From Chloroflexota bacterium (lineage in GTDB: Bacteria; Chloroflexota; Dehalococcoidia; GIF9; UBA5629), in assembly GCA_016865855.1 (NCBI GenBank), contig VGNX01000005.1:165-64164 (forward strand): DNA of 64,000 nucleotides, given 5' to 3'. The notes beneath the pieces are model-generated. The model saw only the letters and a list, made by a program, of their open reading frames with translations, was not told the DNA's origin and did no database searches. How positions within the stretch are numbered: position 1 is the stretch's first letter; each line of letters opens with the position of its first letter. A program made the position numbers and the translations under genes. Below, one piece after another: positions 1-64,000 of this stretch.

Positions 1-72
1 CATATTGACAAGCCTTTTGATGCCGAGCAGCTAAGCAGAGAGGTGCGGCGCGCTTTAACCGTAGTACGGTAG
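1..72 (+). CDS. C-terminal fragment of a response-regulator receiver-domain protein (truncated by window edge)
   Basis: Frame 1 reads HIDKPFDAEQLSREVRRALTVVR*; the KPF motif followed by an amphipathic helix is the typical end of a receiver domain. Confidence 0.65.
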   Translation, partial: HIDKPFDAEQLSREVRRALTVVR

Positions 73-147
73 GAGGCCACATCCCGCGGCACAGCAGACT
101 GCCTTGCTCAACTTGTAAAGCATTTAACCCCATTGGACCAAGTCACA

Positions 148-167
148 AGTTATAACTAGTTATAACT
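148..167. promoter_or_regulatory. 20-bp perfect palindrome (AGTTATAACT x2), candidate operator
   Basis: AGTTATAACTAGTTATAACT lies ~70 bp upstream of the -35 box of the first GT4 gene. Confidence 0.4.
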
Positions 168-236
168 GCCTACAGTGAACGAAAGCCTGTATTGTTACTC
201 AGCAACAGAGTTGTCCTCTCACCAAATATCTTCACA

Positions 237-265
237 TTGATAAACGGGGCAGGCAAAGGTAAAAT
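237..265 (+). promoter_or_regulatory. sigma70-type promoter of GT4 gene 1
   Basis: TTGATA-17 bp-TAAAAT; the same architecture recurs upstream of the paralog at 1631-1659. Confidence 0.6.
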
Positions 266-322
266 GTTGTCTGCCTCTTAGTATTCAATGCTGAGTGATT
301 TAACAAAGGGATGGCGAGTTGA

Positions 323-1573
323 ATGCGTGTCTGCTTGATTAGCTACCGAAGCTATCGCTATTCCGGCGGACAGGGTATTTACCTTCGCTACCTGAGCCGT
401 TCCCTCCGTGACCTCGGTCACGAGGTTGATGTGGTATCAGGGCCACCATATCCGGATTTGGACGACGGGATAAGGCTGATTAAATTGCCGAGCCTCGACC
501 TGTATTCAATGTCATCCGTCCAGCGATTATTCATAGATCCACGTAAATTGAATACGTTCCCCAGTTTGGCCGAATGGCTCGGTACCATAAGCGGTTACTT
601 TTCAGAACCCCTGGCCTTTGGCATGCGAGCGTATGATTTAATACGTAATAGTGAAAACAACAAATACGACATTGTTCATGACAATCAAACCCTCGCATAT
701 GGTGTACTCAAGATCCAGGAACTCGGGTACCCGGTCGTTGAGACTATTCATCATCCTGTAACCATTGACCGTGATTTAGCCGTTAAGTCAGCAACATCCT
801 TGAAAGATAAGCTGGGGCTGAGAAGGTGGTTTTCCTTTATCAACATGCAAATTAAAGTCGCTCGCAAGCTTCCCCATATCATTACAGTTTCTCAGACTGC
901 CAGCCGACACATCACTGATACTTTCGGAATATCTGAAGACAAACTGCGGGTGATATACAATGGGATTGACACCGATATTTTCAGCCCTTCTCCTAAGGTG
1001 AACCGCCTAGGAAACAGGCTCCTGGTAGTAATAAGCAGAGACACGGCTGTTAAAGGGCTGAGATACATGCTGGAAGCATTGGCAATATTGCGGCAGAAGC
1101 ACAATCTTGAACTAATAGTGGTGGCAAAAGAAACAGATAATATCACAACACAGAAACTTATTAGTAATCTTGGTATAAGAGATTATGTAAAGTTTATTGA
1201 TGAGATAGATACTGATGAACTTGTAAACCAGTACAGGTTAGCTAGCGTTGTAGTCATTCCATCAATATACGAGGGTTTCGGCTTACCCGCTGCTGAGGCC
1301 ATGGCTTGCGGAGTTCCAGTAGTCTCCACAACTGCCGGGGCTTTGCCTGAGGTAGTAGGAGATGCCGGAATACTGGTGCCTTCTGCTGACACAAAGGCTT
1401 TAGCAGAAGCGATTTCGGCACTTGTGGTTAGCCCGAATAAACGTAACCATCTCAGCAGAATTGGGCGCAAAAGGATCGTGCAAATGTTTAACTGGCGAAA
1501 TACAGCCCAGCGCACTGTCGATGTCTACGCTGAGGCAATCGAATGCCAGAAATACTCAAATCGCACTGGATAG
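323..1573 (+). CDS. GT4 glycosyltransferase, ManT-like (MMP alpha-1,4-mannosyltransferase family), copy 1
   Basis: SYRS..SGGQGIY.RYLSR.L..LGH N-terminus, VHDNQ.L, TIHHP.T.D and the GT4 PS.YEGFGLPAAEAM motif; resembles mycobacterial ManT. Confidence 0.85.
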   Translation: MRVCLISYRSYRYSGGQGIYLRYLSRSLRDLGHEVDVVSGPPYPDLDDGIRLIKLPSLDLYSMSSVQRLFIDPRKLNTFPSLAEWLGTISGYFSEPLAFGMRAYDLIRNSENNKYDIVHDNQTLAYGVLKIQELGYPVVETIHHPVTIDRDLAVKSATSLKDKLGLRRWFSFINMQIKVARKLPHIITVSQTASRHITDTFGISEDKLRVIYNGIDTDIFSPSPKVNRLGNRLLVVISRDTAVKGLRYMLEALAILRQKHNLELIVVAKETDNITTQKLISNLGIRDYVKFIDEIDTDELVNQYRLASVVVIPSIYEGFGLPAAEAMACGVPVVSTTAGALPEVVGDAGILVPSADTKALAEAISALVVSPNKRNHLSRIGRKRIVQMFNWRNTAQRTVDVYAEAIECQKYSNRTG

Positions 1574-1630
1574 TTATGCTTATTTGAATCCCTAAAAAAA
1601 TTTTTCGCCCGCTATTTCCTACTAAACCTA

Positions 1631-1659
1631 TTGATATATCTATTAAACAAAGGTAAAAT
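1631..1659 (+). promoter_or_regulatory. sigma70-type promoter of GT4 gene 2
   Basis: TTGATA-17 bp-TAAAAT, with CAAAGG before the -10 box as in the copy at 237-265. Confidence 0.6.
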
Positions 1660-1716
1660 GGTTCGGGGCTTTTGTGCTTTTTGGTCTAAGTACCTGACGT
1701 TTGGGCGGATTATCAA

Positions 1717-2967
1717 GTGCGTATATGTTTGCTTAGTTATAGATGCTATCGCTATTCCGGCGGGCAAGGTATTTATATCCGCTACTTAAGCCGTTCCCTT
1801 CGCGAGCTCGGCCACGATGTTGAAGTAATATCAGGACCGCCATATCCAGAGCTGGATAATGGGATAAAGCTCATTAAGCTGCCCAGCCTCGATCTATACT
1901 CTCTGCCGGAAAGGCAACGCTTCCTTATAAATCCTCGAAAAGTGAATTCGCTGCCCAATTTCATTGAATGGCTCGGCGTCTGTTGTGGGTTTCTCACCGA
2001 GCCATTGACTTTCGGCATGCGCGCCTACAGTTTCCTGCACAGCAATAATCGGTATAAAAAATATGATGTTATTCACGACAATCAAAGTCTGTCATACAGC
2101 ATCCTGAAAATAAAGGAGCTCGGTATCCCCGTGGTAACAACCATTCATCATCCTATTACCATCGATCGAGACTTAGCCATCAAAGCAGCTAGGTCATTAT
2201 GGCAAGAAATGGGCATCAGGAGATGGTATTCGTTCGCCAATATGCAACTTAACGTTGCCAAGAAGCTTTCACATTTTATTACCGGTTCACAGAATTCCTA
2301 TCGTCAGATCATCGACATTTTCAAGTTGCCAAAAGATAGCCTCCGAGTTATTTACGATGGAGTTGATAGCTCCGTCTTCACTCGGGTTCCTGAAGTTGGA
2401 CGCTCAGAAAACCGCCTGCTCGTGATAAACAGCGGAGATACTCCTCTGAAGGGATTGAAATATTTGCTGGAAGCCGTTGCTGCTTTGCGCTCAGAACGGA
2501 AGATAGAGCTTGTGATAGTGGGAAAGCCAATGAAAAATGGCTACACGCAAGGACTGGTTGACTGTTTAGGCATTGATGATTGTGTTACCCATGTTGGGCA
2601 GATAGATACAGCCGAGCTTGTTAACCAATATTCGCTGGCCACAATGGTAGTTGTGCCATCCGTTTACGAAGGCTTTGGGCTACCGGCTGCTGAAGCTATG
2701 TGCTGTAGCACTCCCGTAATTTCAACGACCGCTGGAGCTCTACCTGAGATTGTCGGCGATGCCGGCATACTGGTATCTCCAGCCGATACCAGAGCGCTGG
2801 TCGAGGCAATTGCCGGCCTGCTGGATAATCCGGACAGGCGTAGGCACCTCGGTGAAATAGGACGTAGACGAGTAATGGACATGTTTAACTGGAAAAACAC
2901 CGCTAAAGAAACAGCCGACGTCTACAGGGAAGCTATCGAGTACCAAAATGATTTTGAAGCACGATGA
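1717..2967 (+). CDS. GT4 glycosyltransferase, ManT-like, copy 2 (tandem paralog)
   Basis: Same length (416 aa) and same motifs as 323..1573; GTG start. Confidence 0.85.
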   Translation: MRICLLSYRCYRYSGGQGIYIRYLSRSLRELGHDVEVISGPPYPELDNGIKLIKLPSLDLYSLPERQRFLINPRKVNSLPNFIEWLGVCCGFLTEPLTFGMRAYSFLHSNNRYKKYDVIHDNQSLSYSILKIKELGIPVVTTIHHPITIDRDLAIKAARSLWQEMGIRRWYSFANMQLNVAKKLSHFITGSQNSYRQIIDIFKLPKDSLRVIYDGVDSSVFTRVPEVGRSENRLLVINSGDTPLKGLKYLLEAVAALRSERKIELVIVGKPMKNGYTQGLVDCLGIDDCVTHVGQIDTAELVNQYSLATMVVVPSVYEGFGLPAAEAMCCSTPVISTTAGALPEIVGDAGILVSPADTRALVEAIAGLLDNPDRRRHLGEIGRRRVMDMFNWKNTAKETADVYREAIEYQNDFEAR

Positions 2968-4028
2968 GATATTTGCCTAAGGAGCGGTTCAAAATGAAAC
3001 TGAAGCTCTATGATGATTTCATCTCGAAAAAATACCTTGACCCCACAGTCAATTCCATCGTTGCCATGCAACAGACAGACGGTTCAATCCCCTGGCTTCA
3101 AGGAGGTATTACAGACCCGTGGACTCACGTTGAAAATGCTATGGCGATAGATATCGGCAATTGTCATGCCGAAGCCGAACGTGCCTATAACTGGCTCGCC
3201 GCCATTCAACTGGAGGACGGGAGCTGGTATGCTTCATACAAAGACGGACAACCACTGGATACATCCAAACTCTCACATGTCATTTCTTATATCGCAGTAG
3301 GAGTCTGGCACCATTACCTGACAACCGGTGACTCTTCTTTTCTCAAAAAAATGTGGCCCACTGTCCGGACTGCAATCGACTTTGCATTAAACATGAGAGG
3401 GCCTAACGGTGAAATCTACTGGGCTAGAGACAGTGCCGGCATTATCTACCCGAACGCATTGATAAGCAGTTGTAGTTCGACCTACTTGAGCATCAAGAGC
3501 GCGCTTTCTGTTGCTTCAGTTTTAGGGGAAGAAAGAACTGACTGGAGAGAGGCAAATGTCACTCTGGCAAAAGCAATTCAAAGAATGCCATGCCTGTTTG
3601 ATTCACCCCAAGAAAACAAATCTACATTTGCCATGGACTGGTATTATCCAGCAATGTGCTGTGTTATCAACGGTAACGAGGCAAGGCAGCGCCTGTTCAG
3701 TGGTTGGGATAAATTTGTTATCGACGGTCTGGGCTCACTCTGTAGTTTAGAACAGGAATGGGTCACCGCTGCAGAGACGAGTGAGCTAGCCATTGCCCTG
3801 GCAGTTCACGGTGAATATGAACACTCAGCTACTGTCTTCAACTGGATTCACCAGATGCGTGATGATGACGGTGCTTACTGGTATGGCATGGCACTGCCAA
3901 AGAAAGAGATCTGGCCAGAAGAAAAGCCAACATGGACATCAGCAGCAGTGGTGCTAGCAGCTGATATGCTCAGACCTATGTCTCCGACAAGCCTGCTTCT
4001 TGACCACCATGGGCAGATGACGCCGTAG
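2964..4028 (+). CDS. MmpH-like (alpha/alpha)6 glycoside hydrolase (family often annotated as prenyltransferase/squalene oxidase repeat)
   Basis: Q..DGSIPW..GG.TDPW.HVENAMA, YIAVGVWHHYL.TGD, F.MDWYYP, WVT.AET.E and TWTSAAV.LA motifs; alternative start at ATG 2994 after AAGGAG. Confidence 0.75.
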   Translation: MRYLPKERFKMKLKLYDDFISKKYLDPTVNSIVAMQQTDGSIPWLQGGITDPWTHVENAMAIDIGNCHAEAERAYNWLAAIQLEDGSWYASYKDGQPLDTSKLSHVISYIAVGVWHHYLTTGDSSFLKKMWPTVRTAIDFALNMRGPNGEIYWARDSAGIIYPNALISSCSSTYLSIKSALSVASVLGEERTDWREANVTLAKAIQRMPCLFDSPQENKSTFAMDWYYPAMCCVINGNEARQRLFSGWDKFVIDGLGSLCSLEQEWVTAAETSELAIALAVHGEYEHSATVFNWIHQMRDDDGAYWYGMALPKKEIWPEEKPTWTSAAVVLAADMLRPMSPTSLLLDHHGQMTP

Positions 4029-4637
4029 CACCCCGAGTGTATTGGTCATTGGTAATGCCTCAAATAACCCTGAGGCTAGCACTTGCTTATAGACCTCGTA
4101 AGGAGCTTGACCGCCCTTAGACGGGTCTAAAAAGATATCGTGGAAGACGAGGAACCCGCCAGGAAGCAGATGGGGATGCCAGCACTGATAATCTGCCATA
4201 ACTGTTTCATAGCTATGGCCACCATCTATGAAAACCAAGCCCAGGGGAGTAGCCCAATCTCGAGCTGCCACGTGTGATTTGGTAATCATAGGCACAACAA
4301 CTTCTTCTAACCCGGCTTTTTGTATTGTATCTCTAAAGCACGGGAAACTATCAATTAGACCGGTTCTGCTATCTAAAAGGTCAGAATCAAAGTATGTTTG
4401 CCCCGGTTGCTGCTCTTCAGAACCTCGATGGTGGTCAATAGTAAAAAGCGTTCGCCCCTGTCTCTTGCAGGCTATGCCAAGATAGACTGTGGATTTTCCG
4501 CAAAAGCTTCCAATCTCAAGACATGGCCCAAGCGCACACGCCTCTGAGGCTAATTCGAATAACCTCATCCCCTCCTCCTCATCAAGGAACCCCTTGACTT
4601 CTGAGATAAAAGACGGGATCAGCTTTTTAATTTTCAT
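3954..4637 (-). CDS. Class I SAM-dependent O-methyltransferase (Methyltransf_24), MeT1-like
   Basis: EIGSFCGKST, DHHRGSEEQQPG, FIDGGH, HDIF.DP..GGQAP motifs, as in mycobacterial MMP 1-O-methyltransferase MeT1. Confidence 0.85.
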   Translation of the reverse strand: MKIKKLIPSFISEVKGFLDEEEGMRLFELASEACALGPCLEIGSFCGKSTVYLGIACKRQGRTLFTIDHHRGSEEQQPGQTYFDSDLLDSRTGLIDSFPCFRDTIQKAGLEEVVVPMITKSHVAARDWATPLGLVFIDGGHSYETVMADYQCWHPHLLPGGFLVFHDIFLDPSKGGQAPYEVYKQVLASGLFEALPMTNTLGVLRRHLPMVVKKQACRRHRSEHISC

Positions 4638-4857
4638 TTTAGCTTTTTATTCAGTATAGCACACTTCATGCGAACCCTACTGGTGGCTGGTAATCTCAAG
4701 CATAACAGTGTCCCCCGATGTGCGGGGCAAGCACAGAGCTTAATGCTGCGGTCTCAGTTTGTGATATACTAATGCCCACCCTCTATCATCTGCCAGTAAC
4801 TGGAAATCTCACCGTGCCGTTTAAGTGCTAAATTTCAAAAGTTTCATACTTTCAGTA

Positions 4858-4886
4858 TTGACAGAACTTACAAAAGCTGGTAAAGT
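4858..4886 (+). promoter_or_regulatory. sigma70 promoter of the GbsR/MarR-exporter operon, preceded and abutted by TTTCA repeats
   Basis: TTGACA-17 bp-TAAAGT with an extended TG; TTTCA repeats at ~4833-4854 may be the autoregulatory operator. Confidence 0.5.
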
Positions 4887-4911
4887 TGATTCTGTCATGC
4901 TGGAGACAACG

Positions 4912-5445
4912 GTGGATGAAACTGAACGCCAGATAATGCTAAAACGGCTGGTTGAAGATGTGGGTATAATCTTCGAAGACATGGCCTTGCCCCGTATGGC
5001 AGGGCGCATGCTAGGGTGGCTGTTAATATGCGATCCGCCGCACCAGTCGTCTGCCGAGCTTTGCGCAGCTATCGGGGGCAGCAAGGGATCCATCAGTTCT
5101 ATGGCGCGGCTGCTTATTCAGGCTGGACTGGTGGAACGGATGGGCGTCCCGGGAGACCGTATCATCTACTACCGCATCAAGCCCGGCGCCTGGTTTGAGC
5201 TGATGAGAAATAGAATAGCCCACCTCACAGTTATGCGCCGTCTGGCTGAGAGAGGGCTGGAGCTGATGGCAGGCCTGGATGCCCAGACTAAGAACCGCCT
5301 TGAGGAAATTCATGATTTCTATGCCTTTTTCGAACAGGAAATGCCGTTGCTGCTGGAGCGCTGGCAGCGGCAACGCAACGAAGCCGGGCTAAACCGGGAA
5401 TCAACTCAAACCGAACTACAGGAGACAGGGAGTGAGCTTAAATGA
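4912..5445 (+). CDS. GbsR/MarR-family transcriptional regulator
   Basis: E.VG..FE...LPRMAGR.LGWLL.CDPP.QS..EL...G.SKGSIS winged-helix signature; start moved to GTG 4912 after GGAGA (ATG 4897 is an alternative). Confidence 0.85.
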   Translation: MDETERQIMLKRLVEDVGIIFEDMALPRMAGRMLGWLLICDPPHQSSAELCAAIGGSKGSISSMARLLIQAGLVERMGVPGDRIIYYRIKPGAWFELMRNRIAHLTVMRRLAERGLELMAGLDAQTKNRLEEIHDFYAFFEQEMPLLLERWQRQRNEAGLNRESTQTELQETGSELK

Positions 5446-7142
5446 AGAATATACTTGTCTTAGCGGTTACCATTTTGCTGGTCATCTCGACACTGGGTCT
5501 TGCCGGTTGCCGCGGTAATTCCCAGGAAAGCCCGCAGGTAGTGGAGGTGCAGCGGGGCGATATCATTATTACCGTCCCGGCTGACGGCACTCTGGACATG
5601 CCCCACGAGGTCAAGTTACGCTTTGGCACTCCAGGCACAGTGAAACAAATATTCGTTGCCAAGGGGCAAAGAGTCACAGAGGGTACACTATTAGCCAAGC
5701 TGGATGACACGACTCAAAAGCTAGCCATAGCCTCAGCCCAGTATAATGTAGAATTAGCTATGAATGAACTGGTGGAAAAGATACACCCGGCGGTAATGGG
5801 CTACCCAAAAATGTATCCTGATACCAGCACTGTCCTTCGTGTGGAACAGGCTCAAGAGGAACTAGGGCGAGCACAAAAATTCCTCGAGCAAGGCAAATAT
5901 CAAGAGGCTGCAGCTGAACTACGTCTTGCTAAGCATGACCTTGAAGCAAGTTACAAAATGTTCAATGTTCCGGAAATAGCTATGTCTTTGCAGGGATATG
6001 ATGAGTTCCTAGGTGCACCGGTCGACAACTATCCTGATATCTCTAAGGCCATCAAGCTCCTAGAACAAGACCTGGCAAGATTGGCCGAAATACAAACGCT
6101 TATTGAGCAGGGTAGCTACGAGGATGGTAAGGCTAAATTGAATACCGCCCAATACAAGTTGAATGAAACTCATCAGCTGGTCAAAAGCCTGAGTGGCAGG
6201 ATAAGAGTATCACAAAGAATCGGCGAGTGCTGTCAACAACAAGCAGGACAAAGTGCAGAGACGTCAACCGGATTGATGCCACTGCCCTACCCTGATACCT
6301 CAACTTCCCTCGCTTGGCTGAGGCAGGTTGAAGAAACTCTACAAAAGATACAAGCGTGTAAAAAGGAGGAGAGTTGTGACGCACTGGAGCTGACCACACT
6401 GCTGCGCATGGCTCAGCATGATGTGGAAATGAGCCAGACAATACTCGAGGACAATGAACTGATTTTCAGGGGCGGCCTCAACCTGAAAGCTTTGAGGACT
6501 TATAACCTCAATCTGCAAATCGCCGAAGGAGACCTGAAGCGGTATAAGGAAGAGCTCATGAAAACAGAAATCCTGGCGCCTTTCGATGGCACCGTAGTTG
6601 ATATCGGCGTGAAGGAAAATGACCAGCTTTCCTCTTTCGACTATTCGTCCAAGACCGCCGTTCACCTGGTTGACACCAGCACAGTTGAGATGGATGGGGT
6701 AGTGGATGAGATAGATATTTACAAAGTCAAAGTGGGCCAGAAAGCTATTGTAATCGTGGATGCCCTGCCCGATGTAGAGCTGAAAGGCAAGGTAACCTTC
6801 ATCTCACCTTTTGGCACAAGGGAAACCGGCGTCGTCGAGTTCCCAGTTACTATTTTCCTGGAACCCACTGAAATAGAGCTTAAAGGAGGTTTAACCGCCA
6901 CCGCTGATGTTATAGTCGAAGAACACAAAAACATCATAATGGTACCTAACAGAGCGATTAAAGGCTCTCCGGGAGACTACTGGGTGGAAGTGGTGATAGA
7001 TGAGAAGAAAGTGTCAACTGAAAAAAGACCGGTTGTCTTGGGTGCTCAGAACGACCAATTCAGCGAGGTAATCTCCGGGCTCAGTGAAGGGGAAAGGATT
7101 ATTGTCGAGGCAACCCGCAGTCGAGTGCCTACATCCTTCTGA
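5442..7142 (+). CDS. Efflux membrane-fusion/periplasmic adaptor lipoprotein (MacA/YknX-like) with a long helical insertion
   Basis: Lipobox LAGC; lipoyl halves (G.V..I.V..GQ.V..G.LL..LD and I.APFDGTV); beta-barrel VDEIDI..VKVGQ; C-terminal EVISGLSEGE. Confidence 0.85.
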   Translation: MKNILVLAVTILLVISTLGLAGCRGNSQESPQVVEVQRGDIIITVPADGTLDMPHEVKLRFGTPGTVKQIFVAKGQRVTEGTLLAKLDDTTQKLAIASAQYNVELAMNELVEKIHPAVMGYPKMYPDTSTVLRVEQAQEELGRAQKFLEQGKYQEAAAELRLAKHDLEASYKMFNVPEIAMSLQGYDEFLGAPVDNYPDISKAIKLLEQDLARLAEIQTLIEQGSYEDGKAKLNTAQYKLNETHQLVKSLSGRIRVSQRIGECCQQQAGQSAETSTGLMPLPYPDTSTSLAWLRQVEETLQKIQACKKEESCDALELTTLLRMAQHDVEMSQTILEDNELIFRGGLNLKALRTYNLNLQIAEGDLKRYKEELMKTEILAPFDGTVVDIGVKENDQLSSFDYSSKTAVHLVDTSTVEMDGVVDEIDIYKVKVGQKAIVIVDALPDVELKGKVTFISPFGTRETGVVEFPVTIFLEPTEIELKGGLTATADVIVEEHKNIIMVPNRAIKGSPGDYWVEVVIDEKKVSTEKRPVVLGAQNDQFSEVISGLSEGERIIVEATRSRVPTSF

Positions 7143-7194
7143 GAACAACCAGCGATTCAAATGATATAGCATTACTTTGCTACCTGTAACAGCA

Positions 7195-7863
7195 ATGATT
7201 GACCTGGAAAACATAGTAAAAATCTATAAGCTGGGAGACGTCGAGGTTACTGCCCTTGATGGAGTAACCTGTTGCATCGAGACAGGAGAGATGGTCTCGA
7301 TTATGGGACCATCAGGCTCAGGAAAATCTACCTTACTGAATCTCATCGGCTGTCTGGACAGACCAACTTCAGGAAGATACGAACTAGATGGCACAGACGT
7401 CAGCCGTTTAAATGATGACCAACTGGCTGAGATAAGGAATAAGAAAATAGGCTTCGTTTTTCAGTCTTTCAACCTGCTGCCACGAACCACAGCCGTAGCC
7501 AATGTAGAGTTACCGCTAGTCTATAGTGGTGCCAGTAATAAACGCCAGCGTGCTTTTGAAGCCCTAGAATCAGTGGGCATGGCCAATCGTGCCCACCACC
7601 GCCCTACTGAGATCTCCGGCGGCGAGCAGCAGCGGGTAGCTATGGCCCGAGCCTTAGTCAACAACCCATCCCTTATTCTAGGTGATGAACCCACCGGTAA
7701 TCTGGATACACAGACAAGCAAAGGCATTATGCTGCTTTTGCAGCGACTCAATAGCCAGGGTATCACTATTGTCCTCGTCACCCACGAAGAGGACATCGCT
7801 GCCTACACACGGCGCACGATTTATCTTAGAGATGGTAAAATTGTTAGTGAGAGGAAAAGATGA
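7195..7863 (+). CDS. ABC transporter ATP-binding protein (MacB/LolD type)
   Basis: Walker A GPSGSGKST, signature ISGGEQQR, Walker B ILGDEPTGNLD, VTH switch; start at ATG 7195. Confidence 0.92.
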   Translation: MIDLENIVKIYKLGDVEVTALDGVTCCIETGEMVSIMGPSGSGKSTLLNLIGCLDRPTSGRYELDGTDVSRLNDDQLAEIRNKKIGFVFQSFNLLPRTTAVANVELPLVYSGASNKRQRAFEALESVGMANRAHHRPTEISGGEQQRVAMARALVNNPSLILGDEPTGNLDTQTSKGIMLLLQRLNSQGITIVLVTHEEDIAAYTRRTIYLRDGKIVSERKR

Positions 7864-9095
7864 ACCTCTGGGAAAGCATTATCAGTTCATGGCAAGTCCT
7901 ACACACTAACAAGATGCGGTCTAGCCTGACCATACTTGGCATCGTAATCGGCGTCAGTGCCGTCGTCTTCCTGGTGTCCTTCGGCAGAGGGCATGAAGCC
8001 AACATTACTGGCATCTTTGAGAGCATGGGCGCTAACGCCATCTACATCACCAGCGCAACAAGCATGACGCAAGGAATTTCTGGAGCCACAGCCAGTATCA
8101 CTCTCGAAGATGCCGAGGCTCTAGCTAATCCCAACCGTGCCCCATCTGTAGCCTTGGTTGCCCCCATGACTGAAAAACTGGCCAAGGTCGTCTATGGCAA
8201 TGAAAATGCTACCGTTAACATCATGGGTGCCACTCCCGACATTGCACAAATCATTAGCTACCCCGTAGCTGAAGGGGAGTTCATTTCTGAGCAGGATGTC
8301 AAGAGAGGAGCCAGAGTCGCCGTACTTGGGAGCAAGACAGCCACGGACCTTTTCGGCACTGAAGACCCTATAGGTAAAACCATCAGGGTAAGCGGCACCC
8401 AGTTCGAGGTTATCGGTGTCCTCGAAAAGAAAGGCGGCTTCATAGGCTCCGCAGATGATTTCGTCCTCATCCCCCTGACCACAATGCAGTCGAGACTCCT
8501 GGGAGAGACATCTGCTAGGGGGCGGCCCATCCAGACTATCGCTGTCAAAGCAGTGAGCACCGACCAAATAGATGCCGCCAAAGAGGAGGTTACCTCTATC
8601 CTGCGGCAGCGCCATAACATCAGAGAAGGAAAAGATGACGATTTTACCATCATCGATATGCAAGAAATACTCAGCAGTATGCGTGAGGTGCTCGGCATAA
8701 TGCAGGTATTCCTGGGCAGTGTTGGAGCTATTTCCCTCCTTGTCGGTGGCATCGGCATCATGAACATAATGCTGGTCTCAGTGACTGAACGCACACGGGA
8801 AATCGGCATCCGAAAAGCCGTGGGTGCCAAACGCCGGGATATTCTACGTCAGTTCCTGGTTGAGGCCTCAATGCTTAGTCTGACTGGTGGGATAATCGGC
8901 CTTACTATAGCTGCGCTGGGAACCTGGGCGATTACTGGCGTACAACTTGGACCGTACCCCGTCAAAGCCCCAATGTCACCTGACATCGTAATTATTGCCA
9001 TCTCAGTGGCAGTCTTTGTAGGGCTAGCTTCTGGCATTTACCCCGCCTACAGAGCTGCTGGACTTGACCCAATTGAATCACTACGCCATGAATAA
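7860..9095 (+). CDS. ABC transporter permease (MacB/FtsX type)
   Basis: RS.LT.LGIVIGV, GGIGIMNIMLVSVTERTREIGIRKAVGA, YPA.RAA.LDPIESLR.E. Confidence 0.92.
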   Translation: MNLWESIISSWQVLHTNKMRSSLTILGIVIGVSAVVFLVSFGRGHEANITGIFESMGANAIYITSATSMTQGISGATASITLEDAEALANPNRAPSVALVAPMTEKLAKVVYGNENATVNIMGATPDIAQIISYPVAEGEFISEQDVKRGARVAVLGSKTATDLFGTEDPIGKTIRVSGTQFEVIGVLEKKGGFIGSADDFVLIPLTTMQSRLLGETSARGRPIQTIAVKAVSTDQIDAAKEEVTSILRQRHNIREGKDDDFTIIDMQEILSSMREVLGIMQVFLGSVGAISLLVGGIGIMNIMLVSVTERTREIGIRKAVGAKRRDILRQFLVEASMLSLTGGIIGLTIAALGTWAITGVQLGPYPVKAPMSPDIVIIAISVAVFVGLASGIYPAYRAAGLDPIESLRHE

Positions 9096-9105
9096 CGCTA
9101 ACAAG

Positions 9106-9186
9106 ACAATCGAGAACTTTCGATTGTTAACGTGAACAAAGGTGGGGAGGACTGAAACTCCCGTTTAAAAACAGAGTTTTAAACGG
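9106..9186. terminator. Two hairpins between convergent genes
   Basis: ACAATCGA..TCGATTGT (9106-9127) and CCGTTTAAAA..TTTTAAACGG (9161-9186). Confidence 0.45.
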
Positions 9187-9196
9187 CTTAATAGCG

Positions 9197-9763
9197 CTAC
9201 TTGCCTTGAACTAAAGACAGAAACTCAGCGCGCGTTGCCGCCCGAGTCCGAAAAAGCCCTCTAGTTGCCGAAGTGAGAACATTGCTTCCCGGCTTCTTGA
9301 TGCCACGCATTGTCATACACAAATGCTCTGCTTGAATGATCACAGCAACACCATCTGGCTGCACAGCCTCAAGAATAGCATCAGCAATCTGTGACGTCAT
9401 CCTCTCCTGTAGCTGAGGACGCTTGGCGAATATCTCTACCACTCGCGCCAACTTGCTCACCCCAACAACTCGCCCCTCTTTATTAGGAATATAACCGACA
9501 TGAGCCACACCATAAAACGGCAGGAGATGATGCTCACACATAGAGTGAAAGGGAATATCCTTCAAAATCACCATTTCACGATGCCCCACTTCAAAACCTA
9601 CAGTTAATTCTGCTTTGGCATCCATATCCAACCCGGAAAAAACCTCAGCATACATCTCAGCAATCCGCTGCGGTGTGCCCTGCAGCCCTTCCCTTCGAGG
9701 GTCATCGCCGATAGCTTCGATTATAGCCAATACCGCTGTTTCAATCTTAGATAGGTCAACCAC
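9197..9763 (-). CDS. folE: GTP cyclohydrolase I
   Basis: [42 protein letters not shown]. Confidence 0.96.
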
Positions 9764-9815
9764 TGCTGCCTCCTCTTTTGTTACTATCCGCTAGCGTCTT
9801 CTATAGGTATCACGG

Positions 9816-10868
9816 TCAAGCCCAACCTAAAGTTCGTTCAACTATCCTTACGTCGGCAGGCAACTCCGGGAATGGTTCAACAAACTTTGCCGGGAGGCTG
9901 GGGTCTTTTAGCCCGGTGCCAGTAATAATGCAGACCACCTTTTTACCTGAAAGCTTCAGCCCTTGCCCAGCCATCTTAATGAGACCAGCCACAGAAGCTG
10001 CTGAGGCTGGCTCGCCGAAAACCCCTTCCTTCCTTGCCAAAAGCTTATAGGCAGCCAGAATCTCGTCATCGCTGACGCAGTCAATGACCCCACCTGATTG
10101 ATCCCGAGCAGCTACTGCCCCTTGCCAGCTAGCCGGATTACCAATTCGAATCGCCGTAGCCAAGGTTTTTGGCCTCTTGACAATTTTGCCCTTAACTATA
10201 GGCGCTGCCCCTTCGGCTTGAAAACCCATCATCTTAGGGGTTCGGCTTGCCTTGCCCGCCTGCTTATATTCGACAAAGCCCTTCCAATAGGCGGTGATAT
10301 TTCCGGCATTGCCCACTGGGATAAAAAAGTAATCAGGCGCATCACCCAAATCGTCTACAATCTCAAAAGCTGCCGTCTTCTGACCTTCAATTCGGTACGG
10401 ATTCAGCGAATTAACCAGCGTAACTGGGTGCTTTTGAACTAGGCTGCGAACTATTTGGAGAGCCTGGTCGAAATTGCCCTGTATAGCGATGATTTTAGCC
10501 CCGTAAGCAATAGCCTGAGCTAACTTCCCTAAAGCAATCTTGCCTTTTGGTACAATAACGACAACATCAAGACCAAATCTAGCTCCATAAGCAGCGGCTG
10601 AAGCGCTGGTATTCCCAGTAGAAGCGCAAATCACACAGCGACTGCCATCTTCCACTGCCTTGGCTATGGCTACAACCATGCCCCGGTCTTTAAAAGAGCC
10701 ACTGGGATTACAGCCCTCAAGCTTAAAATAAAGCTCACCGCAGCCAAGCTCCTTCTCTAAGGCAACGGACTTGACCAGAGGAGTATCTCCCTCACCCAGC
10801 GTTATCAGAGGAGTAGCCGGGGTAATCGGTAGAAAATCACGGTATCTGATTAGAACACCCCGTCCCAT
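9816..10868 (-). CDS. thrC: Threonine synthase
   Basis: PLP lysine motif [43 protein letters not shown]. Confidence 0.95.
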
Positions 10869-10876
10869 TTTCTTTC

Positions 10877-12175
10877 CTAAGCCTCTACCCGAACAAAATT
10901 AGTGATTTCCTTGACTACAGCCAAACGCTCGGTTTTCTTAAGGGCCTGCTGGACTGCCTGCTCTTTAGCTGGATGAGTCATTATCACAATCTCAGCAATC
11001 TGAGTAGATGGGTCGGTCTCTTTCTGAATTACCGAGGAAATACTAATGGCGTGGTCACCCAATATTTTAGAGATTTGCGCCAAAACGCCTGCTTGGTCAG
11101 CAACGCTCATTCTCATATAATATCGAGTCTCTATCTCAGCCATAGGTTTAACAGTCCGTCCGCTTGCAAAAGGTAACCTTGGAATATCAGTCGTTCCACG
11201 GTTGATATTTTGAGCTATCTTGATAATATCGGAAACGACTGCACTTGAAGTTGCTCTGGGGCCAGCTCCCTCACCATAGAAGATAACCTTCCCCACCAGG
11301 TCGCCTTCCACATGAATGGCGTTGTAAACGCCATCTACCTTAGCCAGCAGAGAATCCTCGGGGATAAATACAGGATGAACACGAGCTTCAATAGAATCCC
11401 CAGATCGTTTGGCAATAGCCAGAAGCTTTATGGCATAACCCAATTCCCGAGCATAGCGAAAATCACGAGCCTGGAGCCGTGAAATCCCCTCATGGTAAAC
11501 ATTCTCTGACCTAACTTCAGTGCCGAAAGCAATGGTTGTCAGGATAGCTAGCTTATAGGCAGCATCAACTCCTTCTATATCCTTGGCTGGATCAGCTTCA
11601 GCATAGCCTAACTCCTGAGCCTTTTTCAAAGCCACAGAAAAATCCAGCCCTTCCTTAGCCATTCGAGTCAAAATATAATTAGTTGTTCCATTAACAATTG
11701 CATAAATAGCTGAAATATCATTAGCCACCAGGTCTTCCTGAAACGGAGCAATTAGAGGTATACCACCGCCAACACTAGCCTCATAGCGAAGAGCCACTTG
11801 ATGGTCTCGAGCTACAGTCAGAAGCTCGCTCCAGTGTTTGGACATAACCTCTTTATTAGCAGTAACAACATGCTTGCCGCGAGTTAGAGCCTCTCTTATA
11901 TATTCGAAGGCAGGATGTTCACCACCGATAAGCTCCACAACTATATCTACCTCAGGATGGCTCGCTAGCTCCTCAAACTGAGTAGCAAAAATACGATGCT
12001 CAATTCCCAATGAGCCGTGCTTAGCTGAGTCTTTCTCTAACACCTTCTTTATGACCAGTTTGCTGCCTGCTTCTCTAGTCAAAGTATCCATTTTGCCCAT
12101 CAAGACCTTGGCCACGCCACCACCGATTACTCCCAAGCCCATCAAGCCGATACCAATGCTCTTCCTAGCCACCAT
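10877..12175 (-). CDS. hom: Homoserine dehydrogenase with C-terminal ACT domain
   Basis: [54 protein letters not shown]. Confidence 0.95.
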
Positions 12176-12180
12176 AACGA

Positions 12181-13452
12181 TTACCCCCTGTTCTTAAGAA
12201 CTCGAGCCACTGCCCAGGACTTTTGCTCTTCAGTCAAATACGTTTCTATCGAGTTCTTTTCGCTCTGCTCACTAAGCAAGTCTTCAAAAAGTTTCAATTT
12301 CAGCGCATTCCTAGTCTCATCCTCGAACGCCCGATTGTCATCTCTATCTACGACCTTGACCAGCCAATAACCTCCCTTAGTTCGAACAGAGTCATCAGCT
12401 GCTGGTTGGCTCACAACACCTGGTTCAAGCTGCAGAGCAAGTCCCAGAGCAACCCTGCTACTGATTCCACCTTGTTGACTCCAACCCAAATCTCCCCCCT
12501 GCTCCTTACTCGCTGAATGCTGGGAATATTCCTTAGCCAAAGTGCCAAAATCCTCACCAGCTTCCATCCTAGCTCTTATCTCTTCTGCCTCCCGTCGACT
12601 CCCTAACAGAATTCCTCTAGCATGACTACCCTTTTTCTCGTCCTTCTCAATCACTTCCACCAGCCAGTACCCTATTCCTTTGGTGACTGACCCATCATAA
12701 CTCGGCTCGCTGAGCACTCCTGGCTCAAGGTTAAAAGGAATGTCTTTAAGTAATGAATCTCCTAAATCTCCCAGAAACACATAAGCAAAATCTTTAGGCA
12801 GCCAGCCTAAATCGCCGCCTTTCTCCTTAGTTGTTGCTTCCAGAGAGTATTCCTTCGCCAGAGCAGCAAAATCATCTCCAGCTTTCAGCCTATCTGTGAC
12901 TGTCTTAGCTACCTCGTTGCTTTCCAAAAACATTGCTTGAACCTGCACCTGTTCACACTCAGTCGGCACTTTCGGGTCAAAGTAGCTTTGAAGTAGTCTA
13001 GCTGCCAGCAATCTAGAACTAATTGTGTCCCTGTACACCTTATCATAAGGGAGACCCAGACTTTTAAGCTCACTATTTACTTCATCTGCACTCACACCAA
13101 AACCGAGGCCTGCAGATACCTTCCTTATTACCTCACCAGATTCGATGACTTTAATAAGCTCATCTGCCATAGCTGAGGTCGCAGTAGAATCCTTCCCTCG
13201 ACTATAAAGTTCGAGCAACTTTATGTAATAATCCATATCAAAGACAGTACCATTTATTTTCACCACAGGCTGATGGAGCGGTTTAACTTGCTCATCGTAA
13301 TATCCATAGCCAATATACCCCACAATCAAAGCAAAAAAGAGGATTCCAACAATGACTATGATACGCTGGATACGTTGCTGGCGCTGCCACTTAGATAACT
13401 GGCGCTTAGTAGGTGGCCGTTTCAATTCGGTTCTCTTCTGCTTCTTAGCCAA
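12181..13452 (-). CDS. Membrane-anchored peptidylprolyl isomerase with two parvulin domains (PrsA/SurA-like)
   Basis: N-terminal TM helix; two copies of F..LAKEYS.....KE.GGDLGW. Confidence 0.85.
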   Translation of the reverse strand: MAKKQKRTELKRPPTKRQLSKWQRQQRIQRIIVIVGILFFALIVGYIGYGYYDEQVKPLHQPVVKINGTVFDMDYYIKLLELYSRGKDSTATSAMADELIKVIESGEVIRKVSAGLGFGVSADEVNSELKSLGLPYDKVYRDTISSRLLAARLLQSYFDPKVPTECEQVQVQAMFLESNEVAKTVTDRLKAGDDFAALAKEYSLEATTKEKGGDLGWLPKDFAYVFLGDLGDSLLKDIPFNLEPGVLSEPSYDGSVTKGIGYWLVEVIEKDEKKGSHARGILLGSRREAEEIRARMEAGEDFGTLAKEYSQHSASKEQGGDLGWSQQGGISSRVALGLALQLEPGVVSQPAADDSVRTKGGYWLVKVVDRDDNRAFEDETRNALKLKLFEDLLSEQSEKNSIETYLTEEQKSWAVARVLKNRG

Positions 13453-13547
13453 AGTCCACGTCCCTTTCTTAGCTAAATGTAACTTGAGCGGAATTCACAT
13501 TGTCTGAATTAGCCACTTATGATAACATATTGCCCAAGGCAAAGCCA

Positions 13548-13621
13548 CGGGGTGTAGCGCAGCCTGGTAGCGCACCTGAATGGGGTTCAGGTGGTCGCCG
13601 GTTCAAATCCGGCCACCCCGA
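13548..13621 (+). tRNA. tRNA-Pro (anticodon GGG), CCA not encoded
   Basis: CGGGGTG acceptor stem pairs with CACCCCG; D arm GCGCAGCCTGGTAGCGC; anticodon arm CCTGA-ATGGGGT-TCAGG; T arm GCCGGTTCAAATCCGGC. Confidence 0.96.
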
Positions 13622-13769
13622 TACCTACTTGTCCAACATTAACTCTGGCGCACCAAGCAGTTTAAAAAATCCCGGATACCACTTAAAAGCAACGCTATCG
13701 TTTTCAGAAGACATGCCCTGGGCTGTAACAATGGCCAACTGAGTGATACAAGAGGACTAAGTCACTTCA

Positions 13770-14270
13770 TTACCGCAACTTAAATGATGAGATTATTGTA
13801 GAGAAAGGATAAGATTCATACCCAGCCTTGTCCGCTGCTGTGTCTACTTTGTAAAGGTGTGTCTCCGTCTGCTTGAAGTAGGCCTCTCCACGGAAGGTTT
13901 CATAGTAGTCCGTCTCATACTCGTAGAAAAGATACCAGTCCCAAAAGCCCTCCATCGGTCTATCTTCAAGTTTTATCACTTCACCCCAAGCTGTTCCCAG
14001 GGAAATAAGCCAGCGCTGGGCAGCTTCTCTAGCTGTCATGCCTTCTACGACATCTATCATGACTGAACCTCTGCGGGTCGGAGACGTTATGAGGCATTTT
14101 GTCCCGTCTTCAGACACCTCGACCTTCCAGGTGTATGGATAGTTGATGGTATACCGCCCAGCTTCATTGGTATATGTTGTGTAACCCGTCTTACCACAAG
14201 CAACAAAAGGGCTAAACAGCAAGACAATAAGCCCTAGAATCAGAAACCAAAACCTTTTGTAGTTTATCAC
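13770..14270 (-). CDS. Lipoprotein with a PsbP/DcrB-like domain
   Basis: GTG start after GAGGAGG; lipobox FVAC; Y.N....Y.I.YP..W start and terminal IISSFKL typical of the PsbP-like fold. Confidence 0.6.
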   Translation of the reverse strand: MINYKRFWFLILGLIVLLFSPFVACGKTGYTTYTNEAGRYTINYPYTWKVEVSEDGTKCLITSPTRRGSVMIDVVEGMTAREAAQRWLISLGTAWGEVIKLEDRPMEGFWDWYLFYEYETDYYETFRGEAYFKQTETHLYKVDTAADKAGYESYPFSTIISSFKLR

Positions 14271-14392
14271 TTGAGCCTCCTCATAAGGTGATTGCAAAAT
14301 TTGCGTCGTAGTCATCCCCGCCGCAGAGCAAAGTGGAAATATCTACTCAGAAAATCAACATACCGTTATGCCTCTCGTGCTAATAGGCTCCA

Positions 14393-14408
14393 AGAATTAT
14401 ATAATTCT
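14393..14408. promoter_or_regulatory. 16-bp perfect palindrome AGAATTATATAATTCT, candidate operator
   Basis: Lies just upstream of the AAGGAGG RBS of the enoyl-CoA hydratase pseudogene. Confidence 0.4.
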
Positions 14409-14433
14409 CTAATTAAATCAAAGGAGGCCACAG

Positions 14434-15234
14434 ATGTCAACCGTCCTATATTAGAAGAAAGGACACATCGCCTATGTAACCATCAATCGCCCCAAATTGA
14501 TGAATTGTATCAATTCCGAGACATGGATGGCAATGAACGAGATATGGCAAGATTTCAAAAAAAACCGAGCTCTATGTTGCCATATGAACCGGTGCTGGAA
14601 ACAAACCATCTTGCGCTGGTTGGGATCTCAAAGAGATGCTGAATGACCCTGCCTCCGTTCCATGGAAAACGATAGAGGAATCCAGAGAGCTTGCCTGGAA
14701 TGGGCCCGGATTCGACGGTATCACCATGGGTATGGAATTTTGGAAGCCAATCATCGCTGCCATCAACGGCTACTGTATTGCCGGCGGCAATGAAATCGCA
14801 CTGCCTGTGATATCAGGATCGCCGCAGAACACGCTGAATTCGGCCACCAAGAGGTACGCTGGTGCATGATGCCCGGAGACGGCGGCTGCCAGAGATTACC
14901 CCGGGTGGTTGGCTTAGGCAGAGCATTGGAGCTAATTCTCACCGGACAGAGAATCAGCGCCCAAGAGGCTTACCGCATAGGGCTGGTAAACAAGGTGGTG
15001 CCGGCTGAACGACTTATGTCTGAAGCCACTAAAGTAGCGGAGACAATTTGCCAACGTTCCCAACTCGCAGTGCAAGCCTGTAAAGAAGCTATCACCCGAG
15101 GCATCGGGACACCTCTGAGAGAAGGGCTAGCTTATGAGAACCTGCTGCTCCAGCAGCTGTTTACTACCGAGGACCGCTTAGAAGGCTCTAGAGCATCCGC
15201 CGAGAAGAGGGCACCACTCTGGAAAAACCGATGA
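14434..15234 (+). pseudogene. Enoyl-CoA hydratase/isomerase pseudogene
   Basis: RBS AAGGAGG then MSTVLY*KKGHIAYVTINRP; later ELYVAI*TGAG..CAGWDLKE, KPIIAAINGYCIAGGNEIAL, frameshift to CDIRIAAEHAEFG, then QRLPRVVG..RALELILTG; two stops and two frameshifts. Confidence 0.85.
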
Positions 15235-15295
15235 AAAGTGGGATACTGTGCTGCACAGGTCTAATATTTAACATCGGGAGCGTCTGGGCACCTTC

Positions 15296-15772
15296 TCACA
15301 TCAGTATAAAGTGCTGAATATCATGCATAGTTCCTGTTCGCTTCTTCCTGAATACTGCCTTTACCCTCATTCCAATAGCTATTTTCTTCTCATCAGTCTC
15401 ATCAAGCCAATGCATCAAGCAAGTGTCTGCTCCATCTAGTCTGACATACACATCGGTATAAGGTACATTCACTGGCTTTCCATTGCTAGGATTAATGTAA
15501 GGTAGCTTTACTATGGTAAACATCTCAATCACACCCTCAGGTCCTACTTTTACCCATTCCTCCATCTTGGCAAAACAAGGCCCACATACCTCCCTTGGCG
15601 GGACATAAACTGTACCACAAGATGGACACTTGGTGGCATATATTTTCTTCTCATCCCGCAGCCCGCGGAAAAACCTGCTCCAGTAAGGGCCACAATGCCA
15701 ATTATATGGTATCTCAGCTTCCCCGGAATCAATCTTAATAAGCTCAGTCATTTCACCACCTGTTTTTGCCAT
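15296..15772 (-). CDS. Zn-ribbon/OB-fold DUF35 protein
   Basis: KCPSCG.VYVPPR.VC..C and an OB-fold ending IGMRVKAVF....TG...DI..F. Confidence 0.88.
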   Translation of the reverse strand: MAKTGGEMTELIKIDSGEAEIPYNWHCGPYWSRFFRGLRDEKKIYATKCPSCGTVYVPPREVCGPCFAKMEEWVKVGPEGVIEMFTIVKLPYINPSNGKPVNVPYTDVYVRLDGADTCLMHWLDETDEKKIAIGMRVKAVFRKKRTGTMHDIQHFILM

Positions 15773-15782
15773 ATCTCCTCCC

Positions 15783-16940
15783 TTATGGTTTGGTATCTCT
15801 TAATATGGTTACATCAGACCAACTACAAGAGCCGAAAGCAGTGGCTAGAGCTGTCTTTACGTTAGGAACCTGTCTATCACCAGCCTTCCCCATAACCTGA
15901 AGAGCTGCCTCCCCGACCCTAATCATAGCCGTAGCCCCAATGGGATTGGTCGCAAGCGGTCCTCCAGACGGATTTATCGGAAGCTCTCCGTCCATATTGA
16001 AAACTCCCTTCCGTATCAGATTTGGTGCTTCACCCCGACCACACACCCAAAGAGATTCCATCCACTTAACTCCTGTTGTAGAAGCTGGTAAGTAAAGCTC
16101 CATGACATCAATCTCTTTCAGAGGGTTGGTGATGCCGGCTCTCTTGTAAGCCCTTTCTGAAGCTCTCTCTAAGGTGAACATCTCCTCCCTTTGAAACGGT
16201 TCGCCCATATATACAAAATCGCGACTACCGGCTATAGCATGTACCCAGGCCGGTTTAGGAGCAATCTTTTCCGCCTTCCCCTCACATGCATAGATAAGAG
16301 CGCAGGCGCCGTCTGACCTGGGGCACATATCCAGCAGTTTAATAGGATAACATAACATCGGGGATTTCATTACATCTTCTACGGTAATTTTCATTCGTAG
16401 ATGTGCATAAGGGTTGTTTAGGGCGTTATTGTGGTCTCTAACAGATACCAGAGCAGCATCTTCTTCTGTGGCGCCGAATCGTTTCATGTAATTGGTATAT
16501 TCCGCTGCTAGAGGTCCGATAGCTCCGGCAAAAAAATCTCTCTCTATTAGTGGTTGGCAACAAGTAGTGATAGCTGCTGTAGTATCAGACTCAGAATTCC
16601 TTTCCCACCCAATAGCTAAAACTACGTCAAAAAACCCCGAAGCAATATGATAATAGCCCGCAGTTGCTATAGTCATACCACTGGTGCCCCCTGTGGTCAG
16701 CTTCATGATTGGCTTCATAAAGGCACCTGACCCATCCACACTCCACCCATCTACATAATTGATTGCCTCAAAGTGGTCCATGTTGCCAATAACAATAGCA
16801 TCAATATCCTTTATGGTAAGGTTGGCATCTTCAAGAGCACTCATTACAGCTTCATTTATCAGCTCCTGACCGTTAACATCGTCCCTTTTGGCGCAATGAT
16901 GAGTCTGCCCTATGCCTACAATAGCTGTCCTTCTCGCCAT
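15783..16940 (-). CDS. SCP-x-type thiolase-fold protein, Ltp3-like putative aldolase subunit
   Basis: AI.GIGQT....KR.DV, LAIGWE..SES, NPYAHLR, CP.SDGACA, NPSGG.L..NPIGATA.IR..EAA.Q; no nucleophilic Cys (LTTGGTSG). Confidence 0.75.
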   Translation of the reverse strand: MARRTAIVGIGQTHHCAKRDDVNGQELINEAVMSALEDANLTIKDIDAIVIGNMDHFEAINYVDGWSVDGSGAFMKPIMKLTTGGTSGMTIATAGYYHIASGFFDVVLAIGWERNSESDTTAAITTCCQPLIERDFFAGAIGPLAAEYTNYMKRFGATEEDAALVSVRDHNNALNNPYAHLRMKITVEDVMKSPMLCYPIKLLDMCPRSDGACALIYACEGKAEKIAPKPAWVHAIAGSRDFVYMGEPFQREEMFTLERASERAYKRAGITNPLKEIDVMELYLPASTTGVKWMESLWVCGRGEAPNLIRKGVFNMDGELPINPSGGPLATNPIGATAMIRVGEAALQVMGKAGDRQVPNVKTALATAFGSCSWSDVTILRDTKP

Positions 16941-16956
16941 TTTTATGCCTCCCTGC

Positions 16957-18096
16957 TTACTTTTCGCTAGCTAATATCCATACACAATGTTGCTGAGCAC
17001 ATACACCATTAATCCCGTGGGCTAAGGCAACTTTTGCCCCGGGAACCTGTCGCTTTCCAGCTTCTCCCCTCAGTTGAAGCGCCGCTTCAGCAATTCTTGC
17101 CAGACCAGCAACAAGAACACTATGCGCTGATAGAACTCCACCAGAAGGATTCACAGGAAGTTCACCTCCCATTTGGGTCTTGCCGCTTTCGATCAGCTTA
17201 CCTCCATCTCCCTTGCCACAAAATCCCAGAGCCTCATACCACATCAATTCCATATAAGAAAAAGCGTCATAGACCTCGGCGATATCTATCTCATGCGAGG
17301 GATTAGCGATACCCGCCATTTGATAAGCTTTTCGCGCCGCGCTCTCTAAAGCTGTGGAGTATGTTAAGTCTCTCTCCCCAAGCCGATAAGCATCGGTGCA
17401 ATGTGCCACCCCTTTGACCCAGATAGGCTTCTTCGCCCATTTCTTAGCCTCCCCTTCAACAGCAAAGATAACAGCACAAGCACCGTCAGTAATAGGCGAT
17501 GTGTCTAAAAGCTTGATAGGGTCTGCCAATTTAGGTGACTTCATGACATCTTCCACGGTAATGTCTAGAGGCAATTGAGTATACGGGTTGTTCCTGGCGT
17601 TCTTATGATTCTTGACCGAAACAAGGGCACACTGCTCCTCGGTAATCCCGAACCTTTTCATATATGCTCTTGCCTGCAGTGCTGAGGAAGAAATAGCATC
17701 AAGCCCTAAAGAACGCTCATAAATTGGGTCAAAAGCCGCATTAGAAATAATCCTCGGGTTCCCCTCTGAGACCTTAGAATGAGCTACCACCAGGGTGGTA
17801 TTATATCCAGATAGGACACGCATAAGACCATAGAAAGCTCCGAAAGCTCCATCACACTCCACAGTAGATGCATCTTTGCCATGACATCCCGCAGCATCTG
17901 CGACTGCCATGCAAGAAATGGTTCGCCCGTCCCAAAAATCATTGGAAATGGTCACCACATTGTCAATATCCTTTATCTTCATTCCTGCGTCATCAAGTGC
18001 CCTACTGGTAGCTTCATAGACTAATTCAGCAAAGATACCATCTTTCTCTTTTTCATATTTCGTCTGTCCGATTCCAATTATAGCTGCTCGTTCCAT
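16957..18096 (-). CDS. SCP-x-type thiolase-fold protein, Ltp4-like putative aldolase subunit
   Basis: SNDFWDGRTIS and VE.DGAFGAFY Ltp4-type segments; AEVYDAFSY; NPSGG.L......AGL.RI.EAA. Confidence 0.75.
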   Translation of the reverse strand: MERAAIIGIGQTKYEKEKDGIFAELVYEATSRALDDAGMKIKDIDNVVTISNDFWDGRTISCMAVADAAGCHGKDASTVECDGAFGAFYGLMRVLSGYNTTLVVAHSKVSEGNPRIISNAAFDPIYERSLGLDAISSSALQARAYMKRFGITEEQCALVSVKNHKNARNNPYTQLPLDITVEDVMKSPKLADPIKLLDTSPITDGACAVIFAVEGEAKKWAKKPIWVKGVAHCTDAYRLGERDLTYSTALESAARKAYQMAGIANPSHEIDIAEVYDAFSYMELMWYEALGFCGKGDGGKLIESGKTQMGGELPVNPSGGVLSAHSVLVAGLARIAEAALQLRGEAGKRQVPGAKVALAHGINGVCAQQHCVWILASEK

Positions 18097-18107
18097 TTGC
18101 TTGCCCC

Positions 18108-18593
18108 CTAAACTGGTTTGAAATACTTGATATCCAGATAGTTTCCTTTCCTCTCTTCCCTGAATACCGCCTTCATTCTTAGCCCTTCTTTCAGTTGCGT
18201 TAAATCTGCTTCCCCAATAAGGTGAACCATTCCAGTATCAGCCCCTTTTAGCTTGATGATACCGTAAGCCAAAGGTGTCTCCACAGGATGTATAGCAGGC
18301 TCACTATAACGCACAATCGTGAAAGTCTCCAATATACCCTCATCGCCTAACTCTACCCACTCACTCATCTGGGCTAAGCACTGGTGACAAAGTTTCTTGG
18401 GAGGTACAAAGACCGTCTTGCATTCAGGACAGCGGATCCCATAGATCCTCTTCTCATCTCGCAGGCCAATAAGGAACCTGCTTGCTATCTTGCCCGCTGC
18501 CCAAGTGTAAGGAACCTTAATCCTCCCCTTCTGAATCAACATACCTTCTTTCTCAATAACCTCAAAAAGTACCTCTGGTTTCCCTTCCGGCAT
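18108..18593 (-). CDS. Zn-ribbon/OB-fold DUF35 protein
   Basis: RCPEC..VFVPP...C..C; YG.IKL.GADT...H; AVF.EER.G...DIKYF. Confidence 0.88.
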   Translation of the reverse strand: MPEGKPEVLFEVIEKEGMLIQKGRIKVPYTWAAGKIASRFLIGLRDEKRIYGIRCPECKTVFVPPKKLCHQCLAQMSEWVELGDEGILETFTIVRYSEPAIHPVETPLAYGIIKLKGADTGMVHLIGEADLTQLKEGLRMKAVFREERKGNYLDIKYFKPV

Positions 18594-18702
18594 CTTAACC
18601 CCCTATCTCATATTTGCATTTGGCGCTTGGCCATCAAATGCATTAGCATGCAAAGCTCATTTACTCCGAGCCTGCTTAACGAACTGCCTTAGCCAAGAAA
18701 GC

Positions 18703-18731
18703 ATTCTATCTACCTCCATTCTATTTGTCAA
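18703..18731 (-). promoter_or_regulatory. sigma70 promoter for the DUF35-ltp4-ltp3-DUF35 operon
   Basis: Minus strand TTGACA-17 bp-TAGAAT. Confidence 0.6.
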
Positions 18732-18765
18732 ATTGGTGGTGTGCGGTGTCAAATCGACATACGTG

Positions 18766-18795
18766 TTGACAATCCTTAGGAAAGTAGAGTATATT
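18766..18795 (+). promoter_or_regulatory. Divergent sigma70 promoter for the carboxylase operon
   Basis: TTGACA-18 bp-TATATT. Confidence 0.45.
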
Positions 18796-18933
18796 TAACA
18801 GCCGGGGAAATCCCTGAGAAGCCAGCTTATTGACATGCTGCCGAATTCTGGAACAACTTGTTCGCCAAGTCCTCCAAAGGCAGAGTTTGGATTACCATAG
18901 GAGCTAAGCCACCAAGTTTCAGTGAGTTCTCGC

Positions 18934-20280
18934 ATGCTCAAGTCTATATTAATCGCTAATCGCGGAGAAATCGCACGGCGGATAATCAGGACTGCCAAGC
19001 GATTAGGTATCCAGACCATAGCCATATATTCAGATATAGACGAGATAGCCCTGTTCGTTCAGGATGCAGACAGAGCAGTAAAGGTTGGAAGTGCTAAACC
19101 CAAAGACAGCTATCTTAATATTGACAACATTACTGCAATAGCTAAAGAGTTAGGCGTAAGCGCCATCCATCCTGGATACGGCTTCTTAGCAGAAAGGTGG
19201 GAGTTCGCCCAAAGATGCGAAGAGGAGGGCTTAATATTCATCGGACCAAAGTCTAATGTCATTAATAGTATGGGCGATAAAGCTCGCTCCCGTGAAATTG
19301 CCACAAGCTTGGGAATACCTACTCCACCAGGGAGCAGTATATTAAGCGGCGTTGAGGAGGCAAAAGACTGGGCAACCAAGCTCTCCTTTCCAGTTATTTT
19401 CAAGGCATCAGCTGGAGGTGGCGGCATAGGCATGAAAAAAGTGGAGAGTATGGAAGAAGTGGCAGAAGCCTTCGATGCCACTACAAATCGAGCTAAATTG
19501 GCTTTTGGTGATGACAGGGTTTACATCGAAAAGTATCTAGAGTCGCCACATCATATAGAAATCCAAATACTGGGAGACAGCAAGGGCAATGTGGTTACTT
19601 TCCCGGAAAGAGAATGCTCGGTACAGAGACGACATCAAAAAGTGATTGAAGAGTCACCTTCCCCTTTCACCACGCCTGAGCTAAGACAAGGAATAAGGCA
19701 AGCAGCCAAACGGCTGGCTCAAGAGCTCGGCTACACCAATGCTGGAACTGTAGAGTTCGTCGTTGACAAGCATAGGAATTTCTACTTCCTAGAAATAAAC
19801 ACCAGGCTTCAGGTGGAGCATCCGATCACGGAGATGATCACTGGCTTTGACCTGGTTGAGGAACAAATCAGGATCGCCTCAGGCGAACCTCTATCCATTA
19901 AAGAAGATAACCTAAAATGGAATGGTTGGGCTATTGAAGCCCGTATCTATGCTGAGGATTCAGAGAATTTCTACCCATCTCCAGGCAAGATGATCTCTTA
20001 CATAGAGCCCTCCGGTAAAGGAATACGAGTTGATTCTGGATACAGAGCCGGAGACACGATCAGTCAATTTTACGACCCCTTAATTGCCAAGTTAATCGTT
20101 TGGGGCGAAGACAGAGATAAAGCTATAATAAGGATGCAAAAAGCTCTGGATAATTATGAGATCACTGGCATTAAAAATAACATTCCTTTCTTGAAGAAAG
20201 CTTTTGATTCCGAAAAGTTTAAATCAGGAAACTATAATACGCACTTCATATCGAGGTTAAAGGAGGGAAAAAATGGGTGA
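18934..20280 (+). CDS. Biotin carboxylase subunit of an acyl-CoA carboxylase
   Basis: LIANRGEIA, IHPGYGFLAE, KASAGGGGIGM, RECSVQRRHQK, FLEINTRLQVEHP, YDPLIAKL; start at ATG 18934. Confidence 0.95.
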   Translation: MLKSILIANRGEIARRIIRTAKRLGIQTIAIYSDIDEIALFVQDADRAVKVGSAKPKDSYLNIDNITAIAKELGVSAIHPGYGFLAERWEFAQRCEEEGLIFIGPKSNVINSMGDKARSREIATSLGIPTPPGSSILSGVEEAKDWATKLSFPVIFKASAGGGGIGMKKVESMEEVAEAFDATTNRAKLAFGDDRVYIEKYLESPHHIEIQILGDSKGNVVTFPERECSVQRRHQKVIEESPSPFTTPELRQGIRQAAKRLAQELGYTNAGTVEFVVDKHRNFYFLEINTRLQVEHPITEMITGFDLVEEQIRIASGEPLSIKEDNLKWNGWAIEARIYAEDSENFYPSPGKMISYIEPSGKGIRVDSGYRAGDTISQFYDPLIAKLIVWGEDRDKAIIRMQKALDNYEITGIKNNIPFLKKAFDSEKFKSGNYNTHFISRLKEGKNG

Positions 20281-21844
20281 CGTAATGAGGCAGGAAGTCA
20301 AGAAACTCTCAGACCTCCGTGAAGAAATCAAGAAGATGGGGGGCGAAGAGGCTATCAAAAAACACCATGAGAGGGGAAAACTGACTGCTCGGGAGAGACT
20401 TGACCTTCTAATCGAAAAGGGGACATTTGTTGAAGTCGGCATGCTTGGTAGCGAGTTTGGTGTTGATAAGCTTGTCCCTGCTGATGGATGCATCACTGGC
20501 TATGGCAAGATAAATGACGGGGTTATCCTCAGAGATGTAGCCGTGGCAGCCTACGATTTCACGGTCAGAGGCGGCTCCATGGCAATGGTCAACGAGACTA
20601 AGGTGAGCAGAATAAGAGAAATCGCTCTTAAGCAGAGAATCCCCATGATATGGCTGGGTGATTCAGGAGGTGCCCGGGTCAGTGGTGGAGGGCTCAGTGG
20701 CGAGAGGGTAGCATTGTTTGCTGAGTCCGGCTACCTCTTTAAAGAGGAATCGCTGATGTCAGGCATAATCCCGCAAATCGCGGCTATGATGGGGCCCGGA
20801 TATGCTGGCACTGCTTACATACCTGGCCTCTCCGATTTCGTGCCCATGGTTAAAGGGACAAGTTTTATGGGTCTAGGAGGCCCATCTCTGGTGGAAATGG
20901 TGATTCGAGAAAAACTCACCGAAGACCAGCTTGGAGGGTCAAAAGTCCACTGTGAAATGAGTGGCTGTGGCGACCTGGAAGTAGAGTCAGACGAAGAGTG
21001 TATTAAGGCAATAAAGCAATATCTCTCTTTCTTTCCACAGAATTGCGACCACAAACCGCTCCGAAAGGAATGGACAGGAGACCCTGAAGCATTGATTTCC
21101 GACGGTATATTGAATGTTATTCCGGACAGTCCTCGAGAAGCTTACGACATGCACGACCTCATAAAATATATTGTGGACGACCGTTATTTCTTTGAAATGA
21201 AACCAAAATGGGGAAGGAATATTATTGTTGCGTTCGGGAGGATAGCTGGCTATTCGATTGGTATTGTGGCAAATAACCCCATGTTTTACGGTGGTGTCAT
21301 TGACATAGATGCTGCTGATAAGGCAGCCCGTTTTATCTGGCTCTGCGATGCTTTCAATATCCCGCTTCTTTTCCTTTCCGATGTCCCTGGCTTTATGGTC
21401 GGGTCCAAAGCCGAGAAATCAGGGATTATAAGACACGGAGCCAAGATGATTCACGCCGTGGCTGAAGCTACGGTTCCCAAATTTACCCTAATCGTCAGAA
21501 AATCCTACGGCGCCGGCTATTACGCTATGTGCGGCCGGTCTTTTGACCCTGACCTGCTGATTGCCTACCCTGGCGCAGAGATATCAGTTATGGGCTCCGA
21601 GGGCATGGTATCCATTTTCGCCAGAAAACAGCTGGCCGAGGCTGAAAATCCACAGGAGATGGTTGAGCGGCTGGCCGACGAAATAAGACCGCAGATTAAT
21701 ATCTTTAAGACCGCTAAGTTTGGCATTGTTGATGATGTTATTGATCCAAGAGAGACTAGAAAGGTCTTAATCAGAGCTCTTGAATTCACCAAGGATAAGA
21801 AGATATTCAGACATCCCAGAAAGCATGGCGTCTACCCCGTTTAA
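20273..21844 (+). CDS. Acyl-CoA carboxylase carboxyltransferase (beta) subunit
   Basis: GKLTARERL..L, DFTV.GGS, DSGGAR, DVPGFMVG...E..GII.HGAK, RKSYGAG.YAM, IDP.ETR. Confidence 0.93.
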   Translation: MGDVMRQEVKKLSDLREEIKKMGGEEAIKKHHERGKLTARERLDLLIEKGTFVEVGMLGSEFGVDKLVPADGCITGYGKINDGVILRDVAVAAYDFTVRGGSMAMVNETKVSRIREIALKQRIPMIWLGDSGGARVSGGGLSGERVALFAESGYLFKEESLMSGIIPQIAAMMGPGYAGTAYIPGLSDFVPMVKGTSFMGLGGPSLVEMVIREKLTEDQLGGSKVHCEMSGCGDLEVESDEECIKAIKQYLSFFPQNCDHKPLRKEWTGDPEALISDGILNVIPDSPREAYDMHDLIKYIVDDRYFFEMKPKWGRNIIVAFGRIAGYSIGIVANNPMFYGGVIDIDAADKAARFIWLCDAFNIPLLFLSDVPGFMVGSKAEKSGIIRHGAKMIHAVAEATVPKFTLIVRKSYGAGYYAMCGRSFDPDLLIAYPGAEISVMGSEGMVSIFARKQLAEAENPQEMVERLADEIRPQINIFKTAKFGIVDDVIDPRETRKVLIRALEFTKDKKIFRHPRKHGVYPV

Positions 21845-21855
21845 GGAGGCCTCGA

Positions 21856-22641
21856 ATGTACCAGACTATAACAATCGAAGTAAAAGACAAAGTGGCCACA
21901 ATCACGCTATCCCGAGAAGAGAGGAGAAATGCCATCTCACCAACAATGATGACTGAACTTCTTGACGCCATAAAGAAATATGACGATGACCCAAACGTGC
22001 TCGCTATCGTGCTAACTGGAGCCGGCAGCAAAGTTTTTTGCGCCGGGGCTGATTTTGGAGAGTCTATGGGTGCCACAGCAAGCTTCCTTGAGCGCCATGA
22101 AGAGCAAAGGAAGTTCGCTGAGCTTTTCAAAATAATTAAGGGATTGAAGAAACCTTTGCTCGGCCGGATTAACGGTCATGCTCTGGGCGGCGGACTTGGT
22201 CTGGCTTGTGCTTGTGACATAGTAATTGCGGCTGACGACTGCCGCTTTGGCACACCGGAAATAAACGTTGGGCTGTTCCCCTACGTGATTATGGCAACCT
22301 TGCTTCGGTTCACTTCAGCCCCAAAACGGCTACTAGAAATGATGCTAACCGGTGAAAGAGTTGATGCCAAAGAAGCACAACAACTCGGCCTGGTGAATTA
22401 TGCTGTACCCAGAGAGCAACTCGATGCAAAAGTTGACGAAATCACTAAAAAAATAGTCAACAAAAGCCCGGCTATCCTGAGACTTGGCAGAAGGGCTTTT
22501 TATACCATGCGAGATATGGAATATGAAAAGGCGCTAGAATATTTGGCGTCCATGCTGGCAATCAATACTATGGCTGAAGACGTAGCTGAGGGCATCGCTG
22601 CCTTTCTTGAGAAGCGGGAACCAGTATGGAAAGGAAAATGA
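21856..22641 (+). CDS. Enoyl-CoA hydratase/isomerase family protein
   Basis: FCAGAD, INGHALGGG.GL..ACD, FGTPE..VGL.P, EG..AFLEKR.P.W. Confidence 0.9.
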   Translation: MYQTITIEVKDKVATITLSREERRNAISPTMMTELLDAIKKYDDDPNVLAIVLTGAGSKVFCAGADFGESMGATASFLERHEEQRKFAELFKIIKGLKKPLLGRINGHALGGGLGLACACDIVIAADDCRFGTPEINVGLFPYVIMATLLRFTSAPKRLLEMMLTGERVDAKEAQQLGLVNYAVPREQLDAKVDEITKKIVNKSPAILRLGRRAFYTMRDMEYEKALEYLASMLAINTMAEDVAEGIAAFLEKREPVWKGK

Positions 22642-22656
22642 AAGAGAGGAACAACC

Positions 22657-23526
22657 ATGAGTTTAGAAGATAAAGTAGTAATAACTGCCGCCTTGACCGG
22701 AGTCGCAGCCAACAGAGACCAATGTAAATGGATCCCTTATACCCCCCAAGAGATCGGTGAAGAAGCGCTAAATGCATACAATGCAGGAGCTTCAATAGTA
22801 CATATCCATGGTAGGGAATATGATGGCAGACCATCCTGGAGGGTGGAGATTTTTCGAGAGATTATGCAGGAGGTCAGGAAAAGGTGCCCTATCATAATAA
22901 ACTTTTCCACTGGGGCTGTGGGCGTAGATAAGGATACAAGAATGGCTCATATTCGTGAACTGAAACCGGAAATTGCGGCGTTAAACATGGGGACAATGAA
23001 TTATGCCAAATATAGCCAAAGACGTAAAAACTTCGTCTTCTCCGTGGTTTTCCAGAATCCGTTTGATGATATAATGTTCTTTTTGGATACCATGAACCAA
23101 AATGGCGTGAAGCCAGAATGCGAATGCTTCGACCTCGGGCATTTAGAGAGTATTTTCCCGTTAATGGATATGGGATTGCTTAAGAATTTTCAAGTAAGCC
23201 TGATTATGGGAGTGGTCGGTGGCATGGCTGCCACGGCTAGAAATCTGGCTCACCTGGCCACTGTGGTTCCTTCCGGTATAGCCTGGCAAGTCATCGGTAT
23301 CAGCCAAGACCAGTGGCTCTTAATAGCTACAGCTTTGGCTCTGGGCGGGAATGTCAGAGTTGGTCTCGAAGATAACTTCTATCTATCGCCTGACGAGATG
23401 GCACAAGGGAACGGGCCGCTGGTAGAAAAAGCAGTACGAATGGCGCGAGACATCGGCAGAGAACCAGCAACGGCGGAGGAAGCTAAGATCATTCTAGGGT
23501 TGGCTGAAACAAAGGGCAAAGATTAA
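22657..23526 (+). CDS. Beta-keto acid cleavage enzyme (BKACE, DUF849)
   Basis: ITAALTG, AGAS.VHIH.R, STG, KPE.ECFD.GH, GG.VRVGLEDN. Confidence 0.9.
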   Translation: MSLEDKVVITAALTGVAANRDQCKWIPYTPQEIGEEALNAYNAGASIVHIHGREYDGRPSWRVEIFREIMQEVRKRCPIIINFSTGAVGVDKDTRMAHIRELKPEIAALNMGTMNYAKYSQRRKNFVFSVVFQNPFDDIMFFLDTMNQNGVKPECECFDLGHLESIFPLMDMGLLKNFQVSLIMGVVGGMAATARNLAHLATVVPSGIAWQVIGISQDQWLLIATALALGGNVRVGLEDNFYLSPDEMAQGNGPLVEKAVRMARDIGREPATAEEAKIILGLAETKGKD

Positions 23527-23546
23527 GTAACTGAGTTAAGCCAGCC

Positions 23547-23762
23547 ATGACAGAAGTACTTTCACCTATTACAGGCAGTGTCTGGAAGATTGTGGTAGAA
23601 GTCGGTGCGGTAATCAGTGAGAGCGAAACTATTGTCATCTTGGAATCTATGAAAATGGAAATCAGAGTAAAGTCACCCCATAATGGGAAAGTGGTGGAAA
23701 TCAGAGTAAAAGAAGGTGACTCCATTTTAGAAGATGATGTTATCGCCATCATCGAGCAGTGA
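23547..23762 (+). CDS. Stand-alone biotin carboxyl carrier protein
   Basis: 71 aa lipoyl/biotinyl domain with LESMKME. Confidence 0.9.
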   Translation: MTEVLSPITGSVWKIVVEVGAVISESETIVILESMKMEIRVKSPHNGKVVEIRVKEGDSILEDDVIAIIEQ

Positions 23763-23795
23763 TTGCCTTAATTTCGAGCTCGGAGGGTAAATAGT

Positions 23796-24986
23796 ATGGA
23801 CTTTAGATTTACCGAAGAAGAGGTATCATTTAGGGAAGAGGTTCGCCAATGGCTTAAGCAAGAGATTCCGCAGAGGTGGACTGAACTTGATCCTGGGATT
23901 TGGGAAGAAACTGAGGAGTCTTGGGCACTTTCACGACAGTTCCAGCGCAAACTGGGGCAGAAGGGTTGGCTGACACCAGCATATCCTAAGGATTACGGCG
24001 GCTTGGAATTAAGCCACATGAAACGGCTCATTCTTGCCGAAGAATTGGCTTACAATAGAGCACCGATAAGCATAGAGGTAGAAATCACAGTAAACTGGGT
24101 GGCTCCCACCATCATCCTCTTTGGAACTGAGAAGCAAAAGGAAGACTATGTAACTAGGGTGGCAAAGGGTGATATAATCTTCTGCCTCGGCTATAGTGAA
24201 CCAAATGCTGGCTCAGACCTTGCCGCGCTTCAGACACGCGCTGTAGAAGTTGGCGACGAATATGTGATTAACGGCCAGAAAACATGGTGCAGTTACGGCC
24301 ACCTCGCTGACTATTGCTGGCTCGCTGCCAGAACCGACCCTGATGTTCCCAAGCATAAGGGAGTCAGCATGTTCGTCGTCGACATGAAGACACCAGGAAT
24401 TACCGTACGCCCTCTGATAAACGTCCTGAATCGCCACTCTTTTAACGAAGTTTTCTTCGATGATGTACGTATCCCCAAGGAAAACCTGGTAGGGCAGAAA
24501 AACAATGGTTGGTACCAACTGGTGATCGCCCTAGACTTTGAACGCTCCTCCATTGGTGGGCCTGCTGCAAACCAACGGCTCATCGAAGAATTAGTCCACT
24601 ACGCCAAAGAAACCAAGCGAAATGGAGAGCCCCTTGCCGATGACCCGCTGATCAGGAATGAGCTGGCAAATGTAGCAGTGGAGAATGAAGTTGCTCGCAT
24701 GGTCTGCTATCGCATCGCCTGGATGTACAGCAAGGGGCTTCACCCCAGCTATGAGTCTTCTATGTCAATGGTTTTTGCCAGCGAAGTACTTAGACACATG
24801 GCTAACGTAGGAATGCGCATTCTGGGGCACTATGGGGAATTGGACAGGGATTCTAAATGGACTATCATGAACGCAAGGATAATGCGAATGTGTTTAAGCT
24901 CGCTCTCCATAGGCGTCGGTGGCGGCTCAAACGAGATTCAACGCAACATTATCGCTATGAGAGGATTAGGATTGCCACGCCAGTGA
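23796..24986 (+). CDS. Acyl-CoA dehydrogenase (catalytic-type subunit, FadE26/29-like clade)
   Basis: GYSEPNAGSDLA.L.TRA, INGQK.W.S, FNEVFFD.VR.P, L..ER, GGG.NEIQRNIIA.RGLGLPR. Confidence 0.92.
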   Translation: MDFRFTEEEVSFREEVRQWLKQEIPQRWTELDPGIWEETEESWALSRQFQRKLGQKGWLTPAYPKDYGGLELSHMKRLILAEELAYNRAPISIEVEITVNWVAPTIILFGTEKQKEDYVTRVAKGDIIFCLGYSEPNAGSDLAALQTRAVEVGDEYVINGQKTWCSYGHLADYCWLAARTDPDVPKHKGVSMFVVDMKTPGITVRPLINVLNRHSFNEVFFDDVRIPKENLVGQKNNGWYQLVIALDFERSSIGGPAANQRLIEELVHYAKETKRNGEPLADDPLIRNELANVAVENEVARMVCYRIAWMYSKGLHPSYESSMSMVFASEVLRHMANVGMRILGHYGELDRDSKWTIMNARIMRMCLSSLSIGVGGGSNEIQRNIIAMRGLGLPRQ

Positions 24987-25033
24987 GTTTTGCCAAATCT
25001 GAGTTTAAACAAAGTTTTTAAGAAGGGAAAGTT

Positions 25034-26230
25034 ATGGATTTCAGATTTAGCGAAAAAGAAGAGGCTTTTCGAAGAGAGGTCGAGGATTTCATAAAGAAGG
25101 AACTTCCTGCTGACTGGACTGAGAAGAATATCTATTGGCCTGGAGGATACGGCACTTTGGCAGAATTCGAAGTGGTCAACCCACAAATCGAACGATTCAG
25201 ACGTGGTTTAGCTGAAAAGGGCTGGCTTACCATCTCATGGCCCAAAGAATATGGTGGAGCCGGACGGACCAACATTGAGCAGGCCATCTTCCACGAACGT
25301 ATAAGTTACTACAGGGCACCTGCTGGAGAAGTGGCTACGGAAATCGGCGGCCCCACTATTATGCTCTTTGGCAGCGAGGAAATGAGAAGGGAATGGCTAC
25401 CTAGGATAGCCAAAGGGGAAACAAGGTTCTGGCTGGCCTACAGCGAACCCAATGCTGGCTCCGACCTTGCCTCCCTACAGACCAGAGCAGTAGATGATGG
25501 CGATGACCTTATTATCAATGGCCAGAAAACTTGGAGCACCGCTGCCCACGTGTCACATTATGCCTGGATGGTCGTCAGGACAGACCCCACTGCCCCACCA
25601 CATAAAGGCATTACGCTACTCATTGTAGATAATAACTCACCAGGTGTTACCATTCGCCCCTTGATAAACATCTGTGGCTTCCATTCGTTCAACGAAGTTT
25701 TTTTCGATAATGTACGGGTTCCTAAGAAGAACATCGTCGGCGAGAGAAACAAAGGCTGGTACTATCTGATGGTAGCCCTAGACTTCGAGAGGCTTGTGAT
25801 CCCCATGGGGGGCTTCAGGCGAACCTTCGAAGAAATAACCCAATATGCCAAAGAGACAAAACACAATGGTCAGCCTCTAAGCCATGAGCCTTTAATAAGG
25901 AATAAACTAGCTGAGATAGCAATCCAAATTGAAGTAGCTTACATGTTCTTCTGGCAAACAGCCTGGATGCTCGATAAAGGGCTTGTCCCGAATATCGAGG
26001 CATCAGTGCTGAAGCTGGTTACCACCGAGCTAAGCCAGAAGCTGGCCAATGCCGGGATGCAGGTTATGGGACATTATGGTCAACTGGAAAGGAATTCCAA
26101 GTGGTCACCTTTGAGAGGAAGAGTTTCCGCTGGCTACTTAGATTGCATCTCTGCTCTCGTTGGTGCCGGCACTTCTGAAATTCAGCGCAACATCATCGCT
26201 ATGAGAGGACTTGGGTTGCCCCGGGGATAG
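25034..26230 (+). CDS. Acyl-CoA dehydrogenase (second catalytic-type paralog)
   Basis: YSEPNAGSDLASL.TRA, FNEVFFDNV.VP, GAGTSEIQRNIIAMRGLGLPR. Confidence 0.92.
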   Translation: MDFRFSEKEEAFRREVEDFIKKELPADWTEKNIYWPGGYGTLAEFEVVNPQIERFRRGLAEKGWLTISWPKEYGGAGRTNIEQAIFHERISYYRAPAGEVATEIGGPTIMLFGSEEMRREWLPRIAKGETRFWLAYSEPNAGSDLASLQTRAVDDGDDLIINGQKTWSTAAHVSHYAWMVVRTDPTAPPHKGITLLIVDNNSPGVTIRPLINICGFHSFNEVFFDNVRVPKKNIVGERNKGWYYLMVALDFERLVIPMGGFRRTFEEITQYAKETKHNGQPLSHEPLIRNKLAEIAIQIEVAYMFFWQTAWMLDKGLVPNIEASVLKLVTTELSQKLANAGMQVMGHYGQLERNSKWSPLRGRVSAGYLDCISALVGAGTSEIQRNIIAMRGLGLPRG

Positions 26231-26278
26231 ATAAGCCTGAAGAAGATTATGTAAACCTGTATAGATAGGAGGAATAAA

Positions 26279-27412
26279 ATGGAACTTGGTCTGACTGAAG
26301 AACAGGAAATGCTGAAGACATCAGCCCGTGACTTTCTGGAAAAGGAATGCCCAAAACAACTGGTCAGGCAATTAGACGAGAGTGACAAGGGGTATTCCCC
26401 GGAACTATGGCGAAAGATGGCAGAACTAGGCTGGATGGGGCTGGTATTTCCTGAGAAATATGGTGGCAGCGGTGGCAGCTTCCTGGACTTGATAGTCCTG
26501 CTTGAGGCGATGGGATACAACATCCTGCCTGGCCCATTTCTTTCAACCGTAGTTCTCGGTGGCCTAACTATCTTAGCCGCCGGAAGTGAGGAACAAAAGA
26601 AGGAATTCCTGCCTAAAGTTGCCAATGGGGAGACGATTCTCACCCTTGCATTAACTGAGCCCAGCGCTGACTATAACGCAGCATCAATTAAGACCAAGAC
26701 TACAGCACGTAACGATGGATATGTTATCAATGGCACCAAGCTTTTTGTCCCTGATGCTAACGTTGCCGACTACATATTATGTGTGGCTAGAACAAAAGAA
26801 GGGAAGAACCCAGAAGACGGAGTTGCCGTTTTCCTGGTCGATGCCAAAAGCCCGGGAGTCAAATGCACCCTCCTCAAAACCCTGGCTCGGGACAAACAAT
26901 GTGAAATTATCTTCGACAATGTGACTGTACCAAAGAAGAACATACTGGGAAAGCCTGATCAAGGCTGGCCAATAGTGGAAGGGGCTATCCAGAAAGCAAC
27001 AGTGGCAAAATGCGCTGAGATGGTCGGTGGCGCTCAAGCCGCGCTAGAGATGGCTGTCAGATATGCCAAGGAAAGAGTTCAGTTCGGCAGACCCATCGGC
27101 AGTTTCCAAGCCATCCAGCACTACTGTGCCAACATGGTAACAGATGTCGATGGTTCACGGTTCATTACCTATAAGGCAGCTTGGGAGGTAAGCGAGGGAC
27201 TTCCAGCCACCATGGATGTGGCTATAGCTAAAGCCTGGATCAGCGAAGCCTATGGGCGAGTTACCCTCTTAGCACACCAGATATTCGGGGCCATTGGTTT
27301 TACCATGGACCACGATATCCACCTCTACTATAGGCGGGCGAAGGCTGGTGAGATAATGTTTGGCGATGGGGATTTCCAACGTGCTATCGTGGCCAGCGAG
27401 TTAGGACTCTAA
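26279..27412 (+). CDS. Acyl-CoA dehydrogenase (partner/beta-type subunit, FadE27/28-like)
   Basis: E.G....PGP..ST, R.QFGRPIGSFQAIQH, HQ..GAIGFT..HD..LYYRRA; lacks the GSD and C-terminal EIQR motifs. Confidence 0.9.
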   Translation: MELGLTEEQEMLKTSARDFLEKECPKQLVRQLDESDKGYSPELWRKMAELGWMGLVFPEKYGGSGGSFLDLIVLLEAMGYNILPGPFLSTVVLGGLTILAAGSEEQKKEFLPKVANGETILTLALTEPSADYNAASIKTKTTARNDGYVINGTKLFVPDANVADYILCVARTKEGKNPEDGVAVFLVDAKSPGVKCTLLKTLARDKQCEIIFDNVTVPKKNILGKPDQGWPIVEGAIQKATVAKCAEMVGGAQAALEMAVRYAKERVQFGRPIGSFQAIQHYCANMVTDVDGSRFITYKAAWEVSEGLPATMDVAIAKAWISEAYGRVTLLAHQIFGAIGFTMDHDIHLYYRRAKAGEIMFGDGDFQRAIVASELGL

Positions 27413-27419
27413 TTTAACC

Positions 27420-27448
27420 TGTCATTGCGAGCAAAGTGTGGCAATCTC
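27420..27448. repeat. TGTCATTGCGAG...GCAATCT palindromic-repeat half unit
   Basis: Same TGTCATTGCGAG start as the repeats at 28578-28792 and 42058-42175. Confidence 0.6.
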
Positions 27449-27466
27449 TGGGATTGGAAAGTCTAC

Positions 27467-27618
27467 AGGCTGTCCGAAAATGTAGTCCCGACCCTTTAGG
27501 GTCGGGCTCCCGAGGCTAAAGCCTCGGGGCTACATGTTTAATGTATATCACCAATGAGCTATAATTTTTCCCGCAACGTGGGAGAGACAGATTGCCAGTT
27601 AGAGTTTTCGGCCAGCCT
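27467..27618. mobile_element. ~152-bp MITE copy A containing a GTAG REP doublet
   Basis: TIRs AGGCTGTCCGAAAA / TTTTCGGCCAGCCT; internal GTAG-CCCGACCCTTTAGGGTCGGG-CCCGAGGCTAAAGCCTCGGG-CTAC (27482-27533); near-identical copies at 33734-33885 (inverted) and 63917-64000. Confidence 0.8.
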
Positions 27619-27628
27619 CTCTATTCTT

Positions 27629-28549
27629 TTACCAGTTTACTTTCTCCAGGCCTTTGAGCCCCAAAATCTGCCTGGCCTCATCGGGAGTAGCTGGCTCCAG
27701 TCCCAATTCCCGAGCTATGCGCACTATTTTCTCCACCTGGTCGGCATTGCTCTTGGCCAAGACGCCTTTGCCTGCATACAAGCTATCCTCCATACCGACC
27801 CGTACATTACCACCCATAACCAGAGACATGGTACACATCGGCAACTGATGACGACCAGCAGCACATACTGACCAGACAAAATCGCCGACTGTCTCGCGAG
27901 CGCTGTTATACAAGAACAGCAAATTATTTGGTGATGCCGATATACTACCTAGAATACCCAGGACAAATTGAAGATAAACAGGTTTTTTAAGGTATCCCCT
28001 CTGCAGCATAAAGGCAACATTATTGATCATGCCGGCATCGTATATTTCAAGCTCCGGTTTTGTCTCATTTTCGCTGAAAGCCTGGCTGAATTCGCGCAAT
28101 GTCTTAAAAGTATTAGGGAAAATGAAATCCCAAGTGCTTTCCAAATATGCCTTCTCCCAGGGAAATTTGAACTCTCTAACCGCCTCTGCTATGGGAAACA
28201 GACCGAAATTGATCGAGCCGAAATTAAATGATGCTAGTTCTGGCTTAAAGGTTGTTACTGCTTTCACACGCTCCGCTGTGGTCATACCTACACCACCACC
28301 AGTGCTCAAGCAAAGAACCATATTGCACTTACTCTTTACCTTGGTTACCACCTCCCGGAATAACTCCATGTCAGAACTCGGCTGTCCGGTTTCCGGGTTG
28401 CGCACATGGATATGGGCTACAGCTCCACCAGCTTCATACACTCTTACCGCCTCATCAGCGATCTGCTGAGGCGTTATCGGTAAATACGGAGACATACTGG
28501 GAACATGGATGCTACCAGTAATAGCCGCAGTAACTATAACCTTATCCAT
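27629..28549 (-). CDS. Beta-keto acid cleavage enzyme (BKACE, DUF849), second subfamily
   Basis: TAAITGSIH.PSMSPYLPITP, HIHVR, STGGG, KPELEIYD.GM, GG.VRVGMED. Confidence 0.9.
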   Translation of the reverse strand: MDKVIVTAAITGSIHVPSMSPYLPITPQQIADEAVRVYEAGGAVAHIHVRNPETGQPSSDMELFREVVTKVKSKCNMVLCLSTGGGVGMTTAERVKAVTTFKPELASFNFGSINFGLFPIAEAVREFKFPWEKAYLESTWDFIFPNTFKTLREFSQAFSENETKPELEIYDAGMINNVAFMLQRGYLKKPVYLQFVLGILGSISASPNNLLFLYNSARETVGDFVWSVCAAGRHQLPMCTMSLVMGGNVRVGMEDSLYAGKGVLAKSNADQVEKIVRIARELGLEPATPDEARQILGLKGLEKVNW

Positions 28550-28577
28550 AAATCTCTCCCCCTATCTTAATCCTTAA

Positions 28578-28792
28578 TATCATTGCGAGGAGCAGTTGTG
28601 GGGTATAGCCGAAGCAAACCCGAGACAAGATTCCTCGCTTACGCTCGGAACAAGCTCCGCAATCCCATGATAAGCATTAGATTGCTTCGCGGAGTTTATC
28701 CTGAGTAGATCCTTCGGTCACTTCGCTCTCTCAGGATGACAAAAACGAAGGGCTCCCCCCGAATGACAGAAAGCGAAGGGCTCGCAATGACA
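28578..28792. repeat. Composite nested TGTCATT-type palindromic repeat
   Basis: Ends TATCATTGCGAG / CTCGCAATGACA; three successive ATGACA termini; right half is a close reverse-complement match to 42058-42175. Confidence 0.75.
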
Positions 28793-28810
28793 GAAAAGTG
28801 TGCTGGCAAA

Positions 28811-29605
28811 TCACGCCAGCCACCGCTTCCGCCTCTTGTAGTGCTTCACCTCGCGGTAGCTTCTCCTTTGCCCCACTTTACTCAGCCCCAGGTAAAACTC
28901 CTTTATATCCTCATTGTCTCGTAGCTTCTCAGCCGGCCCATCCATAACCACTCTGCCATTTTCCATCACATAGCCGTAATCAGCTAGTTCTAGTGCTGCC
29001 TTGGCATTTTGCTCTACCAATAAAATGGATGTTTTCTCCTCAGTGTTGATTCTTTTTACTATATCGAAGATTTCTCTCACCAGTATTGGACTTAGTCCCA
29101 GAGACGGCTCATCTAGAAGCATTAGCTTCGGACGCGCCATGAGCCCCCGCCCCATCACCACCATCTGCCTCTCACCCCCGGAAAGGTAACCAGTTGTGGC
29201 ATGGCGAAGGTCTTTAAGCTTCGGGAAATAGTCATAAACCATGTCCAAATCTTTACGTACTGCTGCAGCGTCGCTCCGGGTATATGCACCTACCTTCAAG
29301 TCCTCTTCCACGCTCAGGTGCCCAAACATAGGTCTCCCTTCCATAACCTGGACAATACCTAGCTTGACCACCTCTTCCGGAGGCATTTCGTCTATCCTTT
29401 TCCCGTCGAACTCGATGCTGCCGTCACTAACTTCGCCCTCCTCAGTGTAGAGCAATCCTGAAATTGCCTTTAGCGTGGTTGTTTTGCCGGCACCGTTAGC
29501 ACCAAGCAAGCTCACTATCTTCCCTTCCGGCACTTCCAGAGATACCCCCTTCAGCACCAGTATAACATTGAGATAGATAACTTCAATATTGTTTAACCTT
29601 AACAT
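28811..29605 (-). CDS. livF: Liv-type ABC transporter ATP-binding protein (LivF-like)
   Basis: GANGAGKTT, LSGGERQM, LLDEPSLGL, VEQNA, C-terminal KEFYLG...Y..VKHYKRRKRWL tail typical of ligase-linked Liv cassettes. Confidence 0.88.
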   Translation of the reverse strand: MLRLNNIEVIYLNVILVLKGVSLEVPEGKIVSLLGANGAGKTTTLKAISGLLYTEEGEVSDGSIEFDGKRIDEMPPEEVVKLGIVQVMEGRPMFGHLSVEEDLKVGAYTRSDAAAVRKDLDMVYDYFPKLKDLRHATTGYLSGGERQMVVMGRGLMARPKLMLLDEPSLGLSPILVREIFDIVKRINTEEKTSILLVEQNAKAALELADYGYVMENGRVVMDGPAEKLRDNEDIKEFYLGLSKVGQRRSYREVKHYKRRKRWLA

Positions 29606-29760
29606 GCTGTACCCCTTTTTATTATCGCTTCTATATCAAGACAGGTTGTACCCTGTTGTTAGTATATCTCTCGATCATGCCATCACATCATTAACCGTTT
29701 TTATGCCTGTCAGCCCCCCATCAATCTTCGTGAAACAGCCATAACAATTTATTGTCCGAT

Positions 29761-29855
29761 GTAGTGCGACCCTTTAGGGTCAAATTCAGCGACACCACAC
29801 ATGTAGCCTCGACCCTTTAGGGTCGAGTTCAGCAAGGCTAAAGCCTCGCAGCTAC
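29761..29855. repeat. Free-standing GTAG-type REP cluster
   Basis: GTAGTGCGACCCTTTAGGGTC and GTAGCCTCGACCCTTTAGGGTCGAG...AGGCTAAAGCCT...CTAC; same hairpins as inside the MITE but no TIRs. Confidence 0.75.
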
Positions 29856-29900
29856 ACTAGTAGACACTCCCATCTACGCAAAATGCTGTATGTTCGCGGT

Positions 29901-29941
29901 GAAAAGGAGAAACCTCACCCTTCGGAAAGGCTTCTCCTTTC
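29901..29941 (-). terminator. Hairpin downstream of the Pro-rich lipoprotein gene
   Basis: AAAGGAGAA..TTCTCCTTT stem. Confidence 0.4.
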
Positions 29942-29980
29942 GTTACCACTGCGTAACTATTAACCCTTTATAAGCCCGTC

Positions 29981-31060
29981 CTACTTCTTTAATTCCAAAG
30001 TATGGACTATCTCCGAAAACAGGGCTTCTTTGTACGGGGCAAGCAGTTCAACGGTACCGACCGCGACCATGACCCACTTATTATCCTTCTTCACACCTAG
30101 TCCAAAACCTTTGCCATCAAACCCCTTCAGTTTCACCGCAAATACTGCCGTAGAAGCTTTAGTGCCGTCCGCTAATGCCGACTCCTTCTCGGAGACAATC
30201 TTGAATTCTGTGCCACCTGCTGCCTCCAGCGATTTTTTGAGTACCTCAGCAAAGGTGGCAGCCTCCTCAGCGTCAACAAACAGAACAGGAACCATAGCCG
30301 GTGATGCAGCATAGAACACCAGAGTTTCAGACGGTTGCTTTGCCCAATCCTTAGGGTATTTGACAGAGAAGCCATATTCGGCATTGGCATATTCAGCAGC
30401 CTCAAACGTGAGCTTGCCTGGCTCGGCTGGCTTCTCTGCAGGCGGCGCCGGTGGTGGCGCTGGCGGTGCCACCAGCTCTAGCACCCACGTTGTGGTGGCA
30501 ACGGCGCGGGGATCCTCACCCGCAGCCCTTAAAGTATAGGTGCCATTCGGCAATGGGTTTCCCGGAATCAGCGTTTTGGGGTCTGGTGCAATTGACGGCG
30601 TAAATCCACCACGCAATAGGAAGCCTATGGTTGCCGTCCTTTCTAGCTTCGCTTCAAAGTTGCCCTCGGCATCAGAGGTGGCGAAGGCAATGCCAACAGC
30701 ATCCTCGCCGCGCTCACGGTCAAGCCCTTTAATTTCAACATCGGGAGGCACAACCAGTTCCACGGTGATTACCTCGTTAGGCTGCCAGCCAGTTCCTGTA
30801 AATTTGACAGGTACAGCCAGCATAGCTAAGTGAGGCACCGTTGCTGACATAGCCTCAGGAAGACCCAGAGCTTTGGCAATCGGCGGGAAGTACTTCTTCA
30901 ACATTTCGAAGTCAATCTTCGCCGGCTCCACGGTTAGTGTCCCTGCCGGAGGCGGTGGCGGCGGTGGTGGCGGCGCCTTAGGGGCACAGCCGACTACCGG
31001 CAACACCAAAAGTGTCACCATCGCTACGATAATGAGCTTCTCAAAAATGGATGATTTCAT
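29981..31060 (-). CDS. Uncharacterised lipoprotein: poly-Pro linker, Ig-like domain, Pro/Ala linker, PsbP-like C-terminal domain
   Basis: Lipobox VVGC; 9 consecutive Pro; FTGTGW.P.E.ITV..SDA.GNF..GTYTL.A beta-sandwich pattern; C-terminal ~140 aa closely match the C-terminus of 44193..46016. Confidence 0.75.
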   Translation of the reverse strand: MKSSIFEKLIIVAMVTLLVLPVVGCAPKAPPPPPPPPPAGTLTVEPAKIDFEMLKKYFPPIAKALGLPEAMSATVPHLAMLAVPVKFTGTGWQPNEVITVELVVPPDVEIKGLDRERGEDAVGIAFATSDAEGNFEAKLERTATIGFLLRGGFTPSIAPDPKTLIPGNPLPNGTYTLRAAGEDPRAVATTTWVLELVAPPAPPPAPPAEKPAEPGKLTFEAAEYANAEYGFSVKYPKDWAKQPSETLVFYAASPAMVPVLFVDAEEAATFAEVLKKSLEAAGGTEFKIVSEKESALADGTKASTAVFAVKLKGFDGKGFGLGVKKDNKWVMVAVGTVELLAPYKEALFSEIVHTLELKK

Positions 31061-31088
31061 CCTCTACCTCCTTTCATTTTATTTATTT

Positions 31089-32348
31089 CTATTTGCTCCA
31101 ATCATACAAAGCTACACAATCGGGGACTTTTCTCCAGCCACTAATAGGCACCTCTTTGCCATTCTTCACCTGGTAAAACTTGGTTTGATCGACACTTTGG
31201 CGGCTAGTAGGGCTGTATGCAATTGGCCCTGTTAGACCATTCCCTAAATCCATGCCAGTAATTGCCTCCATACCTGCTTTCATAGCTTCACCATCCAGCT
31301 TATCATAGCCAACATTTTTGAGGGCTATCTCCAAAGCTTTTGCGAAGGTAAGTGGCCGTGTCAGACCAGCAACATAGATTGCTGCTGTCGCTTTACGGAA
31401 CTCATCAACGCTTTTGCCATGATACTTCGGCACCATACGGACAGCCAGAGGATGTGACCAGGCTTCGTCACCACGGAGATAATAAGAATTCAGCCAGCAC
31501 CCTTCTGTAGCCTCAGGATGCAGCTTGATGCCGACTGCCTCGGTGGGCCCCCAGTAACTGGTATCAATAAACTGAATCTTCTTGGTCAGACCTAGCTTAT
31601 AGGCATCCCGTAAGACGTTGCTCGGTGTCGGGTCAACGCCGGCGATAAGGATATAATCGGCATCACCCGCAGCCAGCCGTTGTAGCCAGACGGTATGTTC
31701 AGGAGCGCCTGTGGGGAAAAACTCCGGCGGCAGCAACTTCACACCCAACTTCTCCACATATTCTTTGCCGCCACGCAGCAGCTCCCGGCCATAAGGATTG
31801 TCCCAGTTTATGTAGCCGACGGTAGGCATACCCGACTTTCCCTTAGCCTTCCAGTCTTCCAAAAGAAAATCGATGCTAGCTCCAAAGGCATTCTGATAAG
31901 CAGCGCCTATGATGAATACCCAACCGAGACGAGCTTGAGGTTCACCATCACCTGTCACATTCTGCACCACTTTGTCTCTCGCAGTCATAGGCGTGATAGC
32001 TTTGCTAAGCGCTGTACTGATAGCCACCACCGTCATGAGTTTGGGCTCAGTCCGGTATCTCTTATAAGCTGAGACGCCACGGGCGACATCGTAGCGAGTG
32101 TCAATGCTGATATAACTTATCTTCACTCCATCAACACCACCCTTGGCGTTTATCTCCTTGAACATGTCCTCGGCAGCCATTGCGGCCGGCACATTGAGTC
32201 CAGCTATCGGCCCAGTGTAATCCGCCAGGTCTAAGAAGGTGACTATCTTTTCTTTTGGTGGTGCCGCAGGGGCACAGCCAACTACCGGCAGCACTAAAAG
32301 CGCCACCAAAACTACAATAACTATCCCCTCTAACCGAAGCAATCTCAC
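31089..32348 (-). CDS. Liv-type ABC substrate-binding lipoprotein (paralog 2)
   Basis: GTG start after GGAGG; lipobox VVGC; D.TGP.A, IN..GGVDG, DTRYD..R; start moved from 32387. Confidence 0.88.
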   Translation of the reverse strand: MRLLRLEGIVIVVLVALLVLPVVGCAPAAPPKEKIVTFLDLADYTGPIAGLNVPAAMAAEDMFKEINAKGGVDGVKISYISIDTRYDVARGVSAYKRYRTEPKLMTVVAISTALSKAITPMTARDKVVQNVTGDGEPQARLGWVFIIGAAYQNAFGASIDFLLEDWKAKGKSGMPTVGYINWDNPYGRELLRGGKEYVEKLGVKLLPPEFFPTGAPEHTVWLQRLAAGDADYILIAGVDPTPSNVLRDAYKLGLTKKIQFIDTSYWGPTEAVGIKLHPEATEGCWLNSYYLRGDEAWSHPLAVRMVPKYHGKSVDEFRKATAAIYVAGLTRPLTFAKALEIALKNVGYDKLDGEAMKAGMEAITGMDLGNGLTGPIAYSPTSRQSVDQTKFYQVKNGKEVPISGWRKVPDCVALYDWSK

Positions 32349-32374
32349 CACACACCTCCCTATGTCTCTTCCTA

Positions 32375-33643
32375 CTATTTGCTCCAATCATACAGGGCTA
32401 CGCAATCGGGTACCTTCCTGAAGCCACTGATAGATACCTCTTTGCCACCCTTCACGGCGTAGAACTTGGTCACATCGGTACCCTGGCGGTTGGTAGGAGT
32501 ATAGGTGCAGGGTCCTACTAGACCCTGGCCCAGGTCCAGACCTGTTAGTGACTCGTAAGCCGTTTTCATAGCCTCGCCGTCAAGCTTCTCATAACCAACA
32601 GCCTTAAGAGCTCTCTTGGCGCCCTCCTGATAAACAAGCGCCCACACCATGCCAGTTACATAGTTCGACGGTGCATTCTTGCGGTATTCAGCAACGCTCA
32701 TCCCGCGATATTTCGGCACCATGTAAGCAGACAGCGGATGATTCCAGCATTCATCACCACGGAGATAGTAGCTGTTCATCCAGCAGCCTTCGGTAGCTTC
32801 AGGATGAAGCTTAATGCCGACTGCCTCGGTAGGACCCCAGAAAGTAGAGTCAAGAAACTGAATTTTGTCCTTCAGCCCTAGCTTCATGGCATCACGCATA
32901 ATGTTGCTCGGCGTCGGGTCAACGCCGCCTATCATGATATAATTGGCACCACCCGCAGCAAGCCGTTGTAGCCAGACGGAGTGGTCGGGCGCGCCAGTGG
33001 GGAAGAACTCCGGCGGCAGCAACTGCACACCCAACTTCTCGGCATATTCTTTGCCGCCGCGCAGCGGCTCCCGGCCATAAGCGCTGTCCCAGCTCATGTA
33101 ACCGATGATGGGCGACCCTGTCTTACCCTTAGCTTTCCAGTCTTCCAGGATGAAGTCAATGCTGGCCCCGAAGGCATTCTGGTAGCAGACTCCCCAGGGG
33201 AATACCCAACCTATGAAAGCCTGAGCCTCACCGTCACCCGGGGCCAGCTGAACTACCTTATCTTTCATAGTCATCGGAAAGATAGCTTTGCCAAACGGTG
33301 TGCTGATAGCATTCACCACCAGAAGCTTGGGCTCGGTTCGGTATCTCTTATAAGCTGATACACCGCGGGCGGTATCATAGCGGGTGTCGACGAAAATGGC
33401 GTTCACCTTCACCCCATCAACACCACCCTTGGAGTTTATCTCCTTGAACATGTCCTCGCAGCCGGTATCAGCCGGAACATTAAGCCCAGCTATCGGTCCA
33501 GTATAATCGCCCAGACTCAGATAGCTGATTACCTTTTCTTTTGGTGCTGCTTTAGGAGCACATGCTGAGATTGCTGGTAACGCCAGCAATACTGATAGTA
33601 AAATAGCACCGAACAATAAATACTTTCCTTTGCTCATTTTCAA
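32375..33643 (-). CDS. Liv-type ABC substrate-binding lipoprotein (paralog 1)
   Basis: Lipobox ISAC; same motifs and the identical C-terminus VPDCVALYDWSK as its neighbour. Confidence 0.88.
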   Translation of the reverse strand: MKMSKGKYLLFGAILLSVLLALPAISACAPKAAPKEKVISYLSLGDYTGPIAGLNVPADTGCEDMFKEINSKGGVDGVKVNAIFVDTRYDTARGVSAYKRYRTEPKLLVVNAISTPFGKAIFPMTMKDKVVQLAPGDGEAQAFIGWVFPWGVCYQNAFGASIDFILEDWKAKGKTGSPIIGYMSWDSAYGREPLRGGKEYAEKLGVQLLPPEFFPTGAPDHSVWLQRLAAGGANYIMIGGVDPTPSNIMRDAMKLGLKDKIQFLDSTFWGPTEAVGIKLHPEATEGCWMNSYYLRGDECWNHPLSAYMVPKYRGMSVAEYRKNAPSNYVTGMVWALVYQEGAKRALKAVGYEKLDGEAMKTAYESLTGLDLGQGLVGPCTYTPTNRQGTDVTKFYAVKGGKEVSISGFRKVPDCVALYDWSK

Positions 33644-33733
33644 CCTTTCACCTCCTTTAAATAGTTCCCCGTTTTCTAGTTTTTTTCACACCTTGCCCAT
33701 TATCACCTCCTCTATAAATTACTACCACCTTAG

Positions 33734-33885
33734 AGGCTGTCCGAAAACTCTAACTGTCAATCTGTCTCTCCCACTTTGTAGGAAAAATTATAACTCATTG
33801 GTGATACACATTAAACATGTAGCCCCGAGGCTTTAGCCTCGGGAGCCCGACCCTAAAGGGTCGGGACTACATTTTCGGACAGCTA
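33734..33885. mobile_element. ~152-bp MITE copy B (inverted relative to copy A)
   Basis: AGGCTGTCCGAAAA ... GTAGCCCCGAGGCTTTAGCCTCGGGAGCCCGACCCTAAAGGGTCGGGACTAC ... TTTTCGGACAGCT. Confidence 0.8.
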
Positions 33886-33912
33886 CCTTAACTAACATTA
33901 GCACACTGTACA

Positions 33913-34959
33913 TCAATAAGCAAACGGGAAAAGCCTGTAGGAAGCCTTGAAGATATTCCATCGGTGGGCCAATCCCCTGGGTTCGTAAATCAAAAAGAGG
34001 ACAATTATAACGCCGAAAGCGCTGGCACCTAATGCCGCTGCCGGCGCAATGCCCATAGCTGGGAACCATCCAGTTAACGTCGGTGAGGCGAAGATAACCG
34101 CTTCAATTAGCAGGCTGATGAAAACGGTGCCGAAGAAGACCCCAGTTATAGTGCCTAGACCGCCGACAATGAGCATGCCGATGAAGAAAACGGCATCAGC
34201 CAGCGGGAACTGCTCCACGTGGACAAACATCATCCAATGGGCAAACAACGAGCCGGCAATGCCGGCAAAAAAGCAGCCGATGAAGAAGCCAAGCAGCTTG
34301 TAATAGAACAGGTTAATCCCCATCACCGCCGCCGCCAGGTCATTGTCTCTGACAGCCACAAAAGCTCTGCCTATTCTAGACCTGGCTAGATTCTTGGCGA
34401 AATAGGTCATTAATAACATCACCGGCACGATGATATAATACATCGTTTCATCGGTGTCGAATGCAAAACTACCGATCGTGGGCGCAGCCGCATGTAAACC
34501 AACAACCCCGCCGGTGATTTTTAGATGCAGTATCAGCCAGGCGACAATGTAGTGAATAGCTAAGGTGGCTAAAGCTAGATAGAAACCTTTAATCCTCAGG
34601 GCCGGGGTACCGCCGACAATGCCAAATACCCCAGCAACTATGCCCGAGACCGGCAACGCCAGCCAGAACGGCCAACCGTAAGTGCTACTGAGAATAGCTG
34701 AAGTGAAAGCGCCTATTGCCATGAACGCCACCTGACCAAATGAGATCAGCCCACAATAACCCATCATCAGCTGTAAGCCCATCACGGCAATTATGGTAAT
34801 GGCCATCTTGTTGATTAAGCCTATGAAATAATGGGCACCATAAAGTGGAAAAGTGAATAGTACTACAAGAGCTAGTATGGTAATAATCCATTGCAGCCTC
34901 GTCCTGATGACCGCCGTATCTCTGCCGTAATCTTGGTTGAAAGTACCACAGGGAAGCAT
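33913..34959 (-). CDS. livM: Liv-type ABC permease (LivM-like)
   Basis: G..GLISFGQ.AF..IGA, LRIKGFYLA.ATLA, SR.GRAF.AVRDND.AA..MGI, EPRGL. Confidence 0.88.
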   Translation of the reverse strand: MLPCGTFNQDYGRDTAVIRTRLQWIITILALVVLFTFPLYGAHYFIGLINKMAITIIAVMGLQLMMGYCGLISFGQVAFMAIGAFTSAILSSTYGWPFWLALPVSGIVAGVFGIVGGTPALRIKGFYLALATLAIHYIVAWLILHLKITGGVVGLHAAAPTIGSFAFDTDETMYYIIVPVMLLMTYFAKNLARSRIGRAFVAVRDNDLAAAVMGINLFYYKLLGFFIGCFFAGIAGSLFAHWMMFVHVEQFPLADAVFFIGMLIVGGLGTITGVFFGTVFISLLIEAVIFASPTLTGWFPAMGIAPAAALGASAFGVIIVLFLIYEPRGLAHRWNIFKASYRLFPFAY

Positions 34960-34960
34960 G

Positions 34961-35845
34961 TCACACCCTCTCTATTCTGACTAAGCCGAAGATTCCGTAG
35001 GGTCTAACTAAGAGAATGAGGAGAAGCAGGATATAACCGGCTACCTCCATGATTCCTCCACCAACATACGGGTCTAAATAGCCAGCAGCCACATTTTCCA
35101 CCAAACCGAGTATAAGTCCACCGACGAGTGCACCAGGCAAAGAGTCCAATCCACCTACCATGGCTACAACTAACCCTTTAAAGGCTACCATAGTCAACAT
35201 AAAGCGTATATCGTAATACCTTGCCAGCATAACGCCGGCGACAACGGCTACCACCGCTGACAGAATCCAGACGAGGGAGAAAATCGTCCTGACATTAATG
35301 CCGGCACCCTGGGCTAGCTTATGGGATTCTGCCGTAGCTCGCATTCCAAGACCAACCTTGGTATACTTAAACAAGAGCACAGTCAACACGAACACCAGCA
35401 GGCAGATGCCGAGACTGGACAAACCACCTAAAGACACCCTGGCCCCAGCAATGGTTATATTCCCGGCAGGCAAAAAGTCAGGAAATCCCCAGGCTTGCCC
35501 CTTTAGGATAAGTGCGAAAATCCCATCAAGAACCATAAATACGGCAAAGGTCATAAGGAAACCAGAGAACAATGGTTGGCCAATTAGGGGCCGCAGGCAA
35601 AGGCGCTCAACCGCAAATCCGAGGACAGCACCGCAGGCCAGTCCTAGTAGTCCGGCCGCCCAAAGAGGCCATCCCAATAGCACATAGCCAGCATAGAAAA
35701 ACAAAGCTCCGAAGGCCAGCAACTGCCCATGGGCTAGACTTACCACCTCCGTGGCTTTGCAGACGAGAACTATAGCCAGCGCTACCAGAGCGTAAAGCCC
35801 CCCGATAAGCAGCCCGTTGACACTCAGCTCCAGAAAAAACTGCAC
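34961..35845 (-). CDS. livH: Liv-type ABC permease (LivH-like)
   Basis: NGL..G.LYAL.AL, T..GL.MRATA.....A...GI, GGL.S..GA.VGG...G, RPYG.FG. Confidence 0.88.
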   Translation of the reverse strand: MQFFLELSVNGLLIGGLYALVALAIVLVCKATEVVSLAHGQLLAFGALFFYAGYVLLGWPLWAAGLLGLACGAVLGFAVERLCLRPLIGQPLFSGFLMTFAVFMVLDGIFALILKGQAWGFPDFLPAGNITIAGARVSLGGLSSLGICLLVFVLTVLLFKYTKVGLGMRATAESHKLAQGAGINVRTIFSLVWILSAVVAVVAGVMLARYYDIRFMLTMVAFKGLVVAMVGGLDSLPGALVGGLILGLVENVAAGYLDPYVGGGIMEVAGYILLLLILLVRPYGIFGLVRIERV

Positions 35846-35872
35846 TTTTTCCTCCTTAACCGTACCCTGCTT

Positions 35873-37837
35873 TTATTCAACAGCGTTAATTTTGACACTC
35901 GTCATCATTGTCCCTGTTCGACCATCGCGGTAAGTAATGGGAGCCTCTACCTTCAACTCGTCTTTATCCCCGTAGAGCGCATCTATCAAGTAGCCATATC
36001 GCTCTTCAATAAAATCGCGCCGCAGCTTTCTGGTTCGAGTAAGTTCGGCATCATCAGCATCAAATTCCTTGTGTAAATTGACAAACCTCTTTATCCTCGT
36101 CCATTCAGGCAGGTGCCTATTCACTTTCCGTATCTCGCCTGTTACAAGCCCAATGACTTCCGGCTTCTGTGATAGGTCAGTAAACGTAGTGTAAGGGATT
36201 CGTTTGGCTTCAGCCCAGCGTCCTACATTATCTATGTCAACATTTATAATGGCGGTAACAAAATCTTTATCCTCGCTACCCACAATCAAGGCTCCCTTGA
36301 TATAAGGGCTGAACCTCAGTCTAATTTCAGCAAACTGTGGCGAAAATTTGCGTCCACCTCTTAATTCCTTCAAGTGGTCCATTCTATCAATGCAGACAAG
36401 ATGACCGTGCTCTTCGATGTGTCCAAAATCACCGCTAAGATACCAGTCGCCTAAGTATTTTTCTCGAGTAGCTTCTGGCTTCTTGTAATAGCCAGCGAAA
36501 AGCATCTCGCTCCTGACCAAAATTTCCCCATCTTCAGACAGCCGGCATTCATATCCAGGCATCAATGGGCCGCAGGTTTCTGGCCTGACATCATCATCAG
36601 GATGAATGGTGACCAGGCCCATTTCGGTGCTGCCATAGAGCTGCTTGAGCTTCACTCCAAGAGCTTGGAAATAACGGAATATGTCTGGACTTATCGCCGA
36701 CCCAGCACTATATGCAACCCTGACTTTTGATAGGCCAACTTTGTCCTTGAGAGCCCGAAACACCGTCAGGTTAGCAATGGAGTAAAGCGCCTGCCAGAAC
36801 CAGTTGACTTTCTTTCCAGCCACTCGTAAGTCACCTACTTTGTAACCTACCGGCAGGAAAACGTGATACAGTAATCTTCTTAATGGGCTGGTGTCTATTA
36901 TCTTCGCCTGAATCAAACGGCTGACGCTTTCCCAGTTAGCCGGCCCCCAAAAAAGGACGCCTGGCCCGATCTCTCTGATGTTCTCCAAGACCGTCTCTGG
37001 CTCTTCAGGAAAGTTTATCTCCATGCCCGTAAGCAAATTGGCACCTACCCCCAGCCCTTGCTCTGTAATCCAGGCTGGAGGTAAGAAGGAGACATACTGG
37101 TCATCCGGACTCCACTTATCTACAGAATTCCATGCCCGGTTGGTTAACTGCGACACCCTGTTTCTGAGCATGGCAGCTTTGGGCAAGCCAGTAGTGCCCG
37201 ATGTATACATGAAAAGGGCTATATCGTCCCCGCTAGTTTTCTCGATATTCTCTTCAAATAGCCCAGGGCGAGTCTTTTCGTACTCCTTACCCAGCTCAAT
37301 AACCTGGTCGAAGCTCATTAGAATCGGGTCAGCATAGTCACCGATAGGAGTTCCTTCAAATCCAAGTATTCCCTTAGGGTCCCAGAAAATGACCTTTTTT
37401 AGCAAAGGCAGTTCATCTTTAAGTGGTGGATGCTCTTTACCTTCCCTATCCTTGTACGGAATCAGAAACTTATCAACTTGCTCCTGGTCATGAGCTATCA
37501 CAAACTTTGATTCGGAATTCTCAACATAGTATTTAACCTCGGTAGGCAGGCAATCAACGAATATGCCGGTCACAACCGCACCAGCGGTCCCAGCAGCCAG
37601 CTCCGCCCAAAACCACTCAGGCTTATTCTCACCCAGAATTGCCACTTTGTCCCCCCGCTCCAGACCAAGGCTCATCAGACCAAGTGAAAAATACTTCACC
37701 TTTTCGTAGTAGTCTTCCCAGGTATATGACTGCCAGATGCCACGGTCCTTCACCCGCATGGCTACCTTCTTATCACCCCATTTCACGTAGTTATATTTCA
37801 AATATTTAGCAGCACTGTCAAAAACTGGTACATCCAC
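35873..37837 (-). CDS. Long-chain acyl-CoA synthetase (AMP-binding) embedded in the ABC operon
   Basis: YTSGTTGLPKAAM, YGSTE, SGDFG, C-terminal ELTRTRKLRR. Confidence 0.9.
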   Translation of the reverse strand: MDVPVFDSAAKYLKYNYVKWGDKKVAMRVKDRGIWQSYTWEDYYEKVKYFSLGLMSLGLERGDKVAILGENKPEWFWAELAAGTAGAVVTGIFVDCLPTEVKYYVENSESKFVIAHDQEQVDKFLIPYKDREGKEHPPLKDELPLLKKVIFWDPKGILGFEGTPIGDYADPILMSFDQVIELGKEYEKTRPGLFEENIEKTSGDDIALFMYTSGTTGLPKAAMLRNRVSQLTNRAWNSVDKWSPDDQYVSFLPPAWITEQGLGVGANLLTGMEINFPEEPETVLENIREIGPGVLFWGPANWESVSRLIQAKIIDTSPLRRLLYHVFLPVGYKVGDLRVAGKKVNWFWQALYSIANLTVFRALKDKVGLSKVRVAYSAGSAISPDIFRYFQALGVKLKQLYGSTEMGLVTIHPDDDVRPETCGPLMPGYECRLSEDGEILVRSEMLFAGYYKKPEATREKYLGDWYLSGDFGHIEEHGHLVCIDRMDHLKELRGGRKFSPQFAEIRLRFSPYIKGALIVGSEDKDFVTAIINVDIDNVGRWAEAKRIPYTTFTDLSQKPEVIGLVTGEIRKVNRHLPEWTRIKRFVNLHKEFDADDAELTRTRKLRRDFIEERYGYLIDALYGDKDELKVEAPITYRDGRTGTMMTSVKINAVE

Positions 37838-37850
37838 TTCTTACACCCTC

Positions 37851-38630
37851 CTATTCACCTAAGTAAGCCTTGATAACCGCGGGATTGCCTTTTATCTCAT
37901 CTGGGCTGCCTTCAGCGATTTTATGCCCAAAATCAAGAACAACCACCCTGTCAGCAATATCCATAACTACTTCCATGTCATGCTCAATAAGGACAATAGG
38001 AATGCGTCTGAGTTCAATAGTGTCGATGATGAAGCGCGCCATATCCTCTTTCTCATCTATGTTCATTCCCGCCATAGGCTCATCGAGCAGAAGGAGCTTG
38101 GGCTCCAAAGCCAAAGCTCTACCTAACTCCACACGTTTACGCATCCCGTAAGGAAGAAGCCCCACCACCTTTTTCCTGATTGGTTCCATTTCCAGGAAGT
38201 CTATTATATCTTCGACTACCTTTCGATGCTCTATCTCCTCCCGATAGGCTGGTCCAAAATAGATAGCGCCAGCCAACGCCCCTTGCTTCATATGGATATG
38301 TCTGGCTGCCATGAGATTATCTAAAACAGTTAGGCCAGTATAAAGCTCGATATTCTGGAAAGTTCGAGAGATGCCAAGTTCAGCAATCTTGTGGGGTGCT
38401 AAACGGGTAATTCTTTTTCCGTCGAAATAAATATCGCCCTGTTGTGGGCGATAGAAACCATTTATACAGTTGAGGAGGCAGCTCTTTCCAGCACCATTCG
38501 GGCCTATAACAGCCAAGATCTCCGTCCCTCTGACCTCGATGTCCACACCATCCAAGGCACGGAGTTGGCCGAAATATAAACCGATGTTTTCAGCTTTTAG
38601 TTTAACTTCGTCCTGTGCCACCAAAACCAA
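37851..38630 (-). CDS. livG: Liv-type ABC ATP-binding protein (LivG-like)
   Basis: GPNGAGKS, RTFQN, LPYG..KRVELGRALA, LLDEP.AGM, IEHDM, V..AYLG; the start may be 2-3 codons later. Confidence 0.88.
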   Translation of the reverse strand: MVLVAQDEVKLKAENIGLYFGQLRALDGVDIEVRGTEILAVIGPNGAGKSCLLNCINGFYRPQQGDIYFDGKRITRLAPHKIAELGISRTFQNIELYTGLTVLDNLMAARHIHMKQGALAGAIYFGPAYREEIEHRKVVEDIIDFLEMEPIRKKVVGLLPYGMRKRVELGRALALEPKLLLLDEPMAGMNIDEKEDMARFIIDTIELRRIPIVLIEHDMEVVMDIADRVVVLDFGHKIAEGSPDEIKGNPAVIKAYLGE

Positions 38631-38749
38631 GCTCCTGAAGAAATCAGACCTCGAAGAAACCCCCTAACCCGTGACCACTGACAATTTAAACAATTATACA
38701 ACATTTGTCAATAGTCTTATCGGAGATTGCTTGACTCTACCTAACCCCA

Positions 38750-38778
38750 TTGTCGAAACAAAAATCTTGTGCTATACT
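38750..38778 (+). promoter_or_regulatory. Promoter for the acyl-CoA ligase-livG-livF unit
   Basis: TTGTCG-17 bp-TATACT with an extended TG, then RBS GAGGAGG. Confidence 0.5.
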
Positions 38779-38806
38779 GCCTCTAGCAAAAGAGGAGGTA
38801 ACACAA

Positions 38807-40522
38807 GTGACAACTGACCCCAACAAAGCTATCTACGAATCAAGACCATGGTTGAAGTTTTACCTCAAAGAGGTGCCACCAGATGTTAAAATCCCGGAAA
38901 AGTCCGCGGTCGAAACCTTTGATGAAGCCACGGATACATGGAAGGATAGAACTGCCATAATATTCTACGGCAGGAAGATAAGTTACCGCGAGTTAAGAGA
39001 CCACGTCGATAGATTTGCCACAGCTCTGCATGATTTAGGAGTCAAAAAAGGAGACCGGGTTGCTTTACTCCTACTGAACTCACCTCAGTTCATCATAGCC
39101 TATTTCGGAGCCCTCAAAGCCGGAGCCACTTTAACTGCAATTAGCCCTCTTTATGTCAGTCCTGAAATCAAACATCAAATTGAAGACAGTGGAGCCAGAA
39201 TCATCGTCTGTCAGGATATTCTTTATGATAATGTTGAACGGGCAGGAGTCAAGCTAGATAGGGTCATATTGACCAGCATCACCGAATACCTGCCGGGGAT
39301 GAAAAAGTTCATGGGTAGCAGTGTGCTCCGGGCTGTATATCAAAAAATGGCAGCACCACCTGCCGAGCTCTTCGACAGAGAGGGATTCTATCAATTCCAG
39401 GACTTGATTAAGAACTATCCACCGAATCCACCGAAAATCAAGTTCAACATTAAAGAGGACTTAGTAACCCTTCCCTACACTGGAGGGACGACCGGGCTGC
39501 CCAAAGGGGCTATGATAACACACTATAATCTCACCGCTGCTAGATATTTGGGCGAAAAGTTCTGGGGGGATGTTGTCCAAGAGGGCAAAGAGACCATACT
39601 AGCCTATTTACCTTTCTATCACATCTACGGTCAGGCGGTGGTTATGTTAGGAGGGCTATCGCAAGGCTATACCTTAGTAATATTTACTACCCCAGACCTT
39701 GACGACATCTTAAACGCTATGGAAAGTTACAAGGCAACCATTTTCTACAGCGTTCCATCTTTGTATGAATACCTTAAAGATTATCACCGCACTGACAGAG
39801 TCAATTGGAAGCGCATCAAAGTTCTCGTCTCCGGCGCCGACGCACTTCTTGAGGATACCTCGGCAGGTTGGGAGAAACGGACTGGCGCTAAAATACACGA
39901 GGGTTGGGGGATGACTGAAACAAGCTCTGTGGGAATAGTCAGCCCATACAGGAGACAAAAAGTCGGCTCTTTCGGCGTACCCCTACCTAACACCGTAGCT
40001 GGAATAGTCAACCCTGAAAGCACCAAATTTCTTCCCGTTGGCGAAATAGGCGAACTTGTAGTCAAAGGGCCACAGGTAGGCAAAGGATACTGGAAGAATC
40101 CGGAGGAAACCAAGAAAATGTTTGTGGATATCGACGGCGAAACCTGGCTTCGAACCGGCGACTTAGTCAGAATGGATGAAGACGGCTATTTCTTTTTCTA
40201 CGATAGAAAGCGTGACATGATTAAGTATAAGGGTCTGGCTGTATTTGCTCGTGAAGTAGAGGAGGCATTAGCCAGCCATCCACAAGTCAAAGAAGCCGGC
40301 GTTATCGGAGTTCCAGACCCGGAAGTTGGAGAGAAAGTCAAAGCAATAGTTGTTCTTGAGACAGAAGCAAGAGGCAAAGTCTCAGAAGACGAGATTATGA
40401 AGTATTGCGCCGAAAGACTGGCTCATTATAAGTGTCCCAAAATCGTAGAGTTTAGAGGTGAAGTCCCCAAGACAGATGTTGGCAAGGTATCACGCCGTGA
40501 GCTGAGAGAGGAGGACCTATAA
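38807..40522 (+). CDS. Long-chain-fatty-acid--CoA ligase (FadD/LcfA-like)
   Basis: YTGGTTGLPKGAM.TH, EGWGMTE, WLRTGDL, DRK.DMI, PKT.VGK; GTG start after GAGGAGG. Confidence 0.9.
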   Translation: MTTDPNKAIYESRPWLKFYLKEVPPDVKIPEKSAVETFDEATDTWKDRTAIIFYGRKISYRELRDHVDRFATALHDLGVKKGDRVALLLLNSPQFIIAYFGALKAGATLTAISPLYVSPEIKHQIEDSGARIIVCQDILYDNVERAGVKLDRVILTSITEYLPGMKKFMGSSVLRAVYQKMAAPPAELFDREGFYQFQDLIKNYPPNPPKIKFNIKEDLVTLPYTGGTTGLPKGAMITHYNLTAARYLGEKFWGDVVQEGKETILAYLPFYHIYGQAVVMLGGLSQGYTLVIFTTPDLDDILNAMESYKATIFYSVPSLYEYLKDYHRTDRVNWKRIKVLVSGADALLEDTSAGWEKRTGAKIHEGWGMTETSSVGIVSPYRRQKVGSFGVPLPNTVAGIVNPESTKFLPVGEIGELVVKGPQVGKGYWKNPEETKKMFVDIDGETWLRTGDLVRMDEDGYFFFYDRKRDMIKYKGLAVFAREVEEALASHPQVKEAGVIGVPDPEVGEKVKAIVVLETEARGKVSEDEIMKYCAERLAHYKCPKIVEFRGEVPKTDVGKVSRRELREEDL

Positions 40523-40523
40523 A

Positions 40524-41294
40524 ATGGCGTCGTTTTTCGAAGTTGAAAATCTAACCAAACGCTTCGGCGGGCTGGTTGCTGTCAACAATGTAAGCTTCAA
40601 AATAGAAAGGGATGAAATCGTTGGCCTGATTGGGCCAAACGGTTCCGGGAAGACCACCCTCATACGGTGCATACTCGGCATATTGAAGCCCGATTCCGGA
40701 AAAGTTAGATTTAATGGCAAAGACATAACCAAACGCCGACCGTGGGAGATAGTCCAAAGGGGCATAGTGGGGACTTTCCAGGTAGTCAAGCCCTTCCGAC
40801 GTCTGCCTATTATTGCCAATGTCATGGTAGGTTGTCTCTGCCCACGGATAACCAAGCGAGGGGAATGGGTCAAAAGAGCCGAAGTAAAAGCGCGAGATGC
40901 CTTAGAGTTCGTGGGAATCGCTGACCGGGCTCTTGAACCAGCTTCCATTCTGTCTCATGGTGATTTAAAACGGCTGGAAGTAGCCAGGGCAATTGCCACC
41001 GAACCAGAGCTGCTTATCCTCGACGAACCCTTCGGTGGACTGAATCCTGCAGAAACAGAGCTTGTAGCTAAATCAATGAAAAGATTGCACAAGGGCGGAA
41101 GATTTGGCAGACTTCATAGCGAAGGGCCGGCTATGCTTATCATAGAACACAAACTAAGTGAGCTCATGAAAATAATTGACAGGGTGATTGTAATTAACTT
41201 TGGCGAAATCATTGCTCAGGGCACACCTGAAGAAATATCCAAAAATAAGCAGGTGATTGAAGCCTATACAGGCAAGGAGGTGCTCATTGCTTGA
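40524..41294 (+). CDS. livG: Liv-type ABC ATP-binding protein (LivG-like)
   Basis: FGGLVAV, GPNGSGKTT, KRLE.ARA.A, LDEP.GGL, IEH, V.EAY.G. Confidence 0.85.
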   Translation: MASFFEVENLTKRFGGLVAVNNVSFKIERDEIVGLIGPNGSGKTTLIRCILGILKPDSGKVRFNGKDITKRRPWEIVQRGIVGTFQVVKPFRRLPIIANVMVGCLCPRITKRGEWVKRAEVKARDALEFVGIADRALEPASILSHGDLKRLEVARAIATEPELLILDEPFGGLNPAETELVAKSMKRLHKGGRFGRLHSEGPAMLIIEHKLSELMKIIDRVIVINFGEIIAQGTPEEISKNKQVIEAYTGKEVLIA

Positions 41295-42036
41295 AGCAAA
41301 AAACGTAACTGTCTGCTACGATACAGCTATGGTTCTCGATGAAGCCAGCCTGACGGTTGAAAAAGGCGAGCTGGTCGGGCTCGTCGGCCCCAACGGTGCC
41401 GGAAAGACCACCCTGCTTCGGGCTATAGCCGGATTGATAAACTGGGAGAAGGAGGTATTGAAGGGAACGAGACAGGCAGATATAACCTTTAAAGGCAACA
41501 TAGAGTTCGAAGGCGAGAGGATTGAAAAGCTCTCCGCGTCTGAAATAGCTAAGAAAGGTTTATTGCTTTGTCCCGAGAGAGGTAGACCGTTTGCTGAAAT
41601 GACAGTCAGAGATAATTTGCTGGCCGGAGCTTACCTGTGTAAGAATAAGAAAGAGGTTAACGAAGGTCTCACCAAGGTCTATGAACTGTTTCCAAGATTA
41701 AAAGAGAGGGAAAATCAAATATCTGGAACTTTATCCGGCGGTGAACGGCAGATGCTGGCTATTGGAAGGGCATTGATGCGTCACCCTAAGTTCATGCTGG
41801 TTGACGAACCATCAAGCGGGCTAGCGCCAAGGCTGAAAGAAGACCTGTTTAAACGTATAGAAGAGATTTATCACGAGCTAGGCGTTACCATACTTCTGGC
41901 GGAGCAAGATGTGAGCTTTGCCTTCGACCTGTCAGGAAGAAACTACGTTATGTCCCGAGGACATATCATCGCCCAGGGAACAGCTAAAGAATTACTACAA
42001 GACGAGACTATCAGAAAGACATATCTAGGCTTATAA
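41287..42036 (+). CDS. livF: Liv-type ABC ATP-binding protein (LivF-like)
   Basis: TTG start after AAGGAGG; GPNGAGKTT, LSGGERQMLAIGRALM, DEPS.GL, YLG end. Confidence 0.85.
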   Translation: MLEAKNVTVCYDTAMVLDEASLTVEKGELVGLVGPNGAGKTTLLRAIAGLINWEKEVLKGTRQADITFKGNIEFEGERIEKLSASEIAKKGLLLCPERGRPFAEMTVRDNLLAGAYLCKNKKEVNEGLTKVYELFPRLKERENQISGTLSGGERQMLAIGRALMRHPKFMLVDEPSSGLAPRLKEDLFKRIEEIYHELGVTILLAEQDVSFAFDLSGRNYVMSRGHIIAQGTAKELLQDETIRKTYLGL

Positions 42037-42057
42037 CATAGTGTGAGAGTATTTACC

Positions 42058-42175
42058 TGTCATTGCGAGTCCTTCGATTTGTGTCATTCTGAGCCCTTCA
42101 CTCTTTGTCATTCTGAGGGAACGAAGCGACCGAAGAATCACATACAACTCAGGGTAGATTCCGCGAAGTAATCTC
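42058..42175. repeat. Nested TGTCATT-type palindromic repeat between convergent genes
   Basis: TGTCATTGCGAG-TGTCATTCTGAG-TGTCATTCTGAG...GAAGAATC...GAAGTAATCTC; close reverse-complement match to 28679-28792. Confidence 0.75.
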
Positions 42176-42176
42176 C

Positions 42177-43214
42177 CTAGTACAGAGAAGCACCACAGGC
42201 TCTACAAGTACGGCGAAGCGCCACATTAGCTAACTTGCAACGCGGACATTGCCGCTCAATCTTATCCCGTATCCAGACGGCAACCCCTTCAGGCATGAAA
42301 AGCAGAATCAATATCACTATGGCACCCAAAATGAGAAACCGGAACTCAGGAATAACCCGCAAAATCTCCAAAAGAGGATAGAGGAAGTAAACCCCGACAA
42401 CTGCACCGTAGATGCTGACAATGCCGCCGAAGACCGACCATATTACCGCCTGAAAGGACAACATCAAGTCCAGGGTGGAGGGGCCGGCGATTCTCATGAA
42501 GTGCGCATAAAAGGCCCCGGCGATTCCAGCGAAGAAACCACCCACGGCAAAAGCCAGCACCTTATATCTTATGGTGTTGATTCCAGTGGCACGAGCTGCA
42601 ATCTCATCCTCACGGATGGCATGCAGAATAATACCTGTCCTGACAAGCCCGCTCCTGGCATCAGTGAGCTTCCACATTATAAACACTGACACGGTCATCA
42701 CTATCACAGATATGTAATAGTCAGTTATCCGGGAATCGGAAAGGCGAGTAAGTCCAGTGATACCATGCTCGCCGCCGGTAACATCGGGAAAAGCCTTGAT
42801 GATTCCGAGCAGTATGAGAGGAAAGGCTAGCGTAACCAGGGATAAGTAAGGCCCTCTCAGCCTTAAAGCCGGTATACATGTGAGTACCCCAGCCAAGACG
42901 GCGACAAGAGCCCCAATTGGTATCGTTGCCCAGGGCTGCAAACCAAGATACTTATTCAGCATTGCCGCAGTATAGGCGGCAACACCGAAAAACAGAGCAT
43001 GCCCAAAATTTACCTGACCGGTATAGCCGGACAAAAAATCCCAGCTAACAGCGAAGATAACGAAGATATTGGAAAAGATCAGAATGCGAAGGGTATAAGG
43101 TTCTTGTGTTATTAGTGGTACAAGAAACAGCAACAAAAAGAAAATAAAAGCAATAAACCTCCCCGGAATCGCTAGCACATCCCCCTGGAAATCCCTAAGT
43201 AGCCGTCTTAACAA
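42177..43214 (-). CDS. livM: LivM-like permease with a C-terminal Zn-ribbon extension
   Basis: G.TGQVNFGHA.FFG, LRLRGPYL.L.TL, AIREDE.AA...GI, PEG, then CPRC-x10-CRAC; start at TTG 43214 after GAGGAG. Confidence 0.85.
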   Translation of the reverse strand: MLRRLLRDFQGDVLAIPGRFIAFIFFLLLFLVPLITQEPYTLRILIFSNIFVIFAVSWDFLSGYTGQVNFGHALFFGVAAYTAAMLNKYLGLQPWATIPIGALVAVLAGVLTCIPALRLRGPYLSLVTLAFPLILLGIIKAFPDVTGGEHGITGLTRLSDSRITDYYISVIVMTVSVFIMWKLTDARSGLVRTGIILHAIREDEIAARATGINTIRYKVLAFAVGGFFAGIAGAFYAHFMRIAGPSTLDLMLSFQAVIWSVFGGIVSIYGAVVGVYFLYPLLEILRVIPEFRFLILGAIVILILLFMPEGVAVWIRDKIERQCPRCKLANVALRRTCRACGASLY

Positions 43215-43215
43215 T

Positions 43216-44088
43216 TTATAATCTCTCCTCCTCAAAAACTACGCCGTACAGACCTTCAGGCCTGACCACGAGCACTATCACCATAGCCAGCAGGGCGAAT
43301 GCCAGCTTCAGGAAGGCACCAGCAGGAACTAAGAAGACGACCAGTGTCTCAACCAATCCTATAATAAAAGCGCCGATAAAACTCCCTTTAATACTGCCCA
43401 ATCCTCCCAATACAACAATGGCCATAATCATTACCAAGGGAGGCATCCACATATATGGGTGAACAACCCATAACGGTGCCACCACAATGCCAGCAACTGC
43501 CGCCAGGGCTGTGGCTACCCCCATGGTTATCAGCAGTATCGTGGATACGTTTATCCCCATCAGGTTGGCAATTTCGGCATCCTGGGCTGTAGCTCTGATG
43601 GCGATGCCCAGTTTTGTTCTTGACAGGAGTGCCCATACGCAAATAAGGACGATCAAGACTATGCCAAGCGACAGCAATTGTTGATAGGTAACTCTGACAC
43701 CGAATATTTCCCAAAATCCAGAGATAAGAGTCGGTGACTCGCGAAAGTGAGCGCCAAAGGCTAACAGCATAAACTCCTGGAAAACCATAGCTAAGGCAAT
43801 GGTTATCAGCAAAACAGCTACAAGGTGCTCGCGCACCCGGTTAACAAACAACCTGTAACTCAAGACTCCTACAAGGGTAACAACAACTATAGTTAGGATA
43901 ATTGATGGAATAGGACCCAAACCGAACTGATAGCTCCAATAGAACATACCGTAGGCTGCCAGCATGAAAAAGGCAGTATGGGCCAGGTTTATCATGCGAG
44001 CTACACCGAAGATAAGAGAAAAACCCACGGCTAAGAGGGCATACACCCCTCCAGCCATCAATGCCTGAATTATAAATGCCTGAATCAT
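43216..44088 (-). CDS. livH: LivH-like permease
   Basis: YALLA.G.SLIFGV....N.AH, T.LG.AIRA.AQD...A.LMGI, GGLGS..G, RPEGL.G. Confidence 0.88.
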   Translation of the reverse strand: MIQAFIIQALMAGGVYALLAVGFSLIFGVARMINLAHTAFFMLAAYGMFYWSYQFGLGPIPSIILTIVVVTLVGVLSYRLFVNRVREHLVAVLLITIALAMVFQEFMLLAFGAHFRESPTLISGFWEIFGVRVTYQQLLSLGIVLIVLICVWALLSRTKLGIAIRATAQDAEIANLMGINVSTILLITMGVATALAAVAGIVVAPLWVVHPYMWMPPLVMIMAIVVLGGLGSIKGSFIGAFIIGLVETLVVFLVPAGAFLKLAFALLAMVIVLVVRPEGLYGVVFEEERL

Positions 44089-44131
44089 AACTCTTCCAAA
44101 CTTAGTATTTTAACGTCTTACCTTTTTATTT

Positions 44132-44174
44132 TATGGTGCCCCCGGTTGACCTAATCAACCGTGGGGGCACCATA
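44132..44174. other. Strong intergenic hairpin between the SBP and permease genes (likely mRNA-stabilising)
   Basis: TATGGTGCCCCC..GGGGGCACCATA stem; no U-tract follows on the coding (minus) strand. Confidence 0.5.
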
Positions 44175-44192
44175 TAGGCTTACTACCCTTGG

Positions 44193-46016
44193 CTATTTAC
44201 TGAATTGTAAAGTTTTGGCTATCTCCGAGAACTTGGCTTCATCGTAAGGAACAAGCAGCTCCACGGTGCCTACTGTAACTAGAATCCACTTGTTACCCTT
44301 CTGCACACCTAAGGCAAAACCCTTGGCTCCATATCCCTTTAATGTTCCTTCGAATACTGCCGTGGACGCTTTAGTACCGTCGGCTAAGGCACTTTCCTTC
44401 TCAGAAACAACTTTGAAACCTGTCCCACCAGCCCCCTCAATTGACTTTTTGAGTGCCTCAGCAAAAGTGGCAGCCTCTTTGGCATCGACAAACAGAACTG
44501 GAACCTGGGCCGGTGCCGCAGCATAAAACAGTAACGCGTCAGACGGTTGTTTTGCCCAATCCTTGGGGTATTTGACAGAGAAGCCCAAGTCGGCATTGGT
44601 ATACTCAGCTGGTGTGAAAGAGAGCTGACCCGCTGCTGGTGGCGCTGCCGGCTTGGTTGGCTCAGCTGGCTTGGCGATTTTGAACTTAGCAGCTGCCTCC
44701 GGCGGTATCTTCAATGGGACTGTGCCCGGATACTCCATCCTCCAGTCACCGTAGTCGTCAACTGCACCATATTCCTTCTTTGGCCAGACGCCCTTCAGCT
44801 GTCCATCCTGCCACTGGGTGCCAAGTCCCGTAAGACGACCGGGACCATAGACCAGGTCGTGGGCACACTTCGGTGGACATGGTGATGAGCCTACCGGATA
44901 ATATTCACTAACTCCAGCAGTGCCTTCGTATACCCGCTTTTCAATGACTGGAACAAGGGCATCCGAATCTAGCGTCCCCGCCTCTTCGATGTTTAGTTTC
45001 GCGGTGAGAAGCGCGTCATGGGTAGCCGCGGTATATGTTGGAAACTCACCCGTACGTCTCTCGAACTCATCGAAGAAAGGTATAGTCTTCTCGGTTATGG
45101 CCACACCCTTAGCAAAGGTATTCAAGAAAATCTCGTAGTTACATTTGCCGCCGGTGGCTTCCCAGAAGCCCTTCTTCTGAGCCTCCACAATGATGCCCAC
45201 TGAGACAACCGGTATCTTAAGTTCGCCGCGCTGCTTGGCATAGGTGACACCCACCGGGCCAGAGAACGTAGTAAAGATGATGTGAGGCTCTTTGGCAGCT
45301 ATAGCTGTCAGCTCGGCAGTAACATCAGTAGCCGTGTCCGATGGCCGCCATACCCCAACAACTTCCATGCCCATCGCTGGTAGCCGTGCCTGGGCAATCG
45401 CTACCATCGCTTCGGTCCATTCCAGCTTTTCAGCGATTATGGCAACCTTAGGCTTCTCTATGCCAAACTCCTGTTTCAAGACTCCAGCGACCATTGCTAG
45501 CATCTTGAAGTCGCTCGTAACCAAGAAGATCTCATTATACGGGGTGACCTTGAAGAAGTACTTGTAGCGGTCATAATCATCAGTTACTCGCTTCTGGAGC
45601 GCTGCAGTGGCGGCGCCACAATTCAAGAAAATCTTCTTGTAGTCCATGGCCACGTCTGACATGGGAAACACGGCTTCTGTCCTGAAGCCGCCCATCAGAA
45701 GGTCTACCTTATCCACGGTTATGGCTCGTTCCACCGCAGATGCAGCCCCAGCGACATCGAGGATTTCATTGCTGTCAACCTTGATAAGCTTAATTTGGTA
45801 TTGCTTCCCCCCCAGGTTTACTCCGCCAGCCTTATTGATTTCCTCGGCTGCCATTACAGCTCCCATCCAGTGGTGCTCGCCCTGCAGAAACTGCATTGGC
45901 CCGACCACAGCGACCTTAATAACGTTTTCCTCCACAGCTTTAGGAGCACAGGCAGGAAGAACCAACGCTATCAACAAAAGACAGGAAAAAGACAGGAAAA
46001 GAACTCTTTTCAACAC
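44193..46016 (-). CDS. Liv-type ABC substrate-binding lipoprotein fused to a C-terminal PsbP-like domain
   Basis: Lipobox LPAC; GA.MA.EEIN.AGG, GGFRTE; Pro/Ala linker, then ~140 aa domain shared with 29981..31060. Confidence 0.85.
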   Translation of the reverse strand: MLKRVLFLSFSCLLLIALVLPACAPKAVEENVIKVAVVGPMQFLQGEHHWMGAVMAAEEINKAGGVNLGGKQYQIKLIKVDSNEILDVAGAASAVERAITVDKVDLLMGGFRTEAVFPMSDVAMDYKKIFLNCGAATAALQKRVTDDYDRYKYFFKVTPYNEIFLVTSDFKMLAMVAGVLKQEFGIEKPKVAIIAEKLEWTEAMVAIAQARLPAMGMEVVGVWRPSDTATDVTAELTAIAAKEPHIIFTTFSGPVGVTYAKQRGELKIPVVSVGIIVEAQKKGFWEATGGKCNYEIFLNTFAKGVAITEKTIPFFDEFERRTGEFPTYTAATHDALLTAKLNIEEAGTLDSDALVPVIEKRVYEGTAGVSEYYPVGSSPCPPKCAHDLVYGPGRLTGLGTQWQDGQLKGVWPKKEYGAVDDYGDWRMEYPGTVPLKIPPEAAAKFKIAKPAEPTKPAAPPAAGQLSFTPAEYTNADLGFSVKYPKDWAKQPSDALLFYAAAPAQVPVLFVDAKEAATFAEALKKSIEGAGGTGFKVVSEKESALADGTKASTAVFEGTLKGYGAKGFALGVQKGNKWILVTVGTVELLVPYDEAKFSEIAKTLQFSK

Positions 46017-46204
46017 TATTAACCTCCTTCACAGTTTGTGTTGTACAACTTTCCTTGCTGGGAGGCACTTGACGACCACCAATTGCCCCCAGCATATTAA
46101 CCTTTACAATCTCAATACTACCACCCCCTTCCACCAATTTTTATTTGCGCACATATCGTGCCGGTTCATAACAAACTCAAGAGGAGGAGACAAAATCTCG
46201 AAGA

Positions 46205-46234
46205 ATCATAGCAAATTATACCACAACATGTCAA
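46205..46234 (-). promoter_or_regulatory. Promoter for the SBP-livH-livM unit
   Basis: Minus strand TTGACA-18 bp-TATGAT with an extended TG. Confidence 0.5.
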
Positions 46235-46245
46235 TAACCTGAAGA

Positions 46246-47379
46246 TTAAAGTCCCAGCTCAATGGCTACCCTTTCTCGATGCAAGTCGATGTCACCAGCA
46301 GCAAACTCGGCTGCCCTGACACGCCGATAGTAAAGTCCTATGTCATGGTCCCAAGTAAAGCCGATAGCTCCGTGAGCAGTGATTCCGTCAATGCAAATCC
46401 TCTCATAAGCCTCGCTTGCCTTGGCTTTGGCTACGGAAATATACAGCTGAGACGGTTCGCCTTCGCTTATGCCACAGGCTGCCTGGTAAACAAGAAATTG
46501 AATTGCTTCCACATCTATAAGCATGTCAGCTAGTTTGTGCTGGACTGCCTGGAAAGAACCGATAGGTCGGTCGAACTGAATCCTCTCTTTGGCATAGGTG
46601 TTGGTCATATCGAGTACGGCCTGGCATGCTCCGGAAATCTCGGCGCACTTCAAGACAGCTGCCCTTTGCAAGATGAAGTCCACTATTCTCCATCCATTGC
46701 CTACAGTTCCCAGGACATCACCTTTCGACACTTTGACTTTATTGAAAACTATCTGGAACTGTCTATCACCCGCCATGGTAGGTATTCTCTCCATTTTCAG
46801 GGCTGGTGCTTCGGCATCGACTACGAACAGCGTGACTCCCTCTTCCGGTGTTTTGCCTTTGCCTGTCCTAGCTGCCACGAGGAGGTAATTGGCTATGTGG
46901 GCGTCTGCAGCAAATATCTTCTCACCCTGGAGGACATAGTTATCGCCCTCCGAACTGGCACTTAGGTTTATTTCTGAGGCCTTGTAGCTAGCCGATGGCT
47001 CAATCAAAGCCAAAGTCCAAATGGCTTCGCCCTTAGCTATTTGGGGCAAGAAATTAGATTTCTGCTCCTTAGTGCCGAACTCGAGAATGGGCAAAGCACA
47101 GAGGGCAATAGTGGAAAAGAAAGGTCCGGGCAGGATATTTCTCCCCATTTCCTCCATCAGGACAACCAGGTCTATGAAATTAGCATTTATGCCACCATAC
47201 TCTTCCGAAAAGACGAGCCCCATCCACCCTAACTCTGCCATACTGCGCCACATCTGAGGGTCGTAACCCTTTTCATCCTTTTCCAGCTCTCTGACTTTGG
47301 ATTTAGGACATTCTTTGGTCAGGAAATCCCTGGCCATAGTCCGGAGCATCTCCTGCCCTTCCGTAAAACCAAAGTCCAT
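46246..47379 (-). CDS. Acyl-CoA dehydrogenase (partner/beta-type subunit)
   Basis: EEMGR...PGP.FST, R.QFDRPIGSFQAVQHKLA, HGAIGFT..HD..LYYRR; start at ATG 47379 after GGAGG. Confidence 0.9.
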   Translation of the reverse strand: MDFGFTEGQEMLRTMARDFLTKECPKSKVRELEKDEKGYDPQMWRSMAELGWMGLVFSEEYGGINANFIDLVVLMEEMGRNILPGPFFSTIALCALPILEFGTKEQKSNFLPQIAKGEAIWTLALIEPSASYKASEINLSASSEGDNYVLQGEKIFAADAHIANYLLVAARTGKGKTPEEGVTLFVVDAEAPALKMERIPTMAGDRQFQIVFNKVKVSKGDVLGTVGNGWRIVDFILQRAAVLKCAEISGACQAVLDMTNTYAKERIQFDRPIGSFQAVQHKLADMLIDVEAIQFLVYQAACGISEGEPSQLYISVAKAKASEAYERICIDGITAHGAIGFTWDHDIGLYYRRVRAAEFAAGDIDLHRERVAIELGL

Positions 47380-47406
47380 GTCGCCTCCTAGAAAATCTAC
47401 TCCTTT

Positions 47407-47460
47407 TGTCACCCTGAACGGAGTGAAGGGTCTAGATTCTTCGCTTCGCTCAGAATGACA
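47407..47460. repeat. Single TGTCA..TGA / TCAGAATGACA palindromic repeat unit
   Basis: TGTCACCCTGAACGGAGTGAAGGGTCT-AGATTCTTCGCTTCGCTCAGAATGACA forms an imperfect 54-bp hairpin. Confidence 0.75.
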
Positions 47461-47494
47461 GGGGCATGTTGTTAAACAATCTCTATAAAAGCCC

Positions 47495-48697
47495 TCAGTA
47501 TGATTTGGGCAAACCTAATCTAAACTGAGCTATGATGCTTTTCTCTACCTCGGCAGTACCAGCAGCGATCATGCTACCAGGGAAACCGAGATAAGCGCCC
47601 TGAATGTCTCCCCTGAGTCTGGCCCATTTTGAATCCGGATCAACTTGAGAGTAGATTCCCAAAATCTCCGCTCCGGAAGTGGCTACACGTCTAATCACGT
47701 CGTCGCCCATGATTTTGTTCCTCGAAGATTCGTAGGCGGGTATTGCACCCTGGGTTACCCTCCAAATAAACTGGTATGCAAACAGTTTTACTATCTCCAC
47801 GTCTATAGCCATCTCAGCCAACTTGTGGCGAACAGCAGGAATTTGGTTCAGGAACTTACCTTCGTGCTGAGTCTCGTTGGTATACTTGACCAGGTCCTCC
47901 AACAATCTTCTGGAACTTCCATATGCCAGTGGTGCCACACTACGTCTTTCGAATGCGAGCGCCTGCATCAGATGATACCATCCCCTATTCTCTTCACCGA
48001 CCAGATTGGAAGCTGGAACTTTCACATTATCGAAAAACACCTCATTAAAGTGATGCCGGCCATAGTAGTTCAATATGGGGTTAACTGTGACTCCTGGAGT
48101 TTCCATATCCACAATGAAGAGGCTGAGGCCGCGATGTTTCTTGCCGGCGGTGGAATCTGTTCTAGTCATAAGCCAGCACCATCGTGAATGCTGAGCTTTG
48201 CTGGTCCATACCTTCTGCCCATTAATAATGTAATAGTCTCCATCTCTTACAGCTCGGGTTTGCAGGTTAGCAAGATCAGAGCCGGCGTTGGGCTCACTAT
48301 AGCCCGTGCACCAGACACCGTCTTTGTCTCCTGAAGCAATGAGTGGCAGGTATTTCTGCCTTTGCTCCTCAGTGCCGAACAGCATAAGACAGGGCCCAAC
48401 CCACTGTGTTCCGCTTATACCCATCCACGCCCCCGGTATCCCCCAATAAGCTATCTCCATCTCATACACTGTTTGCTCCATAAGGGAAGCGCCCTGACCT
48501 CCATACTCCTTCGGCCAACTCATCACCAGCCATCCCTTCTGGGCTAGCTTCTTAGACATGGATATTTCAAATTCAAAATCTCTGAACTCCTGATCAATCA
48601 GATGGGCGCCAACAAAATCCTCAGGCAACTCTTTTTTGGCGAAATTGGCAATCTCTTCTACTAAAGTTTTCTCTTTCTCACTGAGTCTGAAATCCAT
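47495..48697 (-). CDS. Acyl-CoA dehydrogenase (catalytic-type subunit)
   Basis: WC.GYSEPNAGSDLA.L.TRA, FNEVFFDNV.VP, AGT.EV.K.IIA...LGLPK; start at ATG 48697. Confidence 0.9.
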   Translation of the reverse strand: MDFRLSEKEKTLVEEIANFAKKELPEDFVGAHLIDQEFRDFEFEISMSKKLAQKGWLVMSWPKEYGGQGASLMEQTVYEMEIAYWGIPGAWMGISGTQWVGPCLMLFGTEEQRQKYLPLIASGDKDGVWCTGYSEPNAGSDLANLQTRAVRDGDYYIINGQKVWTSKAQHSRWCWLMTRTDSTAGKKHRGLSLFIVDMETPGVTVNPILNYYGRHHFNEVFFDNVKVPASNLVGEENRGWYHLMQALAFERRSVAPLAYGSSRRLLEDLVKYTNETQHEGKFLNQIPAVRHKLAEMAIDVEIVKLFAYQFIWRVTQGAIPAYESSRNKIMGDDVIRRVATSGAEILGIYSQVDPDSKWARLRGDIQGAYLGFPGSMIAAGTAEVEKSIIAQFRLGLPKSY

Positions 48698-48921
48698 GCT
48701 CAGCCTCCTCAAACTTAGTCAGCTAGAGTGTAGCTCTATTTTTAGGTTGTCTGCGACAATAAACACGCAAATAAGCAAATCACTATTCGGTATCAGAGGT
48801 CAACCTGTGGGAAATAGCCGCTAATACAACTAAACATCTACACAAACAGCGATGGAGCCAGTTCCCGTTTACGCAACTGGCAACCCAAGTTTAGCTATCA
48901 AGACTCAATATGCTTCTATTT

Positions 48922-49848
48922 TTACGGTTGTGGTGATGCCGGATTTACCAGTCCTCTGGCCAGAGTTCTAGGCATGATATCAATCAGTTCGCTCACTGTC
49001 CAGATGCCATCCTTAATGATGCTGCTTCTCACCTCCGGCTCGGAGTAAATCCCTATTCGACCACCACCAACCCAGAATGTATAGCCGTTTATATTTGCTG
49101 CCTCGTCTGTAGCCAGGTATACAACCAGAGGTGCTATCATCTCTGGGGTCATTTGTTCCACTTCATCTAAAGTTATGGAACCTGTTACAGGACGTAACCC
49201 TTGGGCCTTAGCCTTCTCCCAGGCAGCCTTCAGCTCTGGCGTCAGAGTCAACCTCGTCCCAGCATTAGGGCGGATGGCATTACAAGTTACGCCATATTTG
49301 CCCATGTCTCTAGCCACTGTCCTGGTGAAACCCACAATTCCCTCTTTGGCAGCACTGTAGTTGGCCTGGCCCATGTTACCTAACCCGGCTGTAGATGAAG
49401 TATTTATTATTCTCCCACTTCTCTGCTGCCTGAAACAGACACAAGCTGGCTTAGTACAATGGAAATGACCATATAAGTGGACCTTCATGACCAAGTCCCA
49501 TTCCTCTTCGCTCATATTGAAAATCATGCGGTCTCTGAGGATGCCAGCATTGTTTACTAGAATGTCAATACGGCCAAAGTTATCGATGGCCGCTTTGATG
49601 ATGTTTTCCCCACCTTCTGGAGTGGCTACTGAATCGTAATTGGCAATGGCCTCTCCACCCAGCTTCTTGATCTCCTGAACTACCTCTTCAGCCGGAGCTT
49701 TAGAGGTACCGGTGCCATCACCCGCCCCACCGAGGTCATTAACCACCACTTTCGCGCCCTCAGCGGCCAGGGCCAATGCCTCACCCCTCCCAATACCACG
49801 CCCAGCGCCGGTAACTACAGCTGCCTTTCCTTCCAGCCTCTTTGCCAT
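48922..49848 (-). CDS. SDR oxidoreductase (MFE-2/3-hydroxyacyl-CoA dehydrogenase-like)
   Basis: TGAGRGIG, VVNDLGG, NNAGILRD, GQANYSAAK. Confidence 0.88.
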   Translation of the reverse strand: MAKRLEGKAAVVTGAGRGIGRGEALALAAEGAKVVVNDLGGAGDGTGTSKAPAEEVVQEIKKLGGEAIANYDSVATPEGGENIIKAAIDNFGRIDILVNNAGILRDRMIFNMSEEEWDLVMKVHLYGHFHCTKPACVCFRQQRSGRIINTSSTAGLGNMGQANYSAAKEGIVGFTRTVARDMGKYGVTCNAIRPNAGTRLTLTPELKAAWEKAKAQGLRPVTGSITLDEVEQMTPEMIAPLVVYLATDEAANINGYTFWVGGGRIGIYSEPEVRSSIIKDGIWTVSELIDIMPRTLARGLVNPASPQP

Positions 49849-49945
49849 TTTTAGGCCTCCTTAATTACTAATTATTGAGTTACCAACTGATGAGTAGCGC
49901 TTTGCCAACTAGCTCTCTATACACACTGAGCTAGAACAGCAAAAT

Positions 49946-50725
49946 CTACATATACATTCCAGAAGAAACGTTCAGCGTCTGGCCGGTGATAAAGGCAGCA
50001 TCGTCCGAAGCCAGGAACAGAACAGGTTTGGCAGCATCTTCAGGCATCATCGGTTTAACTTGCAGTAGAACCATATCCCTCACCTTCTTGGGGATCCCCA
50101 CCAGTTCACCACCTACTTCTTCCTGCTGCGCTTCCTTTTCTCTGGTCAACCGGGTATCAACGAACCCATAAGCGATGACATTGCAAGTAATCCCAAATCT
50201 TCCCCATTCCCTGGCTACCGTTTTGGTAAGCCCAACGAGACCTGCTTTGGCGGCAGCATAGTTAATCTGCCCGACATTCCCCATCAGGCCAGCCACGGAG
50301 GCCACATTGATTATTCTGCCATTATGCCCTTCCTTCATCACATATTTTGAAGCAGCCCTGATACAGTTAAATGTCCCTTTTAGACTAATATCAACACATA
50401 AGTCCCATTGGGCATCGGTCATTTTATATATCAGAGCATCCCGGGTAAGTCCAGCATTATTGACCAAAATATCGAGCTTGCCGAATTTTTCTGCTGCCAT
50501 GTCCATCATCTTTTGGCAATCTTCCGGTTTCGTGACATCACCAGCACAAGTCTCAGCCTTACCACCAGCCGCTCTTATTTCCTTGACCACCTCCTTCAGC
50601 GGTGCTTCATCAATGTCACTCACCACAACAGCAGCACCCTCCTTAGCAAACAACAGAGCATCCGCTCTGCCTATGCCTCGTGCTGCTCCAGTGATAACTG
50701 CTACTTTTCCATCCAACTTTCCCAT
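49946..50725 (-). CDS. SDR oxidoreductase (FabG-like 3-oxoacyl reductase)
   Basis: TGAARGIG, NNAG.TRD, GQ.NYAAAKAG, FITGQ.L.V. Confidence 0.88.
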   Translation of the reverse strand: MGKLDGKVAVITGAARGIGRADALLFAKEGAAVVVSDIDEAPLKEVVKEIRAAGGKAETCAGDVTKPEDCQKMMDMAAEKFGKLDILVNNAGLTRDALIYKMTDAQWDLCVDISLKGTFNCIRAASKYVMKEGHNGRIINVASVAGLMGNVGQINYAAAKAGLVGLTKTVAREWGRFGITCNVIAYGFVDTRLTREKEAQQEEVGGELVGIPKKVRDMVLLQVKPMMPEDAAKPVLFLASDDAAFITGQTLNVSSGMYM

Positions 50726-50837
50726 TGTATATACTTACCTCCTTTATTTATTAGTTTGCTATTAACCCCACAAAACACAGTTTGTCCAGTGTTTCAGGGA
50801 AAAAACTTCCTGGAATATCCAGTTCAATAAACCTTGC

Positions 50838-51308
50838 TTACTTCTTGCCTCGTGACGGTAAGGCAATCAGAGCCGCTCCCGGAGTAGTTTTCTCACCCTT
50901 CCCATTCTCCACCCAAATCTCGCACTCAACAAGGTGCTCACCACCCTCCTCATATTTCTTGGTCACCTTGCCTTTACACCACCACGTTTCGCCATCATGT
51001 GGTTCTTCCATCGTTTTCATCTTCCGTGGGTAGTCCATACCGCGGTACTGGCAGGACAACTTTTTGAGCACCCCCTGCTCACCAATGCAGTCAGTCATCA
51101 GGTGGCCTAACCAGGCGCGTTTAAGAGCACCATGCACAATAGGAGCACCCACGCCCATAGCTTTGGCAAAATCGTCTTCGTAATGCAAGGGGTTAAAATC
51201 TCCCGAGGCTCCTGCCCACTGAACCAGCATTCTTGTTGTGGCAATTTTAGCCAATGGAGTTATTTGACTCCCTACTTCAACATCATCATAATAAACTTGT
51301 TTAGCCAT
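50838..51308 (-). CDS. MaoC-type (R)-enoyl-CoA hydratase, catalytic subunit
   Basis: Hydratase-2 motif AGASGDFNPLH.....A.......PIVHG. Confidence 0.88.
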   Translation of the reverse strand: MAKQVYYDDVEVGSQITPLAKIATTRMLVQWAGASGDFNPLHYEDDFAKAMGVGAPIVHGALKRAWLGHLMTDCIGEQGVLKKLSCQYRGMDYPRKMKTMEEPHDGETWWCKGKVTKKYEEGGEHLVECEIWVENGKGEKTTPGAALIALPSRGKK

Positions 51309-51325
51309 ATCTCCTCCTCAATTTC

Positions 51326-51799
51326 TTAGAATTGGATGAATGTCGATCGGCCCTTGAGAGCCACTTTGCCTTTCTGATTCACAAAAGTGGTCTCGACCGT
51401 AGTGAACATAGTCTTGCCCATTCTCGTTTCTCGTTCAGTTATGCTAGCAATCTTGGCCGTAGCAGTTAGCACATCTCCAGCGCCGATAGGCTCGACGAAT
51501 TCAAATTCAACACCGCCATCAAGCAATCGAGTCGGTGCTCCAGCCTTGATTAAGGAGTCAACTAATTTGAAGACAGAAATCCCACCTTTGATTGGCCACC
51601 CAATGAAGCCTGGAGGGCAAATCAGCCTGCCATATTTGTTTTTGCTGGCGTTCTCTATATCGTTGAATAAAGGATTGGGGTCGCCTATAGCCTGCGCATA
51701 CCTTTGGATTGCCCCTTCTTCAACCTTGAAAGTAATCGGCTCTCCAGAAACACCTATTAGTTTTTTCAACTCATCTGTAATTATAGACCCTTCAGCCAT
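51326..51799 (-). CDS. MaoC N-terminal-type hot-dog partner subunit
   Basis: VE.GAI..YA.AIGD.NPLF, CPP.F, LDGG.EFEF..PI.AGD.L, F.NQ.G; no catalytic His. Confidence 0.85.
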   Translation of the reverse strand: MAEGSIITDELKKLIGVSGEPITFKVEEGAIQRYAQAIGDPNPLFNDIENASKNKYGRLICPPGFIGWPIKGGISVFKLVDSLIKAGAPTRLLDGGVEFEFVEPIGAGDVLTATAKIASITERETRMGKTMFTTVETTFVNQKGKVALKGRSTFIQF

Positions 51800-51828
51800 G
51801 CTTCAGCCTCCTTAAAGCTTATTTTTTA

Positions 51829-53031
51829 TCACAATCCTACTATAGCAACGCTGACTATATTCATAGCCGGGAAGCCACCCATATTATGAGTAAGACCCAG
51901 TTTGGGATTCTTTAGCTGGCGCTCTGGCATCTGAGCTTTGCCCTGCAACTGTTTGTACATCTCATATAACATCCTTAGACCAGAGGCACCAATAGGATGC
52001 CCAAAGCACTTCAATCCACCATCGGGCTGGATAGGTTGCTCGCCATCCAGATTGAAGCGGCCAGCCTCAATGTCCTCCTTAACCTTCCCCCTGGGGCTGA
52101 ACTGCAAATCCTCCATAGTTACAGCCTCAGTGATGGAGAAACAGTCGTGTACCTCAGCCATACTTATCTCTTTGCGCGGATTCTTTACACCGGCCTCGTT
52201 ATAAGCCAGAACCCCAGCACGGTACCCAGTCTCAACATGAGCACCGTCCCACTTCGTATACATCAACTCCTCACCTGAGCTCAAGGCGATCTGGAGCGCC
52301 TTGACATACACAGGGTCAGGCCTGAATTTCTTAGCCATGTCAGCTCGAGTAACGATAGCTGCTGCCGAACCGTCACTGACTCCACAGCAGTCAAAAAGCC
52401 CCAGAGGCCAGGCAATGATAGGGGCGTTAACCACCTGCTCTTCAGTCACTTCGCGGCGCAAATGTGCCTTCGGGTTCCTAGACCCATTGTAATGGCTTTT
52501 GGATGACACTTTGGCCAGCATCCTTTTGCCCTCCTCCGGGCTGAGGCCGTAGACAGCAAAGTAGCGGGTAGCCATCATGGCAAAACTCCCGGGAGCGGTT
52601 AATTTGGGCATTATAAGTGCATTTTTTGTTCCCATAAGACCAGGACCACCAGGAAGCCCACCATATCCCGTATCTTTGAGTTTTTCTACGCCCAAAGCTA
52701 AAGCTATGTCATAAGCCCCTGAGGCCACCGCGTAACATGCACCCCTAAAAGCCTCTGTGGCAGTAGCACAGAAGTTTTCTACCCTAGTTACCGGGATAAA
52801 AGGTAACTTCAGCGCCAATGCCAATGATGTAGCCCCCTTCCCTACACTCTGCTCTTCAAAATGCACACCAAACCAGGCTGCATTGATATCTTTTTTCTCT
52901 ATACCTGCGTCCTCGATACATTCTTGGAAGGCGTCGACCATCAAATCCTCAGCGCCTTTATTCCACAACTCCCCAAACTTCGTACAACCCATCCCTATGA
53001 TAGCTACCTTGTCTTTAATACCTTCTGCCAT
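51829..53031 (-). CDS. SCP-x/PhlC-type thiolase (acetyl-CoA acyltransferase)
   Basis: Nucleophile VENFCATA; GVEKLKD.G; CC.VSDG.AA; EVHDCF; GGLK.FGHPIGASG. Confidence 0.88.
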   Translation of the reverse strand: MAEGIKDKVAIIGMGCTKFGELWNKGAEDLMVDAFQECIEDAGIEKKDINAAWFGVHFEEQSVGKGATSLALALKLPFIPVTRVENFCATATEAFRGACYAVASGAYDIALALGVEKLKDTGYGGLPGGPGLMGTKNALIMPKLTAPGSFAMMATRYFAVYGLSPEEGKRMLAKVSSKSHYNGSRNPKAHLRREVTEEQVVNAPIIAWPLGLFDCCGVSDGSAAAIVTRADMAKKFRPDPVYVKALQIALSSGEELMYTKWDGAHVETGYRAGVLAYNEAGVKNPRKEISMAEVHDCFSITEAVTMEDLQFSPRGKVKEDIEAGRFNLDGEQPIQPDGGLKCFGHPIGASGLRMLYEMYKQLQGKAQMPERQLKNPKLGLTHNMGGFPAMNIVSVAIVGL

Positions 53032-53066
53032 TTTTCTCCTCCGTAGTTTATTTTAAATTCGGTACT

Positions 53067-54509
53067 CTAGGCACGTATCGGCGTTGCCTTCCAAGCATAG
53101 CCATAAACACCAGTGGGTTCATCCACATATCTTCTGCGGAAGGCCATCTCCACCGGCATGCCCACTTTAACTGAATCAAGGTCACAGTCCGTAAAGTCAA
53201 ACCAGAATCTGCCTCCTCCTTCAAAATCGACGAATCCGTAGATTGCCGGCGGGTCAATGCTGGCAGCCAAATTATCACCAGTATAGGTAAAAACGACACC
53301 CTTCTTGTCTGAAAAACGGTAGTCTTCCATCTGGTCAACGGCTCCACAATCAGGATTTACACACACTCTCTGGAACGGATATTGTGGCGTGCCACACTTT
53401 TTGCATTTCGAGCCACAAAGCGACAAAATTGCCTTCCGCTCTCTGAAAAGCGCGGACATCGGAGTGCGAAGACTCATTTCGCCACGCATGCCCATATCCA
53501 TCGGAGCCAAATTGCGGAAGGCAAGATACTTCTCATAGCTAGCGAGCTCCTTTTTTAAGGCCAAATGCTTTTTCACCCCACGCCTATCCCCAACCTTCTT
53601 GATGTTTTCAGTCACGTGGAAGAACAGAGCATCGCTACCATTACCAAAGCTAGCGACCAAAATCTTGTCTCCAGGCTTGGCATCTTCAAGTGAAGCCACC
53701 AACATCATCAAAGGCGAAGCCGCCCCCGTATCTCCCACCTTGTCGAGCAACGTATCCTGAATCTGACCCGGCTCAGCACCTAATCGTTTGAGTATGGCAG
53801 CATGTTCTCTAACATAAATACCCGGAAATATGATTTTGGCAAAGTCCTTGATGTTCAAATTATATTTCTTCAGCAGCCCGGAAATCGCTTCGGGTATCAT
53901 TTTGGCATAACCTTCATCCCGAATAAATCTGTCTTCCCAGGCGTGTTCAAATTCTTCTGCACTTGTTTTCCAGCGGTCAGGGAAATCATAGGAAACAGAA
54001 TAGGAACCCTCGAAAGTAGCAATCACCCCATCATCCGCCAGCAACAAGGCCGCCGCACCATCACCATACAGATGTTCCTGAGGGCCACCAGGCTTGCTTA
54101 ACCGACAGTCAGAGGCACAGACCAGGATATTGCTTGAAGTGCCTCCCTTTACAGCATCAAAAGCAGAGACGAGAGCACTGGTACCTGCCTTGCTAGAGCC
54201 GATGAAGTCAGCAGTTCTCATATTGGACTGAAGGTCGAGAGCAACAGCTACTATTGCCGAATTTTGTCTCAGCATATACGGCTGACTGGTAGTAGCAAGA
54301 TATAAGCCATCTATCTCTTCTCTTTTCAGGCCATTTATGCAATCAATCCCGGCAGCCACCGCCATGCTGAGAGTATCCTCATCATGATTGGCAACTGACT
54401 TCTCACCCGGTGTGGGAAATGTACCCAGAAAACCTACCGCTCCGAAGATAGTATTGTGGTTCATTCGATACCGTGGGATGTAAGCGCCGTATGATTTAAT
54501 ACCTACCAT
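53067..54509 (-). CDS. HMG-CoA-synthase-like (PhlA-like) domain fused to a DUF35 Zn-ribbon/OB-fold
   Basis: GI.SYGAYIPRYR, DEDT..MAV.A, GDGAAA, VG.TG.A, SFG.G.DA; C-terminal C..CGTPQYP.QRVC...C and OB-fold; catalytic Cys position reads GSSKAGT. Confidence 0.85.
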   Translation of the reverse strand: MVGIKSYGAYIPRYRMNHNTIFGAVGFLGTFPTPGEKSVANHDEDTLSMAVAAGIDCINGLKREEIDGLYLATTSQPYMLRQNSAIVAVALDLQSNMRTADFIGSSKAGTSALVSAFDAVKGGTSSNILVCASDCRLSKPGGPQEHLYGDGAAALLLADDGVIATFEGSYSVSYDFPDRWKTSAEEFEHAWEDRFIRDEGYAKMIPEAISGLLKKYNLNIKDFAKIIFPGIYVREHAAILKRLGAEPGQIQDTLLDKVGDTGAASPLMMLVASLEDAKPGDKILVASFGNGSDALFFHVTENIKKVGDRRGVKKHLALKKELASYEKYLAFRNLAPMDMGMRGEMSLRTPMSALFRERKAILSLCGSKCKKCGTPQYPFQRVCVNPDCGAVDQMEDYRFSDKKGVVFTYTGDNLAASIDPPAIYGFVDFEGGGRFWFDFTDCDLDSVKVGMPVEMAFRRRYVDEPTGVYGYAWKATPIRA

Positions 54510-54546
54510 TAACTAACCTCCTATGATAGCATTTTGGGCCGAATGG

Positions 54547-54575
54547 ACTATAACATAGACTTTATTCCCTGTCAA
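54547..54575 (-). promoter_or_regulatory. Promoter of the HMGS-like/thiolase operon
   Basis: Minus strand TTGACA-17 bp-TATAGT with an extended TG. Confidence 0.6.
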
Positions 54576-54577
54576 AC

Positions 54578-54604
54578 CTTGACCAATAGCTTGACCAATA
54601 GCTT
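54578..54604. repeat. 12-bp tandem direct repeat CTTGACCAATAG x2
   Basis: Directly abuts the -35 box of the leftward promoter. Confidence 0.6.
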
Positions 54605-54706
54605 TTCTGAAATAAATCGCACAAATTAAATTCCTTTCTTGCTGATATATACCACTAGTGAACATGGGGGTCGGTAAAAATAGAAAACAACGTTAGCCTG
54701 CGGTAC

Positions 54707-54758
54707 TTGACAAATAAGACCAATCATTTTACAATGTGCACAAAATAATTGTGCACAA
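54707..54758 (+). promoter_or_regulatory. Promoter plus OhrR/MarR-type operator
   Basis: TTGACA-17 bp-TACAAT followed by two TGTGCACA palindromes (54735-54742, 54750-54757) forming TGCACAA-N5-TTGTGCA. Confidence 0.65.
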
Positions 54759-54777
54759 AGAAATAGGAGTAGCAAAC

Positions 54778-55200
54778 ATGTATGACGCCAGAAAGCATAT
54801 CTGTTTCAACTTAGGTCGAGTTATGCGCCGTGTGTACGACTACTACGAAAAGCGACTATCTCCATTCGGACTGACACCACCACAGTACTTTGTGTTCAAC
54901 GCCTTATGGATGGGCGACGGCATCACCATCGGTGAGCTTGGAGACAGAGTCTCATTGGACAGCTCGACACTTACCGGCATTATCGACAGGATGGAGAAGA
55001 GCGGCTATGTGGAACGTAAGCCAAACCCCGACGACAGAAGGTCAGCATTAGTATTCCTTACCGAAAAGGCAAAAGAACTAGGATCTCGCATTTTGGAGTT
55101 CGCTGACGAGTTAGACACGACCTTAAAACAGCCATTCTCCAAAAAGGACATGGCTACCTTTGAAAAGGTTCTCAGAGCCCTAGGAGAGGCAAGCGCTTGA
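54778..55200 (+). CDS. MarR-family regulator, OhrR-like
   Basis: HICFNL, L..FGLT..QY.V, LDSSTLT...DR.E..G.V.R....DDRR; start at ATG 54778 after AGGAG. Confidence 0.85.
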   Translation: MYDARKHICFNLGRVMRRVYDYYEKRLSPFGLTPPQYFVFNALWMGDGITIGELGDRVSLDSSTLTGIIDRMEKSGYVERKPNPDDRRSALVFLTEKAKELGSRILEFADELDTTLKQPFSKKDMATFEKVLRALGEASA

Positions 55201-55235
55201 ACACAGAAGTAGGAAATGAATTGAGAAGGAGGACT

Positions 55236-56177
55236 ATGAAAAAAACTAAATTGTGCGAATTTTTAGGAATCGAGCACCCCATCATTCTGGGCGCAATGGG
55301 AGGTATCTCCACTGGCAAATTAGCCGCAGCTGTATCTAACGCAGGCGCCCTTGGTTCAGTAGCCACAGCCTTTATCTCCGTTGAAGAGGCTCGGCGTGAA
55401 ATTCAAGAATGCAAACGCCTCACTGCTAAACCATTTGCGGTCAATTGCCCGCTTTTCAGGCCAGATGTCACTGAAATGCTGGATGCCATTGTGGAAGAGG
55501 GTGTCAGTATAATCTCCACATCAGCAGGCAGCCCAGACAGATGGACAGAAAAAATCAAAGGCTCAGGAGCAAAATGGCTGCACGTGGTATCTAATGTAAG
55601 AGGCGCAGTAAGGGCAGCCGCTGCTGGAGTGGATGTAGTCATCGCTGAAGGTACCGAATCAGGGGGGATTGCCTCCAGAGACGAAATCACAACTATGGTG
55701 CTAATACCCCAGGTTGTAGACGCAGTGAAAGTGCCAGTCGTGGCAGCAGGCGGCATAGCTGATGCTCGAGGGTTTCTGGCTGCTTTGGCATTAGGAGCTC
55801 AGGGAGTTCAAATGGGTACTGCTTTTCTGGCTACCAAAGAATGCGACCGGGTAAGCGATACTTACAAACAAGTGCTGCTTAACGCCTCAGATATTGCTAC
55901 TGGGCTAGCTACTCGTAAGGCATATCCTGTAAGGATAATCAAGAACAAACTCTTCGACACCCTTCAGCACCTGGATGAAGAAGGCAAGTCACGGGAGGAG
56001 ATACAAATGATGCTCGCTCCAAAGATGATGAACCTGTCCCAGGAGAACGACCCTGAGAACGGACTCTACGTTGCAGGACAGGTAGCAGGGCTGATCAATG
56101 AGATAAAGACGGTGAAGGAACTGATTGAAGGCATCGTCACAGAGTCTGAGAGGCTTTATCGTAGCCTGGCAGGTTAG
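55236..56177 (+). CDS. Nitronate monooxygenase/FabK-like FMN oxidoreductase
   Basis: LAAAVSNAG.LG, EG.E.GG, PV.AAGGI.D.RG..AA.ALGA.GVQMGT.F, AGQ.AG.I; start at ATG 55236. Confidence 0.88.
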   Translation: MKKTKLCEFLGIEHPIILGAMGGISTGKLAAAVSNAGALGSVATAFISVEEARREIQECKRLTAKPFAVNCPLFRPDVTEMLDAIVEEGVSIISTSAGSPDRWTEKIKGSGAKWLHVVSNVRGAVRAAAAGVDVVIAEGTESGGIASRDEITTMVLIPQVVDAVKVPVVAAGGIADARGFLAALALGAQGVQMGTAFLATKECDRVSDTYKQVLLNASDIATGLATRKAYPVRIIKNKLFDTLQHLDEEGKSREEIQMMLAPKMMNLSQENDPENGLYVAGQVAGLINEIKTVKELIEGIVTESERLYRSLAG

Positions 56178-56249
56178 ATCTCATGTAGAGCACAATGACG
56201 TGACCCCTATATACTATATATAAGGTAAAGAAAAAAGGAGGAAATTAAA

Positions 56250-57464
56250 ATGTCCAAGCCAAGAAAGCCAAAGAAGGAGATTACCGTAGCCGAGCAAGAA
56301 GTTTACCGACGTTTTATGGACTGGCTGAAGCAAACGTGGTACGGTCTGCCTGAGGCGGATGAACTCATGCCCTTAATTATAGCTACCTATACCCCAGAAG
56401 AGGCCTCCCTGCTAACTGGTATGCCCTTTTCGGGCAGAAATCTCGAGGAACTGGCTGAAATAAAACAGATGGACCCTGCCGAACTACGCAAACGGCTTGA
56501 TGCGATGGCTAGAAAGGGCCTCGTCTTTCGCACCGTTAGAGGCGACACTGTCCGCTACAGCCTCAATGATTCAATGTTCGTGACTTTTCGGAGCACCTTC
56601 TGGCCCGGACGCACCAACGAGCGAAGCAAGGCTATCGCACCTGTTGCTAATCAATACTATTACCACGGTGCCTGGGACCAGTATAAGCACACACACCTGA
56701 AGGGCCTACGGGCATTGCCCATTACAGCGACGATAGAGGACACCCGCCAAATTTTGCCCTATGAAGAAGTGGTCAAGGTACTGAAGCAGCACGACTATTT
56801 TACTGTTTCCATCTGCCCATGCAAGCACCGCAAAAACATCGACCCGAACTTTCCCAATTGTAAATATCCCACCGAGGTCTGCCTCCACTTTGGCAGGCTC
56901 GGCCACTATATTGTCGAAAATGGTTTAGGTCGTGAAATCACCCGCCAGGAGACCGAGGAAATTCTGCGCCAGTGCGCTGAAGCCGGTTTGGTACACGGAG
57001 TCTCAAACATGCAGGAGGGGCCAGACACCATCTGCAATTGCGACCCATGCTGCTGCATTATGCTCGAGGCGTTCCACAAACTGAAGCATGCAGAGGGTAT
57101 GACCCCGTCCAACTACCGGGTCCGCACTAACCGTGAGACTTGCATTGGCTGCGGCCTCTGTGTCAAGCGGTGCCCCATGGAAGCGCTGCATCTCGAAGAC
57201 TTACCAGAGGCCAAAGGCAGGATTACTGTGGTAGTCGAGACCGGAAGCAGCAAGAAAGAGCTGAAAAACAAAAGTGGCAAGGTGTCGGTGGCCAATACCG
57301 ACATATGTATCGGATGTGGTGTTTGCGCCTACAAATGCCCCACAAAGTCGCTGCTCCTTGAGCGTAGGGAGATTATCAAACATCCGCCGAAGGATGTGCG
57401 CGAATATATGACGTTACTCACAGCAGATTTTGCCGCTGCCCATGTCCAACGAGAAAGGGGGTAA
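56250..57464 (+). CDS. Multi-Fe-S protein (wHTH-like N-terminus, Cys-rich middle, 2x[4Fe-4S] ferredoxin domain), paralog 1
   Basis: CPCKH...C....EVCL.F, GLVH...N, ICNC..CCC, two CxxCxxCxxxCP motifs. Confidence 0.8.
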   Translation: MSKPRKPKKEITVAEQEVYRRFMDWLKQTWYGLPEADELMPLIIATYTPEEASLLTGMPFSGRNLEELAEIKQMDPAELRKRLDAMARKGLVFRTVRGDTVRYSLNDSMFVTFRSTFWPGRTNERSKAIAPVANQYYYHGAWDQYKHTHLKGLRALPITATIEDTRQILPYEEVVKVLKQHDYFTVSICPCKHRKNIDPNFPNCKYPTEVCLHFGRLGHYIVENGLGREITRQETEEILRQCAEAGLVHGVSNMQEGPDTICNCDPCCCIMLEAFHKLKHAEGMTPSNYRVRTNRETCIGCGLCVKRCPMEALHLEDLPEAKGRITVVVETGSSKKELKNKSGKVSVANTDICIGCGVCAYKCPTKSLLLERREIIKHPPKDVREYMTLLTADFAAAHVQRERG

Positions 57465-57565
57465 AGCATATATTTATGTATGTACGCTAGGTGAATAAAG
57501 CCTTACACCATTGATTTGAAGCTGACAAACCAAACAATAATAACTAAATAAAGGAGGAAAATGAT

Positions 57566-58744
57566 ATGTCTGAGCAGGAGATTTACAAGCGTTTTATCGA
57601 CTGGATGAAACAAACGTGGTACGGTCTGCCCGAGGCAGATGAAATGGAACCGTTCATCATGGCCCTCTACACACCTGAAGAGGCATCATTATTGACAGGC
57701 ATGCCTTTTGGGGGTAAAAGTCTCTAGGAGCTTGCCCAGATGAAACAGACGGACCCCGCTCAGTTGAGCCAGCAATTAGATGCATTAGCCAAAAAAGGCT
57801 TCGTCTTCCGCGTTGTCAAAGGTGATACCGTGCGCTACAGTCTAAACGATGCCTTTTTCACTCAGCGCACTACTTTCTGGCCCGGGCGCAAAGACGAGCG
57901 CAGCAAAACCCTGGCACCTCTGGCGAACCAATACTATTATCACGGCTTCTTTGACCCGTATGCCGAGGTGAATACAAAAGGACTAAGGGCACTGCCCATC
58001 GAAGGCACCATCGAGGACACGCGGGAAATATTGCCCTACGAAGAAGTCACCAAAGTGCTGGATTCCCAAGATTATTTCACTGTCACAACCTGCCCTTGCA
58101 AACATCGAAAAAACCTCGACCCTGATTTTCCGAATTGCGAGCACCCAACTGAGGTTTGCCTGCACTTTGGCAGGCTTGGCCACTATATTGTCGAAAATGG
58201 TCTGGGACGTGAAATCACCCGTCGCGAAGCCGAAGATATACTACACCAATGTGCTGAAGTAGGGCTAGTTCACGGAATAGCTAACCAGCAGGAAGGTGTA
58301 GATACCATCTGCAACTGCTGCAAATGCTGCTGCATATGGTTCGAGGCATTCTACAAATTAAAACATTCTATGAGCATGAGTCCGTCAAACTACCACATCC
58401 GCATCAACTCGCAGACTTGCATCGGTTGCGGTTTATGTGTCAAGCGCTGCCCCATGGAAGCATTGCATCTGGAGGATCTCCCAGAAGCCAAGGGCAGAGT
58501 TACCGTAGTGGCATCAGAGAAAGAGGGTAAGAAGGAGCTTAAGAACAAGATTGGCAAGGTATCGGTAGTCAACCCTGACTTCTGTATCGGCTGTGGCGTG
58601 TGCGCCTATAAATGCCAGACAAAGTCGCTCGTGCTGGAACGCCGTGAAGTTATCCAATATCCGCCGCAGACCGGACGTGACTATGTTATGCAGTTCATCG
58701 CTGAACGACAGGCTGCCCAAGCTCATCCTGAACAGCAGAGATAA
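57566..58744 (+). CDS. Multi-Fe-S protein paralog 2, interrupted by one in-frame TAG (57725-57727)
   Basis: RBS AAGGAGG; MSEQEIYKRFIDWMKQTWYGLPEADE...GMPFGGKSL*ELAQMKQTDP aligns with paralog 1 (GRNLEELAEIKQMDP) and stays in frame with ORF 57740..58744. Confidence 0.75.
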
Positions 58745-58828
58745 CGTCAAGAGAGCAGAATGAAGGTGAACAAGGAGTAAATATAGCGGTACGATTAATA
58801 ACAGAATAATGGATTAAGGAAGGCAAGG

Positions 58829-59887
58829 ATGAACATAGATATTTATGAAAAACTAGCCAATGCTCTGGATTTACTGCCCACAGGTTATCCCCTGACCAAG
58901 TCAGGGACTGAGCTACAAATCCTTAGGAAACTATTTTCACCAGAAGAAGCGTCTGTAGCAAGCAACATGACCGGCACTAGTGAGACGGTAGAGACCATAG
59001 CAAAACGAGCCAGCCTCTCACAAGAAGAAGCTGAACGAAGACTTGAGGCTATGCTACGCAGGGATATAATCTGGAGTTCTGCAAAGGATGGGGTGCGAAA
59101 ATTCCGATTGGCTCCGTATGTAGTCGGTTTCTATGAACAACAATCAGAGACACTAGACCATGAATTGGCTCACCTCTTCGAGCGCTACTGGATGGAAGGA
59201 GGTGGTGAAGGGATAATGCGCTATGGTCCCGATACACACCGCGTCGACCCAGCACACCGAGCGCTTGAGAAAACCGAGGTAATCCTTCCCTACAATGATG
59301 TTAGAAAATTGATGTTGCAAGCAAAATCTTTCCAGGTACGCAACTGCATCTGCAGGAGACAGCAGGAGTTACTAGACGCTAAGAAATGCGATTTCCCGGT
59401 AAGAAACTGCCTTTCCTTCTTCCCGGTGGAACTGCCTGATGGACCGAACACCATCACACAGGAAGAAGCTCTCAAGCTGCTAGACGAAGCTGAAGAAATA
59501 GGCATGGTTCACTGCGTAGCCAATCAGCAAAATGGGCTTTACTGGGTATGCAACTGCTGCGGATGCTGCTGCGCTGTGCTAAGGGGAATCATCGAATTCG
59601 GCATCGAGAATTCGAGTGTGACGGCAAATTACTATGCAGTCATTGACCCCAAAATATGCAAGGGCTGTAGAACATGTGAGGACCGCTGCCACATGAATGC
59701 GGTCTCTGTAAACGATATATCAACAATTGACCGGGCAAAGTGCATCGGTTGTGGTGTCTGCGTCACCGGATGTCCCAACGAAGCTTTAAGTCTTGAGCTG
59801 AGACCTGATGCTGAAATAATAACCCCACCTGATAACTACAAGGCATGGGAACAAGCACGGCTACACAATCGTGGACTACTGAAATAA
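58829..59887 (+). CDS. Multi-Fe-S protein paralog 3
   Basis: Y.KLA..LD.LP.GYP.T.SG.E..IL..LF.PEEA, C.CR......C......CL.F, VCNCC.CCC, two ferredoxin motifs. Confidence 0.8.
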   Translation: MNIDIYEKLANALDLLPTGYPLTKSGTELQILRKLFSPEEASVASNMTGTSETVETIAKRASLSQEEAERRLEAMLRRDIIWSSAKDGVRKFRLAPYVVGFYEQQSETLDHELAHLFERYWMEGGGEGIMRYGPDTHRVDPAHRALEKTEVILPYNDVRKLMLQAKSFQVRNCICRRQQELLDAKKCDFPVRNCLSFFPVELPDGPNTITQEEALKLLDEAEEIGMVHCVANQQNGLYWVCNCCGCCCAVLRGIIEFGIENSSVTANYYAVIDPKICKGCRTCEDRCHMNAVSVNDISTIDRAKCIGCGVCVTGCPNEALSLELRPDAEIITPPDNYKAWEQARLHNRGLLK

Positions 59888-59899
59888 GGTGAAACTGCT

Positions 59900-61033
59900 A
59901 TGTCACTAAGCGAAGACATAAAGGATTTTGCCCTGGATTTGGGTTACAGTAAAGTTGGCATTACTACTGCAGAAAGTTTTCCTGACTATATCGCTGAACT
60001 CAACTCGCGACGTGACATGTACGGCTGGTACATCGACAGCACCTTTCAGCCGCTCATAGGCGCTGACCCAAAGAGCGCCATGACAACGGCCAAATCCATC
60101 ATCGCGCTAGTACTTGATATCTCCAAGGAGTCTTTTCCCGAAAAACTCCTGGGCAAGATAGGCCGTCATTACTTAGCAAGGTGCTATCTCACCCCACGCC
60201 ACCGTATCAACGGGGCACGACGGCAGTTGATGCGGGAATTCCTGGAGGAAAATGGCTGTCACGTAGCCGAGCGTTTGGTCCTCCCAGAGCGGCTAGCTGC
60301 AGCCCGGGCTGGAATTGTCACCTATGGTAAAAATACCTTCGTCTTCGCTGATGGTATAGGGTCATTCATCCTCATTACCGCATTTGTAGTCGATGTTGAA
60401 CTTGACTACGATGAACCTACCCTAAAAGTCAAGTGCCCACCTAAATGCACTGCTTGCATCGAAGCCTGCCCCACGGGGTCACTCTACCAATCTATGAAGA
60501 TGGACCCCCGCCGTTGCATCGCCTTCAATACCTTTATGGCTCAAGATAATTACCCCGGAGGTGTCACCAGCTACATACCACCTGACATAAGGGAGAAGAT
60601 GGGCACTTGGATTCACGGCTGCGATATCTGTCAAGAAGTATGCCCCCGAACCCAGAAGAGGTTAAAGGCAAAGCTGCCCCAGAACGAGTTTTTAGCCAAA
60701 ATGGCGCAAGACTTTGAGCTCACCAGGCTTTTGAACCTGACTGATGAGTACTACATCAAGAGAGTTCAACCGCTGATGTATAACTATATCAGGCACAAGA
60801 AATACTTCCAGAGAAACGCCGCAATTGCCCTGGGAAATATTGGCGACCCCGCTTACATCCCTGACCTCGCCCAGGCGATACAGGATCCGGAAGAGCTAGT
60901 GCGCGGCTATGCTGCCTGGGCTCTGGGTAAAATCGGAGGCAACCAGGCAAGGCAGATACTGGAGGCCAGCCTGACACATGAAACATCCGAGTTTGCCAAG
61001 AAAGAAACTGAAGCCGCCCTGGCTGGTATCTAA
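59900..61033 (+). CDS. QueG-superfamily (cobalamin/Fe-S) reductase with C-terminal HEAT repeats, non-canonical
   Basis: R.AA.RAG...YGKN, C..C..C...CP, C....T, GCD.CQ.VCP, RNAAIALGN, VR..AAWALG; the canonical DYH and VDT motifs are not recognisable. Confidence 0.7.
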   Translation: MSLSEDIKDFALDLGYSKVGITTAESFPDYIAELNSRRDMYGWYIDSTFQPLIGADPKSAMTTAKSIIALVLDISKESFPEKLLGKIGRHYLARCYLTPRHRINGARRQLMREFLEENGCHVAERLVLPERLAAARAGIVTYGKNTFVFADGIGSFILITAFVVDVELDYDEPTLKVKCPPKCTACIEACPTGSLYQSMKMDPRRCIAFNTFMAQDNYPGGVTSYIPPDIREKMGTWIHGCDICQEVCPRTQKRLKAKLPQNEFLAKMAQDFELTRLLNLTDEYYIKRVQPLMYNYIRHKKYFQRNAAIALGNIGDPAYIPDLAQAIQDPEELVRGYAAWALGKIGGNQARQILEASLTHETSEFAKKETEAALAGI

Positions 61034-61128
61034 GCCAGCGAGCTATCAAATTATCACTTGTGCGTTTCGACAGATGTGCTATCATAGGTGGCAGACCACG
61101 ACCAGAGTCGTTCTGAAGGAGGTAGACA

Positions 61129-62022
61129 ATGGTTGTTACTAGCATTACTAGGCTGACACGTGAGATAAAGGAACTCGCGAGGGACAAAGGAGCTGAGATC
61201 TAGTCGGAATCGCACCGGTGAGCCGCTTTCAAGAAGCTCCAGAGAACCGCTACCCCAGGTTTTATATTCCACAAGCCCAAACTTGTAGTGGTGGTAGCTA
61301 TGCGAGTGCCCCTGGGTATCTTACGCAGCGTAGCTCGCAGGAGGGAAGTTTATACATACCAAGGTTATGCATTGAAAACCATTAACACCGAACTTGACAT
61401 GATAGCCTTCCAACTGGCCAATTTCATTGAGAGGCAGGGCTATGAAGCCTGCCCTATACCGGCTAATGCCCCCAGAGACCCCTTGTTCCGCTGAGGGATC
61501 AGCCATCGCCATGCTGCCGTGGCTGCTGGGATGGGCGAGTTGGGTCAACACCAACTCCTGCTCACCCCGGAACTAGGTGGCAGACAAAAACTGGTGAGCA
61601 TCATCACTTATGCCCCTCTAGAGCCTGATCCGCTGGTCAAATACCAGATCTGTGACCACTGCAACATGTGTGTCAACATCTGCCCTACCCAGGCAATAGC
61701 CGCAGACAGATTTGATACCTTCCACATGGACGGGATGGAATTGACAACTGGGCATTTGACTAAGTGGCGATGCATCTTCGGCTGCGGTGGTTTAGTCAGC
61801 AAGGGAACCTTCGCCATGACAGAATTCACCTTGCCGAAGAGCCGACCAAGCACCGAGGAGATGTTCAGTTACCTTGCCCGGAAACACCCAGCTCAGGCTT
61901 ATTTAGAGCGCGAGGTCGGCGCACAGCCAGCCTGGTACGCCAAATGCTATGCTGTCTGTGCCGTTCACCTCTACAAAAAGAAAGACGACAAGTCACTTTC
62001 CTCTGAAGAAAAAGACAATTAA
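61129..62022 (+). pseudogene. QueG/reductive-dehalogenase-superfamily pseudogene
   Basis: RBS AAGGAGG; ..EIKELARDKGA(+2)DLVGIAPVSRF..(+1)KLVVVVAMR..PIPA..PLFR*GISHRHAAVAAGMGELG..CDHCNMCVNICP; two frameshifts and an in-frame TGA (61492-61494). Confidence 0.75.
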
Positions 62023-62138
62023 ATTGCCTAACACATCCCCAACTTCGTCCTGGGTGGCTAATCGTTCAACACCTCTCAAAGAACACCTTTCCCCCTCACT
62101 TGTAGGCAACAAAAGTTCCAGCAAAGTTACATGCAGGC

Positions 62139-62167
62139 TTGACAGTTAAAAGCCGCAAGCATACTAT
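62139..62167 (+). promoter_or_regulatory. sigma70 promoter of the acyl-CoA ligase
   Basis: TTGACA-17 bp-TACTAT. Confidence 0.5.
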
Positions 62168-62247
62168 GAATCTCCAAAACAATTAAGGCCTGAAACAGCC
62201 TTATTGCCAGCTAAAAGTGTAAATGTGGACTTGAAGAAGGGAGAACC

Positions 62248-63846
62248 ATGAACATTGGCAGTCTCATCGAAGACAACATTAAGAGGTTCGGTGAATATGA
62301 AAGTGTCTACTTTGAAGGCAAATGGTATACCAACGCTGAGGCAAACCGCAACGCCAATCGACTGGGCAACGCGCTCAAAGCGCTCGGCATCAGCAAAGGG
62401 GATCGAGTAATAGTACAAATGCCCAATAGCCCTCCTGTATTTTCAGCCTTCCCGGCCATATATAAGATAGGTGGTATAGTCGTGCCACTGAATCCATTGC
62501 TGAGGCCCGACCAAGCCTCCTACATATACCGCGACTGCGGAGCAAAAGCTATCCTGACCAGTTCCGATTACCTGGGCTGGATCAAGGATGCACAGAGCCG
62601 TGCGCCAAGCTTGAAACACCTCATATTAACTGACCGAGACGATGTCCCTGACACCGTTTCCTATCGTGAACTATTGTCAAGCAGTTCAGATAAACTTGCA
62701 ATAGAAGAGACCAACAATGATGACGTTGCCGCCCTACTATATACCGCCGGTACCACAGGGCAGCCTAAAGGAGTAATGCACACCCACTATTCCCTCTACA
62801 TCAATGCCTTGTCATTCTATGAATACATTATGGTTCACCGCTCCGTGACATTGCGCTTGACTAGCCGCGCCCTAAACGCCAAAACACTCCAATCCAATGA
62901 AGTCACTCAACAAGTTTCTGGCATCAATCGAGCGATGGTGAGCCTGGGTGTGCTGCCTCTATCGCACTCCTATGGCATCGCCTTCAGTAATACAGGTTCC
63001 TTCGTAGGCGGAAAGGCAGTCGTGCTGAAGTGGTGGAACGTTGAGGAGGCATTGAAGGCCATTCAAACTTTCCGGGTTAATCACATAGCGGCAGTTCCCA
63101 CCATGTACATCCAGATGCTGGAGTTTCCCGACCTGGACAAATACGACCTAAGTTCACTTGAAGAGTGTAACTCGGGTGGGGCAGCACTCCCTGTAGAAGT
63201 AGCCTTAAGGTGGAAACAAAAAGTAGGTGTCGATATTAGAGAAGGTTGGGGCCTAACTGAATCGGGAGCCACTACCACAGGTCAGCCGGCTGACCTCTCC
63301 CCCAGATACGGCTCCGTTGGCAAATGCTTGCTTAAATGCAATACCATAAAGGTTTTCGATGATAGTGGTCGCGAGCTTCCACCTGGGCAGCGAGGGGAAA
63401 TCGTAGTCAAAGGCCCTACATTGATGAAAGGCTACTGGAATCTGCCTGAGGATACAGCGCAGACTATCAAGAACGGCTGGCTCCATACCGGCGACATAGG
63501 CTATGTGGATGAGGAAGGTTATCTTTACATCACCGACCGCAAAAAGGATATAATCATTCGAGGAGGAGAGAATGTATCACCTAGAGAAGTGGAGGAGGTT
63601 CTTTATCAACATCCCAAAGTTGTCGAGGCAGGAGTTATCGGCATACCTGATAAGGTCTATGGCGAAGAGATAAAAGCTTTCGTGGTTCTTAAACCAGGAG
63701 AGCAAGCCAGCGAAGAAGAAATAGTCGCCTTTTGCAAGGAACGCTTGCCCACCTTCAAGATACCGAAAAAAGTGCAATTTATAGAGTCATTGCCCAAGAA
63801 CCTTTTGGGCAAGGTGCTAAGAGCAGAATTGCGCAACCTCGGATAG
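62248..63846 (+). CDS. Long-chain-fatty-acid--CoA ligase
   Basis: YTAGTTGQPKGVM.TH, EGWGLTES, WLHTGDIG, DRKKD.IIRGGENV.P.EVE, LPKN..GK.L. Confidence 0.92.
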   Translation: MNIGSLIEDNIKRFGEYESVYFEGKWYTNAEANRNANRLGNALKALGISKGDRVIVQMPNSPPVFSAFPAIYKIGGIVVPLNPLLRPDQASYIYRDCGAKAILTSSDYLGWIKDAQSRAPSLKHLILTDRDDVPDTVSYRELLSSSSDKLAIEETNNDDVAALLYTAGTTGQPKGVMHTHYSLYINALSFYEYIMVHRSVTLRLTSRALNAKTLQSNEVTQQVSGINRAMVSLGVLPLSHSYGIAFSNTGSFVGGKAVVLKWWNVEEALKAIQTFRVNHIAAVPTMYIQMLEFPDLDKYDLSSLEECNSGGAALPVEVALRWKQKVGVDIREGWGLTESGATTTGQPADLSPRYGSVGKCLLKCNTIKVFDDSGRELPPGQRGEIVVKGPTLMKGYWNLPEDTAQTIKNGWLHTGDIGYVDEEGYLYITDRKKDIIIRGGENVSPREVEEVLYQHPKVVEAGVIGIPDKVYGEEIKAFVVLKPGEQASEEEIVAFCKERLPTFKIPKKVQFIESLPKNLLGKVLRAELRNLG

Positions 63847-63916
63847 TTACTATATCAGAGTTTATCAAACCTCATCAAGAACAGCTGACTAAGAGCCAGT
63901 CATCAGAGCTTCATAG

Positions 63917-64000
63917 AGGCTGTCCGAAAACTCTAAGTGGCAATTTTTCTCTCCACTTTGTGGGAAAAGTTATAGCTACATTGGTGATACACATTAAACA
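63917..64000. mobile_element. MITE copy C (truncated by window end)
   Basis: AGGCTGTCCGAAAACTCTAA...TTGGTGATACACATTAAACA matches the first ~85 bp of copy B. Confidence 0.75.

Follow-up and report, generated by a model that had tools for sequence, protein, structure and literature searches.

A gene set for a methylated mannose polymer, known from mycobacteria, is common in several other bacterial phyla, and a rearranged version of it lies in the 64,000-nucleotide stretch of Dehalococcoidia (Chloroflexota) DNA analysed here (the window). In mycobacteria, this gene set builds and recycles an intracellular methylated mannose polymer. On balance, we favor the view that this locus forms the core of a methylmannose polysaccharide (MMP)-type pathway, in which an intracellular, MMP-like methylated mannan would be made by hydrolase-primed recycling. 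Judged by its sequence, the version in the window is a family-specific variant with a duplicated ManT, an unlinked pMeT3 and a changed MmpH subsite.

The enzymes of the locus and their host

The locus contains four open reading frames (Table 1), whose coordinates are exactly those given by an earlier, sequence-only reading of this DNA. The motifs quoted there are all present in the translations: SGGQGIY, VHDNQ (IHDNQ in GT4-b), HHPxTID, TDPWTHVE, MDWYYP, WVTAAETSE, EIGSFCGKST, DHHRGSEEQQPG and GGQAP. The start of the hydrolase gene overlaps the stop of GT4-b by 4 nt, and the convergent methyltransferase gene overlaps the 3' end of the hydrolase gene by 75 nt. Most relatives of the hydrolase are 343–344 residues long (354 here), so translation may begin from the ATG at 2994.

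Table 1. Features of the locus (window positions)
Feature	Position	Strand	Remarks
Promoter-like site (TTGATA-17-TAAAAT), upstream of first ManT paralogue	237..265	+	consensus scan, 10/12 matches; putative function
ManT paralogue a (GT4-a; GT4 family, GT-B fold glycosyltransferase; putative alpha-1,4-mannosyltransferase)	323..1573	+	416 aa
Promoter-like site (TTGATA-17-TAAAAT), upstream of second ManT paralogue	1631..1659	+	consensus scan; putative function
ManT paralogue b (GT4-b; GT4 family)	1717..2967	+	416 aa
MmpH homologue ((alpha/alpha)6 endo-mannosidase-like hydrolase, variant subsite)	2964..4028	+	354 aa
MeT1 homologue (Methyltransf_24; putative reducing-end-capping 1-O-methyltransferase)	3954..4637	-	227 aa

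The proposed match of these proteins to ManT, MmpH and MeT1 is borne out by orthologue-grade hits in a phmmer search of PDB sequences. GT4-a matches 7QSG over residues 1–406 (E 3.5e-99; next match 8.3e-25), the hydrolase matches 7QSJ (E 2e-79; next match 0.0087), and the methyltransferase matches 6G7D (E 5.4e-53; next match 0.015). For all three protein types the next-best match is at least 50 orders of magnitude weaker, and similarity of this strength is far beyond chance. 6G7D is presumably M. hassiacum MeT1. 7QSG and 7QSJ are ManT and MmpH of the same species (PMC9883506). In Pfam, both GT4 proteins match Glycos_transf_1 and Glyco_transf_4, the methyltransferase matches Methyltransf_24 (PF13578, E 4.4e-25), and the hydrolase gives only sub-threshold matches to six-hairpin glycosidases (E 1e-3). 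With the pMeT3 described below, sequence comparison places orthologues of all four enzyme types (ManT, pMeT3, MmpH and MeT1) in this genome.

Each ManT gene is preceded by a promoter-like site, and similar TTGATA-17-TAAAAT sites precede a ManT paralogue in three other loci (L003, L005 and L006). The consensus scan overall is not enriched relative to shuffles (7 sites found, 8.1 expected); the composite TTGATA-N(10–12)-AAAGGTAAAAT is confined to two places in the 2.0 Mb genome, before GT4-a and before GT4-b.

The host is a Dehalococcoidia metagenome-assembled genome (MAG; 91% complete, 5.1% estimated contamination), and no terminal oxidase of the haem-copper or bd type was found in it, as expected from the earlier description of an apparently anaerobic, non-actinobacterial organism. 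The cluster would be uninformative on Dehalococcoidia biology if it had recently been transferred from Actinobacteria, or if the contig were actinobacterial and had been mis-binned into the MAG. The contamination estimate, the characterization of the enzyme family only in Actinobacteria and the poorly supported deep placement in the MmpH tree, where Chloroflexota and Actinomycetota come together at a weak node (support 13), leave some room for such an origin, but it is very improbable. The GC content of the cluster (0.46–0.47) is like that of the remainder of the window, all seven genomes sampled from the family carry the variant cluster, and identity to actinobacterial homologues is only 40–44%. 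The ManT tree unites the Dehalococcoidia clade with Thermodesulfobacteriota (SH-aLRT 82), and all four Actinomycetota entries fall in a different clade. The cluster shares its linkage to folE, a PALP enzyme gene and hom with a Dehalococcoidia MAG (81–86% identity for these flanking genes), which argues that the contig is not mis-binned. Either form of this reading is contradicted by this synteny and by the family-wide presence of the cluster.

Distribution of the cluster and the variant in the window

The cluster in the window is not an isolated oddity. Its non-actinobacterial spread is wide: an MmpH homologue is found in at least 600 species genomes, including Thermodesulfobacteriota, Halieaceae/Cellvibrionales and cultured isolates, and the canonical cluster occurs in several non-actinobacterial phyla. 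Among 81 loci surveyed, 44 have the order ManT-pMeT3-MmpH-MeT1, which is that of M. hassiacum MHAS_04402–04405 (PMC9883506), and another 11 have the same order without MeT1. In 52 of the 81 loci, MmpH is followed by a MeT1 homologue on the opposite strand, directly in most and about 3 kb away in 12. Our literature search found no report of this distribution, nor of such genes or polymers outside Actinobacteria, in agreement with the earlier statement that no polymer of the MMP kind is known there.

All seven genomes sampled from the window's family contain MmpH, and two ManT genes adjoining MmpH, together with one pMeT3, are found in all five members tested. The two ManT paralogues are 62% identical (253/410 identities, BLASTP) and form sister clades (100*), which places the duplication at the base of the family. 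Both retain equivalents of G15, H142, K240, E313, G314, F315, L317 and E321, five of which (G15, H142, K240, E313 and E321) are invariant across the six a-copies, the six b-copies and the 55 other homologues compared. Only six differences between the copies are fixed, and these are mostly conservative. The equivalent of D293, a proposed guanine contact, is Thr here, at a position that varies across the whole ManT family, and the donor nucleotide is therefore only putative.

MmpH retains its catalytic base E262 and acid D47 (M. hassiacum numbering), as well as W49, M215, Y219, E265 and W315, while D50 is changed to T, N101 to H, F102 to V and T163 to S. D50T and N101H are present in every family member examined (6/6 and 7/7 in two counts), compared to D50 in 71/75 and N101 in 75/75 homologues outside the family. 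In M. hassiacum MmpH, the D50 alanine variant is nearly inactive and N101 contacts a ligand mimic. The substrate here may thus differ from the mycobacterial one.

The in-cluster methyltransferase is a homologue of the 1-O capping enzyme, a point missed by the sequence-only reading, and keeps 43 of the 44 columns that are at least 95% conserved in 51 syntenic homologues. The enzyme thought responsible for 3-O-methylation in MMP is the putative pMeT3, which lies outside 323–4637. An intact orthologue is found on another contig of the same genome (G000:C3:25541–26245, 242 aa; E 1.1e-57 over residues 7–240, next paralogue 8.4e-13), and in reverse searches its genome-wide best match is the cluster-linked pMeT3 in 4/4 genomes. 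It keeps 41/46 conserved columns and carries P177F and W180I in the otherwise conserved C-terminal HALHxPYWW motif. pMeT3 is usually unlinked in this family; an exception is L002, where it immediately precedes the ManT pair.

Proposed pathway and alternatives

By analogy with mycobacteria, the two cytoplasmic ManT paralogues would use GDP-mannose to elongate alpha-1,4-linked mannose oligomers, the unlinked pMeT3 would O-methylate newly added mannoses, and MeT1 would methylate the free reducing-end 1-OH. The MmpH-type endo-hydrolase would then cleave mature chains into oligomers that prime new ones ('partially conservative replication'). A candidate GDP-mannose pyrophosphorylase is encoded at G000:C6:15105–16115. 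Its best NCBIfam match is mannose-1-phosphate guanylyltransferase (E 1.5e-89; 300 bits, below the 440-bit cut-off), and its top PDB match is labelled UTP-glucose-1-phosphate uridylyltransferase, with mannose-1-phosphate guanylyltransferases among the top matches. A genome search with TIGR01479 (bifunctional GMP/PMI) gave no match.

The most probable product is a neutral, methylated mannan that stays inside the cell. We infer its sugar, linkage, methyl positions, location and any lipid- or acyl-CoA-binding role from the enzymes' relatives. In fine structure it probably departs from mycobacterial MMP (11–14 units of alpha-1,4-linked 3-O-methylmannose with a 1-O-methyl cap), be it in chain length, methylation pattern or cleavage register; this is suggested by the changed MmpH sugar subsite (D50T, N101H), the ManT duplication and the diverged C-terminal motif of pMeT3. 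Counting against MMP are the MmpH changes at D50 and N101, the unlinked pMeT3, the putative donor nucleotide of ManT, the sub-cut-off score and top PDB match of the candidate pyrophosphorylase, and the activity of pMeT3, which is still putative in mycobacteria (PMC9883506).

These same features (the correlated MmpH changes, the fixed ManT duplication, the altered pMeT3 motif and its detachment from the cluster) would also suit a chemically different product, not MMP in the mycobacterial sense, such as short capped (methyl)manno-oligosaccharides serving as compatible solutes or as a store, or a mannan to which two ManT enzymes of unlike specificity give another methylation pattern or linkage. 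We consider this rather unlikely, albeit a serious contender, given that both ManT copies keep all catalytic residues, the whole four-function set is kept in the 5/5 members tested, and MeT1 is nearly unchanged, its mycobacterial counterpart being specific for 3-O-methylated mannosides (PMC9883506).

GT4 enzymes often make surface glycans, and NCBIfam returns EPS-type GT4 matches, all far below cut-off. A MarR-like gene and an HlyD and MacB ABC exporter directly follow the cluster (4825–9095), so the product could be an exported envelope or extracellular glycan (EPS, S-layer or protein glycosylation). This is improbable: the cluster is without a flippase, polymerase, priming phosphoglycosyltransferase or lipid-carrier enzyme, the nearest characterized homologues act on a cytoplasmic polymer, and no transmembrane segment or signal-like hydrophobic N-terminus is predicted in the five enzymes, whereas the MacB and HlyD controls have them. 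Among the 80 related loci surveyed for neighbors, the exporter adjoins the cluster only in two close relatives (L003 and L006; 0/78 others), which points to shared genome order instead of a conserved functional link.

The acyl-CoA genes to which the cluster had been linked are indeed in the window, but the first of them is some 11 kb away, past the efflux operon and housekeeping genes, and in only 11/80 loci does an acyl-CoA-type gene of any kind occur within about 8 kb. Adjacency thus makes a weak case for a functional link, unsupported by conserved synteny.

Comparison with known systems

The MMP-type pathway favored here most resembles the mycobacterial biosynthesis and recycling cluster of ManT, pMeT3, MmpH and MeT1 (M. 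hassiacum MHAS_04402–04405, M. smegmatis MSMEG_6481–6484; PMC9883506). The enzyme types are clear orthologues, MeT1 follows ManT...MmpH, the catalytic residues are retained in sequence, and the proteins are predicted to be soluble. Unlike the mycobacterial cluster, that of the window belongs to an anaerobic host, has two tandem ManT genes, each with a promoter-like site, has its pMeT3 on another contig instead of between ManT and MmpH, and carries the MmpH changes at D50, N101, F102 and T163; its product is putative.

The structural neighbors of MmpH are GH15 glucodextranase and GH125 exo-alpha-1,6-mannosidases (PMC9883506). The window hydrolase shares with them an (alpha/alpha)6 barrel and a Glu catalytic base, as well as weak Pfam and NCBIfam matches to six-hairpin glycosidases and 'oligosaccharide amylase'. 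Sequence similarity is marginal (TIGR01577, 54 bits vs a cut-off of 821), and the protein is an MmpH orthologue, not a member of GH15 or GH125.

Canonical four-gene clusters are found in Thermodesulfobacteriota (Syntrophaceae, Smithella, Desulfomonilia) and Gammaproteobacteria (Halieaceae, Cellvibrionales; e.g. Seongchinamella sediminis, L046, and Pseudomaricurvus hydrocarbonicus, L048); our literature search found no experimental characterization of them. Their ManT, MmpH and MeT1 are 41–53% identical to those of the window and probably cytoplasmic, with MeT1 likewise downstream of MmpH on the opposite strand, but they keep the mycobacterial order, a single ManT and D50/N101 at the subsite. 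A hexapeptide acyltransferase and a B12-radical SAM enzyme are additionally encoded in some Syntrophaceae-type loci.

Three Streptomycetaceae loci (L081, L047 and L057) all contain ManT, pMeT3 and MmpH homologues, but only L081 yielded one of MeT1. Unlike the window's cluster, they have a single ManT, the canonical subsite and an actinobacterial host, with 40–44% identity to the window proteins. Streptomyces griseus makes an acetylated MMP (PMC9883506), and together with these clusters this shows that the decoration of MMP-type polymers varies between lineages.

The gene cluster at window 323-4637 and its host

Four open reading frames lie at the coordinates where the sequence-only reading had placed them, and all of the motifs it quoted are found in their translations. 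PF00534 and PF13439 are present in both glycosyltransferase paralogues, which corresponds to the GT-B/GT4 two-domain architecture, the convergent methyltransferase is assigned to Methyltransf_24 (PF13578, E 4.4e-25), and the six-hairpin glycosidase matches of the MmpH homologue in Pfam are all sub-threshold. None of the four proteins scores above a curated cut-off in NCBIfam, so curated annotation fails to recognise them; the NCBI labels on their relatives are 'phenyltransferase domain-containing protein' or hypothetical.

Coordinates of the cluster, its neighbours in the window and the unlinked methyltransferase genes (window positions unless another contig is named)
Feature	Position	Strand	Remarks
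Promoter-like sites	237-265 and 1631-1659		one before each ManT paralogue
GT4-a (ManT paralogue)	323-1573	+	416 aa, tandem with GT4-b
GT4-b (ManT paralogue)	1717-2967	+	416 aa
MmpH homologue	2964-4028	+	354 aa; ATG overlaps GT4-b stop
MeT1 homologue	3954-4637	-	227 aa; convergent, 3' end overlaps MmpH 3' end by 75 nt
Regulator and exporter genes	4825-9095
Acyl-CoA block	15783-63846
pMeT3 orthologue	G000:C3:25541-26245		242 aa, intact ORF
Second class-I methyltransferase	L082:2371-3309 (G000:C3)		312 aa, convergent to pMeT3

The proposed likeness to the enzymes of the mycobacterial methylmannose polysaccharide (MMP) is borne out by searches against all PDB sequences. The closest match of the convergent methyltransferase is 6G7D (E 5.4e-53; runner-up 0.015), one of the entries 6G7D/6G80/6H40 for a protein that we take to be MeT1. 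GT4-a matches 7QSG, the Mycobacterium hassiacum ManT, over 406 residues (E 3.5e-99; runner-up 8.3e-25), and residues 27-342 of the 354-residue hydrolase match 7QSJ, the M. hassiacum MmpH (E 2e-79; runner-up 0.0087) (PMC9883506). The M. hassiacum cluster consists of MHAS_04402 (ManT), MHAS_04403 (pMeT3), MHAS_04404 (MmpH) and MHAS_04405 (MeT1) (PMC9883506). The adjacency of its last two genes independently backs the MeT1 assignment, as 52 of 81 loci (the window and the best 80 of at least 600) have a MeT1 homologue downstream of MmpH and on the opposite strand. MeT1 is almost unchanged in the window: it keeps 43 of the 44 columns that are conserved at 95% or more, the single change being A to V.

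The window is contig C5 of a 2.0-Mb assembly (G000; 84 contigs, 91% complete, 5.1% contamination), and its host is non-actinobacterial, as had been proposed. The nearest named MmpH relatives (60-94% identity) bear the labels of Chloroflexi or Dehalococcoidia MAGs, and by their titles the five most similar loci among the best 80 of at least 600 are Dehalococcoidia, Dehalococcoidales and one 'Chloroflexia'. The downstream folE, PALP enzyme and hom genes are syntenic with those of one such MAG at 81-86% identity, and the GC content is uniform across the window. The synteny and the uniform GC indicate a cluster native to the Dehalococcoidia lineage and not a mis-binned contig, which leaves an origin of the observation by transfer or artefact with a small residual probability. 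Searches of the 91% complete assembly find no COX1 and no cytochrome bd subunit I, which is consistent with the anaerobic lifestyle that the sequence-only reading had ascribed to the host.

Departures from the mycobacterial pathway

MMP is a 3-O-methylmannan in which pMeT3 is thought to add the 3-O-methyl groups and MeT1 caps the reducing end (PMC9883506). ManT and MmpH are 0.7 kb apart in loci from other lineages, and a class-I methyltransferase of ~240 aa is encoded between them. This is not so in the window's family, where a second ManT lies directly upstream of MmpH. In the window's genome, pMeT3 is located on contig C3. Searched with the product of L010:7295-8020, a gene from one of the related MmpH-bearing loci, G000 yields a full-length orthologue (E 1.1e-57; next paralogue 8.4e-13). 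In back-searches with this protein, the genome-wide best match is the cluster-linked pMeT3 in all four genomes used (a Syntrophaceae MAG, Seongchinamella, Pseudomaricurvus and Streptomyces glaucosporus). All four MMP functions are therefore found in G000, with pMeT3 detached from the other three. The orthologue keeps 41 of 46 conserved columns, and two of its changes, P177F and W180I, fall within a conserved motif.

Each of the five family genomes tested has one pMeT3. Three have it on the contig of the cluster at a distance of ~40 kb, and two, like G000, on a separate contig. L002 is the only family locus with pMeT3 directly upstream of the ManT pair, and the canonical arrangement, with pMeT3 directly upstream of MmpH, is seen in four members of the class that belong to other families. 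On C3, the G000 pMeT3 is accompanied by a second, unrelated class-I methyltransferase and, upstream, by coaD (phosphopantetheine adenylyltransferase), both named from their translations.

The two ManT paralogues are 62% identical. Exactly two copies are found beside MmpH in five of five family genomes tested, and the ManT tree shows a and b as sister clades within one fully supported Dehalococcoidia clade (100*), which points to one duplication event basal to the family. The residues implicated in catalysis and donor binding, G15, H142, K240, E313, G314, F315, L317 and E321 (M. hassiacum numbering; PMC9883506, section 14), are all kept in both window copies. Across 12 Dehalococcoidia ManT copies, L317 is kept in 11 and the other seven in all 12. 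The a and b copies have only six fixed-different positions with mostly conservative changes, and, judged by its residues, neither window copy looks degenerate. The proposed guanine contact for GDP specificity, Asp293 (PMC9883506), is Thr in both window copies. This position varies in canonical clusters too (T in 19 of 31 Pseudomonadota, D in only 7 of 19 delta-type clusters) and so does not discriminate.

A promoter-like composite, TTGATA-N(10-12)-AAAGGTAAAAT, stands before each of the ManT paralogues. The two elements are near-identical and are the only occurrences of the composite in the 2.0-Mb genome. A promoter and terminator scan of the whole region gives no enrichment over shuffles. The twin elements hint at separate but similar transcriptional control of the ManT copies, and it seems that the duplication carried the promoter along or that the two copies share one mode of control.

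The window MmpH retains the catalytic base (E262, here E271), an acid candidate (D47, here D51), and E265 (E274), W49 (W53), W315 (W324), M215 (M224) and Y219 (Y228). It is changed at D50 (T54), N101 (H105) and F102 (V106). D50 is the second acid candidate, whose D50A variant is nearly inactive, and N101 is in contact with a glycerol molecule that stands in for a sugar in the neighbouring subsite (PMC9883506). Thr at 50 and His at 101 occur in six of six members of the two-ManT clade, whereas elsewhere D50 is found in 71 of 75 and N101 in 75 of 75 MmpH sequences (from the window and the best 80 of at least 600 loci). The carriers are kin, so the pair reflects a single event in evolution rather than a statistical association. 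It is also present in seven of seven family genomes, some of which are possibly those of L002-L006. In four of these seven (L093-L096, from G013, G097, G266 and G182), position 47 is Glu, and position 50 is Thr in all seven. The text of PMC9883506 leaves open which residue is the catalytic acid. An acid that is always present at 47 (D or E), with Thr at 50, in the window's family is informative for MmpH enzymology and favours residue 47 as the candidate. By homology, the window hydrolase is an orthologue within the MmpH family whose subsite is a variant one, and its specificity may differ from that of MmpH.

Taken together, these features describe a predicted MMP-type pathway in the Dehalococcoidia in which ManT is duplicated, pMeT3 is detached and the MmpH subsite is altered. 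The altered subsite, the duplicated ManT and the diverged pMeT3 suggest a modified polymer or a modified cleavage register. That the same enzyme set makes a chemically distinct product is a somewhat unlikely alternative, to which these departures speak on one side and the retained catalytic residues and the nearly unchanged MeT1 on the other.

The putative product and the acyl-CoA genes

We favour, with moderate confidence, an MMP-like intracellular methylated mannan made via a recycling mechanism. By homology with the mechanism of PMC9883506, ManT would extend alpha-1,4 manno-oligomers from GDP-mannose, pMeT3 would methylate them, MeT1 would cap free reducing ends, and MmpH would cut mature chains into primers for daughter chains. 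Here, we infer the sugar, the linkage and the methyl positions of the product. As to the sugar donor, GMP/PMI (TIGR01479) has no match in G000. A PF00483 search of the genome finds four nucleotidyltransferases, one of which is a GDP-mannose pyrophosphorylase candidate with mannose-1-phosphate guanylyltransferase as its best NCBIfam match (300 bits, below the 440-bit cut-off).

Hydrophobic segments are absent from the five pathway proteins but present in the neighbouring MacB and HlyD proteins, which served as controls, and the conserved cluster is without export or lipid-carrier genes. The product is hence probably cytoplasmic, and a role as an envelope glycan keeps a small residual probability. 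The genes next to the cluster in the window are a MarR-like regulator, transcribed divergently from MeT1, then an HlyD-family adaptor whose N-terminus resembles that of a lipoprotein, and a MacB-type ABC exporter (ATPase and permease). The exporter is also adjacent to the cluster in the related loci L003 and L006; the MarR gene is not.

The sequence-only reading had connected the cluster to acyl-CoA metabolism through its gene neighbourhood. The window is indeed rich in such genes. They form a dense block with five acyl-CoA dehydrogenases, three thiolase-like proteins and an OB-fold/KAS-III-like (ChsH2-type OB-fold) partner, three AMP-forming ligases (one of 654 aa inside a Liv-type ABC operon), one enoyl-CoA hydratase, two BKACE enzymes, an acyl-CoA carboxylase pair (biotin carboxylase and carboxyltransferase), Liv-type ABC transporters, two SDRs, an NMO-family protein and two 4Fe-4S proteins. 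The block starts at 15.8 kb, beyond the MarR-like gene, the HlyD/MacB exporter, folE, the PALP enzyme, hom and a PPIase. Among the best 80 of at least 600 loci, 13 matched any of 16 context queries within a flank of up to 8 kb, two of them by HlyD/MacB only and 11 by an acyl-CoA-type gene. With 11 of these 80 loci, the neighbourhood gives no support for a functional link, and we rejected it as evidence. The sequence-only reading holds as an observation, and its interpretation is supported in part.

Among the carriers of the cluster are syntrophs that oxidise fatty acids and alkanes, and a species with the name hydrocarbonicus. These lifestyles and the role proposed for MMP in mycobacteria (abstract of PMC9883506) are the grounds on which we keep the acyl-CoA idea as a hypothesis. 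Its most far-reaching form, which we regard as distinctly improbable, is that bacteria processing hydrophobic substrates widely use polymethylated mannans as a cytoplasmic 'lipid chaperone', and that in the Dehalococcoidia the extra ManT paralogue supplies a de novo priming step while the D50T/N101H MmpH sets a different cleavage register. Such a chaperone would span the Syntrophaceae, Smithella, the Halieaceae/Cellvibrionales and the acyl-CoA-rich Dehalococcoidia family. In mycobacteria, ManT cannot extend mono- or dimannosides, and the priming step is unsolved. If functional, the two-ManT variant is a route to this initiation step of MMP synthesis.

Spread of the cluster across phyla

At least 600 genome loci have an MmpH relative, and all 600 listed candidates were confirmed. 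Gene order was surveyed in the window and the best 80 of these loci (blastp, E<1e-20, at least 60% of query length), several of which are cut by contig ends. The canonical cluster is common outside Actinobacteria in this set.

Gene orders in 81 loci, the window and the best 80 of at least 600 (> and <, opposite strands)
Architecture	Loci	Members named
ManT> pMeT3> MmpH> MeT1<	44
ManT> pMeT3> MmpH>	11
MmpH alone	16
ManT> ManT> MmpH> MeT1<	5	window, L003-L006
pMeT3> ManT> ManT> MmpH> MeT1<	1	L002
Truncated forms	4

By title and NCBI rank, the best 80 of at least 600 loci comprise 33 Pseudomonadota (mostly Halieaceae and Cellvibrionales, with two cultured isolates), 27 Thermodesulfobacteriota, 7 Chloroflexota, 4 Actinomycetota, 4 'Deltaproteobacteria' (Myxococcota in NCBI) and 5 'uncultured delta proteobacterium'; since the query is Dehalococcoidia-centred, Actinobacteria are under-represented and these numbers are not relative abundances. 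Within the window's class, an MmpH homologue occurs in 32 of 301 sampled genomes, G000 counted. It is present in all seven genomes of the window's own family at 62-75% identity and in other families at 40-47%.

In the ManT tree, the Dehalococcoidia clade joins Thermodesulfobacteriota (82), and in the MmpH tree its placement is weakly supported (13). Both are quick, midpoint-rooted trees of the best 80 of at least 600 loci with only four actinobacterial rows, so Actinobacteria are under-sampled. The soil Chloroflexi MAG CF_28 (L035) has the canonical ManT-pMeT3-MmpH-MeT1 order, and its ManT groups with Actinomycetota (100*), outside the Dehalococcoidia clade. Two or more versions of the cluster, each with its own origin, thus seem to exist in Chloroflexota.

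MmpH without ManT, pMeT3 or MeT1 in the flank is found in 16 of the best 80 of at least 600 loci (L015, L019, L026, L031, L042, L050, L053, L059-L061, L065, L072, L076-L079), titled mostly Desulfobacteraceae or Desulfobacterales, some of them on short contigs. On its own, MmpH could serve to scavenge methylmannans from outside the cell or act on another substrate.

The literature consulted treats MMP, ManT, MmpH and MeT1 as a mycobacterial or actinobacterial peculiarity, and the published survey covered actinobacterial genomes only (methods of PMC9883506). In agreement with the sequence-only reading, no paper on such genes or polymers outside Actinobacteria was found in the literature searched, the listed titles among 'methylmannose' papers since 2019 included, a search that leaves aside the 2019 PNAS MeT1 paper and the supplements of PMC9883506 (Table S1; Figs S7/S10, with 150/149 homologues). 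Within this literature, the broad non-actinobacterial spread of the canonical cluster is previously unremarked. If the clusters are functional, intracellular polymethylated polysaccharides exist in at least four more phyla, strict anaerobes included, and the question can be put to the test in the cultured carriers Seongchinamella sediminis and Pseudomaricurvus hydrocarbonicus. Those strict anaerobes would not be expected to have FAS-I, the system that MMP is proposed to modulate. Occurrence of the polymer in such organisms, if true, means that its physiological role needs rethinking.

In loci of the Syntrophaceae, Smithella and Desulfomonilia type (L008-L013, L016-L018, L025, L055, L066), MmpH and MeT1 are separated by a gap of ~3 kb. 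In L010, the genes in this region (L010:8989-11365) are those of a hexapeptide-repeat acyltransferase and of a radical SAM enzyme that binds B12, which suggests acylation or additional methylation of the polymer. The prospect of acylation recalls the acetylated MMP of Streptomyces griseus (PMC9883506).
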